Below are positions 1-64,000 of a stretch of DNA of 64,000 nt, piece after piece (position 1 is the first letter of the stretch; every line of letters begins with the position of its first letter). The notes below the pieces were generated by a model. That model did no database searches and had not been told where the DNA came from. It worked only from the letters and a program-made list of their open reading frames with translations. The stretch covers positions 189,038,001 through 189,102,000 of the forward strand of contig NC_042997.1 of NCBI RefSeq assembly GCF_006345805.1, read 5' to 3'. The stretch is from Octopus sinensis (Eukaryota). The translations under genes and the position numbers were made by a program.

Positions 1-29
<29 letters not shown>

Positions 30-31
<2 letters not shown>

Positions 32-202
32 CGTAGGAGTGGCTGTGTGGTAAGTAGCTTGCTTATGAACCACATGGTTCCGGGTTCAGTCCCACTGCGT
101 GGCACCTTGGGCAAGTGTCTTCTACTATAGCCTCGGGCCGACCAAAGCCTTGTGAGTGGATTTGGTAGACGGAAACTGAAAGAAGCCTGTCGTATATATG
201 TG

Positions 203-243
<41 letters not shown>

Positions 244-462
244 TATATGTGTGTGTGTGTGTTTGTGTGTCTGTGTTTGTCCCCCCCCTCCCAGCATCGC
301 TTGACAACCGATGCTGGTGTGTTTACACCCCCGTAACTTAGCGGTTCGGCAAAAGAGACTGATAGAATAAGTCCTGGGGGTCGATTTGCTCGACAAAAGG
401 CGGTGCTCCAGCATGGCGACAGTCAAATGACTGAAACAAGTAGAAGAGTAAAAGAGAAAGAG
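30..462 (+). mobile_element. tRNA-derived SINE, family A (internal TA/TG microsatellite)
   Basis: A box TGGCTGTGTGG, B box GGTTCAGTCCC, conserved TGGCACCTTGGGCAAGTG core; many copies in the window. Confidence 0.85.
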
Positions 463-517
463 TATATATATATATCATCACCATCATCGTTTAATGTCTG
501 CTCTCCATGCTAGCATG

Positions 518-554
<37 letters not shown>

Positions 555-562
<8 letters not shown>

Positions 563-3140
563 TATTGGCAGGGCTGGCCTGCTAGGTAGCCGGCCAGAAT
601 GCTAGAAATAGATCATCAACGATCAAACTACAAGGGAAATTCTCTAGAGGAAGAATTCAGCGAACACCAGAACCAAATTTGGCGGGCAGGACATATGAAA
701 AATTAAATAAAAAAAAGACTTAAATGCATACCTCGGTTTCGGTCTTAACAAAAGAATTACTTGCATAATTCAAGTGTCCGTGACTTCTTCAGTACATTCG
801 GTCCTCGAGATGCAAACCGCAAGACTAACCCCAGCTCTCTGTGTCAAGACAGACACGTGCTTAGTCTTACTGATTACATCGGGAATAAAATTTCAAATGT
901 CTTGGTTCCGGCGCGCTAAGAGACTCCTGAAGCGAAGGGCTGCAGTGAATAATTCACTGCGGGTAAAGCTTACTACTAGGGAACGTATTTATTTAAATAT
1001 TTAAAAATTGAGGGAGATAAATTAATATTAATTTTAATATCAATTTAAAACCAGTAGTCCAGCATTCAAAAAATCTGAGGAGTCAGAGAAAATTCAAATA
1101 TATGTGTATATTGGCAGGGCTGGCCTGCTAGGTAGCCGGCCAGAATGCTAGAAATAGATCATCAACGATCAAACTACAAGGGAAATTCTCTAGAGGAAGA
1201 ATTCAGCGAACACCAGAACAAATTTGGCGGGCAGGACATATGAAAAATAAATAAAAAAAACAGACTTAAATGCATACCTCGGTTTCGGTCTTAACAAAAG
1301 AATTACTTGCATAATTCAAGTGTCCGTGACTTCTTCAGTACATTCGGTCCTCGAGATGCAAACCGCAAGACTAACCCCAGCTCCCTGTGTCAAGACAGAC
1401 ACGTGCTTAGTCTTACTGATTACATCGGGAATAAAATTTCAAATGTCTTGGTTCCGGCGCGCTAAGAGACTCCTGAAGCGAAGGGCTGCAGTGAATAATT
1501 CACTGCGGGTAAGCTTACTACTAGGGAACGTATTTATTTAAATATTAAAAATTGAGGGAGATAAATTAATATTAATTTTAATATCAATTTAAAACCAGTA
1601 GTCCAGCATTCAAAAAATCTGAGGAGTCAGAGAAAATTCAAATATGTGTATATTGCAGGGCTGGCCTGCTAGGTAGCGGCCAGAATGCTAGAAATAGATC
1701 ATCAACGATCAAACTACAAGGGAAATTCTCTAGAGGAAGAATTCAGCGAACACCAGAACCAAATTTGGCGGGCAGGACATATGAAAAATTAATAAAAAAC
1801 AGACTTAAATGCATACCTCGGTTTCGGTCTTAACAAAAGAATTACTTGCATAATTCAAGTGTCCGTGACTTCTTCAGTACATTCGGTCCTTGAGATGCAA
1901 ACCGCAAGACTAACCCCAGCTCTCTGTGTCAAGACAGACACGTGCTTAGTCTTACTGATTACATCGGGAATAAAATTTCAAATGTCTTGGTTCCGGCACA
2001 CTAAGAGACTCCTGAAGCGAGGGCTGCAGTGAATATTCACTGCGGGTAAAGCTTACTACTAGGGAACGTATTTATTTAAATATTAAAAATTGAGGGAGAT
2101 AAATTAATATTAATTTTAATATCAATTTAAAACCAGTAGTCCAGCATTCAAAAAATCTGAGGAGTCAGAGAAAATTCAAATATATGTGTATATTGGCAGG
2201 GCTGGCCTGCTAGGTAGCCGGCCAGAATGCTAGAAATAGATCATCAACGATCAAACTACAAGGGAAATTCTCTAGAGGAAGAATTCAGCGAACACCAGAA
2301 CCAAATTTGGCGGGCAGGACATATGAAAAATTAAATAAAAAACAGACTTAAATGCATACCTCGGTTTCGGTCTTAACAAAAGAATTACTTGCATAATTCA
2401 AGTGTCCGTGACTTCTTCAGTACATTCGGTCCTCGAGATGCAAACCGCAAGACTAACCCCAGCTCCCTGTGTCAAGACAGACACGTGCTTAGTCTTACTG
2501 ATTACATCGGGAATAAAATTTCAAATGTCTTGGTTCCGGCGCGCTAAGAGACTCCTGAAGCGAAGGGCTGCAGTGAATAATTCACTGCGAGTAAAGCTTA
2601 CTACTAGGGAACGTATTTATTTAAATATTTAAAATGAGGGAGATAAATTAATATTAATTTTAATATCAATTTAAAACCAGTAGTCCAGCATTCAAAAAAT
2701 CTGAGGAGTCAGAGAAAATTCAAATATATGTGTATATTGGCAGGGCTGGCCTGCTAGGTAGCCGCCAGAATGCTAGAAATAGATCATCAACGATCAAACT
2801 ACAAGGGAAATTCTCTAGAGAAGAATTCAGCGAACACCAGAACCAAATTTGGCGGGCAGGACATATGAAAAATAAATAAAAAACAGACTTAAATGCATAC
2901 CTCGGTTTCGGTCTTAACAAAAGAATTACTTGCATAATTCAAGTGTCCGTGACTTCTTCAGTACATTCGGTCCTTGAGATGCAAACCGCAAGACTAACCC
3001 CAGCTCTCTGTGTCAAGACAGACACGTGCTTAGTCTTACTGATTACATCGGGAATAAAATTTCAAATGTCTTGGTTCCGGCACACTAAGAGACTCCTGAA
3101 GCGAAGGGCTGCAGTGAATAATTCACTGCGGGTAAAGCTT
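555..3140 (-). repeat. Tandem array of ~4.7 copies of a ~543-bp hammerhead-containing unit (retrozyme/Penelope pLTR-like)
   Basis: Unit anchors ttg(g)caggg at 565, 1111, 1653, 2193 and 2737; near-identical copies; starts in a TA microsatellite and ends abruptly at ~3140. Confidence 0.9.
722..799 (-). ncRNA. Minimal type I hammerhead ribozyme motif (further copies at 1268-1345, 1807-1884, 2350-2427, 2891-2968)
   Basis: Minus strand reads gaatgta-CTGAAGA-a-GTC..(gaatta/taattc hairpin)..GAC-c-GAAA-CCGAGGT-A-tgcattt. Stem I is gaatgta/tgcattt, stem III is ACC-GA-GGT, and the cleavage triplet is GUA. Confidence 0.75.
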
Positions 3141-3417
3141 AAGTGTGTGTGTTTGTGTATATCCTTTTCTTGACACCACATGGTAGTTGTAAATGAGCAT
3201 CATCATCATATAATTGGTGTTCATTTTCAGTCTTCCATGAAAAGCATGTCTGGCCATGGGGAAATATTGCATTGCCTGGAAACTGATGAGAATTGATGAC
3301 ATGAAGGGCATCTAGTTGTAAGAAATCTGTTTCAACAAATTCTGTCTGACGCATACAAGTATGGAAAAGTGGACATGAAATGATGATGATAATGATATAC
3401 ACAAACTTATATATATA

Positions 3418-4544
3418 TCTATACTAATAAAAGTGAAGTTCAAGCTTGCTTGCTTGCAATGTTACACAACCAAACTGGCGCATAATAGGAAAATACTATG
3501 AATTAAGTTGTCCCTGAAATGTTAATACGAACGGAATGAAACAAGTTTCGTGTAAATCAGACCAGTAGTTATTGAGATGTTTGGGGTATAGATACTCAAA
3601 ATGGTGCATAATGGGAAAATATTCCGAATTTAACTTCATCCAGAAAGGGAAGAAACTCTAACCTTTAGATTAAACACATTATGACTAACTTGCCAATGAA
3701 AAAATACAAGTTCTTACAGTGAATGTTTCTATTTTTGCTTTTTTTAAACATTTAGAAATACTTTTAAGCAAATGTGATTTCAAAAATGTAAGTTATTTGT
3801 ACAGTAATTATTTATATTTTAGCTTTCTTTAAACTGACAATATTTTAATGTTTTTTAAATTATTTCAAGTGAAAAAAATTACATAACTCTTATTTGGCAT
3901 ATTTAAAAAATATTTTTAAGTGAAAATGACTTTAGAAATACAGTAAATATTTCATAAAAGACCCATTTGTTACCTTGGTGTGAAATAATTTTCTTCCATT
4001 GGTTTTTTTCAAGTGCATTCAACGTATCTCACCTCCAAAGATTTGGCTGCTATTTCTATCACGCCCTGTTACCACATAGCAGCTATTTTCGATAAAGGAC
4101 ACAAAATACCTGTTATGTGGTAGCAGGGCATGCAAGAAATAACAGCCAAATCTTTCCTTTTTCTGGGGGAAAGGAGCCGTGTATGTGTGATTTTGATGTC
4201 ACATTCATTGAAAGCATGTGAAATAACCTAGAAAAAAGAAAGAAAAAACCCACGAAACAAAGCTCTGGGAAACTAAGACTTTCCTGAAACCAACAGGTCA
4301 CGAGTAGTCTAGTGTGTGTGTATATTATATATATATATTCTATAATATAAATTGGACATGGGCGGTCATTATATTCTTTCTTGTCTTGAGGTTTGCAGCT
4401 AAACGGCTGGGTGGATTTACATGAAGAATGGCGTGGAGACGGGTGCATAGATTGAAATATGGTTTGTATTTTTTTTTCCTAAACTGAAAATGATCACAGC
4501 CACATCATCCAAACAGACTGGGTGAAACCGGGCTTAGCTGCTAG
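3418..4544 (+). mobile_element. Non-autonomous Helitron
   Basis: A|TCTATACTAATAAAAG 5' end; 3' end GGGTGAAACCGGG..CTAG|T with a short subterminal hairpin; inserted at an AT site without a TSD. Confidence 0.7.
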
Positions 4545-4560
4545 TATATATATATATATA

Positions 4561-4823
4561 TAAATAAGAAAATGGAGGAACAAATTCATTTCAGTCATCA
4601 ACTTTCAGATATTACCATTTGAATTTGTTCCTCCATTTTCTTATTTGTATTATGAATTTACGGTAAAATATTTTACCTTCGCCCATCCGATACAATAAAT
4701 GACTTAATTGCTTTGCAATTATAAGCATTTATGTATTTGGCATTTGGGTGCTTCACCGGCAGTATATTGGATAACTGATATCCCATAGTGGGTTACCCTC
4801 ATAACCCCTATCTTACTTTTTAC
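4561..4823. mobile_element. Fragment of the same family as 6046-6535, with a 27-bp inverted repeat head
   Basis: aaataagaaaatggaggaacaaattca (4562-4588) and its reverse complement (4620-4646); shared tail; TA flanks. Confidence 0.65.
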
Positions 4824-4830
4824 TATATAT

Positions 4831-4865
<35 letters not shown>

Positions 4866-5074
4866 CAGGGTGTCCCAAAAGTCACGTACCTTTCTGGTTA
4901 TCATTTAAAATAATTAAAGTATTTTATTTTATTATATTTTTTTGGCATGTTTTATTGTAGAGGTTGCTCAATTTGAGCATTTGTTGTAATTAATTTCAAT
5001 AACGTGTTTTTGAAATCAGTAAGGGTGTATTCTTTTATGAAACCAGGGTGGTGTGCGATTTCTGGGACACCCTG
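4866..5074. mobile_element. Tc1/mariner-type MITE
   Basis: TIRs CAGGGTGTCCCAAAAGTC / GATTTCTGGGACACCCTG flanked by TA. Confidence 0.8.
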
Positions 5075-5274
5075 TATATATATATATATATATACGAAAC
5101 ATACATTGAGTCGAAACAGGGGCAGCTGAAGAAGGGGAATGTTCCTTGTGTTGGTTGTCTTGTACTCTGTTTTTTCGTTGTTAAAAAAAGTCCGTTTCCT
5201 TGTTTGGTTTTATGTTTTCGTTTCTTGTTGTGTTCTACGTTTATTTGTGGTGTCCTGTACTCATATATGCATGT

Positions 5275-5552
5275 GCTGTCTGCCAGCCTCGTCTGGCACC
5301 TGTGTCGGTGGCACATAAAAAACACCATCTGAGCGTGGCCGTCTGCCAGCCTCGTCTGGCACCTGTGTCGGTGGCACATAAAATCACCCACTACACTCTC
5401 GGAGTGGTTGGCGTTAGGAAGGGCATCCAGCTGTAGAAACACTGCCAGATCTGACTGGCCTGGTGCAGCCTTCGGGCTTGCCAGACCCCAGTTGAACCGT
5501 CCAACCCATGCTAGCATGGAAAGCAGACGTTAAACGATGATGATGATGATGA
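5275..5552 (+). mobile_element. Family B interspersed repeat (GGAAGGGCATCCAGCTGTAG core, 61-bp VNTR, (GAT)n tail; SINE/RTE-like)
   Basis: Further + copies at ~41275-41853, 44430-44660, 49335-49655, 53760-54053, 57510-57750 and 61488-61681; - copies at ~16320-16700, 19451-19905, 20317-20550, 36239-36680, 50116-50485 and 62052-62460. Confidence 0.85.
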
Positions 5553-6017
5553 TATATATATATATATATGTATCCTTTGAGTGAAACGTTTTGGATATGC
5601 ATATAAAAGCTTCTATTCTATTACGCTGGCTACAACCTAATGATGCCAAATGGCGATACCAGTTTTTTGGGTTGTACTGGGCCATGCTGATATAGCATGT
5701 AATTTGTGGAAATGCATGTAGTGATGCATTAAAATATAAATTCCATCAAAGGATTATGATTGTTATTACTGTATATACACACACACATGTACAAATTACA
5801 CACACACACACACCTTTAAATACACACACCTTTGAATACACACACACACACACACACACACATGTATACGTGTTTATTTATATCTGTGGTTCTGTAGTTA
5901 AGGAGTTAGCATTGCTGTCATGGTTTTAGTTTCAGTCCCACTGCATCGCACTTTGTGCAAGTGTCTACTACTATAGCCCTGGGTCAGCTAAAGCCTTGTG
6001 AGTGAATTTGGTAGAGG

Positions 6018-6045
<28 letters not shown>

Positions 6046-6048
<3 letters not shown>

Positions 6049-6535
6049 AAATAATGTGACAATTATTCAGTAGCCAAGATAAAACTCTGAGTTTCGGATG
6101 CTGAGGTGGAAATCCACGCCACCATCTCTTCGGTTATCTGGCCATCTGAAAAATGCTATGAAAAAAGACTGTTATTTATTATATATCAGCATGGTTCAGT
6201 TCAACCCAAAAAACTGGTATTGCCAGTTGGCATCATTAGGTTGTAGCCAGCATAATAGATAACGGTCTTTTTTCATAGCGTTTTTCAAATGGCCAGATAA
6301 CCGAAGAGATGGTGGTGTGGATTTCCACCTCGGCATCCGAAACTCAGAGTTTTATCTTAGCTATTGAATAATTGTCACATATTTTACCTTCGCCCATCCG
6401 ATACAATAAATGAATTAATTACTTTGGAATTATAAGCATTTATGTATTTGGCATTTGGGTGCTTCACCAGCAGTATATTGGATAACTGATGTCCCATAGT
6501 GGGTTACCCTCATAACCCCTATCTTACTTTGTACT
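6046..6535. mobile_element. Penelope-like non-autonomous element with a ~136-bp inverted repeat carrying a variant HHR motif in each arm
   Basis: Arms 6046-6182 and 6252-6387. The tail 6380-6535 matches 4668-4823, and the spacer is an inverted copy of ~5619-5694. Flanked by TA runs. Confidence 0.65.
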
Positions 6536-7095
6536 ATATATATATATATATTACAGATAAATTCCTCTATTTACATAATATTGAGGTCTCTTTCTTTCTT
6601 TTGTTATCTTACCGTTTTTACCAACACACACACACACACATATGTGCTTGTGTATCTGTTTGTTTGTTTGTAATTGTGCCTATGAATGTCATTTGCTACA
6701 ACTAGTGTTGTCGCTTCTGCCAACAAATCATCTGTTCATCTCATGCCTTTAATGACATGTAAAAGAAAAATTTCCCTTACTTGAAAAACAGGTAAAACAG
6801 TGTCTCACTAAAATATGCCCAACCTGTGCTAGTACAGAAAAAATACGATTGTAAAATGAACAGACAATATCCATATACATAAATACATATTGAAAAGCTC
6901 TAGAGGAGGTTTCATGAGTAAATTTGTATTAAAAAACAAAAGGCAATAAAATGCTTTGAGCACTTCCTCATGGTGAAAGAATGTATAAAAAAACGTACAT
7001 TTTTTTTTCTTTTGTTCATTATAAAGTTCTCAGGCCATTTCTTTTTGTTTTTACATTTGTAGATATTTTTATATACATAGGTAAAAACTGATATA

Positions 7096-7962
7096 CAGGG
7101 TATGATGAATAAACTGTCATCTAAATCAGGGTACAATGAATAAACTGTCATCTAAATCAGGGTACAATGAATAAACTGTCATCTAATATTACTAACATCT
7201 CATTTTAACAGATATAGTTACCAAAATTACATAAAAATATCTTGAAGTATTAGAGAGTAAACTTATTCAATAAAATTGCCATTGGCTTCAACCACAGCCT
7301 CCAGACAACATCAAAATTTCCTGCAACACTTCTGCAAGGTCTCCTTGTTTAAGTTGGTGAATGCTGCCATAATCCTTGCCTTCAGTTCATCTTACAAGGA
7401 GTTTTATTGGTCTCTCACTCAACTGTCCCCCACACATAATAATCAAGGGGCTTGCAGTCAGGGGAGTTAGGTGGCCAGTTGTTAGGGTTGATGTGGTTGC
7501 AGAAATTGTCTGCTAACCATGATTGGGTTCTCGTACTTGCGTGGCATGGAAGATGCAGGGTCTTCCAGCTGCTACCCTCTTGACCCAAGGCAGTACTACC
7601 TCCCCCAGGCACTTGATTACAGGCCCCTGTATCGAGTCTGAGGCCATGTGGGAAGATGAATTGAGGCATAATGTCACCATTGTTTGTGATGTGACAGGAT
7701 GTTTGATTTTTATCATTCTCAGTACGTGTCCTTAGACACCCAAATACTCTGAAATGTTCATATTGGAACTTCTAGCACGAATGTCAAGCAGTGCAGCATG
7801 TTGTTTCCAAATTTATGTCGGAGTGAATTGCGTCATGGTGCTGTTTTTCTCACAGACAATGCCCAACTGACCCTACCATACTGTGTAGTCAACAAAATTA
7901 AAAACAATGTGCATGTGCAAAATTAAAAATATAAAATGGTGACAATTTACCCATTGCACCCA
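7096..7962 (-). mobile_element. Decayed Tc1/mariner (maT/DD37D-like) transposon
   Basis: NWPPNSPDCKPLDYYVWG transposase motif (ORF 7415..7669). The left terminus CAGGGTA..AATAAACTGTCATCT is triplicated with a 31-bp period; a degenerate inverted end lies near 7935-7962. Confidence 0.75.
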
Positions 7963-8296
7963 TATATACACATTATACACACATATTTGTAAAATTTCAC
8001 CTATATACAAATACAGGTAGACATGCTATCATACATATACAAATATACAAGTGTAGAAACGTGTGTATGTATATATGACTCTTTTTATGTATGTGAAATA
8101 TATACAAATACTTATGCATATTGCTCACTGGCCCATAAACGTACCTATATGTGTATATAGTTACTTGAACTGAAAAAAAATGTATGTGTATGTATGTATA
8201 TATATGTGTGTGTGTGTGTGTGTGTGCACACAGACATACATACACATATGCATATGCTGGCAGATACACAGGAAATATAACTCTGTATGCATATAC

Positions 8297-8298
<2 letters not shown>

Positions 8299-8370
<72 letters not shown>
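8299..8370. repeat. Long (TA)n microsatellite; many other (TA)n, (CA)n, (GAT)n and (TAA)n tracts occur throughout
   Basis: Seen directly in the sequence. Confidence 0.95.
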
Positions 8371-8371
<1 letters not shown>

Positions 8372-8372
<1 letters not shown>

Positions 8373-8764
8373 TTTTACTTGTTTCAGTCATTTGACTGCA
8401 GCCATGCTGGAGCACCGCCTTTAGTCGAGCAGATCAACCCCAGGACTTATTCTTTAGAAGCCTAGTACTTATTCTATCAGTCTCTTTTGCTGAACCACTA
8501 AGTTACAGGGACGTAAACACACCACCATCAGTTGTCAAGCGATGTTGGGGAGACAAACACAGACACACAAACATATATACACACACATATATACATATAT
8601 ACGATGGGCTTCTTTCAGTTTCCATCTACCAAATCCACTCACAAGGCTTTGGTCGGCCCGAGGCTATAGTAGAAGACACTTGCCCAAGGTGCCACACTGT
8701 GGGATTGAACCTGGAACCATGTGGTTGGTAGGTAAGCTACTTACCACACAGCCACTCCTGAGCC
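8372..8764 (-). mobile_element. SINE family A copy
   Basis: Reverse-complement match to 30-462. Confidence 0.85.
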
Positions 8765-8786
8765 TATAGTCAAGTGTGATCTTAAA

Positions 8787-10248
8787 ACTCCTGTACTGCA
8801 AGTCAATGCAGCTATTGTCAAGTGTGATCTGCATAATTCAGATAGTTGTTGTGTGGCACCCTAAATCAGGAACTAAGCACTCTTCTGTTTGAGAAAGAAT
8901 GTTTAGTCTCACTTTAGAATCAACTTACTGTCAAAAGATTTCCTGTTCATATGATGCACTTTTGGATTTCTTGTTTATTAATGAACCTCTTCAGAAGAAC
9001 TTCTTTTTTCTTGCTTTAGCTTTCAAGCATTATGTTTGATATTCCTCAAGTGTTGAGTTAGAATTTGGTGATATTATTTATTAATGTTTTAAGGATAAAT
9101 TAGAGAATGTGAGCTTGACCTTGGAGAAAATAATCAGAGAAATATTTCAGTATCATTTATATATATCAGTGATCTAAATGATTTATGTATATATAAGTAT
9201 AATCTATAGATACATATAAAAGCATGTGTGTATCTATATAAAATAGGTGTGGTTAAGGAGTTTGCTTTTGAAGCAAATGGTCTCAGTTTCAGTCCCACTG
9301 TGTGGCATCTTGGGCAAGTGTCTGCTACTATAGCTCCAAGCTGACCAAAGCCTTGTGGAAACTGATGGAAACCTGTTTAAAAACTTATTAATGGCTAAAA
9401 GTGACTGAATATTGTCTGAAAGTGTCATATAAAATTGTATCCTTAAAATAATCCATGTTTTTTTAAAAAATAAATCACTTTATTTACTCAAGCAACAACA
9501 AAAAAATTTAATTAATAATTTATGTTGATAACCTTATCTAACTATATACTTCAGTTGTTTCATTAAATGAATATGTGTTAATACCTTGTTTTGAATAACT
9601 GATTAACTGTCAAACTTAATTGGTGTTAGTAATTAACTTTGTGCTATAAGTATTACAAATGAAGCAGTCTCTATTTAGAGGGTAGCACAAAGGAGTGTTG
9701 AAATTGCATTTGATTAGATTCGGTGTATGGTTTTGGTTTTCATATTTAGATATATTTAAGTGGTTGTAATTAGCTATAGTTTTCTCAAAGTTGCTGGTTG
9801 TAGAATACAGTATTTTGTGTTTTTCTTACAATTTGAGATACTTATGGTTAGGGTAGAAATGTCTTTCTAGGATTTTGAAGAAATGGTTGGCTACAGGTGT
9901 ACAGAACTAAAGGTTGAAGGGTGGATTAAACCAAATAATCTTTTTCTGCTTTGTTTTTCTTTCTTATTGGTATGATATTATTTGTATATTGGACTTTTTA
10001 TCTGTATTTAATATCGTGAAGTTCCTGAAGGTGTTGCAGTTTCATTGACTACAGATTCATTGAATGATAAAGTAGAGAGTTTTAACTCTTAATACTCCTG
10101 TACTGCAAGTCAATGCAACTATAGTCAAGTGTGATCTGCCTAATTCAGATAGTTGTTGTCTGGGGCCATAAATCAGGAACTAAGCACTCTTCTGTTTGAG
10201 AAACAATGTTTAGTCTCACTTTAGAAAAAAACTTACTGTCAAAAGATT
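8787..10248 (+). repeat. ~155-bp direct duplication (8787-8940 and 10094-10248)
   Basis: ACTCCTGTACTGCAAGTCAATGCA...CTTACTGTCAAAAGATT occurs twice with scattered substitutions. Confidence 0.9.
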
Positions 10249-10254
10249 GGGTTT

Positions 10255-10582
10255 CAGTTGCACAAAATCACCTTGATTATATCGAAAACAAGGAAGACTT
10301 TTTGAAAACTTTGCATAGGCCTTTGAGCAGGTATTGCCAAGCTTTTGGCAAAATTTGATGTAGATTTTCTGTTCAACTTTCTTTGTCATGGTCAGTGTGA
10401 TGATTATATGCTGCACACCTTCCTTCTAAGCATTGCTGTAAACAGTGGAAGTGAGCTAGAGCATTAAAACTTGGTGCACATGCACAGTAGAGCTCAAGGT
10501 CAATCTGTGCCAAGCGGCTTCACTCTGTGTGCTTTAGGTTCATTACAATAGCAACAGTCCAGATACTTATTTATCAGACCAC
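10255..10582 (-). mobile_element. Mariner 5' fragment
   Basis: VEQKIYIKFCQKLGNTCSKAY resembles the mariner N-terminal HTH (EQR..IKFC.KLG). Confidence 0.6.
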
Positions 10583-10921
10583 ATATATATAGTAAGAAAA
10601 TTTTAAGTAATAATAAAAATGTTATCTGTTTCTCTTTGCACATAAGAAGTATTAAGTTACTAAATATTGACCAAAAAAAAAAAAATCATTGAAATTGTGG
10701 GAGATTGTTAAAGGAACCATGGAAGCCATAAGAAAATATAATAAACTAACTAGAGAATGCTTCTGAAAGGAAATGACAAGGCATGGTAAATCATTCCTAA
10801 TAATATCAGTTTGAATGATTTAGACACTCTTTTCATTTTGTATTGAAATGTTGCATGTTGCACCATTAACAAGATTAAATGGAAGGCCTAATACAGAATA
10901 AATTCTTCCCTTCTCTGCCAG

Positions 10922-10946
10922 GAAAAGAGTAAAACAATTATGGCAG
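10922..10946 (+). CDS. SEC16: Candidate 25-nt SEC16 exon (EKSKTIMA + G); contains an in-frame ATG
   Basis: Strong acceptor ttcttcccttctctgccag and donor CAG/gtgagg. Phase 0 in and phase 1 out fits the following phase-1 exons. No homology support. Confidence 0.4.
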
Positions 10947-12745
10947 GTGAGGTTACTGCAATGTTTTTATCTTTATGAGCATAAATAGAGCAACACCATA
11001 CAAACAAGATAGCTTTGGATATTGGTAATAAATCATAATACTACTTTAATATGTATTACTTGTTTCATTTCTTGGAAAGCTGCCTGTTGCTCTATATTTC
11101 ATATATCTCTTTTTCATAAAAATAAAAAAATATTTATTGTCTTTAAAACTTCCATGATCTTGAATAATTAATTCATTTTGTATTCCATTGTTCACATTAG
11201 CCTTGTTAGGTATTGCCTTGGCCAGTTAATTATTTGAAGTAAGCTCACAGTTTTGCTTAGTATGTATGAGACCAGGGAATTCATTAACCCCCTAATAGAT
11301 TCATTATACCAACTGAAAATTGTTTTTCAAATGCTCTAAATAACAGCGCAGCTACTGCAATGATGTAGCAAAGAGCAAACAATCTGAAATCTTTGTAACT
11401 GATGTGGCATTACAGAAATGTGTACACCCTCCATTGTCTGATAGTATTTTCACTCATTCTCTGCCTAGTCCATTTTGACAGAATATTCTTTGTAATTAGC
11501 ACGAATGTTACCATAGCAATTCTAATATTTTAAAATGATGTAGCTCCTAAAATATGTTTAATAAAGTTCTTAGATAAGAACACTCCCTGTCTGTTGGAGA
11601 AAAGAAATACATTTGTATAAATGAGTGTGTGTTGTATTTTCTGTTAATCTGCATTTTCTTGCTTTTATCCGATGTGTAATTTTCTGAGACAATCAGGAGA
11701 GCAGATTATATACTTTGAAAACTGCAGAGAAATTGAAGATAACTCTCATCCATAATTAGAGTTATTTCTCTCAATAATCTGTCCAGTTTGCTTGTCTTTT
11801 TTGAAACAAGCATCCAAACTTTCTAAATTGACCACTACTTGTTCATAGGCAGATATGAACCGTGTAATTTAAACCAAAATAATTCCAACTGTTTTTGATG
11901 TTGAAACATACTGGTCATTGATATAATTTTATCAATTTCATCTGTTTTTTTTAAAAATCTTTTCCTTGTTATGTGTCAGTTTTTCTTGACCTTTATGAAT
12001 ATATTTACTTACATATTTTATTGTTATAACAGTTCCAAATACTTCCACGTCAGTGAATTATAAATGAGAAGATTATTGTTGTATTAAGGAAAATCAATTA
12101 TTCATGTTTTTAAGACATTGAAGTATGTAATTTGAGGCATACTTATTTCTAATTAATATGATTTAATTTAAAACTTGGAAGATTTTCTATTCTTAATCAG
12201 ACTTTTACCTATTCAACCTGGCAACTGTAGGTGGGTTGTACCTTGACTTTATCACAGTTTGCTTACATTCCACCTTTTCTTTACTATGTTTTCACTTTCT
12301 CTTTCAGTATATCTTTTGACTAAATTGTTTTCTGGCATATGCTTTCAACTAATGTGAAACTATGCTTTCAACATTTTACAAAATCTTTTCATTGAATGTT
12401 CATCAACTCATAGGGGATTTAATAAAATAAATAGATGTGTTATGAGTTTTATAAATGTCCAGTGGCTTAGAAACAGAATTATTTTGTTACGTAAATATGT
12501 AGTGGTGGATAGCAGAATCGGAGCATCAGTCAAAATGTCTTCAATGTTCTGAGTTTACATTTGGCTAATGCCAGTTGTGCCCTTCACTTTCAACAGATTG
12601 ATAAAATTAAGTCCTGGCCTTTATTGAATAAAACTAAAACCGAAATAAGTAGTCTTGTGTCTCTGTAGAGAAATCATTAGAAAAGAAAAAAATTTTCGCC
12701 TTTTGTTGTATATTTTTCAAGATAGTTTCTTTTCAATTATTACAG

Positions 12746-12766
12746 CTGTTCCACCAGAAGAAAATG
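12746..12766 (+). CDS. SEC16: Candidate 21-nt SEC16 microexon ((A)VPPEEN)
   Basis: ttcttttcaattattacag / CTGTTCCACCAGAAGAAAATG / gtaggt; symmetric phase 1-1, in frame with exon 16010. Confidence 0.55.
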
Positions 12767-13141
12767 GTAGGTTCAAGAAGAATTGTCAACAACACCTTCT
12801 TTCTTTTTTCTCACACTAGCTATTGCTTATCTCCTCCCTTATTTTTTCCTTTTCCTCTTGTGTTGTATAGTTTCTAAACTGCACAAGCACTAACTTCTGT
12901 CAATTCACCAAGCCTCACTTATCCTTTTTCTAGATTAATAGATGCACCTCAACTCTGCCGAAAAACAAAGCTCTTGTCAAATGACCAAAATAACAAATCA
13001 GCTATTCTTTAGGATTTTGAGCACTTTTCTAACACAGTAATCAATGTTGTAATCCAATAGCTTTCACTGTCTTTATGAATTTTGAAATATAAAAGTAAAA
13101 TCTAGATGTGTATCTATGTACACACACGTGTGTGTTGTGTA

Positions 13142-13172
<31 letters not shown>

Positions 13173-15448
13173 ATGATATTGTCATTAGCACTAGTTAAAT
13201 TTTGTCATTTTCAGCATTGTCATTTAAGCACTTTGAAATATTACAAATTGTTTTCATAAATTGTAAGAATTTCTACATTGCTAAAAATATTAATAATAAA
13301 GAAAAATTATACTGTTGATTCCAGTCAGTTTGTTTAGGCCAAAATAAAATAAACCTCAATATTTCTCATCTTTTCTTCCACCCTTAATGCTTCAGTTTTT
13401 TTCTCTTATATCAAGATTATGTTAGTGCTAACTTAATCTTTTATGATGATGCTTCATTATTACTCACTACTAAACACTAATATCCCTAAATATTGGTTTC
13501 CCCGCTGGTAGACCTCAATTCTTTGTTCCTAAACAATAACCATATTTTTAATTACTTTCATTTATAATTAACTTTTGTCTGGAATATTTCAGTAAATATT
13601 CGTATAATTTGTTGATGTAATCGTTTGTTAAATGTTAAATCTGCAGTTCATATTGTGTATAGAGGAATCCATTCTCTGTATTTTTATGTGGAGGATGGAT
13701 CCATTTGTAATAATGTGAATCATATGCCAGGGTTTAGAGCAGTGGGTGACAAAGTGCTACTAGTAAGGTCTGAAGAGCATTGTCTGTTACAATTGTGGTG
13801 TAAGTGAAGTAAAAAATAATACAGTATGAAGGATGTAGAACAAGAGATTGAAGAGTTTCAGTGATGGAATGTTTATTCATAGAGTGCATGTCTCTCTCAT
13901 TAAACTTTGGTAATTTAAGATATGAGAAATGAACATAGTTATACTGGGAAGTGAGTTAGTAAAATGAAGGTAGAAAACAATATGATAGATCTGAAAGATT
14001 TTATAGACGAACAGTCATTTTGTAAGTTCTGTGTAATTAATTTTCCCTTTTGTCTGTAAATTCAATATTTGGGTTTCTTCTATTGCTGATATCTAGATGC
14101 TTTTATGCATGCAGACTATGTTATTGTATAAAATATTGGCTTCTTACTTAGGTACAGCAGAATATGGAGAATAACATTATGATGATTGTTTTTTTCCAAG
14201 GGGGTTAGGTGATATAATGATGTGAATTGACTACAGTTACTATTTAGGTTACTAAACTGGGTCACAAACTTGGTGGCTTTCCAAGAGCTTACCTCAACGT
14301 TACTGTATTTTGAACAAGCATAATAATTATTAATGTGGGAAAAATGTTTTAGTATTTTATCTTGTGTTATAAATGTAGAACATATATATATATATATATA
14401 TATTAATTTTTGTACTTTTTGTTATCTAGTTATATGTTTTAAAATATATTTTATATTTTATTTATGATTTGGTTTATGTCTATCATTGTTTGAATTGCAT
14501 AATAGTGGTTTTTCCTCTAATTTATATTATATATATATATATAAAACAGATAATTGTTCAAAATACATTTTCAATTACAAGGTTCAGCAACATTTTCTAC
14601 CAAATTCCAGTAGCTTGAGCATTTTGAGAAATTGAATTGTTGCTTTTCATAGTTTAACAATTTGGTAAAGCTAATTTTATCACATAGAAGGTTACTAATT
14701 ATAGTATAGATATATGGTTGCCAACTGGCAGAATCTTTATTGAATAGAATTCTTTGTGATGTTTGTTCTGGCTTTCTGCATTCTGAATTCAGATTGTACT
14801 GAGGTCAACTTCGCCCTTCATGGTTTTTGGAGTGAGGGTCAGGTGGATAACTAAAGTACTACTGTAAGAGCAGAGAAGGGCAGAATTGTTTGGGAATTAG
14901 ACAAGGTGCCTTGCTGTATGTTTTTGGCTTTATTGTGATGTTGGTTTCAGTAGTTTATCTCTCTCCATTGCAAAACACTAGCTGACAGATGAGAGAGAGG
15001 GTCCAGAGATGACTAAAGATTTAAATGAATGAATGACTATATATTTTAGTGTAATTATGTTGAAAAGTTAATCACCTTTTGCAAATACTTAATGGAAACA
15101 GTTTCTTTTAAGAAATATTCCATTTAAGTAATAGGCTTTCTTCAATGGGTATCTATGTCTTAGTACATTCTGTGGTTTAATATACTGTTAGCATGGTAAA
15201 AAAGTGGAACAGTTTATTATAGGAAATGTTTGAGCCATCTGCCAGATGAGTCGAATCTTAAAGTACTGCATTGTGTTGTTGATCCTGATTCTGTTTATTT
15301 CAATGTATGCATAACCCAGGAAGAAAAAGATTAGGTTTTTCTTTGACTTGTAATTAGAAACTAGGTGTTATGTATTTTATAATATGAAAAGAAATGACAT
15401 TGTTTTCTTTTAATCATATTTTATCCTTGAAGAAAAGAAATCAAATCA

Positions 15449-15832
15449 GGCACGGGCATGGCTGTGTGGTAAGAAGCTTGCTTCCCAACTACATGGTCCC
15501 AGGTTCAGTTCCACTGCGTGGCACCTTGGTCAAGTGTCTTCTATAGCCTTGGACCAGTCAAAGCCTTGGGAGTGGATTTGGTAGACAGAAATTGAAAGAA
15601 GCCTATCATTTATATATATATGTATGTGTCTTTGTGTATGTTTGCCCCCCACCACTGCTTGACAACTGGTGTTGGTGTGTTTACATCCCCATAACTTAGT
15701 GGCTTGGTAAAAGAGACTGAGAGATTAAGTACCAGGCTTTAAAAAAAACGAAAATAAGGTCTGGAGTTAATTCATTTGACAAAAATTCCACAAGGCAGTG
15801 CCCCAGCATGATTGCAGTGTAAAAGATAAAAA
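15449..15832 (+). mobile_element. SINE family A copy (older)
   Basis: Match to 30-462; shorter fragments also at ~5890-6020, 9245-9375 and 35578-35730. Confidence 0.8.
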
Positions 15833-16009
15833 GTATCAGTGATACTGGATGGAAAGTAACATGATTTTAAAAGCTAATAGTTGGAAAGAATTTAATTTGA
15901 AAGAAAATGGTAAATGATGTATCGTTAGGTTAAGATATATGCTACTACCTTGCCGGTATTGATTTTATTGTTTGTATAATGCCATGAATTTCTTAAAATT
16001 TCTTTGTAG

Positions 16010-16102
16010 ATGATACTGATTCCCGCTCTGAGCGTCCTTCCTCTCGACTTGATTATAGCCGTTATGACAGAGAGTATTATAGTAGACACAAGGATCCATA
16101 TG
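16010..16102 (+). CDS. SEC16: SEC16 exon ([31 protein letters not shown])
   Basis: tttgtag acceptor, gtaagt donor, 93 nt, phase 1-1; ERPSSR motif. Confidence 0.85.
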
Positions 16103-19100
16103 GTAAGTCTTATTTAATTGGAAACAGTCCTAATTAAGTGATGCAATAATTAAATCATGTACTTCATTGCCTGGTAATTATTAGATTTCTGAATCAGTAT
16201 AATTTCAATTGTATATCAGTTTGAAGTGTATATGTACACGTGTGTGTGTGTGTGCATGCTTGGAGTAGGGTGGAGGAAATATAATTGGAGTGTAAGTTAG
16301 TGGATGTTGTGCTATAAGTATCATCATCATTGTTTAACGTCAGCTTTCCATGCTAGCATGGGTTGGATGGTTCGACTGGGGTCTGGGAAGCCAGGAGGCT
16401 GCACCAGGCCCAGTCTGATCTGGCAGTGTTTCTACAGCTGTATGTCCTTCCTAACGCCAACCACTCCGTGAGTATAGTGGGTGCTTTTTACTTGCCACCG
16501 GCACAGGTGCCAGGTGAGGCTGTCAATGGCCATGATCGGATTGGTGCTTTTCACGTGCCACCAGCACGGAGGCCAGTCAGGGCGGCGCTGGCAACAGCCA
16601 CGTTCGGATGGTTCTTTTACATGCCACTGGCACTGGTATCACAACTACAATTTCCATTGATTTTTGAGCGATTTCGATTTCACTTGCCTCATCAACATGT
16701 TTGGTAGTTAGTGATTGGATACAATATGCTGAAGTTAGTTTCTTTTTCAATCAATTAAATGTACTATAGTTAGTCAATTAACTGAATTCTCCAAAGTTTC
16801 ACGCTGCCTTACATATGGGTATGATTTTAAATTGTAGAGAAAAACATTTTCTTTTATTCAATTCGTATTTTTACTAAATATCTTTCAAAATTGTTTCTGT
16901 AAAGAAATAAAAAGGAAAAAAAAAAAATTGTTGAAGCTGTTTTTATTCTATCAAGTAAAATGTGCTTCTACAAAATATTACTGAATTTTGCTTCAGCATT
17001 TGTAGTATGGAAGACTCTATCAGTTGGAAGTTATTTTTTTGAAAATTAGGTGCTTTATTTTGCAGATAGTAAAATTAGCATTTTAAGAGTTATTGAATCA
17101 ATGTAGATCTGGCTTTTGAGACATTGTTAATGTTTTGTAAGGCAGCTGAGTGGTAGGAATCGTAGATTAATGGACTAAATATTGATTATTAATTATCAGG
17201 TCATTAAGAATGTCCGATTTTCTTATGTACCAATTTTGACAATTTTTTGTTTTACAACATTGAAGAGTTACATGCTCACTTTTTGAAATGCAATTCATGG
17301 TGTCTGATTATATTGTGAGTTTTCTCTTGTAAATCAATTTTTGTAAGCCCTTGGATAGATCAAAAATTTGTATTGTTTATGAATATGAGTTTTGTTGTGG
17401 AACCGATGCATCCCAGACAGCTCAAAACACCAATGAGGTGTTTGGTGAAGATGTGGTAAATGAACGCATTGTATGTCGATGGTTTGAGAAGTTCCAGTCT
17501 GGTGACTTTACTCTTGAAAATCAAACCCTGTTGTTCACCTGAGACCAAGATAGATAATGATGAGCTGGAATCTGTAGTGGAAGTGGATACATCTCAAACT
17601 ATGCATAAGTTAGCAAGGTTTGATGTTTCGATTTCAACTGCATTGGTCCATCTGAAACAAACGAGCAAGGTAAAGAAACTGGACAAGTGGGTGCCACATG
17701 AACTGAACTAGCATCAAATGACACATCATCCCGAAACTGCTGTTCTTTGCTGTCATGGCATAAAAGCAAACCATTTTTACATTGTATTGTTATGTGTGAT
17801 GAAAAATGGATTCTTTTCAACAATAGCAAGCGTTCTGTACAGTTGTTGGATAGAGACAAAGTACCAAAACACAATCCAAAAAAGAATGTTCATCAAAAAA
17901 AGCTAGTGGCATCTATTTGGTGGTCCAGCACTGGTGTCATCCACTGCAGCTTCATGAGACCTGGTAAGTCAATTACAGCGGATGTATGCATCAACCAGTT
18001 GGATGAAATGATGAGTGAACTTACAATTAAACAACTGAGATTGGTCAATAGAGACAGGCTTGTTCTCTTGTAAGACAATGCTCAACAACATGTTGCACAA
18101 AGAATGCTACTTAAGTTACAGGAATTAAACTTGGAAGTACTCTTGTCATCCACCATATTCACTAGACCTTGCACCAACTGGCTATTATCATGTTTTCCTG
18201 GCATTAGACAACTTTTTGCAAGGAAAAAACTTCAAATCTAAAGAAAATGCAAAAACAGCCTCTTGTGATTTCATCACCTCTTGCTCTCCAGAATTCTTTG
18301 CTGCCAGCATAAATATGCTAATGATAAAATGGCAAAATTGTGTTGACAATTTAGGTGCATATTTTGATTAACTGCATTGCTTTTTGTTGAGATAAAGTAA
18401 AATAAACCTCCAGTTTAGGATCAGACAGTTCATTCTTAATGACCTGATAGTTTTTCTCCTTTATATTCTGAGTTCAAATCTTGCCAGAGTTGATTCTATT
18501 TTTTATGTCTTTCATTCCTCTAAGATTTGCAAAATAACTAGAAGGTACATACTAAAGTTATTTCAGTGGAATATGTCCTACCTCTATAAATCTACTAATG
18601 TGTAGAGTCTATACTAAATTAGTTGAGTATGGTAATGGGATTTTGGTAGCCTTATAACATTATTGAGATCAAATTAGATATTCTTTACCATCTACTAACT
18701 CTGTGGATTTATATAATAGTTATTAAGAAGTGGAGAAAGGCAGTGTATTTCATATTTTTGCATTAAAATTCAGCTGGGTTGATGTTACTTTTTATCATTA
18801 CAATTGAAAAGAAAACTTCAATATTCTGGGTTTTATTAAATTAATTATACTCTGCTCTTACAAAGTTGTTAATAAAATTATCTTTATGGTGGTGATTTAT
18901 GTTAGGTTTATTTGAGGAAGATAAAGTATGTGTAAATTTAGGACAAGAAAATTTGACTATTATACTAGTATTAATAGTATATTATACTAATATAATAGTA
19001 TACTGTTTTGACTATTATACTAAAATTTGTTATGGGATATGCTCAAAGATTTTAGTTATTACTGCACTTGTAAATTAATTAATTTTACCAGGAACACATG

Positions 19101-22100
19101 ATACTTGAACATGAAAAAGTAGCTTTATATACACTTTCACAGTGGCTGTAAAATGTAGGGTTAACCAGAAATAACAGCATTTACTTGACTCCTCGTTTAA
19201 TGTCCATAGTGAAGTTATATAATAAATACACAAATGTTTATCAGTGTGTCTTATATTGAGAAAGTTCAATCTATTTTATTAATTTACAAAGATAGTGATG
19301 ACTAAACTCTGGGTATATCCCTATGTAAGCTTTTGTATGAAAACTAAAACACTGCAGTAGTTTATGTTTTGGCTATTGGATAAGTACTATTGTGAAAGTT
19401 GAATTTTATATTTCTGGACAAGATTATTCTGTATAGAATAATATTCTGGGATCATCATCATCATCGTTTAAACATCTGTTTTCCATGCTAGCATGGGTTG
19501 GATGGTTCGACCGGGGTCTGGGAAGCCAGGAGGCTGCACCAGACTCCAGTCTGATCTGGCAGTGTTTCTACAGCTGGATGCCCTTCCTAACGCCAACCAC
19601 TCCGTGAGTGTAGTGGATGCTTTTTACGTGCCAGGGGAGGCTTGTGATGGCCACGATCAGTTGGTGGTTTTTACGTGCCACCTACATGGAAGCCAGTCAA
19701 GGTGGCGCTGGCATCGGCCACGTTCGGATGGTGCTTTTTACGTGCCAGGGTAGGCTGGCCACGAATGGTTGGTGCTTTTTACATGCCACCGGCACGGAAG
19801 CCAGTCAAGGCAGCGCTGGCATTGGCCATGTACGGATGGTGGTTTTTAGGTGCCACTGGCACAGGTGCCAGGGTAGGCTGGCAACGGCCACGAACGGTTG
19901 GTGCTTTACAATTCAAAATAACAGTAATAGTATATTTTTACTAATGAAATTGTAGTTTCATTGTTTCATTTGTTTTAATGAGGAGATTAATGATGTAATA
20001 GTATTTATTACCCCTTTAGAATCTCTTAATATGTAGGTATGATCAAGTCTTGAGAATCGAAGAGGTTAGTATTGTTAGTGTTCATTTTAAACTGAAGGAT
20101 GGAAAATATGACTAAAATGACAATTCTAGAGGAATGTAAATCTAGAAAAGATTATTTAAGTGCAATTTATTTGATATACGGTTTTGAACTTCTGTGGCAT
20201 GTTTTTCCCAATTAGTGCTTTATTACTTTCTTGAATTTTTTAAAAAAGAATGTTAAGTGTTTGAAAAAATAGAATTGGATTATTTTGTTTATAAATTAGA
20301 GGTGAGCTGAAGAGGTCATTATCATCATCGTTTAACGTCCACTTTCCATGCTAGCATAGGTTGGACGATTTTGACTGAGGGCTGGTGAACCAGATGGCTG
20401 CACCAGACTCCAATCTTGATTTGGCAGAGTTTCTACAGCTGGATGCCCTTCCTAACGCCAACCACTCCGAGAGTATAGTGGGTGCTTTTTACGTGCCACC
20501 GGCACGGGGGCCAGTCAGGCAGTACTGGCAACGACCTCGCTCGAATCCTTAACTTTTCAAATTTATCAAGGACAACTGAGCTAAAATTATTATAATTTTA
20601 GTTCATTAAATCCTGAACCTTGCAGCTATAGCCCTACTATTAAACTAATATGGAATCTATTGAAATTTTTGGTCATTGAATTAATAGTAGGGGTATTATT
20701 GCGAATCATTTGTCTCATTTGATTGTGTAATTAGATAAAAATCGGTAAGTATATAAATTTCCTTGTAACATTCCAAAGGATTTACTTGATGGATTTTCTG
20801 AATAATTGCAGGCCGCAGGTATCATAGGAAAGGTATGTAAGTCCATAGATTCTCAACCAGAATCTTTTTTGCATTGGCACATAGAGCAGTAGAGCATTCC
20901 TGCCTGTCTCTATCACTTTCAAAGTTTTTGGAAGATCTTCTCAATTCAAATCTCCATCTTCTGCAAATAATTGATCTTTGATATTTTCTCCCCTTTAAGT
21001 TCTCAATATCCAGTAAGATATCTGCTTATTCTTGTATTCAAATCTTTCTCAGCTGTATGTTTGTCAATACATCTATCTTTGTTTGCAAATGCATTTCTTT
21101 TTTCCTGGTTGTGGTTTCTATCTGTAATACATTTATCAGATAGTTTCTTTCTTTAAGGATGCATGAATACATATTTTGTTATGAGTATCAAATAATGAGA
21201 ATGTTCCATTTTTGCAAAACCATTCAACTTGTGCTAGAATAGCAAACTGGGTATAAATTGTTAACATATACAATCAAGTGATTTTCATTGTATTTATAAA
21301 ATTTTTATGAAACTTGAAATAGTCAACACTTATTTTTCTGTTAAGTATTTGTTGGAATTCAGTTACTTAGAGTAAATATTTTGGTTATAATGATAAAGAT
21401 GATTGACAGTAGAGCACCAAGCTAAATGCTTTGCCATATTTAGTTTCCTTTTTGCAGTTTCTGAGTACAGTCTTATGTACACCCTCCTCCCAGTTTTAAC
21501 CTAAAAATTAGGGCTGTGCGTTATGCACAAGTACTAAATGTTACTCATTTTTCCTGGCCTCTAGTGCATGGTCATATTAAGGATAGCATGCCCAAAAGTG
21601 AGTTATGTCTATTGCCTAAGCTAACTGATGTGTAATGAAGAGTTTATAAATGCTGAAACTGTGTTTCACAAATATACAATACTGTCATTTACAATAGTTA
21701 CCATGCATGGTTGCCCTTATTGGAAATTGTATTGATCAATATCTGAATAAATAAAGCAGAATTTTACTCATAATTATTGATACCAAATAATCAGAAATCA
21801 AAATATACAGTGGTGGCAATGGAACTCTTTTCTGTTTTTATCTAGACATAATTTTATGTTATAAATAAAATACTATCTAAGAATAGTGTCAATATAATTT
21901 ATTTCCCATAAAATTACATATGGAACACTTGATGGAGTATATTTTAAATATACTTTTTTGCTTTATTTAGATTTCCAGTTAAGAAGAAAATTTTTAAAAT
22001 CCTTTTAGCATTCAGATTGCTCTGTCAAATGTAATGCTTATTTATTTACACCATTTTGGATTAATCTTGCATTATATCATAGCTTCAAGATTTCCATGAT

Positions 22101-24863
22101 GCGATTTGTAGAATTTAAGTGTAGGGTAGGTGTAAGAGGTTGGATCTGGTCAGTTTGAACATAAAACAATATTTGGGCCAGATATGGCCTTTCAAATGCT
22201 AAAGGGTTAACTCGATAAAAAGAAAATCAATTTTTAATTACCTGACACTGAATGTCTGATGTTCAAAAGCCTAAAGCTCTATATGAAGTTTTTTTCTTTT
22301 TATACAGGCTTCTTGAAAACATAAGTGTTTTTTTTTTAAACTCATGTTTAAATAAATCTTTGTTCTTCATTGACAACATGATCATGTGTGCATCACTGTG
22401 CAAACTGAACAGCAAAATTATGAACTTAAGTACACTGCTGTTATCATTATAAATTGATTTTGCAGGGAAAAAACGAAATGATCATCTAATTTTCACAATA
22501 TTGACTTTACAGCAAATGCACTTCTATGGCCTGTACTAGTAAAGTTGAAAGATCACTTTTGGTTTTGCTTTTTGTTTTAATTAGGATACTTGAACTTTTT
22601 CAGGATATTTTATGTAGCGATTATAATATAACTAACTAAACATTCTTTTCAAAACACCATAATACAAGGTTTCAATCTTGATCTGGCAGAGTTTCTACAG
22701 CTGGATGCCCTTCCTGATGCCAACCACTCCGAGAGTTATTTATTCATATTAGATAAATATGGTAGGTCAGAGCTGATTCCGTTCTGTCATGATAACGTGA
22801 CAACAAAATCATTGGATGTAGATTTCCAATGGACAGTCTCCACTGGTTCCTTGCATTTTTGATGGTGAGAGTGTCAAACAGGTGTCTATGCAACTTGGAA
22901 AGAAGTGCTACAAGACATTTTGTGCGAGTGCTCCGTTGTTGCTGATACACATTGTTGAAGAATGCGTATGCAAGTATATATACACACACATGCAAGGAAC
23001 TTCTGCACAATTTTTGTCAACCAGATTTCATTTAAAAACATTGGTGGCTTCAAGGCTATGATAGAGGATTCTTGCTCAAGGTGCCATGCTATGGGATCAA
23101 ATCAGAGGGACTGCATAGCCTACATGGAAAATTCATAATGATTATAATGATAATAATAGATGACTGAGGGCTGAAATATGTAACATTCTAATTTGTTCAT
23201 TAGTTGTTTGGGGCTAAGAAGGGATTTAGAGTTTTCAATTCTCTGTATCTTTCAATTTATTCCAAGATATTTCACCATTCATTGCCTTTAATGTCTTCAT
23301 ACCGAAATGTGATGCCATACTGTTTTAATATACAAAGTCACAATTATTCTTATTTTTATCAACATATTCTTTTGAATTAACGAATATTTCTGTAATTATT
23401 ACCTATTCTGAAAATATTCTCATTGGCCATAGATTAGGGTTATTCAAGTATTTTAAATTTTAACCTTAGTTTTACTTGTTGAAACTTTAAGTTCTAAATG
23501 TATCGATTCTTTAGAACAAGTAACTTTTCTTTTGCTAGATTATGACCCAAGTTATTATAATAGAAATGCAGCCTACTATAACTACTATCGAGGCCGTTAT
23601 GGACCAGGATACTATGAAGATGCAGAATCCTACTATAACCGCTACTATCAAGAAAAAGCAAGGTGAGTGGAGTTTTTTTTTATTAATATCTTTAACAATA
23701 TTTTCTAAGTAATCTCATAAGGTAATGTGCACAAAATATATTTTCTCTGAGATTTTTGATAATTTAAAATAATTTTTATAATTCTTTTGTATGTCTGTTT
23801 TACAAAAAGCTTAAATGTACTTTATAATATATAAATATGTTATGTTTGTATTTGTGTTGCTTGTATTTTTATTTTATTTAAATTAATATTGGTTAAATTA
23901 TAGTGGGTGAACCTCTGCCTAAAAATCTGAATCATATTTAAGGCATTTTGATATACAAAGGGAAATCTGAATGGAATGTAGTTGACTAAACACTTTTTTG
24001 TCAATTTAGCATGTGATACTAACAAGGTACTTTTGACATTATCTTTGAAATTTTGTTACTTATAAACATTGATAAGCTTATTTCATACAGAGTAACTTAA
24101 TCTTTAATTATTCAAGGTTAAAACTTTTTGGTGTATTGGTAGTTGTTTATCAAAATTATTTAATAATAGTTAATTTAAAGTTAAAACAAATGTCAAGATA
24201 CGGTGTAATGAAACATCTGTTGCTAAAATTATCTTTTTTCTTTATCTTATGCAAAATTTACAAATTGCATTTGTGGGAATGTAGGCAATTCATATATCTA
24301 TTAACCCTTTGTCTGTCCAAAGCATTTTCATAAGTTTGTCCTAGACATTCATGCTTGTTTTCAGACTTCTGGTTAGTTCTTGTTTCATATGTTCTGAGTA
24401 TTATAAAGCTTTCCTTTCAAAGTCCCAAGTTACCCTAGTGGTTGTGAAAAATTGGGAAAGGCATCCATGCATCATATATGATGCATGGACACCAAAGAAA
24501 TATATAATGTACAGGACAGCTAAAGGACAGGTTAGGGTATTCAGATCAGAACCTTAAGGTTATCAGTTCAATTCCCAGTGGTTCATTGTGTCCTTGAGCA
24601 AGCCGCTTTATTTTCATGTTGCTCAGTTAGCGAAAATGAATAGTCACACTCTTTGTCATGCTGAATTATACTCTGTGTCTTGCTGAGTCTCGTAGTCACA
24701 CTCTGTGTCTTGCTGAGTCTCGTAGTCACATTCTGTGTCATGCTGAATCTCCTTGAGAACTACATTGAGTACACATGTTTGTGGAGTACTCAGCCACTTG
24801 CACATTAATTTCATGAGCAGGCTGTTCTGTTGATCGGATCAACTGGAACCCTTGTTGTAACCA

Positions 24864-24908
<45 letters not shown>

Positions 24909-27900
24909 TTAATTGTAGTTTGAATTTGATAAATTGTATTGTATTTTAAGGAATGGCCTTTCAGTAATCTGATGTGCAGTGAAATAAATTGGGATAGGCA
25001 AGATTGGTACTGTTATTGTGTTTATGTAATGTAGGAGTATGTAAAAGTAATAGGAGTTGTATAGGTAGAATATGGAGAATATTACAGAAAATCATAGAAT
25101 ATGGGGAATAAAGTGAAAAGTGAATAGTAGATATTAGTTTAATTGAAGATAAAGAGTAGCTTACAAATTCTGAACTGAGGCAGAAAGAAGGTTTTATTGA
25201 TTGAACAGATGACTGTGATTGGAGGTGGTACAACTCCCAAATATGAGAATGCAATGTCATAAGGTTCCAGGTTTTAGCTGTTACTGATAAGATGAATAAT
25301 AATCTTGTTAATTTTAACTGAAGTAATTTAGGAAAAAAAAAAAAGTTACTATTAGGTCCAAGGAAGTCCTGTTAAATTGGTTGACATACAAGTTGTTCTG
25401 CTTGTCATGAACAAAAGTAATGAATATTTGGAAGTGAAAAAATATTGTTATCGTTCTGTGTAATGAGTGTCTTTATTTTGTCAATTATTTAAAATTCATT
25501 TTGGGTATTAATAAAATTTTCATCAGCTCTTATGGCTAGTCTGCAATGTTTTTATAGTCTTTCACTGCTTTCCATTTTTAATCTGTAAATTTTCATATGC
25601 TTATGTCTTGTTTAATTTTGAAAACAATAAGAATTTGGAATGAATTAGTTAAATAACTAATTTTTAGGTGCATTTCTATATCAAATTGGTGTTTTTAACA
25701 TAAGGATAAAATTTTATTGCGTAAAATTATGATGGAAAGTTCTGACTTAATTGTGCATACTTCAAAACAAGATTTTAGTTTGCATCCAAGAACCAAACGA
25801 GCAAAATACGTACAATTTACTTTTACCATTATCATGGGAGGACTCATTGATAGAAAAAAAGTTTTAAACGTTTATCTTTAGAAACAAAGACTGACTCAGT
25901 TAATTTACCAAATAATTTAACTTTCAGTTATTCTGAGAGAATTTATATTGAAGTTTAACAGAGTAGAAAAATATATCGAAACTTGTAGAAATAGGATCAT
26001 AAAAGAGTTAGCAACATAAAAAGACCTTTTAGCAATCTTTTACATTTTTCTGGATATACTTGGTTATTTTCAGCATTATCAAATACAACAGGATGCTTGC
26101 ATGTTTGCTATTTTGAGTGCATGTTTAAAATATTTCTCTTATATTTCACAATATATATTTTTTTATATTCTTTTTAAATAAAGTTATGGTGTTGGTGGCT
26201 TTTATACTTTTATTTGCTCTTCACCCGGAACTTGTGTTTTTGGTGTTTTATATAAATTTTTGCTTTGGACATTCAGTTTAAGAATTTTAAAATCAAATCT
26301 GAAATCTCAACACTTAATTGTACTGTTACTTGACAAATTTCTTGTCATCAATTTATTTCATCCTGAAGCATTGCTTTCTCTTTTATTTTATTCACAGTAT
26401 TGGCTACTGTGATAGTGCTGACCACTGTTTTGCTCAATCCTCATTCAGAAATGCGTCCTGTTTGAAATTTTTGTATTGGTACATGCACAGTTAAAGAGTT
26501 GTGTAATGTATTTGTTTGCTGATGTCTAATCTATATGTATAATCAGGACTTATCTTACTAACTCTTAACAGTGGGACACATAGAGGCATCGTGTGCATGC
26601 ATAAACTTTTTAAGTTAGAATGAGGGCAGTGTAAAAATGCCATCAGATGTGGGGCTAGATTTCATATATATATATATATATATAAATACAGATGAGTGGT
26701 ACAACAAGGCATCAATATTTACTGGAAATAGCAGTCGATACAAATACGATGTTATTGTAAAGCTTCACTGCGTATATACTGGCAAAGACGTGTGAGTGCA
26801 ACAAACATGAAAAATTTGTTTTACCTCTAGGAAGAACATTCGATAAATGGACAACCCAGAATTGGATAATGCAGGACCGGTTTCTGACTCTTCAAATACG
26901 TTTGTCAATGTAAATTTGATCAGTCTTCATCAGCTGCATTTACCTAGACAAGATTTCAAATGTTGCCACATCAATGCCAGTACACTCGCCTGAACGCTTA
27001 GTTGTTAAAAGAACGAGAAGAGTGAAAAGGTTTTCAATGAAAAAATACAATAAAATAAAAATAAAACCTCATAAGGGTAATAAAATAAATACAGTAAAAT
27101 AAAGCCCTATAAGGGTAGAAGTATAACTATAAATACAGATGAGTGGTACAACAAGGCGCCAATATTTACTGGAAATAGCAGTCGATACAAATATGACAGT
27201 ATTGTAAAGCTTCACTGCGTATATACATTCAAATATATATACATACCTGTATGTATGTGTGTGTGTATATATAGGACCCGGCAGGACTAGTCAGGCCATA
27301 TCCCGTGGCCCCTACCTGGGACGTAGTCGATCCACCTGTGCATACCTTCCTTCTTGTGACACTTGTGAAGACCTGCTGAGGCAAGTGTAAATCAATCAAA
27401 ATAGATGAACATCAATGGAATTTGTATCTTTGTGGTACCAGTGCCTGTGGCACACAAGAAAACCATCCGAACGTGGCCGTAGCCAGTACCGCATCGACTG
27501 GCCTCCGTGCTGTGGGAACATGGTGGCACATAAAAACACCATCCGAAGACCCGGCAAGACTAGTCAGGTCATAACCCGTGGGCCCTACCTGGGACGTAGT
27601 CAGTCCACCTGTACATACCTTCCTTCTTGTGACACTTGTGAAGACCTGCTGAGGCAAGTGAAAATCAAATCAAATCAAAACAAATCAAAATAGATGAACA
27701 TCAATGGAATTTGTATCCTTGTGGTACCAGTGCCGGTGGCACACAAGAATCCATCCGAACGTGGCCGTAGTCAGTACCGCTTGTGGTACCAGTGCCGGTG
27801 GCACACAAGAATCCATCCGAACGTGGCCGTAGTCAGTACCGCATCACTCGCCATTGTGCTGTGGGCACATAACAAACACCATCCGGTCGTGGCCGTTCGC

Positions 27901-29865
27901 CAGCCTCATCTAGCACCTGTGTCGGTGGCACATAAAAAGTAGTCAGTACCGCTTGTGGTACCAGTGCCGGTGGCACACAAGAATCCATCCGAACATGGCC
28001 GTAGTCAGTACCGCATCACTGGCCATCGTGCTGTGGGCACATAACAAACACCATCCGGTCGTGGCCGTTCGCCAGCTTCATCTAGCACCTGTGTCGGTGG
28101 CACATAAAAACACCTTCCGAAGACCCGGCAAGACTAGTCAGGCCATAAACCATGGCCCCTACCTGGGACGTAGTCAGTCCACCTGTGCATACCTTCCTCC
28201 TTGTGATACTTGTGAAGGCCTGTTGAGGCAAGTGAAAATCAAATCAAAATCAAATCAAAACAAATCAAAATAGATGAACATCAATGGAATTTGTATCTTT
28301 GTGGTACCAGTGCCGGTGGCACACAAGAGAAAACCATCCGAAAGTGGCCGTAGCCAGTACCGCATCGACTGGCCTCCGTGCTGTGGGCACATGACAAACA
28401 CCATCCGATCGTGGCCGTTCGCCAGCCTCATCTAGCACCTGTGTCGGTGGCACATAAAAACACCATCCGAAGACCCGGCAAGACTAGTCAGGCCATAACC
28501 CATGGCCCCTACCTGGGACGTAGTCAGTCCACCTGTGCATACCTTCCTTCTTGTGACACTTGTGAAGACCTGTTGAGGCAAGTGAAAATCAAATCAAAAC
28601 AAATCAAAATAGATGAACATCAATGGAATCTGTATCTTTGTGGTACCAGTGCCGGTGGCACACACTTTGTGGTACCAGTGCCGGTGGCACACAAGAGAAC
28701 CATCCGAACGTGGCCGTAGCCAGTTCCGCATCGACCGGCCTCCGTGCTGTGGGCACGTAACAAACACCATCCGATCATGGCCGTTCGCCAGCCTCATCTG
28801 GCACCTGTGTCGGTGGCACATAAAAACACCTTCCGAAGACCCGGCAAGACTAGTCAGTCCACCTGTGCATACCTTCCTTCTTGTGACACTTGTGAAGACC
28901 GGTTGAGGCAAGTGAAAATCAAATCAAATCAAAATAGACAAAATAGATGAACATCAATGGAATTTGTATCCTGTGGTACCAGTGCCTGTGGCACACAAGA
29001 ATCCATCAGTGCCGTAGTCAGTGCGGTGGGCACATGACAAACACCATCCGATCGTGGCCGTTCGCCAGCCTCATCTAGCACCTGTGTCGGTGGCACATAA
29101 AAACACCATCCGAAGACCCGGCAAGACTAGTCAGGCCATAACCCATGGCCCCTACCTGGGACGTAGTCAGTCCACCTGTGCATACCTTCCTTCTTGTGAC
29201 ACTTGTGAAGACCTGTTGAGACAAGTGAAAATCAAATCAAAACAAATCAAAATAGATGAACATCAATGGAATTTGTATCTTTGTGGTACCAGTGCCGGTG
29301 GCACGTGGCACATAAGAAAACCATCCGAACGTGGCCGTAGCCAGTACCGCATCGACTGGCCTCCGTGCTGTGGGCACGTAACAAGCACCATCCGATCGTG
29401 GCCGTTTGCCAGCCTCATCTGGCACCTGTGTCGGTGGCACATAAAAACACCATCCGAGCGTGGCCGTCTGCCAGCCTCGTCTGGCACCTGTGTCGGTGGC
29501 ACATAAAAACACCATCCGAGCGTGGCCGTCTGCCAGCCTCGTCTGGCACCTGTGTCGGTGGCACATAAAAACACCATCCGAGCGTGGCCGTCTGCCAGCC
29601 TCGTCTGGCACCTGTGTCGGTGGCACATAAAAACACCATCCGAGCGTGGCCGTTTGCCAGCCTCGTCTGGCACCTGTGTCGGTGGCACATAAAATCACCC
29701 ACTACACTCTCGGAGTGGTTGGCGTTAGGAAGGGCATCCAGCTGTAGAAACACTGCCAGATCTGACTGGACTGGTGCAGCTTTCGGGCTCCCCAGACCCC
29801 AGTTGAACCGTCCAACCCATGCTAGCATGGAAAGCGGACGTTAAATGATGATGATGATGATGATG

Positions 29866-29905
<40 letters not shown>

Positions 29906-31829
29906 TTACTTATAGATATAGATACATGTATAAAATACATGCATACATTCATGCGTACAGCAGGCAGATTTTGCCATATCAAACAAAGTAAATATACAGA
30001 AACTATGAAATATTTACTTTTGGTGAAACGAAATAAACTCCGGCTTTAATGCACATAACTGCTAAAGTATGAGTCTTTCCTGTAATAGTTTTGAGATTAA
30101 ATATTTGACAGATAGAATTTAAAAAAAAATGTTTTTCATATGATTTATGAAGATATAATTAAAAAGAGAAAAGATATCTTTCAGGGACACAATTGTCAAG
30201 TCCGAACATTTCAGATTTTATTGTTTACTTTCACCCACTATCTGCTTTTATTACTATTGGTGCATGGCTGATTGGGAAGCTATACTAACAAGCCCATTGC
30301 TTTCAGGTATGAGGAGTACTTTGGTGCTGGTAGTTACGATGACTATGAAAATTATAGTCGTCCAAGTCGAGAGCAATCTCGTACACACACCCCATTACAA
30401 GAACCCTCATCTCGAGGACCTATGTAAGTTTTAACCCCTAATTTTTGTTGCTTGTTTGTTTTTTTTCTGTATATTTTTGTAACTGTTTGGTTCAGTTTTT
30501 GTTTTTGAGTTTTAAATTGTGTGTATATATATATGTGTGTATCTAAGTGTACTCAGTATGGAACTGAAAAGACTATAATTCAAATTAGTACTCAGTACAT
30601 GTGTTGAGTAGAATGGATGTATTCATTTGTTAGCAAAAAGACCCTATGGAAAGCTCATTCTGTTTCAGTGGGTTCAGTTATAGAGGTCAAACTCACATCA
30701 TTAGGAATAAATAACTGCTATGCATACTGAATGTGACTAGTGCTGTATATCATAGAGTGTGTGTATGTTTGTATGTATGTTTAATTTGGGTGATGGGTTT
30801 AATTGTGGCTAATGTATGTGTTTTGGTTTATAATCAGTTGGGTGTGCATGTCTGTGAGTGTGGCTAGTGTAGCTCTATAGTGTTAGTTCATAAACACACA
30901 TGCACACACATACACATGAGAAATTTGATAGTCATGCTTTGACTAAAAAGACAAGTGAACTAGCTAAAGTTGTTTTAATTAAAACAGGTTTCTAATACAA
31001 CTTTGTTGTTGCTGTTGTTGTTATTAATTAGCTCTGACTGTGACGAAGTGGTATAACAAGTAATCTAGAGGGAAAATATAAACAGATGACATCAAGGTTT
31101 GGGTTGGAAAACTGATCAGAGAGAGAAATAAAAGCAAACAATTTCAGTATTCTAGAACATGTGAAGGGGATATTTGGAATGCATATGGGAGTTTGAAGCC
31201 TAGATGTTTTCTATGCAAACCGTTTTCCTCCCTGCAATAATATAAAATTATTAAAGTGGATAGATGCAGTTTAAAACCAAAAGGCACAAATACAATCATC
31301 ACTAAAAGTGACTAAGAGTGCAAGTTAGCACCATCATTTCTAGAAATAAGAGTCAAAATAACTCTTAGCCATGAACAGAGTGCATGCACACATACACTCT
31401 ACAATACAAAATGGGACAAGAACGCAAAACATCTGGATAGTTAGGTGTTACATAATGGGACAACAAATAATCCAGATAGATGATACAAAGAAAATAAGGA
31501 TGGGTCACTTGGAGTTTTCTTTCCTCAGTCGAGTACCAGATTATCTTTGCAATTTCGGCTGAATATATTCAAGATTGTTCCAATCTGGCCAGCCCCAAGG
31601 AAAAACTAAGCTAAGAGCATTAGATTCCTTGGAAGGAAGCAGTGAATGTATTATATATATATATACACATACATACTGTCCAACCCATGCCAGCATGGAA
31701 AGCGAGATAAATGATGATGATGATGATATATGTGCATGTATGATGTTGCACTTTGGGCAAATGTCTTCTACTGTAGTCTCAAACTGACCTATTTTTTTGT
31801 GAGTGTAATCAGTGGATGGAAACTCTCTG

Positions 31830-31860
<31 letters not shown>

Positions 31861-32879
31861 CATGCACTCACATGTCTGTGTATCTGTGTGTACGTTTTAT
31901 TTCTGTATCCTCACATGAAAAGTGTCTAGAAAAAAAAAATGGTGACATTTGTTGACATTCTCTGCTAACATATTGTTCTGTAAATCTGTGTTTTCAAAAA
32001 CAAATGGAATTAGAAAAAAATATCCATCATCTAAAAACAGGTGAAGGTTAGCTGCAGAAAGGGTATCCAACTGTAGAACATTGCTTCAGTAGGTATTTGT
32101 CCAGAACATGCTAACATGGAAATTGATGTAGAATGAATGAATGATTGGATGAATAAATATACATACATAATTTCATGTGTTGCATGTACACGAAAATGCA
32201 TACATGTATTTATGTACAGACACACACACACACTATCTCTCTCTCAGATGAGTGAAAAAGTTAACCTTTGATATCTTCCTAAATGTTTACCAGTGAAAAC
32301 TAGCCACTCATTTATATTTCATATCTTTACTGTATTAAAATATATCCTAATGTCTTTAAAAAAATGAAGATTAAGCTGCCCATCGCTTGACCATGCAATT
32401 TAAGCTAAAAAACAACAATGCATAGTAAAGTCACTGGTAAAATGTCTCAAAGTACAATGTTACCAACACAAAGTAATGAAATAGTCTTTTGTATAAAATG
32501 TACCAAAAAACAAAACGAAAAACAATCCATTGATATTTGTTTTTATTCTCAACAATCTTGTTATAAATTACCTTACTTAAATTGGGTGGATTTTCTTATT
32601 AAATGCTGTTGCAAATTGCTAAAATATTAGAAGGATCAAAATAAAAAAATGAAGAGGTTTTGATTTTTGTTTAATTTCAACCAGACATGTCTCATATACT
32701 AACTAAATAATAGCATGGTAGGATTGATACATCAAGCATTCTATTTTTTTGTTTTTTGGTTTTGTAATATTATATACTTCAGTATGACTTTTTTTATTTA
32801 TTTAAAAAATTAACCTCTTAATGAAAATCTATTATCATGGAGCAAAATATGTTTAAAACCTTTTTCTTTCATTATATAT

Positions 32880-32924
<45 letters not shown>

Positions 32925-35900
32925 TACATATATCCATCCATCCAGCTAACCACACACACATATCTTCACTTCAATCTCTGGGTCATTTGCTTTTTTTTCT
33001 CTTCCATTTTCTATTCTTGTTAATGCACAAAGTATGTCTTCACAATATGGCTGGTATTTTTTATCACACATTTCACCAACTGTGAATGTTTTCTCTTGAA
33101 TTAACCCTGATGTTGCATGTGTTATTCAACAGGTTAGGTGCATTTATTGACATTTAAAGTTTTCCTGTTTCCTTTTTTTTTTTCCCTTCCTTCTTGAAAT
33201 CCCATTTCTGATTTACTGGAAATGGAATTCCAAGAAGCAAAATAATTAACAGTTAAGGATAGGGAAGAAAGAGGTGTACTTACATATTCAAGTTTTATGT
33301 CATAATGTTTTTATGCCAATGTCTTATGAACTTTTGTTATTTTATTTCTTCATATACTTTATTACTATGAAGTAAACTTTACTCTTCTTTCAAGGATAAG
33401 ATGTTCATAAATAACCATGTTCGCTTGGTTATGTATGAATATCACTAAAAAAAAGTAAAAGCACTGTAATGATGTTGTTAGCCACTTACTACTTATAAAA
33501 GAAGGAATATGGTTTGTTTTGCTTTAATTTATGGAAAAATATTACTGTATATACATATATCTGCAAGATTTAAGTCAAAACTACTTTGTTGATTAAAGAA
33601 AAAAGGGAATTTTGCAGGTTTTGTGCATTATAAATTAAAAATTTGAGGCTATTTTAGTTTCATTGTGTATATTACATTTCTGTTTACATTCTTTGAAACT
33701 TAGTCTGAAATTGCTATCTCTTTACTATCTCTATTTATAGTGGTCAGTATAGCTCTCTTCCAGAAATGTATGACTATGAGGCTTATTACAATTACTATGA
33801 AACTGCAGACTGGCCAACACCTGAAGGTAAAACTTAATTTTGTTAATATAATTACAGTTTATAACAATTCACTTTTCTGCTCATTTTTTTTAATTGTTGT
33901 TTCTACAAATAAGTCTTAATAATCATTTGACCTTGAGAAGGGTTGTAATTGTAAATGGAACTGATGAATGTTACCTAGGGTAGTCCTAACTGAACAGAGC
34001 AATGATTAAAGGCATTCTAGCCATGATCATCTTGTCTTGATTGAAATTTAGCTCTAATTTCTAGCAGGTTGAGCAATCATATGGAAGCTTCTTCATTGGA
34101 ACTGGTAGTTTAGAATTTAGGCCCTCAATATTTGATGTTTTAACTATTTTGTCTATTTTGTTGTATTCTAATGAAATAACTTTACATACTGTGGACCACC
34201 TTTTGTGCTTTTCTGGGTTTGGGGTTGATCATATTTGCTATCTATATGTACTTATGTTTAGGATGAGTTTCACACAAGTAGTTAAGGCGGTGAGCTGGCA
34301 GAAATGTTAGCACGCTGGGCAAAATGCTTTGGGGCATTTCGTCTGTCTTTACATTCAGAGTTCAAATACCGCCGAGTTTGACTTTGCTTTTCATCCATTC
34401 GATATCTATTAAATAAGTACCAGTTATGCACTGGGGTCGATATAATCGACTTAATCCGTTTGTCTGTCCTTGTTTGTCCCCTCTATGTTTATCCCCTTGT
34501 GGGCAATAAAGAAATAAGTAGTTAGGGCATTTAACAATGTTGAAAAAAAAAAAAAATTTTTAAGTTGTTTTTTTGTTTTTCACCTCTGTCTTCAACATTA
34601 TTTCCAGAAACTACAGGTCGAATGACCCCTGCAAAGTTTTTTACTCCTCATACTTGTGCTGTGTTTGGCCCAAGTGGCCAGCTTATCCATGTGCCTGCAA
34701 ACTTACCGTCTGATGGTCAGCCAGCTACAGTTGAAATCATGAGCGTAGAAAATGTTCTGTCAGACCAAAAAGAAGCTGAAGAACTGCACAGTTTCCCAGG
34801 ACCTTTAATAAGGTATGTCAAAGATTACAAAGAAAATGATTCTGGATTTTAGTGTCATTGTTTGTTGATGAAAGTTGTATAAATAGTCTCATTTGGGAAT
34901 TTGAGTGTTAGTAAAGAAAAACAAGGTTTGTTTTTTTAGTTCTTTAATATGTTGGAATTTTAAATCTTAGCTGTTGATGCAAATATATCTTATGATTTGA
35001 TTAGGTGTTATTTATGTATTGGAAAGTAGTGTGTAACATTTGAAATAAGATATTAATGATCCTTGTGGAATTACTGGTATAAAGTTCATTGAAAAGTTTG
35101 AGACAGACATTAATCTTCAAAATGATAGGATAATGATAACATTATTTATCAAAATTGTGAAAATAAAATCCCTATAAAACCAGAGTAAAATAAGAAAGTT
35201 ATAAGATTTTAAAATAGAGTTGAAGTTGATGAGGTGATTGTTTAAATCAAACAAAATTTATAGGCTATCTTAAACTTTAGACATTATCTTAACAGGTTTT
35301 TCCTAAAATGTTGATTATAGTATTGTGTAAAGTTTCTTCAATTGTTTTCTTATAACTATGTTTTTCCAGAGGAGAAACCCACAAGAATGATGTGTTACTA
35401 TTTTGTCAATCTAAAGTGAAAGAGTATGGTGAAAATATGAGAATGACTGATAGAGAATCTGCAATTTTATTGTGGAAATTTCTTGAACTTCTTATTAAAC
35501 AAAATGGCGTAAGTATTCTCTCTCTCTCTCTCCTAGTATACATACATACATACGCAAGTACATACATACATACATATAGCTGTGTGGTTAAGATGTTTGC
35601 TTTGCAACTACATGCTATTAGGTTCTGTCCCACTGTGTCGTATCTAGGGTCAGTGTCTTTATTATAGCCCTGGACCGACCAATGATACCATGTGAGGGAA
35701 TTTGGTTGATAGGAATTTCACAAAGCCCTTTTCTATGCACATGCATGCATATATACACATGTGCAAATGTTCATACATTCAACACTTATCAGTACTTGAA
35801 TGAAGTGATGCTGATGCTGACATTATGACCGATCAGTCTCTGCTTTCAAAGCTCTATGGAAAAAAAAAAAAAAAGAAAAAAATGGAATTGACAATGGTAA

Positions 35901-36234
35901 GAGCACATGGCTGTAAAATCCTGCCTCAAATATATTTCTGTCTAAATTCATGCTAACATGGAAAGACTTATATTTTAACTTGGGTTGAAACATTAGTTTC
36001 TTTTCCATCATAGATACTTTCACAATGTGTCAGTATCTGTGATGATGAATATATGAGATGAGGAAAGTTGTCTGATGTCAAACGAACAATTTTTTCAAGC
36101 ATGTTTTTGGTTTTATAAAGCATAAACTCACTTTTCTATATTTTATATGTGGATATTATGTGTCAGGGGTTATGATATTAAAATTAATGGATTACTGAAC
36201 ATGAGTCATACATTTAACCAAACCTTGATACAAG

Positions 36235-36269
<35 letters not shown>

Positions 36270-39200
36270 GTTTAACGTCCACTTTCCATGCTAGCATGGG
36301 TTGGATGATTTTGACTGAGGACTGGCGAACCAGATGGCTGCACCAGGCTCCAGTCTTGATCTGGCAGAGTTTCTACAGCTGGATGCCCTTCCTAACGCCA
36401 ACCGCTCCAAGAGTGTAGTGAGTGCTTTTATGTGCCAACAGCATGGGGGCCAGTCAGGCGGTACTGGCAATGACCTCGCTCGAATCCTTTTATACATGCC
36501 ACCAGCACAGGTGCCAGAAAACGATTTTGGTAACGATCACACTCGAATGGTGCCCTTTTACGTGCCCACTGGCACGGAAGCCAGTTGGCTGCTCTGGCAA
36601 CGATCACGCCCGGATGATGCTCTTGGCACCCTACTAGCACGGGCACAAGTGCCAGTAAGGCGACGCTGGTAACGATCACGTTGTTTATTCATAAGTAAGG
36701 CAGATGTCCATGTTGTAGGGTAGCTTTTGTGTCCAGTACATTACTCTGATCTCTTTCATCTGCTTGACTTTTGATTGCTAAAAAGGAAAAATAGTTGTAA
36801 AAATTTAAATTATAGCAATATTGATAATGAAGTATTAGTAAAAATAATTTTAATTCTGGAACCTATTTGTTATTGGCCTTTGCTAACTGAAAGGGAAAAT
36901 TTAATTGGAAAATACAAAAAAAAAAATTATATAACAAAAATATTTAGGAGTCATTGTTATCATGATTGAAGTCCAAGTGTATACTCTTTTTTGTTTCTAC
37001 CTATAATATCATTGCACAGCTGTGTAGTTGGTAGAAAATAATGTTTTGGCAGAGTTGTATATCTCTCATTCAAGGAGACAATAACAGAGAGTGAATGAGG
37101 TGAAATGTAAAAAGGTTTGGGAAGTAAACATGCAGATAGCAACGCACGCGCGTGTGTGTGTATATACATACATGCATACATTCACATCTGGTTTCGGCCC
37201 CTACTCCTCTACCATCAAAACGGTAGAAGAGTAGGGGCCGGAACCGGATGTGGTTCCTCCTGATGATGTCTTGAGCTAACTGGATCCTATAAAGGAGCTG
37301 TTGTGGTAGCAGACCACGAAACATGGTTGAAATTCCTCTTTCCTACACACAAGCATACATTCACATCTGGTTGAATCAAATGAAAGATGGAAGTCAAGTT
37401 TATTGTGAGTTGTTGGAGCAATATATAAATGATATGTTAATTATTAGCATGTATTATTAGCTGCTAAAACTTAAGGTCCTTGAATAAAGCAACCAGACCA
37501 TCACTGCATACTTTATTGAATCATCATACTAAGATAAATGCTTATAAACTCCAACACCCTAATGTGTTACAGCATATTACTATTCTCTAGTTTTGTAGTT
37601 TTAGTGTTTATAGGGTGAGATAAAAACTTATTGTTAAAGAAACAGCTATCAATATGTGTGTGAGGGAACGAGTCTTTAGAAATATACTAGAACCCATCAT
37701 TCCCTGGAACATCAACAAGCAAGTGCAAAAGCCTGTTGGTGGTACAAAAATGTAGTTTCTGAGATGAATACTGAAAGTGTCCTGTACAACAAACTTCAGA
37801 AAACTTTTTAACAATATAAGGAGGTAGCAAGCTAAATTCATTGGGCATCATCTGAAAAGACAAAAACTTGAATACTGGGTGACAGCTGAATAAATGAAAA
37901 GGAAGTATGGGGAAGACAGAGCCAGAAGCTACTCAGTGGTTTTACTTGCTGTTTACGGAGAGATTGACCTTATAATATGAGTTTGGAGGCTCATGATCTC
38001 TTGCACTTGTGGGTATGGGACATAGAAAGATGAATGATTTGCACACATATATTTGTTGTACACAAACTATATATACATTTGTTTGACTTTATCTTGTATG
38101 AAATATTGGTTTCAAATTTTGGCACAAAGCCAGCAGCTTTGTAGGAGTGCTCAACTGGTACTTATTTTATCAACTCTGAAAGGATGAAAGGTGAAGTCAA
38201 TGACAGTGGAATTTGAACTCAAAATGTAAAGATGGATGAAACACCATTAAACATCTCACCTCGTGGTTAATGATTCTGCCAGTTTGAACAGCTGTGAAAA
38301 TCGGGTAAATACCCTTAGAAAATGGAAACAAATTGGCCAGAAAGCCGCTAAGGAGAATTAAACCATGTACCTCTTAAATTCCAGTTGAGCACTCTGTACC
38401 CTTAAGCTAAGCAACCGCAGTCTATATTGTTTTGTATTGTATGAAATATTGGCAGACATTTTAATCATTTATGTTACTGTTTTTACAAATCATATTTTCA
38501 GACGATTGTTGGAACAGATATTGCAGATTTACTTCTTGAAGATCATGTACCAAATACATCTGATTATGGAGACAGTGAATCTAAAGCGGAGAGTGAAAGA
38601 GAAAGTACCCAATCTCCGGCAACACAAGAGAACAGTGCTCTCCAAATGACAACTACCTCAGATAGAGTTTTAGTAAATCGCGGTTTGGACCTGAATGAAA
38701 AAACTGATCGGTTTAGAAATCTTTTACTGTATGGTAGGAAAAAGGTATATAATTCATTTGTTTTCAATGGTTATTTTTTTATTTCATCCGAAATGAAAAA
38801 CTATTTTTCAAAATAATTGTCAAGTTTGTAAATGATGGCTGTGATGAGGTATTTTGTTTCTAGATTACTCTTTTACTTGTTTCAGTCATTTGACTGTGGC
38901 CATCCTGGAGCACTGCCTTTAGTCAAGCAAATTGCCCTCATGACTTATTCTTTGTAAGCCTAGTACTTATTCTGTCAGTCTCTTTTGCTGAACTGCTAAG
39001 TTACGGGAACGTAAACACACCAGCATCGGTTGTGAAGCAATGTTGGGGAGACAAACACAGACACAGAAACATATGACGGGTATTTTTCAGTTTCCGTCTA
39101 CCAAATCCACTCACAAGGCTTTGGTTGGCCCGAGGCTATAGTAGAAGATACTTGCCCAAGGTGCCACGCAGTGGGACTGAACCCAGAGCCATGTGGTTGG

Positions 39201-42200
39201 TAAGGAAGCTACTTACCACACAGCCACTCCTACGCCTATACTATTTTTATTTTATAAAGATTGTTATTGGAATTTATATAGCTGTTGACTTCAACTTAAG
39301 GCTTGTTTCTTTAGTTTTCTGTTAGCAACTTCAAATTATATTTCTTTAAGTTTATCATTCAGTTCACTCAATTTCAGAGATAAAATGTTCTTCATTACTT
39401 TATGCTTTATTATTTTCATATACTGTATATACTTGTCATGTTCAACCTCCATGCCTTTTTTTTTCACCTCACAATCATAGATTTATCGTTTACTCCTTGT
39501 AATGTTCAAGTCTGGATTTTAAAGTCCGCAGTAGTAGAGTCAGTATGTGCAATTTGAATCTTTGTTGTTCAAATATGTTTTCTATTAGTGTAAGCATAAA
39601 GAAAAACTGATTGTGTAGCCTCATGCTTTCTTGGTGTATGCACTCCTTTTCCTCTTCTGTTATCTTTTTACTACTTCTTTTATTCTAATGAGGTAGCCAT
39701 TTGAAAATGCTTCTCTCGCTGTTATCACTTGGTTGAATATGCTTTAGAGGCATTATTTACTCTTTATTCACCCACAAACATAGAGAAGATAAGTAGAGAG
39801 TATTGCTCTACTTGTTCTTGGTGTGAGATATGTTTCATGTACGCCTGGCAGAAACTGTTAAAGTTATCTGAGAAAGTAAAACTGATGTCATAGTTATTCC
39901 AAGTAGATTAACCAGTGCCTCACAATCACTTGATATTTGGCTTTACAAACAATTTAAAGAGAGTCAAAACTATTGAAAAGGTTGCAAGATGCAACGAAAA
40001 GTTTAGGAAAATAAAAATAAGAAATAAGTGGAAATTTTACCAGTGAGTGTGTTACATTATAAGGCACAAAAAGAAAATGACTCTCCCCAGACACAACAGA
40101 ATCTGCTTCAACACACGAACTCAAATAAAGAATCTTGCAAACCAAATCCAAAAACGAAAAACAATTTTAAGATAGAATAAAAAGTGAAATGACTGTATAA
40201 TTAATGAGGAGAAAGTTTTCAGAAAGGGTGGTGTTGTGTGAGTGCCATTTTTTGTCAGTGTGGTGTACATTTCTGGATGAAAGATGTGTAGGAAAATATC
40301 AATTAAAAAAATTGTTAAATCTTTTTTATACAAATATAGATATGGTATTTTAAAAATATTTTTATTTAAAACAAATCTAAATGAAACTTTTTTTTTTACA
40401 GGAAGCTTTACGATGGGCAACAAAAAATAATCTTTGGGGTCATGCCTTGTTTTTAGCCAGTAAAATGGATAAGAGAACACATGCAGAAATTATGACAAAG
40501 TATGTTTGATATTGTTGTTTTCTAATGAAATGAAATTACTTTTATCTTAAATTAACAAGAGTAAAATTGTTGAATGACTTAACAAAATATGTGATTGTTA
40601 GACAGTGCAGCATTACAGCTGTAATAGTTTGGCTCCTATTATGGCATGGGCTTAACTTTTGAACTGATTCTGTATTAAAGAAAGTAAAAATGTAAGATAT
40701 ACTTTAAAAAATACAGTTCTGAATTAAAATTTTGGCAGAGTTTTGTTTGCTTTTTATTCCTTTGTAGCCTGTAATATAAGTATAATTGATATTGGCATTG
40801 ATTCCTTGCAACAGTATTTAAAATGGAAATTTCTGTTCTCTTACTTCTGAATTCAAATCCTCATTATGTTGAGTTTGCCTTTTACTTCTCCAAGAGCAAT
40901 AAAATTACCTGTTCAATCTGGCCACTTCAATTGATGAATGTCTCTCTCTCTCTTTATAGCCAATTAGAGTATATTGAAATTTCCAAGAACTTTGAAGTGT
41001 TACACTGAAATATTAGCTGCAAATTACTGGCAGCAAAGAATTTGAAATATCCTATTGAAATTTTATGAAGAAAACAGTGTTCTAAATATAGTATTAAAGA
41101 TAGATAATCAGAAAGCTAGATAGATCAATATACACTTCTCTTTACTCCCTCATTAACAGTTTTTTCTAATTGCCTTTCTTTCTCATGTGCAAGGTAGCAG
41201 AATGATAGAGAAAATGGTAACATTTTTAGAGGTCCTCAAATATATACATAATAATAAAGTTCTTAAATGTTATATGCCAGCTCTGTCTGGCAACCGTGTC
41301 GGTGGCACGTAAAAGCACCATCTGTTCGCGTTCGTTGCCAGCCTCGGCTGGCCCCGTGCCGGTGACACGTAAAAGCACCATCCGTTCGTGGCTGTTTGCC
41401 AGCTCTGTCTGGCCCCGTGTCGGTGGCACGTAAAAGCACCATCCGTCCGTGTCCGTTGCCAGCCTCGGCTGGCCCCGTGCTGGTGACACGTAAAAGCACC
41501 ATCCGTTCGTGGCCGTTTGCCAGCTCTGTCTGGCCCCGTGTCGGTGGCACGTAAAAGCACCATCCGTTCGTGTCCGTTGCCAGCATCGCCTGGCCCCGTG
41601 CCGGTGACACGTAAAAGCACCATCCGTTCGTGGCCGTTCGCCAGCTCTGTCTGGCACCTGTGCAGGTGGCACGTAAAAAACACCCACTACACTCGCGGAG
41701 TGGTTGGCGTTAGGAAGGGCATCCAGCCGTAGAAACACTGCCAGATCTGACTGGGCCTGACGAAGCCTTCCAGCTTCACAGACCCCAGTTGACCCATCCA
41801 ACCCATGCTAGCATGGAAAACGGACGCTAAACGATGATGATGATGATGATGATGTAGAGATGTAATTCTTAAGAAATATATTATTGGTCCCTAGAAATAA
41901 TGTATTTTAGTTTGTTTAATGCAATACAAGGCAGATGATCAAAAGTTTACCCTGAATATATATAAACGATGTGAATGAGTATGGGCTTTGTTGATCAGAT
42001 TAATAGAGTTAGGCTTATAATAATCATAAACCTTTCTACTATAGGCACAAGGCTTGAAATTTGGGGGAGGGGTCTAGTCAATTTCATTGATCCCAGTATT
42101 CAACTGGTACTTATTTTATCAGCTCAAAAGGATGAAAGGTAAAGCTGATCTCTATGGAATTTGAACTCAGAACATAAAGCCAGAAGAAAAGCTGCTAAGT

Positions 42201-45115
42201 ATTTTGTCTGGCATGCTAATAATAATAATAATAGTAGTAGTAATAATAATAATAATAATAATAAATTCGTTTATTGACCACAAGGGTTAACAAAAATCAA
42301 ATAAAACATTTAAGGACAAAATACAGGATGAAAGTTACAAAAAGGGTTTTGTCCGTTTGAAAAGTCCGTGTAAAAATGCAAGATAACAACGAAAATATAA
42401 CAAGTAAAAACTCCCAATAGGGGGAGGCGCTTCGAAAGGTTACTCGTGGAAAAACAGCACACAGTTTTTATTTCCATACATGTCTATGACACTTTAGCTA
42501 GATCTCTTAGATTCTTGAACCAGTATTTTTTGATGTTCATGTTTAAAATAACAGGTTAATAAATATAAGAATATTATTGTATATTTGATAAATTATAATA
42601 ATAGTATCAAGGCTGATTTTCAATAGTGATATAATATATTTTTGCTGTTTCACTAAGACTGTTTCCACATTTCTGACAATGAGTTTACTTTACTTTTATA
42701 TTAGGTTTGCTAACAGTGCTATTAAAATGAATGATCCCCTGCAGACTTTGTATCAGCTTATGTCTGGTCGGCAACCTGCTTCTGTTACTGTAAGTCCACT
42801 GAAATTTATAATTTAACCGTTTAGTGTTATTCTTGTAATTGTTTCCTTATTAATGTTCTTTTGCGAATTTCATAATTAACATTTTGTTAAAATATTATTT
42901 TATTTAACACAGAGTCTTTGTGATGATGCTTGGGGTGATTGGCGGCCCCATTTAGCTATGATGCTGTCTAATCATTCCATGAGGCCTGATCATGACAAGA
43001 AGAGTATCATTACCTTAGGTGATACTTTAGGTAAGTGGAATTATTTTTGTTTTGGTGAAATTATAGGAATAGGACCTTCTTCAGTCATGAATGACCATGG
43101 GCTTGCACCTAGAAAGTTACCCTCCGAGGCACAAGTCCAAGCAAGGTTGTTTATAGATGACCAGCAGTTTCCCATCCATACCAGCCTCCTCTCTCCATGC
43201 CACTGATATTATTCATGGGAAAGGTGAAGGCTGATACAGCTTGGCACCAGTGACATTGCAACTCATTTCTACAGCAGGATGAACTGGAGCAATGTGAAAT
43301 AAAATGTCTTGCTCAAGAACACAACACACATCCTGGTCCAGGAATCGAACTCTGTACCTCGTGATTCTGAGCCCGGCACTCTAACCACTGAGCCATGCAC
43401 CTTATTCTGAGACCCTCTTCAGTCACGACACAGACCATGGGATTGCACCTAGAAAGTTACCCTCCCAGGCACAAGTCCGGGCAAGGTTGTTTATAGAAGA
43501 CCAGTAGTCACCCATGCATACCAGCATCTCCTCTCCACACCACCAGTGTTATCCAAGGGAAAGGCAAAGGCTGATACAGCTTGGTACCTGTGACATCACA
43601 ACTCATTTCTACAGCTGAGTGAACTGGAACAACTTGAAATAAAGTGCCTTGCTCGAGAAAACAACATGCACCCCTGTCTGGGATTTGAGCTCACAACCTC
43701 ACGATTGTAAGCTCGATACTCTAACCACTGAGCCATGCGCCTTCACTGAGCCATGCGTTTCACATGCACCTTATTAGAAACCTAATAATTCTATTCAGTA
43801 TCATACTGTCTGTGTTCTCTCTGATCAGTTGCTGATCCTTTATAGAGCTCAGGAGTACATCACATTAAAGTACTGTTCACACACTTGGGATAGTTCTGTT
43901 GCTCTACACCAGTGATTCTCAACTGGGGTCCATCAGCAAAAATGGCTGAGGAACACTGCTTTGCACGAAATAATCATAGAATACCCCACTCACAACAGTC
44001 TCTAGCACAGGTGAGGTTAGTTTTAGCATGGATGCCCTTCCAAATGCCAACCATGTTACAATGTGGACTGGATGTTTTTAACATGGCACCAGCACTGGCA
44101 GGGTAACCAAGTAACTCACAAGACAAGGAATGATGAGAGAGGTAGGGGCATTTGAGGAGAGGAACTTGTGTCAGACAGAGGATGAAAGGTTAAAGTGTGA
44201 CAAAGAGACAGAAAGACAGAAGCAGGTGTCTTGTCACCTGCTTCTGTCTGTCTGTCTCTCTCTTTGTCACACAACAGAGAGGGCATTAGAGGAGGTGATC
44301 CAGTAACAGATGATGAAAGGTTAGAGTGTGACAGAGAAATAGAGAGGCAGAAATAAATATCTTGCTATAGAGGAGGTACATGGTTATCTGGCGTGTGTGT
44401 GAGAGAGAGGTACAAGAAAGAAGCCAACACGATTTGAGTGTGGCCGTTGCCAGTACTGCCTGACTGGCCCTCGTGCTGGTGGCACGTAAAAGCACCCGCT
44501 ACACTCTCAGAGTGGTTGGCGTTAGGAAGGGCATCCAGCTGTAGAAACTCTGCCAGATCAAGGCTGGAGCCTGGTGCAGCCATCCGGTTCGCCAGTCCTC
44601 GGTCAAATCGTCCAACCCATGCTAGTATGGAAAGCAGACATTAAACGATAATGATGATGATAAAACCTAAGGATGTGGCTATAGAAATATTTTAGTTACT
44701 GTTTGCTATTATTCTTTAGGTCAGGTAATCTTACAATCATTTTAGAGTATGAATGATAAAAATTACAAGTTTAAAAACCTTGTATATATATATTTTTTCT
44801 CTCTCTTGCAGCTGCTAAGGGCTTTCTTCATGCCAGTCATTTCTGTTATTTGATGGCACAAGTTCACTTTGGCATTTACTCTAAAAAGACATCAAAGATT
44901 GTCCTCATTGGTTCATCTCACAGGTAATAATATATTGTTAATATTGTTATACTATTTTATTCTTTTACTTGTTTCAGTCATTTGACTGCGGCCATGCTGG
45001 AGTACTTATTCTTTGTAAGCCTAGTACTTATTCTATCGGTCTCTTTTGCCGAACCGCTAAGTTACGGGGACATAAACACACCAGCATCGGTTGTCAATCG
45101 ATGTTGGGGGGACAA

Positions 45116-45152
<37 letters not shown>

Positions 45153-48100
45153 CATATATACGACGGGTTTCTTTCAGTTTCCGTCTGCCAAATCCACTCA
45201 CAAGGCTTTGGTCGGCCCGAGGCTATAGTAGAAGACACTTGCCGAAAGTGCCATGCAGTGGGACTGAAGTCAGAACCATGTGGTTGGTAAGCAAGCTACT
45301 TACCACACAGCCACTCCTGCACCTATATATGTTATATATATGTTAAATATACATAACTATGTGTATTAAGATGTTGCTTATAATTTTTATTCCTTATATT
45401 TCCTAGTTTATCTTTGAAAGAGTTTGCAACCAATGAAGCCATTCAATGCACTGAAATATTTGAATATGCCCAGTCTTTGGGGAACCCTCTCTATTTTTTA
45501 CCTTCTTTTCAAGTAAGTACTTCCATATGCATTTCTAAAACTCTCATTTTGTCCTTATGTTTCTGTTTTATGTCGGTACTTTTTGTGAAATGATATTTTT
45601 TCCATTTTGTGCTTTCAAGATAAAAATTTGTTCTTTTAGCTTCTTCCCTTCATCACACTTCTAGCTCAGCTAAATAAAAATTATATCTTGTAAACCACTA
45701 AGCTAGTTTAAGGTTTTTAGCTTTTAACTCTTCCACAATGTTGCCCACACTGCTCTATGTAGTAAGTTTAAAAAGTTGTTTCTCTGTTTTTTTTTCAGGA
45801 TATGGTGTAGTTTTGCAATACTTAACACTATATCTATTCCACTTTCCTTTTATTTTTGACATTGTTGGCTCTTATTAAACCATTAGTCTTGATCAAGTTC
45901 TAGATTTTAGACTTCTTTAATGTCTACTCCCATTAGTTTATGTTATATAAAATCTAAGGTATTGGTTCTTGTACTACCATAGATAATTTTTCTATTCTAA
46001 AAAGTGACTAATTCTGTCGGATGTGATTTATTATACGGAAATTAAGGAAAGTAGCTTTATGTTATTGAATGGAAATATAGTGAATGGAAATTTATTGAAT
46101 GAAAATTTTACTGTCCTTTGTTTGGAAAATTGTGACTTGTTAATGTTGTATTTTGTAATTTTCTTTTTAGCCATACAAATTATTATATGCCTGTCGCCTA
46201 GCAGAGTATGGATTGACCCAAGAGGTAGGTTTTGACTCTTGTAGATATAAAGTTTTAATGCGTGCTTTGTTTTCAATTAAAGTATATTCCTCATTTGGCA
46301 ATATTGAATGTCAGTTGAATTAAAGAATTTTATTTGATTATAATCCATCTTTTAGAAACAATAACTTAGTTTAAAGAAGTGGTAATAAAAGTGTTAATTA
46401 CAAGCTAAAATAAAAGGGGTGTATTTATACTTGTCAAAGTGAGAAAAGTTTTATAATTAATACTTTGTCATCTATGTTTAGATGAAATTGTTCTGGGATT
46501 TCAACTCTGTTATATTTTCAGTGTCAGTATAAGTTCTTTTTTATATATATATATATATATATAAACACACACACACACATAAAAATAAAAGACAAGGCAT
46601 AAATATGTCATAGAAATATGTAATGACCATTATTTATGCCTTGTTTTGTATATCACTCAGTGTAAAAATCAGTATAAATGGAACACAACCATAGACTTAC
46701 AATATAGAATGGTAATGAACTATAACCTTGGACCTGCCACAAGAATACGCAGAGTTATTTACTAATCTAAACAATATTGTTATCATAGTGTACTAAAAGG
46801 GAGCTTATAAAGTATTTTGCCTGAGTCATTTTGAAATGTAGCATTCTAATGAAATAGAAATATAGGAATATTGCATAAGAATAGTAAAACTTCATATCTG
46901 GAATATAAAGTTATCAATAATGGTGTTGTATTTTTAATTTTTCTACAGGCATTGCATTACTGTGAAGTGATAACATTATCTGTGATAAGTAACCCAGTTT
47001 GCTATCAGTTAACTGTGGTTAAGGTGCTAAATGAGGTAAGTCTTTGCATCATTAACTTCATCTTCTGCATTATAATTTATCAATTTATTCTTGTATATTT
47101 GGAATAGAATTTGTTTTAATTTGACATGCCTCAAACTTTGTGTTGTCTCTAAAATCAAAGTATTGGGTCATCCCATAAATAATACGTTTTTTTTAAAAAA
47201 TACTTCTTTTATTTTTCAAAATTAAGATAAACAAAGTTCTTTTTTAATCTAAAATATACTCTCCTTCATTTTCTACAATGCTCTTCTAGCTATCTGGTTG
47301 ACTTGCAAGGACCCTCTTCCAAAATTCACTTTTCTGTGATGAAAAATACTCCTCCAGTACTGTTCTGATCTCGCCTACAGAATTCATATCTTTTCTGTCT
47401 GAATGATTTTGAAGACTGTGGAATAATTTATAATCAGAAGGGGCAATGTCTGATGAATATGGTGGGTTGGGCATCGTTTCCCATTCAAACTGCTCCAGCC
47501 TTTGGAATGTCTTTCTTGCTGTATGTGGCTTCCTGATGGAAGAACTCCTTTTGTCTTGAAACTAAAGATGGTGGTTTTTCTTCTAGCATTGACTTTGAAG
47601 TCAATAAATGTTCAGACTTTGCAAATGATTGTGAAGGACCAGAGAATTTGATATAATTGTATTTCCAGGCTTTTTCTTAGAGTTTCATCATCATTACAAA
47701 AGCCTTTCTTAAATTTCAATTGAAGTTCAGTCAAGAAGCTTAGGCTGAATTTAAAAAAAAAATTTCTGGTTATGGGAGAGTTGTTCCCAAAGTAATAATT
47801 TCTTTTTCAGAAAAACCTAAGGAGAAAATATGAATTTGTTAACGTTTTTTTTTGTAGATCTCCAATCGCCTGAAGTGTTATGATCCTCAGCATTTACAGC
47901 AAGGAGATATGTCTGATCCAGTTTGGTTACAACAGTTGGGAAACATCTGTAAAAGCTTTGAAGTTAGTAAAAGTTTTTGTTATTAATGTTTTTAGTTCTT
48001 CTCTGTCGTAGCCAACTAGATAGAACCAGTAAAAGACTTAAATATTTTTAATCTTCTGTAACAAATAATATATATTTTTTAAATATTTGTACTTTCTTTT

Positions 48101-49277
48101 AACATAACAAATTTAATGCTTTTTTCACAAAATCTAAATTTACCAATGGTATTGTAAGTACCAAATTGAACCAGAAAATAGAAACATACAATGCTCTTCA
48201 TTGTTAATCTATAAATTTTCCAGTTTCTTCCTCTCATTTTATCAAGAAACTAGCAGTATCGCCCGGCGTTGCTTGGGTTTGTTTCGACCCTTTAGAATTG
48301 GAATTTTTGAAAAGTAAAAATTTTGCATTATGTAGCTTGTTATTCTCTTTAAGTGAGCATTTTTCTGTTTGAAATACACCGAAAAATGGCGACACAGCAG
48401 TAAAAAAATCGTAAAATATAGGGATTTTCATAGAAAAAAGCACCTTTTTGATGTAAATAATTTTTTGTGTTAACATGGTCCGATTTGAATTTTATCTTCT
48501 ACGGAGTGAAGAGCAAGCCTTCTTCTATCATCATACTCTCAATTTTGGTCTACTTGTGCTGCAGGGTCTTGGAGGAGATAGTGTTAGTTGAAGGCTACCA
48601 AACCTGCCACACACAGACAACTTCAGCATTATATATAGAGATAATTGAAATTATGTAAACATTGTTTGAAGATTCAGATGAAAGTACTATATTTAATAAA
48701 AATATTTCATTAATAAATTGTTGTTTTTTTATCATTTTTGACTTTCCATTCACAGGAAGGCGCAATACAACCATTATCTGGTTCTGCTACACCATTAGGA
48801 CCCCAAACAACGGCAACTAGCAGTGAAAGTGGAGAAGTGGCAAATTACCTAAATAATATGCAAGATTCTTTGGTGTCTGGCTATTCACAAGGAGCGATGG
48901 GAAGTTATATTCAAGATCAACAGTGGGGTGCACCCGGTATCTCAACTGAGGCTGGTTACAGTGGAGAGCAACATCAACAGCAGCCTTTTCTTGAACAGCA
49001 TTTACCTAATAATAATTATTTTAACAATTCAGTTAGTGCACAACAACACTCTCAGCAACAAGTACTACAGCATCAACAACAATATCAGCAACAACTAAAT
49101 AGTCAACAACAGTTTCATGGAAATGCTGGTAAATACCTACAAACAGTTTTCTTTCGTACCATTTTAATTACACTTCTTTAAATACATTTAAACACTCTAC
49201 ATTGTTAATCCGATTTGTTTACAGAATCTCTTTATCACCATTACTAATATAATATTAATGCCTCTTTTGATAGACAC

Positions 49278-49325
<48 letters not shown>

Positions 49326-50081
49326 TATATATATACTGGCACTTGTACTGGTGGCACGTGAAAAAACATTCGAGCGAGGTTGTTGCCAGTGCTGCTGGAC
49401 TGGCTCCTGTGCAGGTGGCACATAAAAAGCACCATTTGAGTGTGGCCATTGCCAGTACTGCCTGACTGGCCCTCGTGCCGGTGGCAACGTAAAAGCACCC
49501 ACTGCACTCTCAGAGTGGTTGGTGTTAGGAAGGGCATCCAGCTGTAGAAACTCTGTCAGATCAGATTGGAGTCTGGTGCAGCCATCTGGTTGGCCAGACC
49601 TCAGTCAAATCGTCCAACCCATGCTGGTATGGAAAGCGGACGTTAAACGATGATGATATATATATATATATATATATATACATACAGATGTGTGTGTGTG
49701 TGTATAAACCTTTTGTTGTAGAAATATAAACATGGCAAATTTAACTACATCTCCCAAAACAGAAAAACAATGATGAACACCTTTAATTGATTTTTGAACC
49801 TTAGTGCGTTCTCATCAGAGGTGTCTACATCATTTAACCAATCCCAGAGAAATAAGCAGCCTGTCTTTTTATATACACAACAAATCCAGTAGATTCAGAG
49901 AACTGTTTATATATTCTGGCTGTAAAACCAAACCAAAATGATATGCAAGTGGGATTCTGTCCCTCAATGCATGCACACCGACTGCAATGACCTGTTCAAC
50001 TTATACCAGCATGCAAAGCTAATGAAATGATGAGATTTATACACCTACACTAAGTTATTTCATATATATGCTAGATTACTT

Positions 50082-50116
<35 letters not shown>

Positions 50117-50484
50117 CATCATCATCATCGTTTAACGTCCGTTCTCCATGCTAGCATGGGTTGGACGGTTCGACCGGGGATCTGGGAAGCCAGAAGGCTG
50201 CACCAGGCTCCAGTCTGATCTGGCAGTGTTTCTACAGCTGGATGCCCTTCCTAACACCAACCACTCCGTGAGTATAGTGGGTGCTTTTTGCGTGTCACCG
50301 GCACAGGTGCCAGGCGAGGCTGGCAACGACCACGATCGGATTGGTGCATTTTACGTGCCACCGGCACGGAAGCCAGTCAAGGCGGTGCTGGCATCGGCCA
50401 CGATTCGGATGGTGTTTTTTATGTGCCACCGGCACGGAAGCCAGTCTAGGCGGCACTGGCATCGGCCACGTTCAGATGGTGCTT

Positions 50485-50515
<31 letters not shown>

Positions 50516-53500
50516 GATGCAATCAATAAATTGTTGCCATTTTATAGTTTTAATTTTGTGCATGTACATTGTTTGTTTTTGATTTTGTCTACTACACAGT
50601 ATAGTAGGATCAGTTGGGCACAGTACTTATTCTTTTGGTATCTTTTGCTGGACCTCTCAGGTTTAGATTAGTGGTAACATCCTAGTAGGCTAAGTTTCTC
50701 ACATAGATTTGTCACATTTATTCTTGTGATTCTTATGTCCTTGAGGAAAATGTGTTATCCACAACCAATTTAAATGTTAAGACTTTTTGCATGTTTGATG
50801 AAAGCAATTGAAAAGTGCTTTTGTGAGCATTCATTTGCTATAATAGGATTATAATAAATTATATTTGGAGATACTGATATTGAGGAGAAAAAAAAAAGAA
50901 GAGAAAAATAAACATTGTCAAAGATAATTATAGCCTAAGATAAGAAGAGTAATGTGCCTTGCTAAATAGCAGCCTTTGATTCTTAACTCATTACCATTGT
51001 ACTTCTTATAACATATTCTTTTACTAGCTCCAGTCAGTGGACTGCATTCATGCTGGGGATTTTTACTAGAAAAGCTCTTAGTTGATTATAGCAATCACAG
51101 ATTTTAGTCAAGCACTTATTTTATCAGCTTTGAAAGTGAACAGTAGGCCAAGTCAGTATGGTGCAAAGGGACATAATCAAGGCAAATCAAATACTGCAAG
51201 GTATTTTTTATTTAGTTCTCTGATTTTGCACTCTCACTCTGTACATACATCAATGACTGATGCATCTGGATACATCTTCAGTGATGTGCCTAGTATCTTC
51301 GAGTGTTTCGAGTCTTACAACATCATACACCCTCCTCCAGGTGACCCAGGTGGGGCTGATCAGACCCCAGCTTGTGTCCAGATGGCCAGTTAGCTAACTC
51401 ATGGCTCTCCTCTTTTGATCTACACCCTTCTTGAGGCCCCCTTTGCTGCATCAGTGGTACTGCAGATGGTCTTCTTCACTCCTTCAATGCCCAAACTGTG
51501 GAAGGCTCTGGTCAGGGAATGGGCTGCAAAACCCCTGTATCCAACCTCCACTGGGAGACACCTTGCTCTTAAGGACTTGGGCATGCCTCCAGCAGTACCG
51601 TCCTTCACCATGTGCCCCTGTGCAGCATCTGAGGATGTGTTCCAGGGTTCCTCGTTTGAAATACAATGCACATGGTGGTGTCTCTGCTATACTCCATGTG
51701 TACAGGTTTGATGGGTTTGGAAGCACATCGTACACTGCCTGGATGAGGAATTTAATGTGTGAGGTTTGGCTTTCCACAGCTCAGCCCAGGTCACTTTCCT
51801 CTTGGCCACATTCTCTCATCTTGTCCAGGCTCTCGGTTGCTTCATTTCCACTGCCTCACATGTTCTCATTTCCTCCACTGCAGCTCTCACCTCCTCGTGA
51901 ACAAGGCGGTGCCCTTCTTTCCCACTGGTGTTCGTTTGAGGAGTTGGAAAGTAGCCTAGCCCAGCTCTGCCTTGTGTGACCACTCCTACAATTCTCCTTT
52001 TGGTGCAGCCTTGCCTCTGCCTCTTGAACTGCATCCTCTGCTCTTCACTTCCTGTCAGTCCTCACTTGGATCCCTGCTTTAGCCACCTTCAGATCACAAG
52101 AGTTCCTGTACTGGACCACTTCTCTGGATCTTGTCACCTTGAATTCCTCTTCCAATGATTTGAAGGGCAACTGCAGTTTGGTGTTGTTGCTGTAAAGCGT
52201 GATGCTGCTCAGGCTCCTTGGTAATCCAAGCCATCTCCAGAGGTGGTTGCTGACCCTCCTCTCTCAGGTCTCTACTGTTGAGATGGGGATTGCATAGACA
52301 AGGAGGGACCACAGGATCCTGGGAAGAATGCTGTGTTGGTAGACCCAGGCTTTGAACTTCCTAGGTAGGCCTGACTTGTCCACGGATTTCAGCCAGCCAT
52401 CCAACTCAGTGCAGGCTGACTGGATAGATGTAGTATCTCTCAATGAGCTGTTGAAAACCTTGCCCAAGCTCTTGACTGACTTCTCTGTGATTGCTGGAAT
52501 GGCTAACTTCTTGATCCCAAAACTATGCATGCGCACACATATATATTCATTTGCATAAATGCTTATGACTGGCTTTTACTGATCCCATTTACCAAATTCT
52601 ATTCAAAAGTCTTTTGTTGACTTGAAGCTATGGTAGAGAAAAATACCGAGTGTCACACAGTGGACTTTAAGATGGGAACATGAGGTTGTGAAGCAAACAT
52701 TTTAATTATACACTAAAGTATATAAGTTCAAATATTTTTGTATGAAGATTCATTTTTCTGTTTCTAGTCATTCAGGTTTCATTCCTTGTAATATTTTATT
52801 ATTTATAGAATATTCCTATAATTATACACAACAACAACAACAACAGCCACAAGAATCTATGTATAACTATCAAGAAGAAACAGATGGACTTCAGAATTCA
52901 AATTATCCCCAGAACGAGCCTGATAGTAGAATCCATGCCCCTCAAGGTAAGACATTGTTTTTTTTTTTTTTTTTTATCCTTTAATAATCAGAATCCATTT
53001 ATTGTGTTGGCACAATAGCAAATTCTTGTGTTTAAAATGTTAGCTGAGAGAGAAGAGGCACTTAAGCTTTTGTATGGTATGGTCTTCTTGACGGGTGTCA
53101 GTAATGTACTTGACTGTCAGTTTGAAAAACTGGAGGTCAACATCTGTTGGTAAAATGTGGGAGAGTTGGGATTCTCGAGGGTGGTGAGAATGGTTAATAA
53201 AAAAAAATGCTCTGTGCAGAATCTGGCAGGTAAAGCATAGTAGGTAGGTTGGGTAGATTGAGAAGACCTGGATGTTTCTCAGAGTTTTATGTGTATGCGT
53301 GTGTTTGTGTGTGTCTTTGTCTTGACATCACATGATGGTTGTAAATAACCATCACCATCATACAAATGATGTTGCTCATTTTTAGTCTTCAGTGAAAAAC
53401 ATGTCTGGCTATGGAAACATATTACCTTGTTTAGAATCAGCTGAACATTGGCAATAGGAAAGGTATCTAGTCAAAGAAAATCTGCTTAGTAAATTTACAT

Positions 53501-56500
53501 CTGACCCATGCAAGCATGGAAAATGGATGTTAAAAATGATGATGATACATATTGCCAAATTTGCAAGCCAAAGATGAAGCTTTTCTCTATATTTGATGCA
53601 AAAAAAGAATTGAAATCCTTAGTTATTGTTTTTTTTTTTTACTGTTTCACATTTGTTTTTCCATACTAGCATGATTTGTATACAGTTTTTATAGATTTGG
53701 ACATCTGCTTGCTTTCAAAGCTATGATTTTTATTGTTGATTGCTTTTCCTAATACTATCATTTGAGTGAAGTTGTTGCCAGTGCTGCTGGACTGGCTCCT
53801 GTGCAGGTGGCATGTAAAAAGCACCATTTGAGCATAGCTGTTGCCAGTACCGCCTGGCTGGCCCTTGTGCCAGTGGCACATGAAAGCACCCACTGCATTC
53901 TCAGAGGAGTTGGCGTTAGGAAGGGCATCCAGCTGTAGAAACTCTGCCAGATCAGATTGGAGCCTGGTGCAGCCATCTGGTTCGCCAGCCCTCAGTCAAA
54001 TCATCCAACCCATGCTATTATGGAAAGCGGACGTTAAACGGTGATGATGATGATAACTATTAAAATCTAAATTGAGAAGTAAGTTTGAAAGTGACGTCTG
54101 TCAGACAGACTGACACAATCAGAGTTGTATTTGTATTCATTACTATGTCTTCAGCAGTCAGATGCCTCAACCACACAACTGTCATCTCTAAAATTTCTAA
54201 TGCTACCTTATTTAGTCTTCTATGCAAAATAAATGTGAAACAGTCAGAAAGTGAAAATAAATTAAAAGATTTTTTTTTGTTGTAAAAGGTTAGGAAAAAA
54301 AAAATCACTGAGAGATTCTTTATGATAATCTATTTGTTTCTGATGTTTTTATAGAGACAGTTGGATCTGATGCCCATCTTGGAGCTGGAAATATTACAAG
54401 TGATAATCAAGCATTTGGCAGTCAAGAACAGCAGGTTTCAGCCATATCTGGGACACAGTCTTGGGAAAAGCCTTTACATCCACCCCAAGCTCAAAATCTA
54501 ACCCAAGGATCTAATTCACATTCTGAAGAAGGAGTATCTGGAGATCAAGTAGGTTCTTCAACAACAGACACAACTAATTCTGAAGGAGGTGGATTTGATT
54601 ATTTTGGAAGCAGTACACACAAGGTGAGCAACCAGTTGTAGTATTTACGAAAATGAACTATTCCACTCCTCAAATGAGACAGCATTAGCAATTGATGGCA
54701 TCTCAGTATTAAGATTTCCTTTTTTTTTTTAATTTTATTAAAGTATTATAATAATGGGTTGTTTTCAAATTATTATCATCTGGGTAATTTTGTGGAATAT
54801 ATTTTAATTTTTAACTTCTCCAAAAGCTTGCAGATGTATTGCGATGTTTTATTATATTCAAAGATTTTGGCGCTTTGTTGTATTCTGCAAATCATTGTGA
54901 CTTTTAAAAATTCAGTTGAGAAGTATTTTCTCAGACATGGCGATTATATTATCTTAGATGAATAACAACTTTGTCTCTGTTATAAAACTTGTTTACGTGT
55001 ATTCTAAAATTTTATGGAAATATTTTATTTTAGAAAAGTATATCAAATTGTAAATAAATAAGCAAATTCTTCAGAAACCTTGTTCGCGTTTTTCATGGCC
55101 TTGATTATTTTATAAAAGATAAAATTACTGCATTACTAATAAATGATTTCTGATATGGGATACACTGGTTATGTATATATATATATGTCAATAAGAAGAA
55201 AAGATTTGCTTGTAAGGCTAATGACTTAGTTGATGTTACATGAACTTTTGATGTTATAACAGTTCTGAGATTAAACAGAGCGTGCAACCTTTTAATCCTT
55301 CATTTGTGGATAAAATTGTTTCTTAAATATATTTGCTTATAAAGATATTTTCAATAATAATAGAGTAGAATGAGGAGCAGATAAAATGCATTGCTACTCC
55401 TATGCAGAAAAATGTTATATAATTTTTTTCCTGTGACCCTAGAGAAGCAAAACAATTTAATTATTTATTATTCAATTACATCCAAAAGTAAAGTTGAAGC
55501 AAAACTTTTGTTGATACCTTATAGAGAAGGAGAACAGCAAATCTTTGATAATGTAACTGTTGCACTGTCAAAGAACTCTACTAAAAATGTTAGTAGGTTT
55601 AGCTGAAGTGCATATTATATTTATTTAGATTTATAGTATTGGAGAATGTATCTTTTTTTTTTGTGCTGTTTAGTATAGTTATCTTTTTTTCAAATGTTCA
55701 ACTTAAATTTCCATACATTCAGTTATACTGTTTATCTTTAAAGAGTATGAAGTTAATTATTTATATTTCTTTTGCTTTTGGATTTGATGTTATAACCTTT
55801 AAAATTGTGTTTATAATTAACCTTCCAGTTAGTTAATTAATTATAGCTTAAAAATGTGGTTACTTAAGTAAGGAATTAGCTTATTCTTTTGAGGAAAGCT
55901 TGTTTGTACAACATGGTTGATGATACAATAAGCAATGTATTATCTGAAGTCCACTGATTATCATCAAGATGGTGGTATGATGTATCATCATTGTTTAAAG
56001 TTGGAGATAGATAGAGAGAGAGAAAGACATACACACACACACAGAAGTACAGTTTGAGGCTGAAATCAATAGAAGCTGTAAAGGAAAGAGAGTTCTATTA
56101 GAAGAGCTTCTAATTTCAGAATCAACATGGATATTTCATTAGAATTTAGCAGAGAAACAAACTGATGCTAAATGTTTGTGTGAAAATGATGAAGAATTTA
56201 GTAAAGTAATTTTGTCATTATTAAGCTGGTGTTTGGAACATCAATTAACATAATATTTTGAAAAAAAGCTTTTCATTTAGATCACTTTAATACAGGAAAT
56301 TTGTGCCATAGAACCAGGCATGGTCTTCAGATTGCTTGGTATCAAAAGGGTTATAGCAGAAGAACTTTCTCACCTGAACTTTTTTACAAATGGAACTGTC
56401 AGAAAGTTTGTCCCTGTGATAGTAACTTAATGTTATTATTTGATGAATTTCATTTACCCAGGTGCAAAATAGAACATGAATTTATAATCTATTTTGCACT

Positions 56501-57040
56501 GATGAGCTGGCAGAAACGTTAGCATGCCAGGTGAAATGCTTAGTAGTATTTCGTCTGTCGTTACATTCTGAGCTCAAATTCCACCAAGGTTGACTTTGCC
56601 TTTCATCCTTTTGGGGTTGATAAATTAAGTGCCAGTTACACACTGGGGTCGATGGGATCGACTTAATCCCTTTGTCTGACCTTGTTTGTCCCCTTTATGT
56701 TTAGCCCCTTATGGGCAATAAAGAAATAAGAACATGAAATTGTGAAAAAGTTTTACTGATCTAAATATATGCAATGACTAAGAGCAATTCTAAGTATGTG
56801 TATATCTGTTGGCCTAAATGTTTTGATATGATCAAAGTGATGAACATGCATTGCTTGTAACATAGGGTCAGTAAAAGGAAATTTTCAACTTTGAATTGAG
56901 TAACATTTTTGAACACAACATTTTTGCTCAAGAACACAACACACTGCTCAGTCTGGGAATCAAACTCACTACTTCATGATTGTGAGCCCGATGCTCTAAC
57001 CACTGAGCCATGCTCCTTTATGTGTGTGTGTGTGTGTAAT

Positions 57041-57071
<31 letters not shown>

Positions 57072-60000
57072 ATATGTATGTGTTTATATGTGTGCATTTT
57101 ATATATCTATATACATAAATATGTAATGTATATCTATATATACAAATGTGTAACTTCTGGTCATTATCCAATTTTTATTGGAGATATTATATGTAAAGAT
57201 CATTAAAACCCTTTTGTACCTGTATTTTTAACAAAGATATAGTGACTTTTTCAATTAAATTTCAAAAAGAATCTGGAATCTAGCTTGGCTCAGTACTCCT
57301 TACATCATCATCATTTTACATCAATTTTTCTGCGCTGGCAAGAATGGATGGTCTACACCAATGCAATATCTCAGCACTTATTGCTGTCATTTGCCACTCC
57401 TTTCGTAAAATTCAGCATCCTGAGATCAGAATCCACTACTATGTTTCATGTTTTCCTTGGATTTCCTTTTCCAAGCTCTTTCCACCTGGTTCTTTACTAA
57501 ATTGTTATTTTTGGCACGTAAAAAGCACCATCCGATTGTGGCCATTTGCCAGCCTCGTCTGGCACCTGTTCCGGTGGCACATAAAAAACACCCACTACAC
57601 TCACGGAGTGGTTGGCGTTAGGAAGGGCATCCAGCCGTAGAAACATTGCCAGATCAGACTGGGCCTGGTGCAGCCTTCTGGCTTCCCAGACCCCAGTTGA
57701 ACCGTCCAACCCATGGAAAGCAGATGCTAAATGATGATCATGATGATGATCTGTATCAAAGCAGTCATCTTCTTGCATCATTAATTCCTCTATTTAATTT
57801 ATGAGAAAACTTTGGTGGTGTGTGGAACACATCTTACACAAAGTATTGTAATAGTAAATCTAAAATTTTCGAACTGAAAAAAAAAAAAAAAATCTTCTCA
57901 GTTACTATTGACTAAAAACATACTCATTTACTAAGATTATATTTGTGTTGATGTAAATGTAAATAAAAGTCAGTGTTTCAGCTGTTTGGATGAGGTTCGT
58001 AATCTGAAGAATTATCTTATGTAGTATGATAGACTGGTCTTTTATTCTTTTACTTGTTTCAGTCATTTGACTGTGGCCATGCTGGAGCACTGCCTTTAGT
58101 CGAGCAAATCGACCCCAGGACTTATTCTTTGTAAGCCTAGTACTTATTCTATCGGTCTCTTTTTGTCGAACCGTTAAAATACGGGGACGTAAACACACCT
58201 GCATTGGTTGTCAAGCGACGTTGGGGAGGACAAACACAAACACACAAACATATACACATACATACATATATATATATATATCAAGTGAAAAAATGGTATG
58301 GACGATTTGTTTTGGAGTCTAATAATACCATGTACGCCTATATATATATACATATATGCGACGGGCTTCTTTCAGTTTCCGTCTACCAAATCCACTCACA
58401 AGGCTTTGGTCGGCCCGAGGCTATAGTAGAAGACACTTGCCCAAGGTGCAACACAGTGAGACTGAACCCGGAACCATGTGGTTGGTAAGCAAGCTACTTA
58501 CCACACAGCCACTCCTACGCTTTGAGATCAAAAGGATCCATCAGTGGATGAGCTGCTATATCAAGAGAAGAAAGAACAGTATTGATGATGCTTTTTTTAC
58601 CGCCAAAAGCATTAATAGCATAAGTAAACTGAGTGTTGGTTGATAATTGAAGCTGCATTGGAAGTTTAGTGTCTAATCAAAGGCACTTGATATATTCTAT
58701 ATATTTAGCATTAAATAGAGTTTTATTTAGAATGGTGAAAATGATGACACCTTATAGAGTTGTACAAAGACACAAAATAAACTACACTGTTTTCTAGTTT
58801 GGAACTGTGCTCTCTGTTCAGCCTTGAAGAGATGGGCTGTTTCTGGTGCATGTGTATATGTTGGGGCATTTTGCATTGGCTTTCCCATCCAAGTTTTTAA
58901 TGTTTGATGTGTCTGATGGTGTTACAGCAAGATGGCATTGCAAATTTCACGGCATGATGGATAATTTGTAATAATGTTATACAGCAATAGAGGATCCACT
59001 GGAAAATAAACTTGAATTATTTTATGTGATTCAAACTGATAAGAGCTGCACAAGCCAATGTTTTTATTTTTGTAGCTGGTTTTCCATGACTGGATGCTGT
59101 TTCTTTAACCAACAGTAGAACTATTACCTTGTCACCCGAAGAACCTTTTTTTTTTGTTTTTTAAAGCTTGTAACGCAATGAACTACATCTAAAGCACCCA
59201 GCATTTCCTTTCTCCATACTGATTGTTATCATTTACTTGATAAAATGCCACAAATTTTAAAGAAATTATTAGTATGACTATTATTTAAGAAAAGAGAAAT
59301 TAAAATATGAAATGACAATAGGTGTTAATGAAAGAAATATAAACGAGAATTCTTAACTCTGTGAAAAGCTTCATACAAGAGCAAAACTTTTTCCATTAAA
59401 CTTTTTAATTTTTTTCTTAATTAGTCTCAAAATTTATACATAAGAATTTGATGTTGAAGCAATTGCTTTTACAATTGGATGAAATAAGTATTACAGTTAT
59501 TGTGGAAGTGATATGTAGTTACTTGAGCTAGCTAGAGTAATCTACCTTGTTGATACAAAAGATGCATAACCTGGATTATTGCTGGTTGACCTGGCATATC
59601 AGTTTCTTATAAATATTACTTTTCAATCATTGTATTATTAATAATGAAGTATTAACATGAGGCTTTCTGAAAAGATTTATAGTATTTGAAAGACCTATTC
59701 AACTTTAACTAATTTGGAAATGCTGATTTTAAATGAATCAGTTTTTTTCTCTCTACAACTTTTTATGTTGTACTGTCTTATAACAAAGAGATCATTTTCT
59801 TTTCTCACAACTCCAAGATGAAATATTTAGAATAATACTTTATTTTTACAATACTTTGAAACCTATAGAGGCTTATTAATGTTGAAAAGGTGTTTCACTT
59901 GCCTACATGGAAAAAGATCTGTTGGACTGTTCCTGCTAGCTTTGTTTGAGCAAATCTATTATCTAAAAGAAGACTTAGAGACCATATACAAACTCATGAT

Positions 60001-62910
60001 TCTAGATGTTTATTTGGGTTTTGTTGTATCTGGGGAGAGTCATTTTCTTTATATGCCTTATAATATAACACACTCACCGGAAAAATATCCACTTATTTTT
60101 ATTTTTATTTTCCTAAAATTTTCGTTGCGTCTTGCAACTTTTTCAATAGTCTTTTAGGAAAATAAAAATAAGAAATAAGTGGAAATTTTACTGGTGAGTG
60201 TGTTACATTATAAGGCACAGAAAGAAAATTACTCTCCCCAGACACAACAGATATGCTTCAACATACAAACTCATATAAAGGATCATGCAAACCAAATCTA
60301 AAAACGAAATATTTGGGTTTTATTATTCTAATAAATTAGATATGCAGAACAGCTTTTTATATAATGGTCTTTAAGAGGAATTTTATATAAGACATTTAGT
60401 TTGGATGATAGAATGCTAGAAAAAATATGCTTTGTATCTCCATGGGAATAGTCTCATGAATTTATAAATAAAATACAATTGACCATAAATAGTGGGTTAC
60501 TCAGAGGTAAAAGTGTAATAGAGATTCCTTGTTGCTTGTGATGTGGATAAATTGCTTTCAATTTTGATGTATCAAATTAAATCCATCAAGAGACAGATTT
60601 ACAAGAATGAAAAAATATTTTGGCTGAAAGGAAGGACACAATTTGGATGTTATTCATACTTCAAATTTTTACAAAAGATAGCATTATAAAGAGCTAACCT
60701 AGTGTTCCACATTATCTAGTTTGATGCTGCACAGTTTAAGTGAAGATCATGTCAGAGTCTATTCCAAGGTTAATAGAATGTCCCAATAATGTACAGAGCT
60801 GTTCAGTATGCCCTATTATCATTATAATATACTTATTCTCAATACAGTAGCAAGGAAGATAAGTTCTTTGTGAATTGAATTGCCTCATTTTGATTTTAGT
60901 ATTTTAGTCAGGAATTGGTCGATTTATGTCAGTAATGCAAATCTTAATTACTAATATACTCCTCACCCAGTAACTTGAGACTGCATGTTGTTATTGTTGT
61001 TGTCATTTGATATGATAAGGAAGGAATGGATTTCTTATGAAGTATTTTTTTCTTTTGTAGCCTATCATTGCACCAACACGTTACAGAAATAATCGCCAGC
61101 GCACAATATCGGAAAGCAGCAATGTCAGTAATGGCAGTGCCAATAGTGTCAAAATGGCATCACCAAAGAAAACAAATAATGTTTCCAAACCTGTAACTGT
61201 AAGTAAAACAGAAAAATTCCTGTCCTATTTGATAAGGTAGTTTATTATGGGATACAAATTTATGTAGGTTTTAAATTGTTTTATATTTCACCATATTCAC
61301 TTGGATTATTAGGAAAATGCAAGAACCTATCTGTTCACTTTGTATGTTTGGGGTCAGGTGGAATAGGAGATCCTTAAATCATAAACAGGTAGGGAATAAC
61401 ATCGGGAAGGGCATCCAGCTGTGAAAAAGACAATGCCTCAGTAACATATTTGTGTAAGCCATGCTAACATAAAAAAACAATTGTAGTCCTGTGCCAGTGG
61501 CACGTAAAAAGTACCCACTACTCTCTTGGAGTGGTTGGCGTTAGGAAGGGCATCCAGATGTAGAAACTCTGCCAGATCAAGATTGGAGCCTGGTGCAGCC
61601 ATCTGGTTTGCCAACCCTCAGTCAAAATCGTCCAACCCATGCTAGCATGGAAAGCGGACGTTAAACGATGATGATGATGATCTACTGAACAGAGTATGCA
61701 TTTGGGTGAACTTTTAGAGCAGGTTCTTTATAGCTAGATGTCCTTTCCATTGATAACCATTTAATGATTTGTCCTCCCACCCATGCTAACATGGAACACG
61801 GACATTAAATGATGATGATGATAATTATAATTTTTGCATACAACTTCAATAAAAGCTTTATGGTGAAATTTGCATTTAGCATTATAAACATTTACAGTAA
61901 CTCTGTCATTATTTATATGTTTGACTGGAGGTTATGTAGAAAGCTCTTTTAGTAGGTGTAGATGGCAAATAGAAGCTTTCAAAATCTAGAGTGAAAGGTA
62001 TTACAGTTTTGGGGTTAAAGATACATACAAAAGACTGTAAAAATGAAGATGTCATCATCATCATTATCATCATCATTATCATCGTTTAACGTCTGCTTTC
62101 CATGCTAGCATGGGTTGGACGATTTGACTGAGGACTGGCGAACTAGATGGCTGCACCAGGCTCCAATCTTGATCTAGCAGAGTTTCTACAGCTGGATGCC
62201 CTTCCTAACGCCAACCACTCTGAGAGTGTAGAGTATGCTTTTACGTGCCACCGGCACAGGGGCCAGTCAGGCAGTTCTGGCAACGACCTCGCTCGAATCT
62301 TTTTACACATGCCATCGGCACAGGTGCCAGTAAGGCGATGCTGGTAACGATCACACTTGAATGGTGCCTTTTACGTGCCACCGGCACGGAAGCCAGTTAG
62401 CTGCTCTGGCAATGATCACACTCGGGTGGTGCTCTTAGCACCCTACTAGCATGGGGCCACTGCTGTAAATTATCAATTCTGTAGTAAGTCAGAAGTAGTT
62501 GCCCAAAGATGCCAGAAATCTAATAAATATTTTAAAATAATTTTATTTAATTTTTCAAAGAAAAAGAAACAAAATAAAATAAATATTAAAATTATCCTTC
62601 ACATCCAATGATAAATATATTTTGACTATTTATAGTAAGCTCTTTGCTTTACCAAATATATTTCCTATTCTAGTATTCCAACAGGGTTCTAGTTGTTATT
62701 GCAATCTTTATTATGGACAATACTTTTTCCAGCATTAAGGATTAAAACTTCAATCTCCATTTATAACAGTACTATTAACAATAACGATACCTTGAAATCT
62801 CATTACTTCAGGGAGAGACCAAGGGTTGGTGGAATAGTTTGAATATATTCAGTCAACTTGGAAGGCAGAAGAAGAATGAAATGATACTTCCTGAAGATAA
62901 AAATCCTGCT
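16010..62910 (+). CDS. SEC16: SEC16 (protein transport protein Sec16A-like), partial multi-exon CDS; N-terminal and last exons lie outside the window
   Basis: 21 AG/GT-bounded exons join with matching phases into 2810 nt without stops. Recognisable Sec16 motifs: ERPSSR; [36 protein letters not shown]; [20 protein letters not shown]; [12 protein letters not shown]; [27 protein letters not shown]; [20 protein letters not shown]; [14 protein letters not shown]; [15 protein letters not shown]; KIVLIGSSH; [12 protein letters not shown]; [16 protein letters not shown]. Confidence 0.95.
17196..18447 (+). mobile_element. Full-length but pseudogenised mariner transposon (~1.25 kb)
   Basis: TIRs TCAGGTCATTAAGAATG / CATTCTTAATGACCTGA with TA TSDs. 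[14 protein letters not shown] and YSLDLAP motifs are split by stops and frameshifts. Confidence 0.92.
20812..20832 (+). CDS. SEC16: SEC16 21-nt microexon (GRRYHRK)
   Basis: ttgcag / GCCGCAGGTATCATAGGAAAG / gtatgt; phase 1-1; Arg/Tyr-rich like the flanking exons. Confidence 0.6.
23539..23662 (+). CDS. SEC16: SEC16 exon ([42 protein letters not shown])
   Basis: ttttgctag acceptor, gtgagt donor; 124 nt, phase 1-2. Confidence 0.85.
26681..27226 (-). mobile_element. 447-bp hammerhead-containing unit present as a 1.2-mer (99-bp terminal direct repeats), inserted at a TA microsatellite
   Basis: Direct repeats 26681-26779 and 27128-27226; internal HHR at 26868-26940. Confidence 0.8.
26868..26940 (-). 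ncRNA. Minimal type I hammerhead ribozyme motif with palindromic stem III
   Basis: Minus strand reads AATGCAG-CTGATGA-a-GACT..TCAAAT..ATTTGA..AGTC-a-GAAA-CCGGT-C-CTGCATT: perfect 7-bp stem I, ACCGGT palindrome, GUC cleavage site. Confidence 0.8.
27275..29867 (+). repeat. Family B copy with a 2.4-kb expanded composite minisatellite
   Basis: Modules starting GACCCGGCA(A/G)GACTAGTCAG at 27275, 27548, 28122, 28472, 28838 and 29115; pure 61-bp units ~29387-29690; (GAT)n tail. Confidence 0.9.
30307..30423 (+). CDS. SEC16: SEC16 exon ([38 protein letters not shown])
   Basis: ttttcag acceptor, gtaagt donor; 117 nt, phase 2-2. Confidence 0.85.
33741..33826 (+). CDS. SEC16: SEC16 exon ([28 protein letters not shown])
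   Basis: tttatag acceptor, gtaaaa donor; 86 nt, phase 2-1. Confidence 0.85.
34286..34518 (+). mobile_element. tRNA-derived SINE, family C (GGCGGTGAGCTGGCAGAA head)
   Basis: Related copies at ~56500-56730 (+), 63059-63250 (+), 38105-38282 (-) and 42030-42215 (-); B box GAGTTCAAAT. Confidence 0.8.
34608..34812 (+). CDS. SEC16: SEC16 exon, start of the central conserved domain ([13 protein letters not shown]...FPGPLI)
   Basis: ttccag acceptor (in-frame alternative acceptor 9 nt downstream, exon start 34617), gtatgt donor; 205 nt. Confidence 0.95.
35370..35508 (+). CDS. SEC16: SEC16 exon ([11 protein letters not shown]...LLIKQNG)
   Basis: ttccag / gtaagt; 139 nt, phase 2-0. Confidence 0.95.
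37174..37372 (+). mobile_element. 179-bp unit bounded by 20-bp direct repeats, containing a 31-bp hairpin and a decayed HHR core
   Basis: GCATACATTCACATCTGGTT at 37174 and 37353; hairpin 37183-37252; CTGATGA at 37260 and GAAAC at 37318. Confidence 0.6.
38502..38744 (+). CDS. SEC16: SEC16 exon ([12 protein letters not shown]...[11 protein letters not shown])
   Basis: ttttcag / gtatat; 243 nt, phase 0-0. Confidence 0.95.
38868..39237 (-). mobile_element. SINE family A copy
   Basis: Reverse-complement match to 30-462. Confidence 0.85.
39962..40160 (+). repeat. Interspersed repeat also present twice, inverted, at ~60018-60310
   Basis: Shared TTAGGAAAATAAAAATAAGAAATAAGTGGAAATTTTAC..CTCTCCCCAGACACAACAGA. 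Confidence 0.75.
40402..40499 (+). CDS. SEC16: SEC16 exon ([32 protein letters not shown])
   Basis: poly-T acag / gtatgt; 98 nt. Confidence 0.95.
42705..42789 (+). CDS. SEC16: SEC16 exon ([28 protein letters not shown])
   Basis: attag / gtaagt; 85 nt. Confidence 0.95.
42913..43030 (+). CDS. SEC16: SEC16 exon ([20 protein letters not shown]...LGDTL)
   Basis: acacag / gtaagt; 118 nt. Confidence 0.95.
43076..43745 (-). mobile_element. Two adjacent copies of tRNA-derived SINE family D
   Basis: ~43076-43402 and ~43413-43745; minus-strand head GCATGGCTCAGTGGTTAGAG..GAGTTCGATTCC; fragment at ~56915-57017. Confidence 0.8.
44812..44923 (+). CDS. SEC16: SEC16 exon ([17 protein letters not shown]...IVLIGSSH)
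   Basis: ctcttgcag / gtaata; 112 nt. Confidence 0.95.
44962..45323 (-). mobile_element. SINE family A copy
   Basis: Reverse-complement match to 30-462, with an internal deletion. Confidence 0.85.
45407..45512 (+). CDS. SEC16: SEC16 exon ([35 protein letters not shown])
   Basis: ttcctag / gtaagt; 106 nt. Confidence 0.95.
46171..46224 (+). CDS. SEC16: SEC16 exon ([18 protein letters not shown])
   Basis: tttttag / gtaggt; 54 nt. Confidence 0.93.
46949..47035 (+). CDS. SEC16: SEC16 exon ([29 protein letters not shown])
   Basis: ttctacag / gtaagt; 87 nt. Confidence 0.93.
47163..47600 (-). mobile_element. Mariner 3' fragment
   Basis: [22 protein letters not shown] (YSPDLAPSDY motif); TIR-like TTGGGTCATCCCATAAATAAT after TA. 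Confidence 0.8.
47858..47962 (+). CDS. SEC16: SEC16 exon ([11 protein letters not shown]...[16 protein letters not shown])
   Basis: tttgtag / gttagt; 105 nt. Confidence 0.9.
48250..48641 (-). mobile_element. Non-autonomous Helitron (392 bp)
   Basis: Minus strand A|TCTCTATATATAATG ... CCCAAGCAACGCCGGG hairpin ..CTAG|T. Confidence 0.75.
48756..49128 (+). CDS. SEC16: SEC16 exon, Gln-rich low-complexity linker ([13 protein letters not shown]...QQQFHGNA)
   Basis: ttcacag / gtaaat; 373 nt, phase 0-1; lies within ORF 48738..49181. Confidence 0.9.
51225..52505 (-). mobile_element. 5'-truncated, frameshifted RLE-type non-LTR retrotransposon (HERO/NeSL-like)
   Basis: Minus-strand ORF fragments: [38 protein letters not shown] (post-RT thumb), [35 protein letters not shown] (Zn knuckle/RH motif), [11 protein letters not shown] (RLE end). 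More GC-rich than its flanks. Confidence 0.85.
51268..51332 (-). ncRNA. Putative non-circularly permuted hammerhead in the LINE 3' UTR
   Basis: Minus strand reads GGGTGT-A-TGATGT..gactc-GAAACACTC..ACATCA-CTGAAGA-tgtatc. Stems III and I each form 6 bp; stem II is weak. Confidence 0.55.
52809..52946 (+). CDS. SEC16: SEC16 exon ([17 protein letters not shown]...RIHAPQ)
   Basis: tttatag / gtaaga; 138 nt, phase 1-1. Confidence 0.85.
54355..54623 (+). CDS. SEC16: SEC16 exon ([10 protein letters not shown]...[12 protein letters not shown])
   Basis: ttttatag acceptor (in-frame alternative acceptor 6 nt downstream), gtgagc donor; 269 nt, phase 1-0; FDYF motif. Confidence 0.85.
58045..58520 (-). mobile_element. 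SINE family A copy with an insertion in its microsatellite
   Basis: Reverse-complement match to 30-462. Confidence 0.85.
61061..61198 (+). CDS. SEC16: SEC16 exon ([20 protein letters not shown]...KPVT)
   Basis: ttttgtag / gtaagt; 138 nt, phase 0-0. Confidence 0.85.
62812..62910 (+). CDS. SEC16: SEC16 exon, start of the C-terminal conserved region ([33 protein letters not shown])
   Basis: cttcag / gtaagt; 99 nt; resembles the W(F/W)...KK.E..LP(D/E)DKN motif of Sec16A. Confidence 0.9.
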
Positions 62911-64000
62911 GTAAGTTGCATTAATTATTTATCCTTAGACAGTTTTAAAATTATGTTACAATTTTTTCTCTGGCATGTAGCTGAAGCCAATTAAAGATAA
63001 CTAATTTTTAATGTCTCTTCATCAAATTAGCTAAGTATTTGAATATTTATCAAGTCCAAGGTGGTGAGCTGGCAGAATTGTTAGCATGCTGGGCAAAATG
63101 CTTAGCAGTATTTTGTCCTTCATTAAGTTCTGAGTTCAAATTCTGCCAAGGTTGATGCTGCCTTTCATCCTTTCAGGGTTGATAAAATTGATGTAATCAA
63201 ATTAACCCCTCCTCTGAAATTGATGGTCTTGTGCCAACATTTAAAACCAATATTGATCAAGTCCTGTTTTGATTTGGTTGTTTTCATCACAATAAAATAA
63301 AAATGAAATCAAAAGAAATTTTAAGGCCTTTATATATAAATAATTAAACTTTTTGTTATACAATGATTTGTATACTCTCACCTCTAGAAACCTGATAATT
63401 TAAGAGTTGTACTAACAGTTATGATATTAAAATATGACAAGAGTTGTTAGATTATTTTTTTTTAATTAATAAAAACTTTGCTCTTATTTCATTTTTCCTC
63501 TTTAACCCTTTTGTTACACATGGTATTTTGGTATGTGTAGCCAAAAAGGCCGAAGTTTTTTTTTCTGTTGAGATTGAATTTGATGGGTGCATGTAGAAAA
63601 CAAGGGATAAAGTGCTTAAAACTACTTTATTAGTATGTAAAACTATATATATATATATTATATAGTTTGATATTATATCTACTGAAAGACAATCATGGGT
63701 AGACTCTAACACTTCAAAACATGTGTTTCCTTGGACCAATGGAACGACTTCAAAGTCCTTTCAGCTTGTCTCACTTGGACCGATCAATTGGGTGTTGCAA
63801 AAAGGGTTAGATACAATCTTTCAGTTATATTTCATTTTTGGAATGAATACTTTTCTAATAAAAATTCAAATTGAAATACTTGTTTTATTTTGATGAGAAG
63901 CATCTAGTTGTCAAAGCTGATAAATTTGGTAACCAATTTTTTAACAATTTTTCATAGATTGTTGAAGAGAGAACTGAAGATGTATTCATGTTAATTTTTT

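What the first reader, a model, noticed from the sequence alone, without database searches (positions are those of the whole stretch)
26681..27226. Second hammerhead element: 447-bp 1.2-mer with a clean minimal HHR
Seen: 99-bp direct repeats separated by 447 bp. Inside, the minus strand reads AATGCAG CTGATGA aGACT..AGTCa GAAA CCGGTC CTGCATT, giving a 7-bp stem I, a palindromic ACCGGT stem III and a GUC site. The element sits against a TA run. Short motifs echo the 543-bp family (ctctag(a)ggaaga before the HHR on the + strand; gaaatag; ttcactgcg), hinting at distant kinship. Inference: a slightly longer-than-unit copy is the footprint expected from reverse transcription around a circular or multimeric RNA.
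Basis: partly seen in the sequence, partly recalled or inferred. Interest (0 to 1): 0.75.

Follow-up and report, generated by a model that had tools for sequence, protein, structure and literature searches.

The report
Penelope-mobilised hammerhead retrozyme, worn copy
This is one worn copy of a roughly 430-base protein-free jumping repeat, present in hundreds of copies in this genome, that carries a predicted self-cutting RNA fold and is likely pasted into TA microsatellites by Penelope-type retrotransposon enzymes; it is a new member of the known animal retrozymes.

Summary
In detail: a 447-bp unit plus a 99-bp repeat (93/99 identical) with a type I hammerhead on the minus strand, beside (TA)n. 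The hammerhead is not quite clean: stem II opens with an A·A mismatch and stem III forms only in a dimer. The family has at least 340 dispersed copies and no adjacent ORF. Back-to-back insertions pair one end of each kind in 55 of 56 classed cases. These are Penelope-like element marks. Across a ladder of subfamilies the hammerhead keeps its pairing through five compensatory changes. Seamless 2.7- and 3.2-mers exist, and about 97% of copies read through the cleavage site, so the template is a circle or an uncut multimer; I cannot tell which. No autonomous partner was found; cleavage and circles are untested. This copy has one hammerhead and a damaged hairpin, so it is likely a dead end. The scan noted the same kind and the two-site pattern before in other families of this genome.

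The parts
26664..26684 (.). (TA)n microsatellite at the RNA 3' end; likely the nicked target
   Evidence: 79 of 106 family loci have 8 or more TA bases within 25 nt of the 3' end
26681..27127 (-). One full unit (447 bp here, about 430 in the family); its RNA 3' end is the major fixed end E1
27128..27226 (-). 5'-truncated piece of a second unit, head to tail without spacer (pseudo-LTR-like)
   Evidence: 93 of 99 identical
26868..26940 (-). Type I hammerhead: 7-bp stem I, CUGAUGA, long stem II with A·A at its base, GAAA, palindromic ACCGGU stem III; predicted cut 26875/26874
27042..27117 (.). 38-bp tandem duplication private to this copy; replaces a conserved hairpin and half of a long-range helix arm of the family
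26718..26728 (-). One arm of an 11-bp helix invariant in 8 of 8 subfamily majorities; its partner is damaged in this copy

Best explanation
This is a single-armed, 5'-truncated, 1.2-unit copy of a non-coding hammerhead repeat of about 430 bp that is likely reverse-transcribed into TA microsatellites by the enzyme of a Penelope-like element (PLE) acting in trans. Shown: copy number, lack of an ORF, two fixed 3' ends (E1 at the unit end, E2 55-80 nt further on), variable 5' ends, back-to-back arms pairing E1 with E2, seamless multimers, covarying hammerhead. Inferred steps: (1) a multimer locus is transcribed; (2) two hammerheads pair through the palindromic stem III and cut, or stay uncut; (3) a unit-length RNA is ligated to a circle (about 55%) or the uncut multimer serves directly (about 45%); (4) a PLE RT-endonuclease cuts (TA)n and starts internally on the RNA at E1, and on the other strand at E2; (5) synthesis stops early, giving 0.4- to 3-unit arms. 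This copy has one hammerhead and cannot release a unit by itself, so it is likely a dead end.
For: Copies: 340 exact hits of one 22-mer, 172 with intact stem I, core and stem III, plus 71 of a sister subfamily; backward-pattern controls 0. Ends: E1 78, E2 17, other 11 of 106 loci; E1 140, E2 14, other 16 of 170 single-orientation copies. Two-armed insertions: 73, of which 55 E1+E2, 1 E1+E1, 0 E2+E2, 17 with an end elsewhere. 5' truncation, partial tandems, inverted 5' pieces, tail and (TA)n preference are listed as PLE traits in PMC8557442 (passages); two internal RT starts and extension of both strands were shown in vitro for a lizard PLE (PMC11167929). The genome holds many RT/GIY-YIG PLEs (147 matches of 150 scored; Pfam RVT_1 + GIY-YIG) ending in (TA)n. 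Hammerhead: 5 of 24 pairs change on both sides, 90.8% of cells paired against 23-41% for slid controls. Whole unit folds better than shuffles as a circle (z -3.6 here, -6.7 in a young copy). Only 9 of 335 and 0 of 85 copies stop at the cleavage site.
Against: No autonomous PLE sharing sequence with the family was found: none of 30 GIY-YIG loci matched it, and no ORF was contiguous with it in the family loci checked (loci L315-L327 were not checked). No RNA evidence of cleavage or circles; only contigs of runs guessed to be RNA were available. This copy's group spread with an A·A mismatch at the base of stem II (69 of 88 intact cores), which may weaken cleavage. In the lizard PLE, hammerhead cleavage was not needed for insertion in vitro and no strand difference in start site was seen. 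Covarying rows are related, so the shuffle control is not a probability.
Confidence: 0.82

Rival explanations
1. Classic circle-only retrozyme: the RNA circle is primed at arbitrary points, giving freely permuted copies.
For: Seamless read-through of the unit junction (19 of 97) and of the cleavage site; near-identical units in the 3.2-mer (418-419 of 423-425); strong fold; circles shown for coral, mussel and axolotl repeats (PMC7229834).
Against: 3' ends are fixed at two sites in 95 of 106 loci. A circle remains possible, free permutation does not. The predicted rod also forms in the linear unit.
Confidence: 0.08
2. These are only truncated terminal repeats (pseudo-LTRs) of an autonomous PLE whose full copies I did not sample.
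For: Most copies are shorter than one unit (70 of 97); PLE pseudo-LTRs carry such hammerheads (PMC4209133). One copy (L066) lies downstream of a decayed GIY-YIG in the same orientation.
Against: Every copy that passes the unit start continues into another unit, never into coding sequence; upstream flanks are not shared. The L066 joint falls inside the 3' region of an unrelated old PLE that runs further at another locus.
Confidence: 0.06
3. A DNA-level satellite or chance hairpin, spread by duplication rather than through RNA.
For: A few arrays are DNA duplications of a truncated copy with its flank (L166, identical units starting mid-unit). The isolated motif folds no better than shuffles.
Against: Dispersed copies with polar ends, truncation, inverted arms and compensatory changes in the RNA fold.
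Confidence: 0.02

Closest known systems
Animal non-LTR retrozymes (Cervera and de la Pena 2020, PMC7229834, parts 2-4 of 6 read; Li, Clavereau and Pollet 2026, bioRxiv 10.64898/2026.07.22.740005, parts 1-3 of 5 read)
   Same: Non-coding unit of a few hundred bp, low GC (0.34), one type I hammerhead per unit, monomers to multimers, no LTR/PBS/PPT, co-occurs with PLEs; the preprint argues such elements derive from PLE terminal repeats.
   Different: Mostly dispersed, truncated, under two units; two fixed 3' ends and back-to-back arms, which the parts I read do not describe for retrozymes; PLE-type long stem II; circles and cleavage untested here.
Penelope-like elements: minimal hammerheads of pseudo-LTRs (PMC4209133, parts 1-2 of 4), structure (PMC8557442, 12 of 18 passages), mechanism of PAc (PMC11167929, parts 1-3 of 4)
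   Same: 5' truncation, partial tandem, inverted arm, optional tail, AT-rich target, dimer-type hammerhead with palindromic stem III and long stem II.
   Different: No ORF; tail is 55-80 nt rather than 30-40; strict E1+E2 pairing of the two arms, whereas PAc showed no strand difference in start site in vitro; the typical G10.1-C11.1 pair is replaced by A-U or A·A.
Non-autonomous Chlamys PLEs such as MRC1 (PMC8557442, passage)
   Same: Non-coding, pseudo-LTR-forming, head-to-tail insertions.
   Different: Those generally resemble an autonomous family at the 3' end; no such partner was found here, and Chlamys lack canonical hammerheads.

Membership tests
Animal non-LTR retrozyme | Short non-coding unit with one type I hammerhead | tested here: met
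   longest ORF inside the element 48 aa
Animal non-LTR retrozyme | Tandem copies with two or more complete hammerheads | tested here: met
   Family: (L061, L315, L316, L317). This copy itself has one hammerhead and does not meet it.
Animal non-LTR retrozyme | No LTRs, no short fixed target duplication | tested here: met
   Variable 5' ends; 3 of 170 candidate duplications; microsatellite flanks limit the test
Animal non-LTR retrozyme | Self-cleavage | not testable with these tools
   Indirect only: covariation; excess of copies starting at the cut site seen in one set and not replicated
Animal non-LTR retrozyme | Expressed as circular RNA | not testable with these tools
   Only contigs from runs guessed to be RNA
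Non-autonomous PLE | 5' truncation with fixed 3' end and partial tandem (pseudo-LTR) | tested here: met
Non-autonomous PLE | Optional tail and inverted 5' arm | tested here: met
   17 of 106 tails, 28 of 106 inverted pieces; 73 two-armed insertions
Non-autonomous PLE | Sequence shared with an autonomous PLE | tested here: inconclusive
   None in 30 GIY-YIG loci of 5029 candidates, mostly one family
Autonomous PLE | RT plus GIY-YIG ORF | tested here: not met
LTR retrozyme | Type III hammerhead in LTRs, 4-bp target duplication | tested here: not met
   Type I fold; no fixed paired ends

The most novel reading that the evidence does not exclude
The family is a fossil record of a ribozyme circle evolving under selection and of how PLE enzymes copy it. 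One RNA circle primes both strands of a cut TA repeat from two dedicated start sites (55 of 56 classed two-armed insertions). Successive subfamilies retune the hammerhead: A·A versus A-U at the base of stem II, five compensatory pairs, and in 11 of 85 young copies a 6-nt duplication at the cut site that is predicted to turn a dimer-only hammerhead into one that folds as a monomer. A small excess of copies starting at the cut site would be genomic evidence that a PLE-type hammerhead cuts in vivo.
Probability: 0.35. Interest if true: 0.68.

Novelty: new member of a known kind. Interest (0 to 1): 0.4.

Why it matters
The copy itself is ordinary. The family is useful because the role of the hammerhead in Penelope-like elements is open: in the one reconstituted system cleavage was dispensable for insertion. 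Here a graded series of natural variants (mismatched, repaired, and stem-III-extended hammerheads) in one lineage allows a direct test of whether cleavage and circularisation are needed for spread, and the strict E1+E2 pairing constrains models of how a PLE dimer engages both strands of a break.

Tried and rejected
Kinship with the 543-bp array: local alignment 35 against null 32.5±4.5, 84 of 300 shuffles as good; flanks alone 295 and 89 of 300; rejected. Autonomous partner: blastn of 30 GIY-YIG loci, tblastn of family loci with 6 PLE proteins, shared-flank test; none found; L066 rejected as an insertion in an unrelated PLE. Copies starting at the cleavage site: 5 of 97 in a 3-nt window (Poisson p about 0.001; four-count windows occur elsewhere); genome-wide 9 of 335 (8 distinct) against 3 distinct in the next 6-7 nt (p 0.004-0.009; overlapping with the first set). 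I noticed the cluster before testing it, most cases have TA or other microhomology, and the sister subfamily gave 0 of 85 with 2 stops 7 nt upstream (pooled p 0.018): inconclusive. Intron: donor-like and acceptor-like motifs are invariant but no splice joint appeared in contigs; unsupported, not excluded. Expression: no RNA holder listed on record; contigs of guessed-RNA runs cover young subfamilies; no conclusion. Within-element versus nearest-other identity (0.946 vs 0.973, 42 pairs) is biased by best-of-many choice and uninformative on circles. Core invariance across majorities (0 of 23 vs 59 of 269) is partly built in, as many loci were picked by core patterns; not used as evidence. One search used a misregistered structure; one search replaces it. 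One search's spacer missed the main subfamily. Rfam: no hit. Supplements of the five papers were not read and may list cephalopod families; searches for hammerhead+retrozyme+octopus and Penelope-like+octopus+hammerhead listed no paper on this family by title or abstract start.

Full report
Observation. The window holds a 447-bp unit at 26681-27127 followed without spacer by 99 bp of a second unit (93 of 99 identical), against a (TA)n run. The minus strand carries a type I hammerhead at 26940-26868. Stem III has a 2-nt loop, monomer pairing probability 0.00, while two copies cofold through the ACCGGU palindrome. Stem II opens with A·A. Rfam finds nothing, and no ORF inside exceeds 48 aa.

Family. 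The window lies in a 2.7-Gb genome of 13,516 contigs (earlier notes call it octopus-like, which I did not test). A DNA search gave 1739 candidates, 40 scored, main matches 80-94% identical. Exact motifs give 128, 172 and 340 hits, with 0 for backward controls; a sister subfamily at about 78% identity adds 71. The family unit is about 430 bp; this copy is longer through a private 38-bp duplication that replaces a conserved hairpin.

Ends. In 106 loci (10 duplicates dropped; picked by overall likeness or hammerhead motifs) the RNA 3' end lay at the unit end E1 in 78, at a tail end E2 55-80 nt further in 17, elsewhere in 11; 79 had (TA) just 3'; 28 had an inverted piece; 29 exceeded one unit. For 97 of the first 100 hits of a motif chosen without regard to 5' ends, 70 stopped inside the unit, 8 near the TA-rich junction and 19 ran beyond it. 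Of 73 two-armed insertions, 55 pair E1 with E2, 1 is E1+E1, none E2+E2, and 17 have an end elsewhere. I ran this pairing test after reading earlier notes reporting it for other families of this genome. Candidate non-simple target duplications: 3 of 170. These traits match the PLE description in PMC8557442 (passages), and the tail matches the two internal RT starts shown for a lizard PLE that cuts AT-rich DNA and extends both strands (PMC11167929). The genome has abundant RT/GIY-YIG elements with a CxxxxCxxC motif before the nuclease (Neptune/Nematis type); by eye their 3' regions hold a U3-A8-type hammerhead before (TA)n.

No partner. None of 30 GIY-YIG loci matched the family; no ORF was contiguous with any family locus checked, and upstream flanks were unshared. 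The mobilising enzyme is therefore inferred from insertion geometry, not from shared sequence.

Ribozyme. A tree of 131 segments shows a ladder of subfamilies; copies differ from their group majority by 6.2% in the oldest, 5.0% in this copy's group and 1.6-2.1% in the youngest. On 15 hand-picked representatives, 5 of 24 hammerhead pairs change on both sides (two in stem I, three in stem II), 90.8% of cells pair, and slid controls give 23-41%; the rows are related, so these are about five events. Stem III alternates between the palindromes CCGG and CCUAGG and the triplet between GUC and GUA. The whole unit folds as a long rod with the hammerhead at its tip, in circular and linear form alike, with two-sided changes only inside the hammerhead (z -3.6 and -6.7). 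In the sister subfamily 11 of 85 copies carry a 6-nt duplication at the cut site that raises predicted monomer stem III pairing to about 0.7 (L320).

Template. Seamless 2.7- and 3.2-unit arms with near-identical units exist in young copies. Only 9 of 335 and 0 of 85 copies stop at the cut site, so cleaved linear monomers are not the main template. A ligated circle, as shown for coral, mussel and axolotl retrozymes (PMC7229834), or an uncut multimer both fit. A circle explains better how longer-than-unit copies are regenerated despite truncation (inference; proposed for PLEs in PMC4209133). The small excess of starts at the cut site did not replicate and is inconclusive (see Tried and rejected). 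RNA data were contigs of runs only guessed to be RNA and decide nothing.

Verdict. A real element, correctly described, and a new member of the animal non-LTR retrozymes, which a 2026 preprint derives from PLE terminal repeats. This copy, with one hammerhead and a damaged hairpin, is likely inert. Interest 0.40.

Noticed in passing
L320, L321, L322, L318, L325; 11 of 85 hits: Sub-lineage with a 6-nt duplication at the hammerhead cut site that extends stem III and is predicted to allow monomer folding.
   Followed up: partly
window 555-3141: 4.75-unit array of a 543-bp repeat, 98% identical, with a type I hammerhead (A·C at the base of stem II, non-palindromic CCGAGG) on the minus strand, beside (TA)n; unrelated in sequence to the 447-bp family.
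   Followed up: partly
L038, L051, L052, L053 (3' regions): Abundant RT/GIY-YIG family with several 775-883-aa open frames; by eye a U3-A8 minimal hammerhead about 100 nt before the (TA)n, and an optional tail in L053 and L058.
   Followed up: partly
window about 26803-26830 and 26720-26730 (minus strand): Splice-donor-like and acceptor-like motifs about 110 nt apart are conserved across subfamilies (the donor-like one carries a change in this copy); no splice joint seen in contigs.
   Followed up: partly
window 26661-26678 and 27228-27245: Flanks resemble each other (15-18 nt, 83-89%, D9); could be a degenerate target duplication but is low-complexity.
   Followed up: no
L166, L319, L327: Local DNA-level duplications of truncated or two-armed copies together with their flanks.
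   Followed up: no
window 27275-29864 and many other sites: Very abundant dispersed repeat with 60-62-bp internal tandem units, directly beside the element.
   Followed up: no
L034:2614-2685: Another type I hammerhead candidate with a palindromic CTCGAG stem III, opposite in strand to a nearby GIY-YIG fragment.
   Followed up: no

What the first reader, a model, noticed from the sequence alone, without database searches (positions are those of the whole stretch)
51268..51332. Apparently non-circularly permuted hammerhead in the 3' UTR of a HERO/NeSL-like LINE
Seen on the minus strand, just after the ORF end: [GGGTGT-A-TGATGT] ... [gactc-GAAACACTC] ... [ACATCA-CTGAAGA-tgtatc]. GGGTGT pairs with ACACTC (stem III, 6 bp) and TGATGT pairs with ACATCA (stem I, 6 bp), with a GUA cleavage site. 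The strand order is cleavage strand, then GAAA strand, then CUGANGA strand, which is not any of the circular types I/II/III. Natural non-circular HHR permutations have been reported, to my recollection; I cannot confirm whether this family is among them. Established: LINE ribozymes are normally 5' HDV-like (R2, RTE, L1Tc), so an HHR at the 3' end is unusual and could define the RNA 3' end used for target-primed reverse transcription. Caveat: stem II is weak here (gactc vs tgtatc; GTATC could instead pair with the linker GATAC).
Basis: partly seen in the sequence, partly recalled or inferred. Interest (0 to 1): 0.75.

Follow-up and report, generated by a model that had tools for sequence, protein, structure and literature searches.

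The report
Rewired hammerhead ribozyme in HERO-type retrotransposons
The tail of this dead jumping-gene copy, and of dozens of distant relatives, keeps every catalytic letter of the hammerhead self-cutting RNA in a wiring I could not find in print; it is predicted to cut the element's RNA, and the shape of the genomic copies suggests the element is likely copied from an RNA circle.

Summary
The strands run S-G-C, as in published type-SGC hammerheads (Eckert 2023, known only from metatranscriptomes). Stem II, however, pairs with an upstream strand (51347-51343), not with the bases after CUGANGA. Two extra helices sit between A9 and G10.1, which the published block scheme assumes cannot happen, and a k-turn motif caps stem III. 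In 79 relatives picked by protein alone, a strict descriptor found the core in 44 (0 of 1580 shuffles). The cut cannot define the 3' end used for priming: copies end 87-116 nt beyond it. In a young sister family, 14 of 16 independent 5' ends are preceded by the element's own 3' end and 11 read through the cut; 4 of 327 copies begin exactly at the cut (0.65 expected). Best reading: the ribozyme excises a unit-length RNA that is likely circularised and reverse-transcribed. Cleavage and circles are untested. The window copy is a truncated fossil. The scan reported this system before on other DNA (96 notes, at least 13 genomes).

The parts
51240..52504 (-). 5'-truncated, frameshifted copy of an RT + RLE non-LTR retrotransposon (family A); about 345 nt missing near 51565, including the endonuclease catalytic region
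   Evidence: (query 27-967 and 962-1109 lie about 345 nt apart in the longer copy L062)
51373..51384 (-). P0, 5' strand; pairs with the bases directly after A9
   Evidence: 11 of 12 pairs in the window; 76% paired, 10 of 10 pairs with double changes
51348..51372 (-). P4 hairpin between P0 and G10.1; its loop holds a self-complementary TGATCA (51362-51357)
   Evidence: palindrome of 6 or more in 27 of 40 loops, 7.1 expected
51343..51347 (-). stem II, strand 10.1-10.5 (the true partner, upstream of the cut)
51337..51341 (-). stem I-II interaction helix, 5' strand
   Evidence: 93.8% paired
51333..51334 (-). k-turn motif, GA of the non-bulged strand; partner is the 3-nt bulge plus GA at 51300-51296
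   Evidence: 26 of 40 with a 3-nt bulge; 0-8 of 40 for other bulge lengths
51326..51332 (-). stem III strand 16.6-16.1 and A17; predicted cut after 51326
51320..51325 (-). stem I strand 1.1-1.6
   Evidence: 93.1% paired, 6 of 6 pairs with double changes
51301..51314 (-). block G: stem II strand 11.5-11.1, GAAA, stem III strand 15.1-15.6
   Evidence: GAAAC invariant in alignment A2
51289..51293 (-). stem I-II interaction helix, 3' strand
51275..51287 (-). stem I strand 2.6-2.1 and CUGAAGA
   Evidence: CTGA.GA invariant in A2, for which the rows were chosen
51263..51274 (-). P0, 3' strand, starting directly after A9
31513..31607 (-). second hammerhead of the same wiring (P0 after A9, upstream stem II, interaction helix, k-turn motif; no P4) in a copy (31404-31651) of a separate, about 760-nt non-coding repeat

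Best explanation
The 3' UTR of this retrotransposon clade carries a conserved hammerhead fold in a new wiring, which is predicted to cut the element's RNA and likely serves to release a unit-length RNA that is closed into a circle and used as the reverse-transcription template. Shown by covariation: stems I, II and III, the I-II interaction helix, and two helices (P0, P4) inserted between A9 and G10.1. Topologically it is a type-SGC hammerhead whose two ends are joined through a k-turn motif and which is reopened inside the core. Shown in the genome: copies with an intact 5' end are almost always preceded by a variable piece of their own 3' end, so they hold two ribozymes. Inferred: a transcript of such a copy is cut at both ribozymes, and the monomer is ligated, probably by RtcB as for animal retrozymes. 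Inferred: the enzyme primes internally at a fixed point 87-116 nt past the cut, copies round the circle through the sealed cut and overshoots, which regenerates the terminal redundancy. Inferred: the rare copies that start exactly at the cut come from cut but unligated RNA. Inferred, weaker: the palindromic P4 loop lets two RNAs kiss. The window's own copy is a solitary truncated fossil and cannot do this.
For: Descriptor hit in 44 of 79 protein-selected metagenome loci, 0 of 1580 shuffles. A covariance model hits 60 of 79, of which 27 are training rows; 3 more are found by the descriptor only. On MAFFT alignment A2 (28 rows, sequence only): 85.6% of cells paired, 36 of 40 pairs with double changes, 0 of 500 shuffles as high, slid controls 31-45%. 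RNAalifold recovers P0, P4, the interaction helix and stem III unaided. Three subfamilies in the own genome, about 35-45% identical in the protein segments compared, have different stems and the same fold. The cut triplet is NUH in 40 of 40 (required by the parser) and GUH in 39; N7 is free. Head-to-tail junctions of 3' UTR and 5' UTR occur in metagenome contigs and in family C. Of 30 family-C 5' ends (16 independent events), 14 events carry 22-979 nt of the element's own 3' end, 11 run past the cut, and the junction is uniform. 3' ends of dispersed copies run raggedly into the first bases of the 5' UTR. Of 327 copies with the exact 33 nt after the cut, 28 lack C17 and 4 of these start exactly at the cut; 0.65 expected, P about 0.005, range 0.0005-0.027. 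One more copy joins an inverted piece at the cut, and none of 100 starts at -1 to -9. RtcB circularisation of retrozyme monomers: PMC7229834, passages.
Against: No cleavage assay and no RNA-end data. About 98% of family-C copies read through the cut, which fits sealed circles but also a slow or suppressed ribozyme. None of the 16 independent 5'-end events starts at the cut. The excess of starts at the cut rests on 4 copies and a background of 13 events. End-to-end template jumping could also build head-to-tail copies. Terminal redundancy was shown in family C and in metagenome relatives, not in the window's own family A, whose fetched long copies lacked 5' ends. Only 7 of 32 family-A copies keep an intact core. 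A core split between A9 and G10.1 by two helices has no precedent that I found, so activity is extrapolated. 16 of 79 loci gave no hit: 11 hold little 3' sequence or end before the place of the motif in their sister locus (one of them, L102, shows it by eye with a mismatch); L160, L172, L174, L175 and L177 have none. Shuffle controls ignore relatedness.
Confidence: 0.6

Rival explanations
1. The ribozyme is active but makes a linear template. It trims the 5' end of read-through transcripts (as the R2 5' ribozyme does), or leaves a nick held together by the helices, and the reverse transcriptase crosses the nick and the ends by template jumping. No circle.
For: Same structural evidence. 4 of 327 copies start at the cut. 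P0, II, III and I would hold the two products together. R2 RT template jumping is recalled, not from a call.
Against: A linear RNA starting at the cut should give full-length copies that start there; 0 of 16 events do and 11 run past it. Junctions are uniform and 3' ends run into the 5' UTR sequence, which suggests a continuous template.
Confidence: 0.2
2. The ribozyme is a brake: cutting removes the 3' binding site and tail from most transcripts and limits transposition, and only uncut multimeric transcripts of tandem copies are inserted.
For: About 98% of copies read through the cut. SGC ribozymes are slow, 0.007-0.19 per min (PMC10085705, Table 1).
Against: It does not by itself explain why 14 of 16 intact 5' ends carry their own 3' end, or how uncut multimers prime at one fixed internal site. 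Retention across nearly the whole protein tree fits a needed step better than a brake.
Confidence: 0.1
3. The fold is a protein-binding or dimerisation signal with a hammerhead-like core and does not cut.
For: k-turn motif and palindromic loop; unusual break at A9/G10.1; no assay.
Against: All catalytic positions, NUH with G absent at 17, free N7 and G10.1-C11.1 follow the hammerhead pattern (NUH is imposed by the parser). Starts at the exact cut exceed background.
Confidence: 0.06
4. One reading: a plain SGC hammerhead whose cut makes the 3' end for target-primed reverse transcription.
For: Block order S-G-C is right.
Against: Its stem II is 54% paired; copies end 87-116 nt past the cut; the ribozyme would not be inherited.
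Confidence: 0.02

Closest known systems
Type-SGC hammerhead ribozymes (HRIMA-1 and variants; Eckert et al. 2023, PMC10085705; I read parts 2-6 of 8 of the main text and searched the one supplement for five terms)
   Same: Block order S-G-C, all core nucleotides, a short linker from stem I to stem II, and a helix joining the other sides of stems I and II.
   Different: There, CUGAnGA is followed within 0-2 nt by the stem II strand (an explicit assumption of the block scheme), and the RNAs were found in metatranscriptomes, none in genomes of known organisms. Here the stem II strand lies upstream, P0 and P4 are inserted at A9/G10.1, a k-turn motif links stem III to the interaction helix, and the host is an autonomous animal LINE.
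Animal non-LTR retrozymes and Penelope pseudo-LTR hammerheads (PMC7229834, passages; bioRxiv 10.64898/2026.07.22.740005, passages; PMC4209133, search listing only)
   Same: Hammerheads in tandem or terminally redundant retroelements; monomers cut out and circularised, efficiently by RtcB in vitro.
   Different: Those carry type I hammerheads in 150-450 nt non-coding repeats or in Penelope elements. Here a rewired hammerhead sits in a 3.7-kb protein-coding RT + RLE element.
R2 5' ribozyme (PMC13580325, passages; its HDV-like fold is recalled)
   Same: A self-cleaving RNA that processes the template of an RLE non-LTR retrotransposon out of a longer transcript.
   Different: Different fold; at the 5' end; makes a linear 5' end that full-length copies share. 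Here it lies in the 3' UTR and copies read through the site.
HERO clade of RLE non-LTR retrotransposons (PMC4640811, passages)
   Same: RT plus restriction-like endonuclease; dispersed insertions without one fixed target; aquatic animal relatives (fish, molluscs).
   Different: No ribozyme is mentioned in the passages read; clade membership was not tested against reference HERO sequences.

Membership tests
Hammerhead ribozyme | CUGANGA and GAAA core, NUH site, A15.1-U16.1 pair | tested here: met
   Window. Relatives were collected by protein, then parsed for these motifs: 44 of 79, 0 of 1580 shuffles; GUH in 39 of 40 unique.
Hammerhead ribozyme | Stems I, II, III around the core with covariation; G10.1-C11.1 | tested here: met
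   90-96% paired; 14 of 17 pairs with double changes; G10.1-C11.1 in 25 of 28, 33 of 40.
Hammerhead ribozyme | Site-specific self-cleavage after N17 | not testable with these tools
   Indirect only: 4 of 327 copies start at the site, 0.65 expected.
Type-SGC hammerhead | Block order S, G, C | tested here: met
Type-SGC hammerhead | Helix joining stems I and II; short linker between stem I and stem II strands | tested here: met
   93.8% paired; linker of 5 nt in the window
Type-SGC hammerhead | Block C unbroken: stem II strand within 0-2 nt after CUGAnGA | tested here: not met
   Base after A9 pairs with 11.1 in 5 of 40; downstream stem II 54% paired; it pairs in P0 instead.
k-turn | C helix, 3-nt bulge, tandem G.A/A.G | tested here: met
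   Sequence pattern in 26 of 40, window included; the consensus is recalled and the 3D kink is untested.
HERO clade | Single ORF with RT, CCHC knuckle and RLE motifs, N-terminal CCHH finger | tested here: met
   RVT_1 hits; motifs read by eye in translations; motif names recalled.
HERO clade | RT phylogeny grouping with reference HERO elements | not testable with these tools
Retrozyme-like circular replication | Two ribozymes flanking one unit in genomic copies | tested here: met
   Family C: 11 of 16 independent 5'-end events carry an upstream piece that includes the cut site; not shown for family A.
Retrozyme-like circular replication | Unit-length circular RNA in vivo | not testable with these tools
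   Only assembled contigs were available.
Retrozyme | Non-coding, non-autonomous unit | tested here: not met
   The element encodes RT and endonuclease. The second repeat at 31.5 kb does meet it (longest stop-free frame 110 codons).

The most novel reading that the evidence does not exclude
A whole clade of autonomous, protein-coding LINEs replicates through a circular RNA made by its own ribozyme, which is a hammerhead with a split catalytic core (two helices inserted between A9 and G10.1), a k-turn scaffold and a kissing-loop dimer signal; non-coding repeats in the same genome have adopted the same wiring.
Probability: 0.5. Interest if true: 0.92.

Novelty: new variant of a known kind. Interest (0 to 1): 0.8.

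Why it matters
It breaks the stated rule that the hammerhead CUGANGA block is continuous with stem II, and it explains why genome-wide hammerhead searches and Rfam miss a ribozyme carried by a widespread animal retrotransposon clade. It gives non-circularly permuted hammerheads a known host. If the circle is real, a LINE primes internally on an RNA without a 3' end, which departs from the textbook model of target-primed reverse transcription and links LINEs to retrozymes and viroid-like replication. Both claims can be tested with a transcription gel and an RNase R assay. A ribozyme with a tolerant insertion point inside the core, and an RLE enzyme that copies circles, would also be of use in RNA and genome engineering.

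Tried and rejected
Rfam: no relevant hit in window 49000-56000 at E up to 5, and none at gathering score in 17 loci. Single-sequence folding was uninformative. Viral contigs: no pattern match and no protein relative. RNA runs: no holder on record as RNA was listed; four guessed-RNA runs were contigs only and show no ends or strand, so they are no evidence either way. The cut as 3' end was rejected. The cut as standard 5' end of full-length copies was rejected. The search for an intact family-A 5' end in nine 8-kb stretches failed. The protein tree is the quick version only and used the strict labels; it shows spread, not origin. The positions relative to the cut printed are mislocated and were not used. 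No tRNA head in 7 copies of the second repeat and no similarity to the HERO-type loci, so its mobiliser is unknown. Literature searches that found no description of this RNA; the library lacks most subscription journals and Repbase Reports, and bioRxiv supplements were closed.

Full report
Observation. They lie just past the end of a broken reading frame of an RT + restriction-like-endonuclease retrotransposon. The window copy runs from about 52504 to 51240, is 5'-truncated and lacks about 345 nt near 51565. A DNA search of the own genome gave 41 matches among 40 scored candidates of 90; 32 aligned copies end about 87 nt past the predicted cut. Only 7 of these 32 keep an intact core, the window's among them. 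Rfam and single-sequence folding show nothing.

What is known. Eckert et al. 2023 (PMC10085705; parts 2-6 of 8 read; supplement searched for five terms) define blocks S, G and C and validate type SGC. They assume block C cannot be interrupted by more than 1-2 nt, and they found no SGC example in genomes of known organisms. The order seen here is SGC.

The wiring is different. A protein search of the own genome turned up other subfamilies. Their 3' UTRs have the same core with different stems. In each, the strand before GAAA pairs with a strand upstream of the cut (family A GGGTC/GACCC, family B the reverse, family C a G-rich/C-rich pair), and the bases after CUGANGA pair with a strand further upstream (P0), with a hairpin (P4) in between. 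To test this without bias I aligned 66 proteins (64 of the 120 listed plus two own) and fetched 79 metagenome loci by protein only. A strict descriptor found the core in 44 of 79 (42 of 65 with at least 200 nt of UTR) and in 0 of 1580 shuffles. Among 40 non-redundant cases (38 metagenome, the window, family C), 10.1-11.1 was G-C in 33, while the base after A9 could pair with 11.1 in only 5. For an independent count I aligned 28 sequences of similar spacing by sequence alone (27 of the 29 so chosen plus the window; L127 and L130 left out as cut short). The 40-pair structure has 85.6% of cells paired, 36 pairs with changes on both sides, 0 of 500 shuffles as high, and slid controls at 31-45%. 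Per helix: P0 76%, P4 84% (outer six pairs), II 90%, I-II interaction 94%, III 96%, I 93%. RNAalifold finds P0, P4, the interaction helix and stem III unaided. A covariance model from this alignment hits 60 of the 79 loci, 27 of them training rows, some up to about 670 nt past the ORF; three more parse by descriptor. Five loci with enough sequence have no hit (L160, L172, L174, L175, L177). Presence is spread over the quick protein tree. The shuffle controls ignore relatedness, but the swaps between subfamilies at 35-45% protein identity are hard to explain otherwise.

Extra features. A k-turn pattern (GA; 3-nt bulge then GA) closes stem III in 26 of 40, against 0-8 of 40 for other bulge lengths. 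The P4 loop holds a palindrome of at least 6 nt in 27 of 40, 7.1 expected from loop shuffling, with forms TGATCA, TGGCCA, TGTACA, GACGTC and AGTACT; a kissing-loop role is inferred. In topological terms the RNA is an SGC hammerhead with its ends joined through the k-turn and reopened between A9 and G10.1, where P0 and P4 are inserted; that they stack and hold the core together is inferred.

What the cut is for. It cannot be the 3' end: copies end 87 nt (family A) or 116 nt (family C) beyond it. In many metagenome contigs the 3' UTR runs straight into the next 5' UTR. Family C in the own genome is young (unit 3737 nt; 1699 and 73 first-look candidates for 3' and 5' ends). The 30 best 5' ends reduce to 16 independent events (14 loci share one flank, 2 share another). 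Fourteen events carry the element's own 3' end upstream (22-979 nt; two of these read by eye), two carry only 3-4 matching bases, 11 run past the cut, none starts at it, and the junction is uniform. Dispersed copies end raggedly in the first bases of the 5' UTR, as expected if priming is internal on a continuous template; a target preference for these bases is an alternative. Of 327 copies with the exact 33 nt after the cut, 28 lack C17; 24 are point mutants and 4 start there with unrelated flank. Background truncation was 13 events in 6398 nt at risk, so 0.65 are expected (P about 0.005; 0.0005-0.027 over the background's range). In a separate look at the first 100 of 284 copies (29 fetched), three started at the cut (two of them among the four above, one an inverted join) and none at -1 to -9. 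This is weak to moderate evidence of cutting in vivo, with about 98% read-through.

Mechanism. The simplest account is the retrozyme route: a terminally redundant copy is transcribed, cut at both ribozymes and circularised (RtcB does this for retrozyme monomers in vitro; PMC7229834, passages); the enzyme primes at a fixed internal site, passes the sealed cut and overshoots. Structure and redundancy are shown; cutting, ligation and circle are inferred. Rivals are a linear or nicked template with template jumping, a self-limiting brake, and a non-catalytic fold. The runs on offer were contigs and say nothing on RNA ends.

A second case in the window. The model also hit 31508-31641. This is a copy of a different repeat of about 760 nt without a long frame (2375 first-look candidates). 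It has the same strand order, upstream stem II, interaction helix, k-turn pattern and P0, but no P4. Of 13 copies with a 5' start, 3 were preceded by their own 3' end by blast. The scan's index had no look-alike stretch, though notes e1-8668707 and e1-9546917 describe similar non-coding cases in other genomes.

Novelty. Nine literature searches found no description (search listings, plus passages of PMC4640811, PMC13580325, PMC7229834 and bioRxiv 10.64898/2026.07.22.740005); subscription journals and Repbase Reports are not covered. The scan itself had 96 notes in at least 13 genomes reaching a similar reading; I had written mine before looking, and those notes are not independent support. I file it as a new variant of the hammerhead, not as a member of type SGC, because block C is broken. 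The HERO name is recalled and untested.

Noticed in passing
window 31404-31651 (-): Copy of an abundant, about 760-nt non-coding repeat flanked by TA runs, carrying a hammerhead of the same wiring without P4; some copies are head-to-tail. Retrozyme-like; mobiliser unknown.
   Followed up: partly
L174:408-2420; also L160, L172: In one subclade the frame continues past the endonuclease into a ubiquitin-specific protease domain (Pfam UCH, E 3.8e-14); no ribozyme hit in the sequence held.
   Followed up: partly
window 51240-52504 against L106: The window's family is 82-86% identical at DNA level to a metagenome contig, and a longer family copy is 81% identical over 3.2 kb, while other subfamilies in the own genome are far more distant; possible horizontal transfer.
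   Followed up: no
L238-L247, L251, L253, L256, L259 (mostly G000:C18 3.8-5.2 Mb): Fourteen copies of one family-C junction share the same flank, so one insertion was amplified inside a larger repeat.
   Followed up: no
L115, L125, L135, L143, L148, L155 and others, about 165-215 nt past the ORF end: The 5' UTR of these elements opens with a conserved, internally repeated motif that may be an internal promoter or a second RNA structure.
   Followed up: no
L116, L119, L128, L129: A subclade with 3' UTRs of 600 nt or more containing repeated TAATCC/GGATTA elements upstream of the ribozyme.
   Followed up: no
window 555-3300: Five tandem copies of a unit of about 540 nt, each with CTGA.GA motifs on both strands; could be a satellite or a retrozyme array.
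   Followed up: no
window 27275-29760: Cluster of nested 62-nt and 172-nt tandem repeats of a SINE-like family.
   Followed up: no
L327: A family-C copy in which an inverted piece of the 3' end is joined exactly at the predicted cut.
   Followed up: partly
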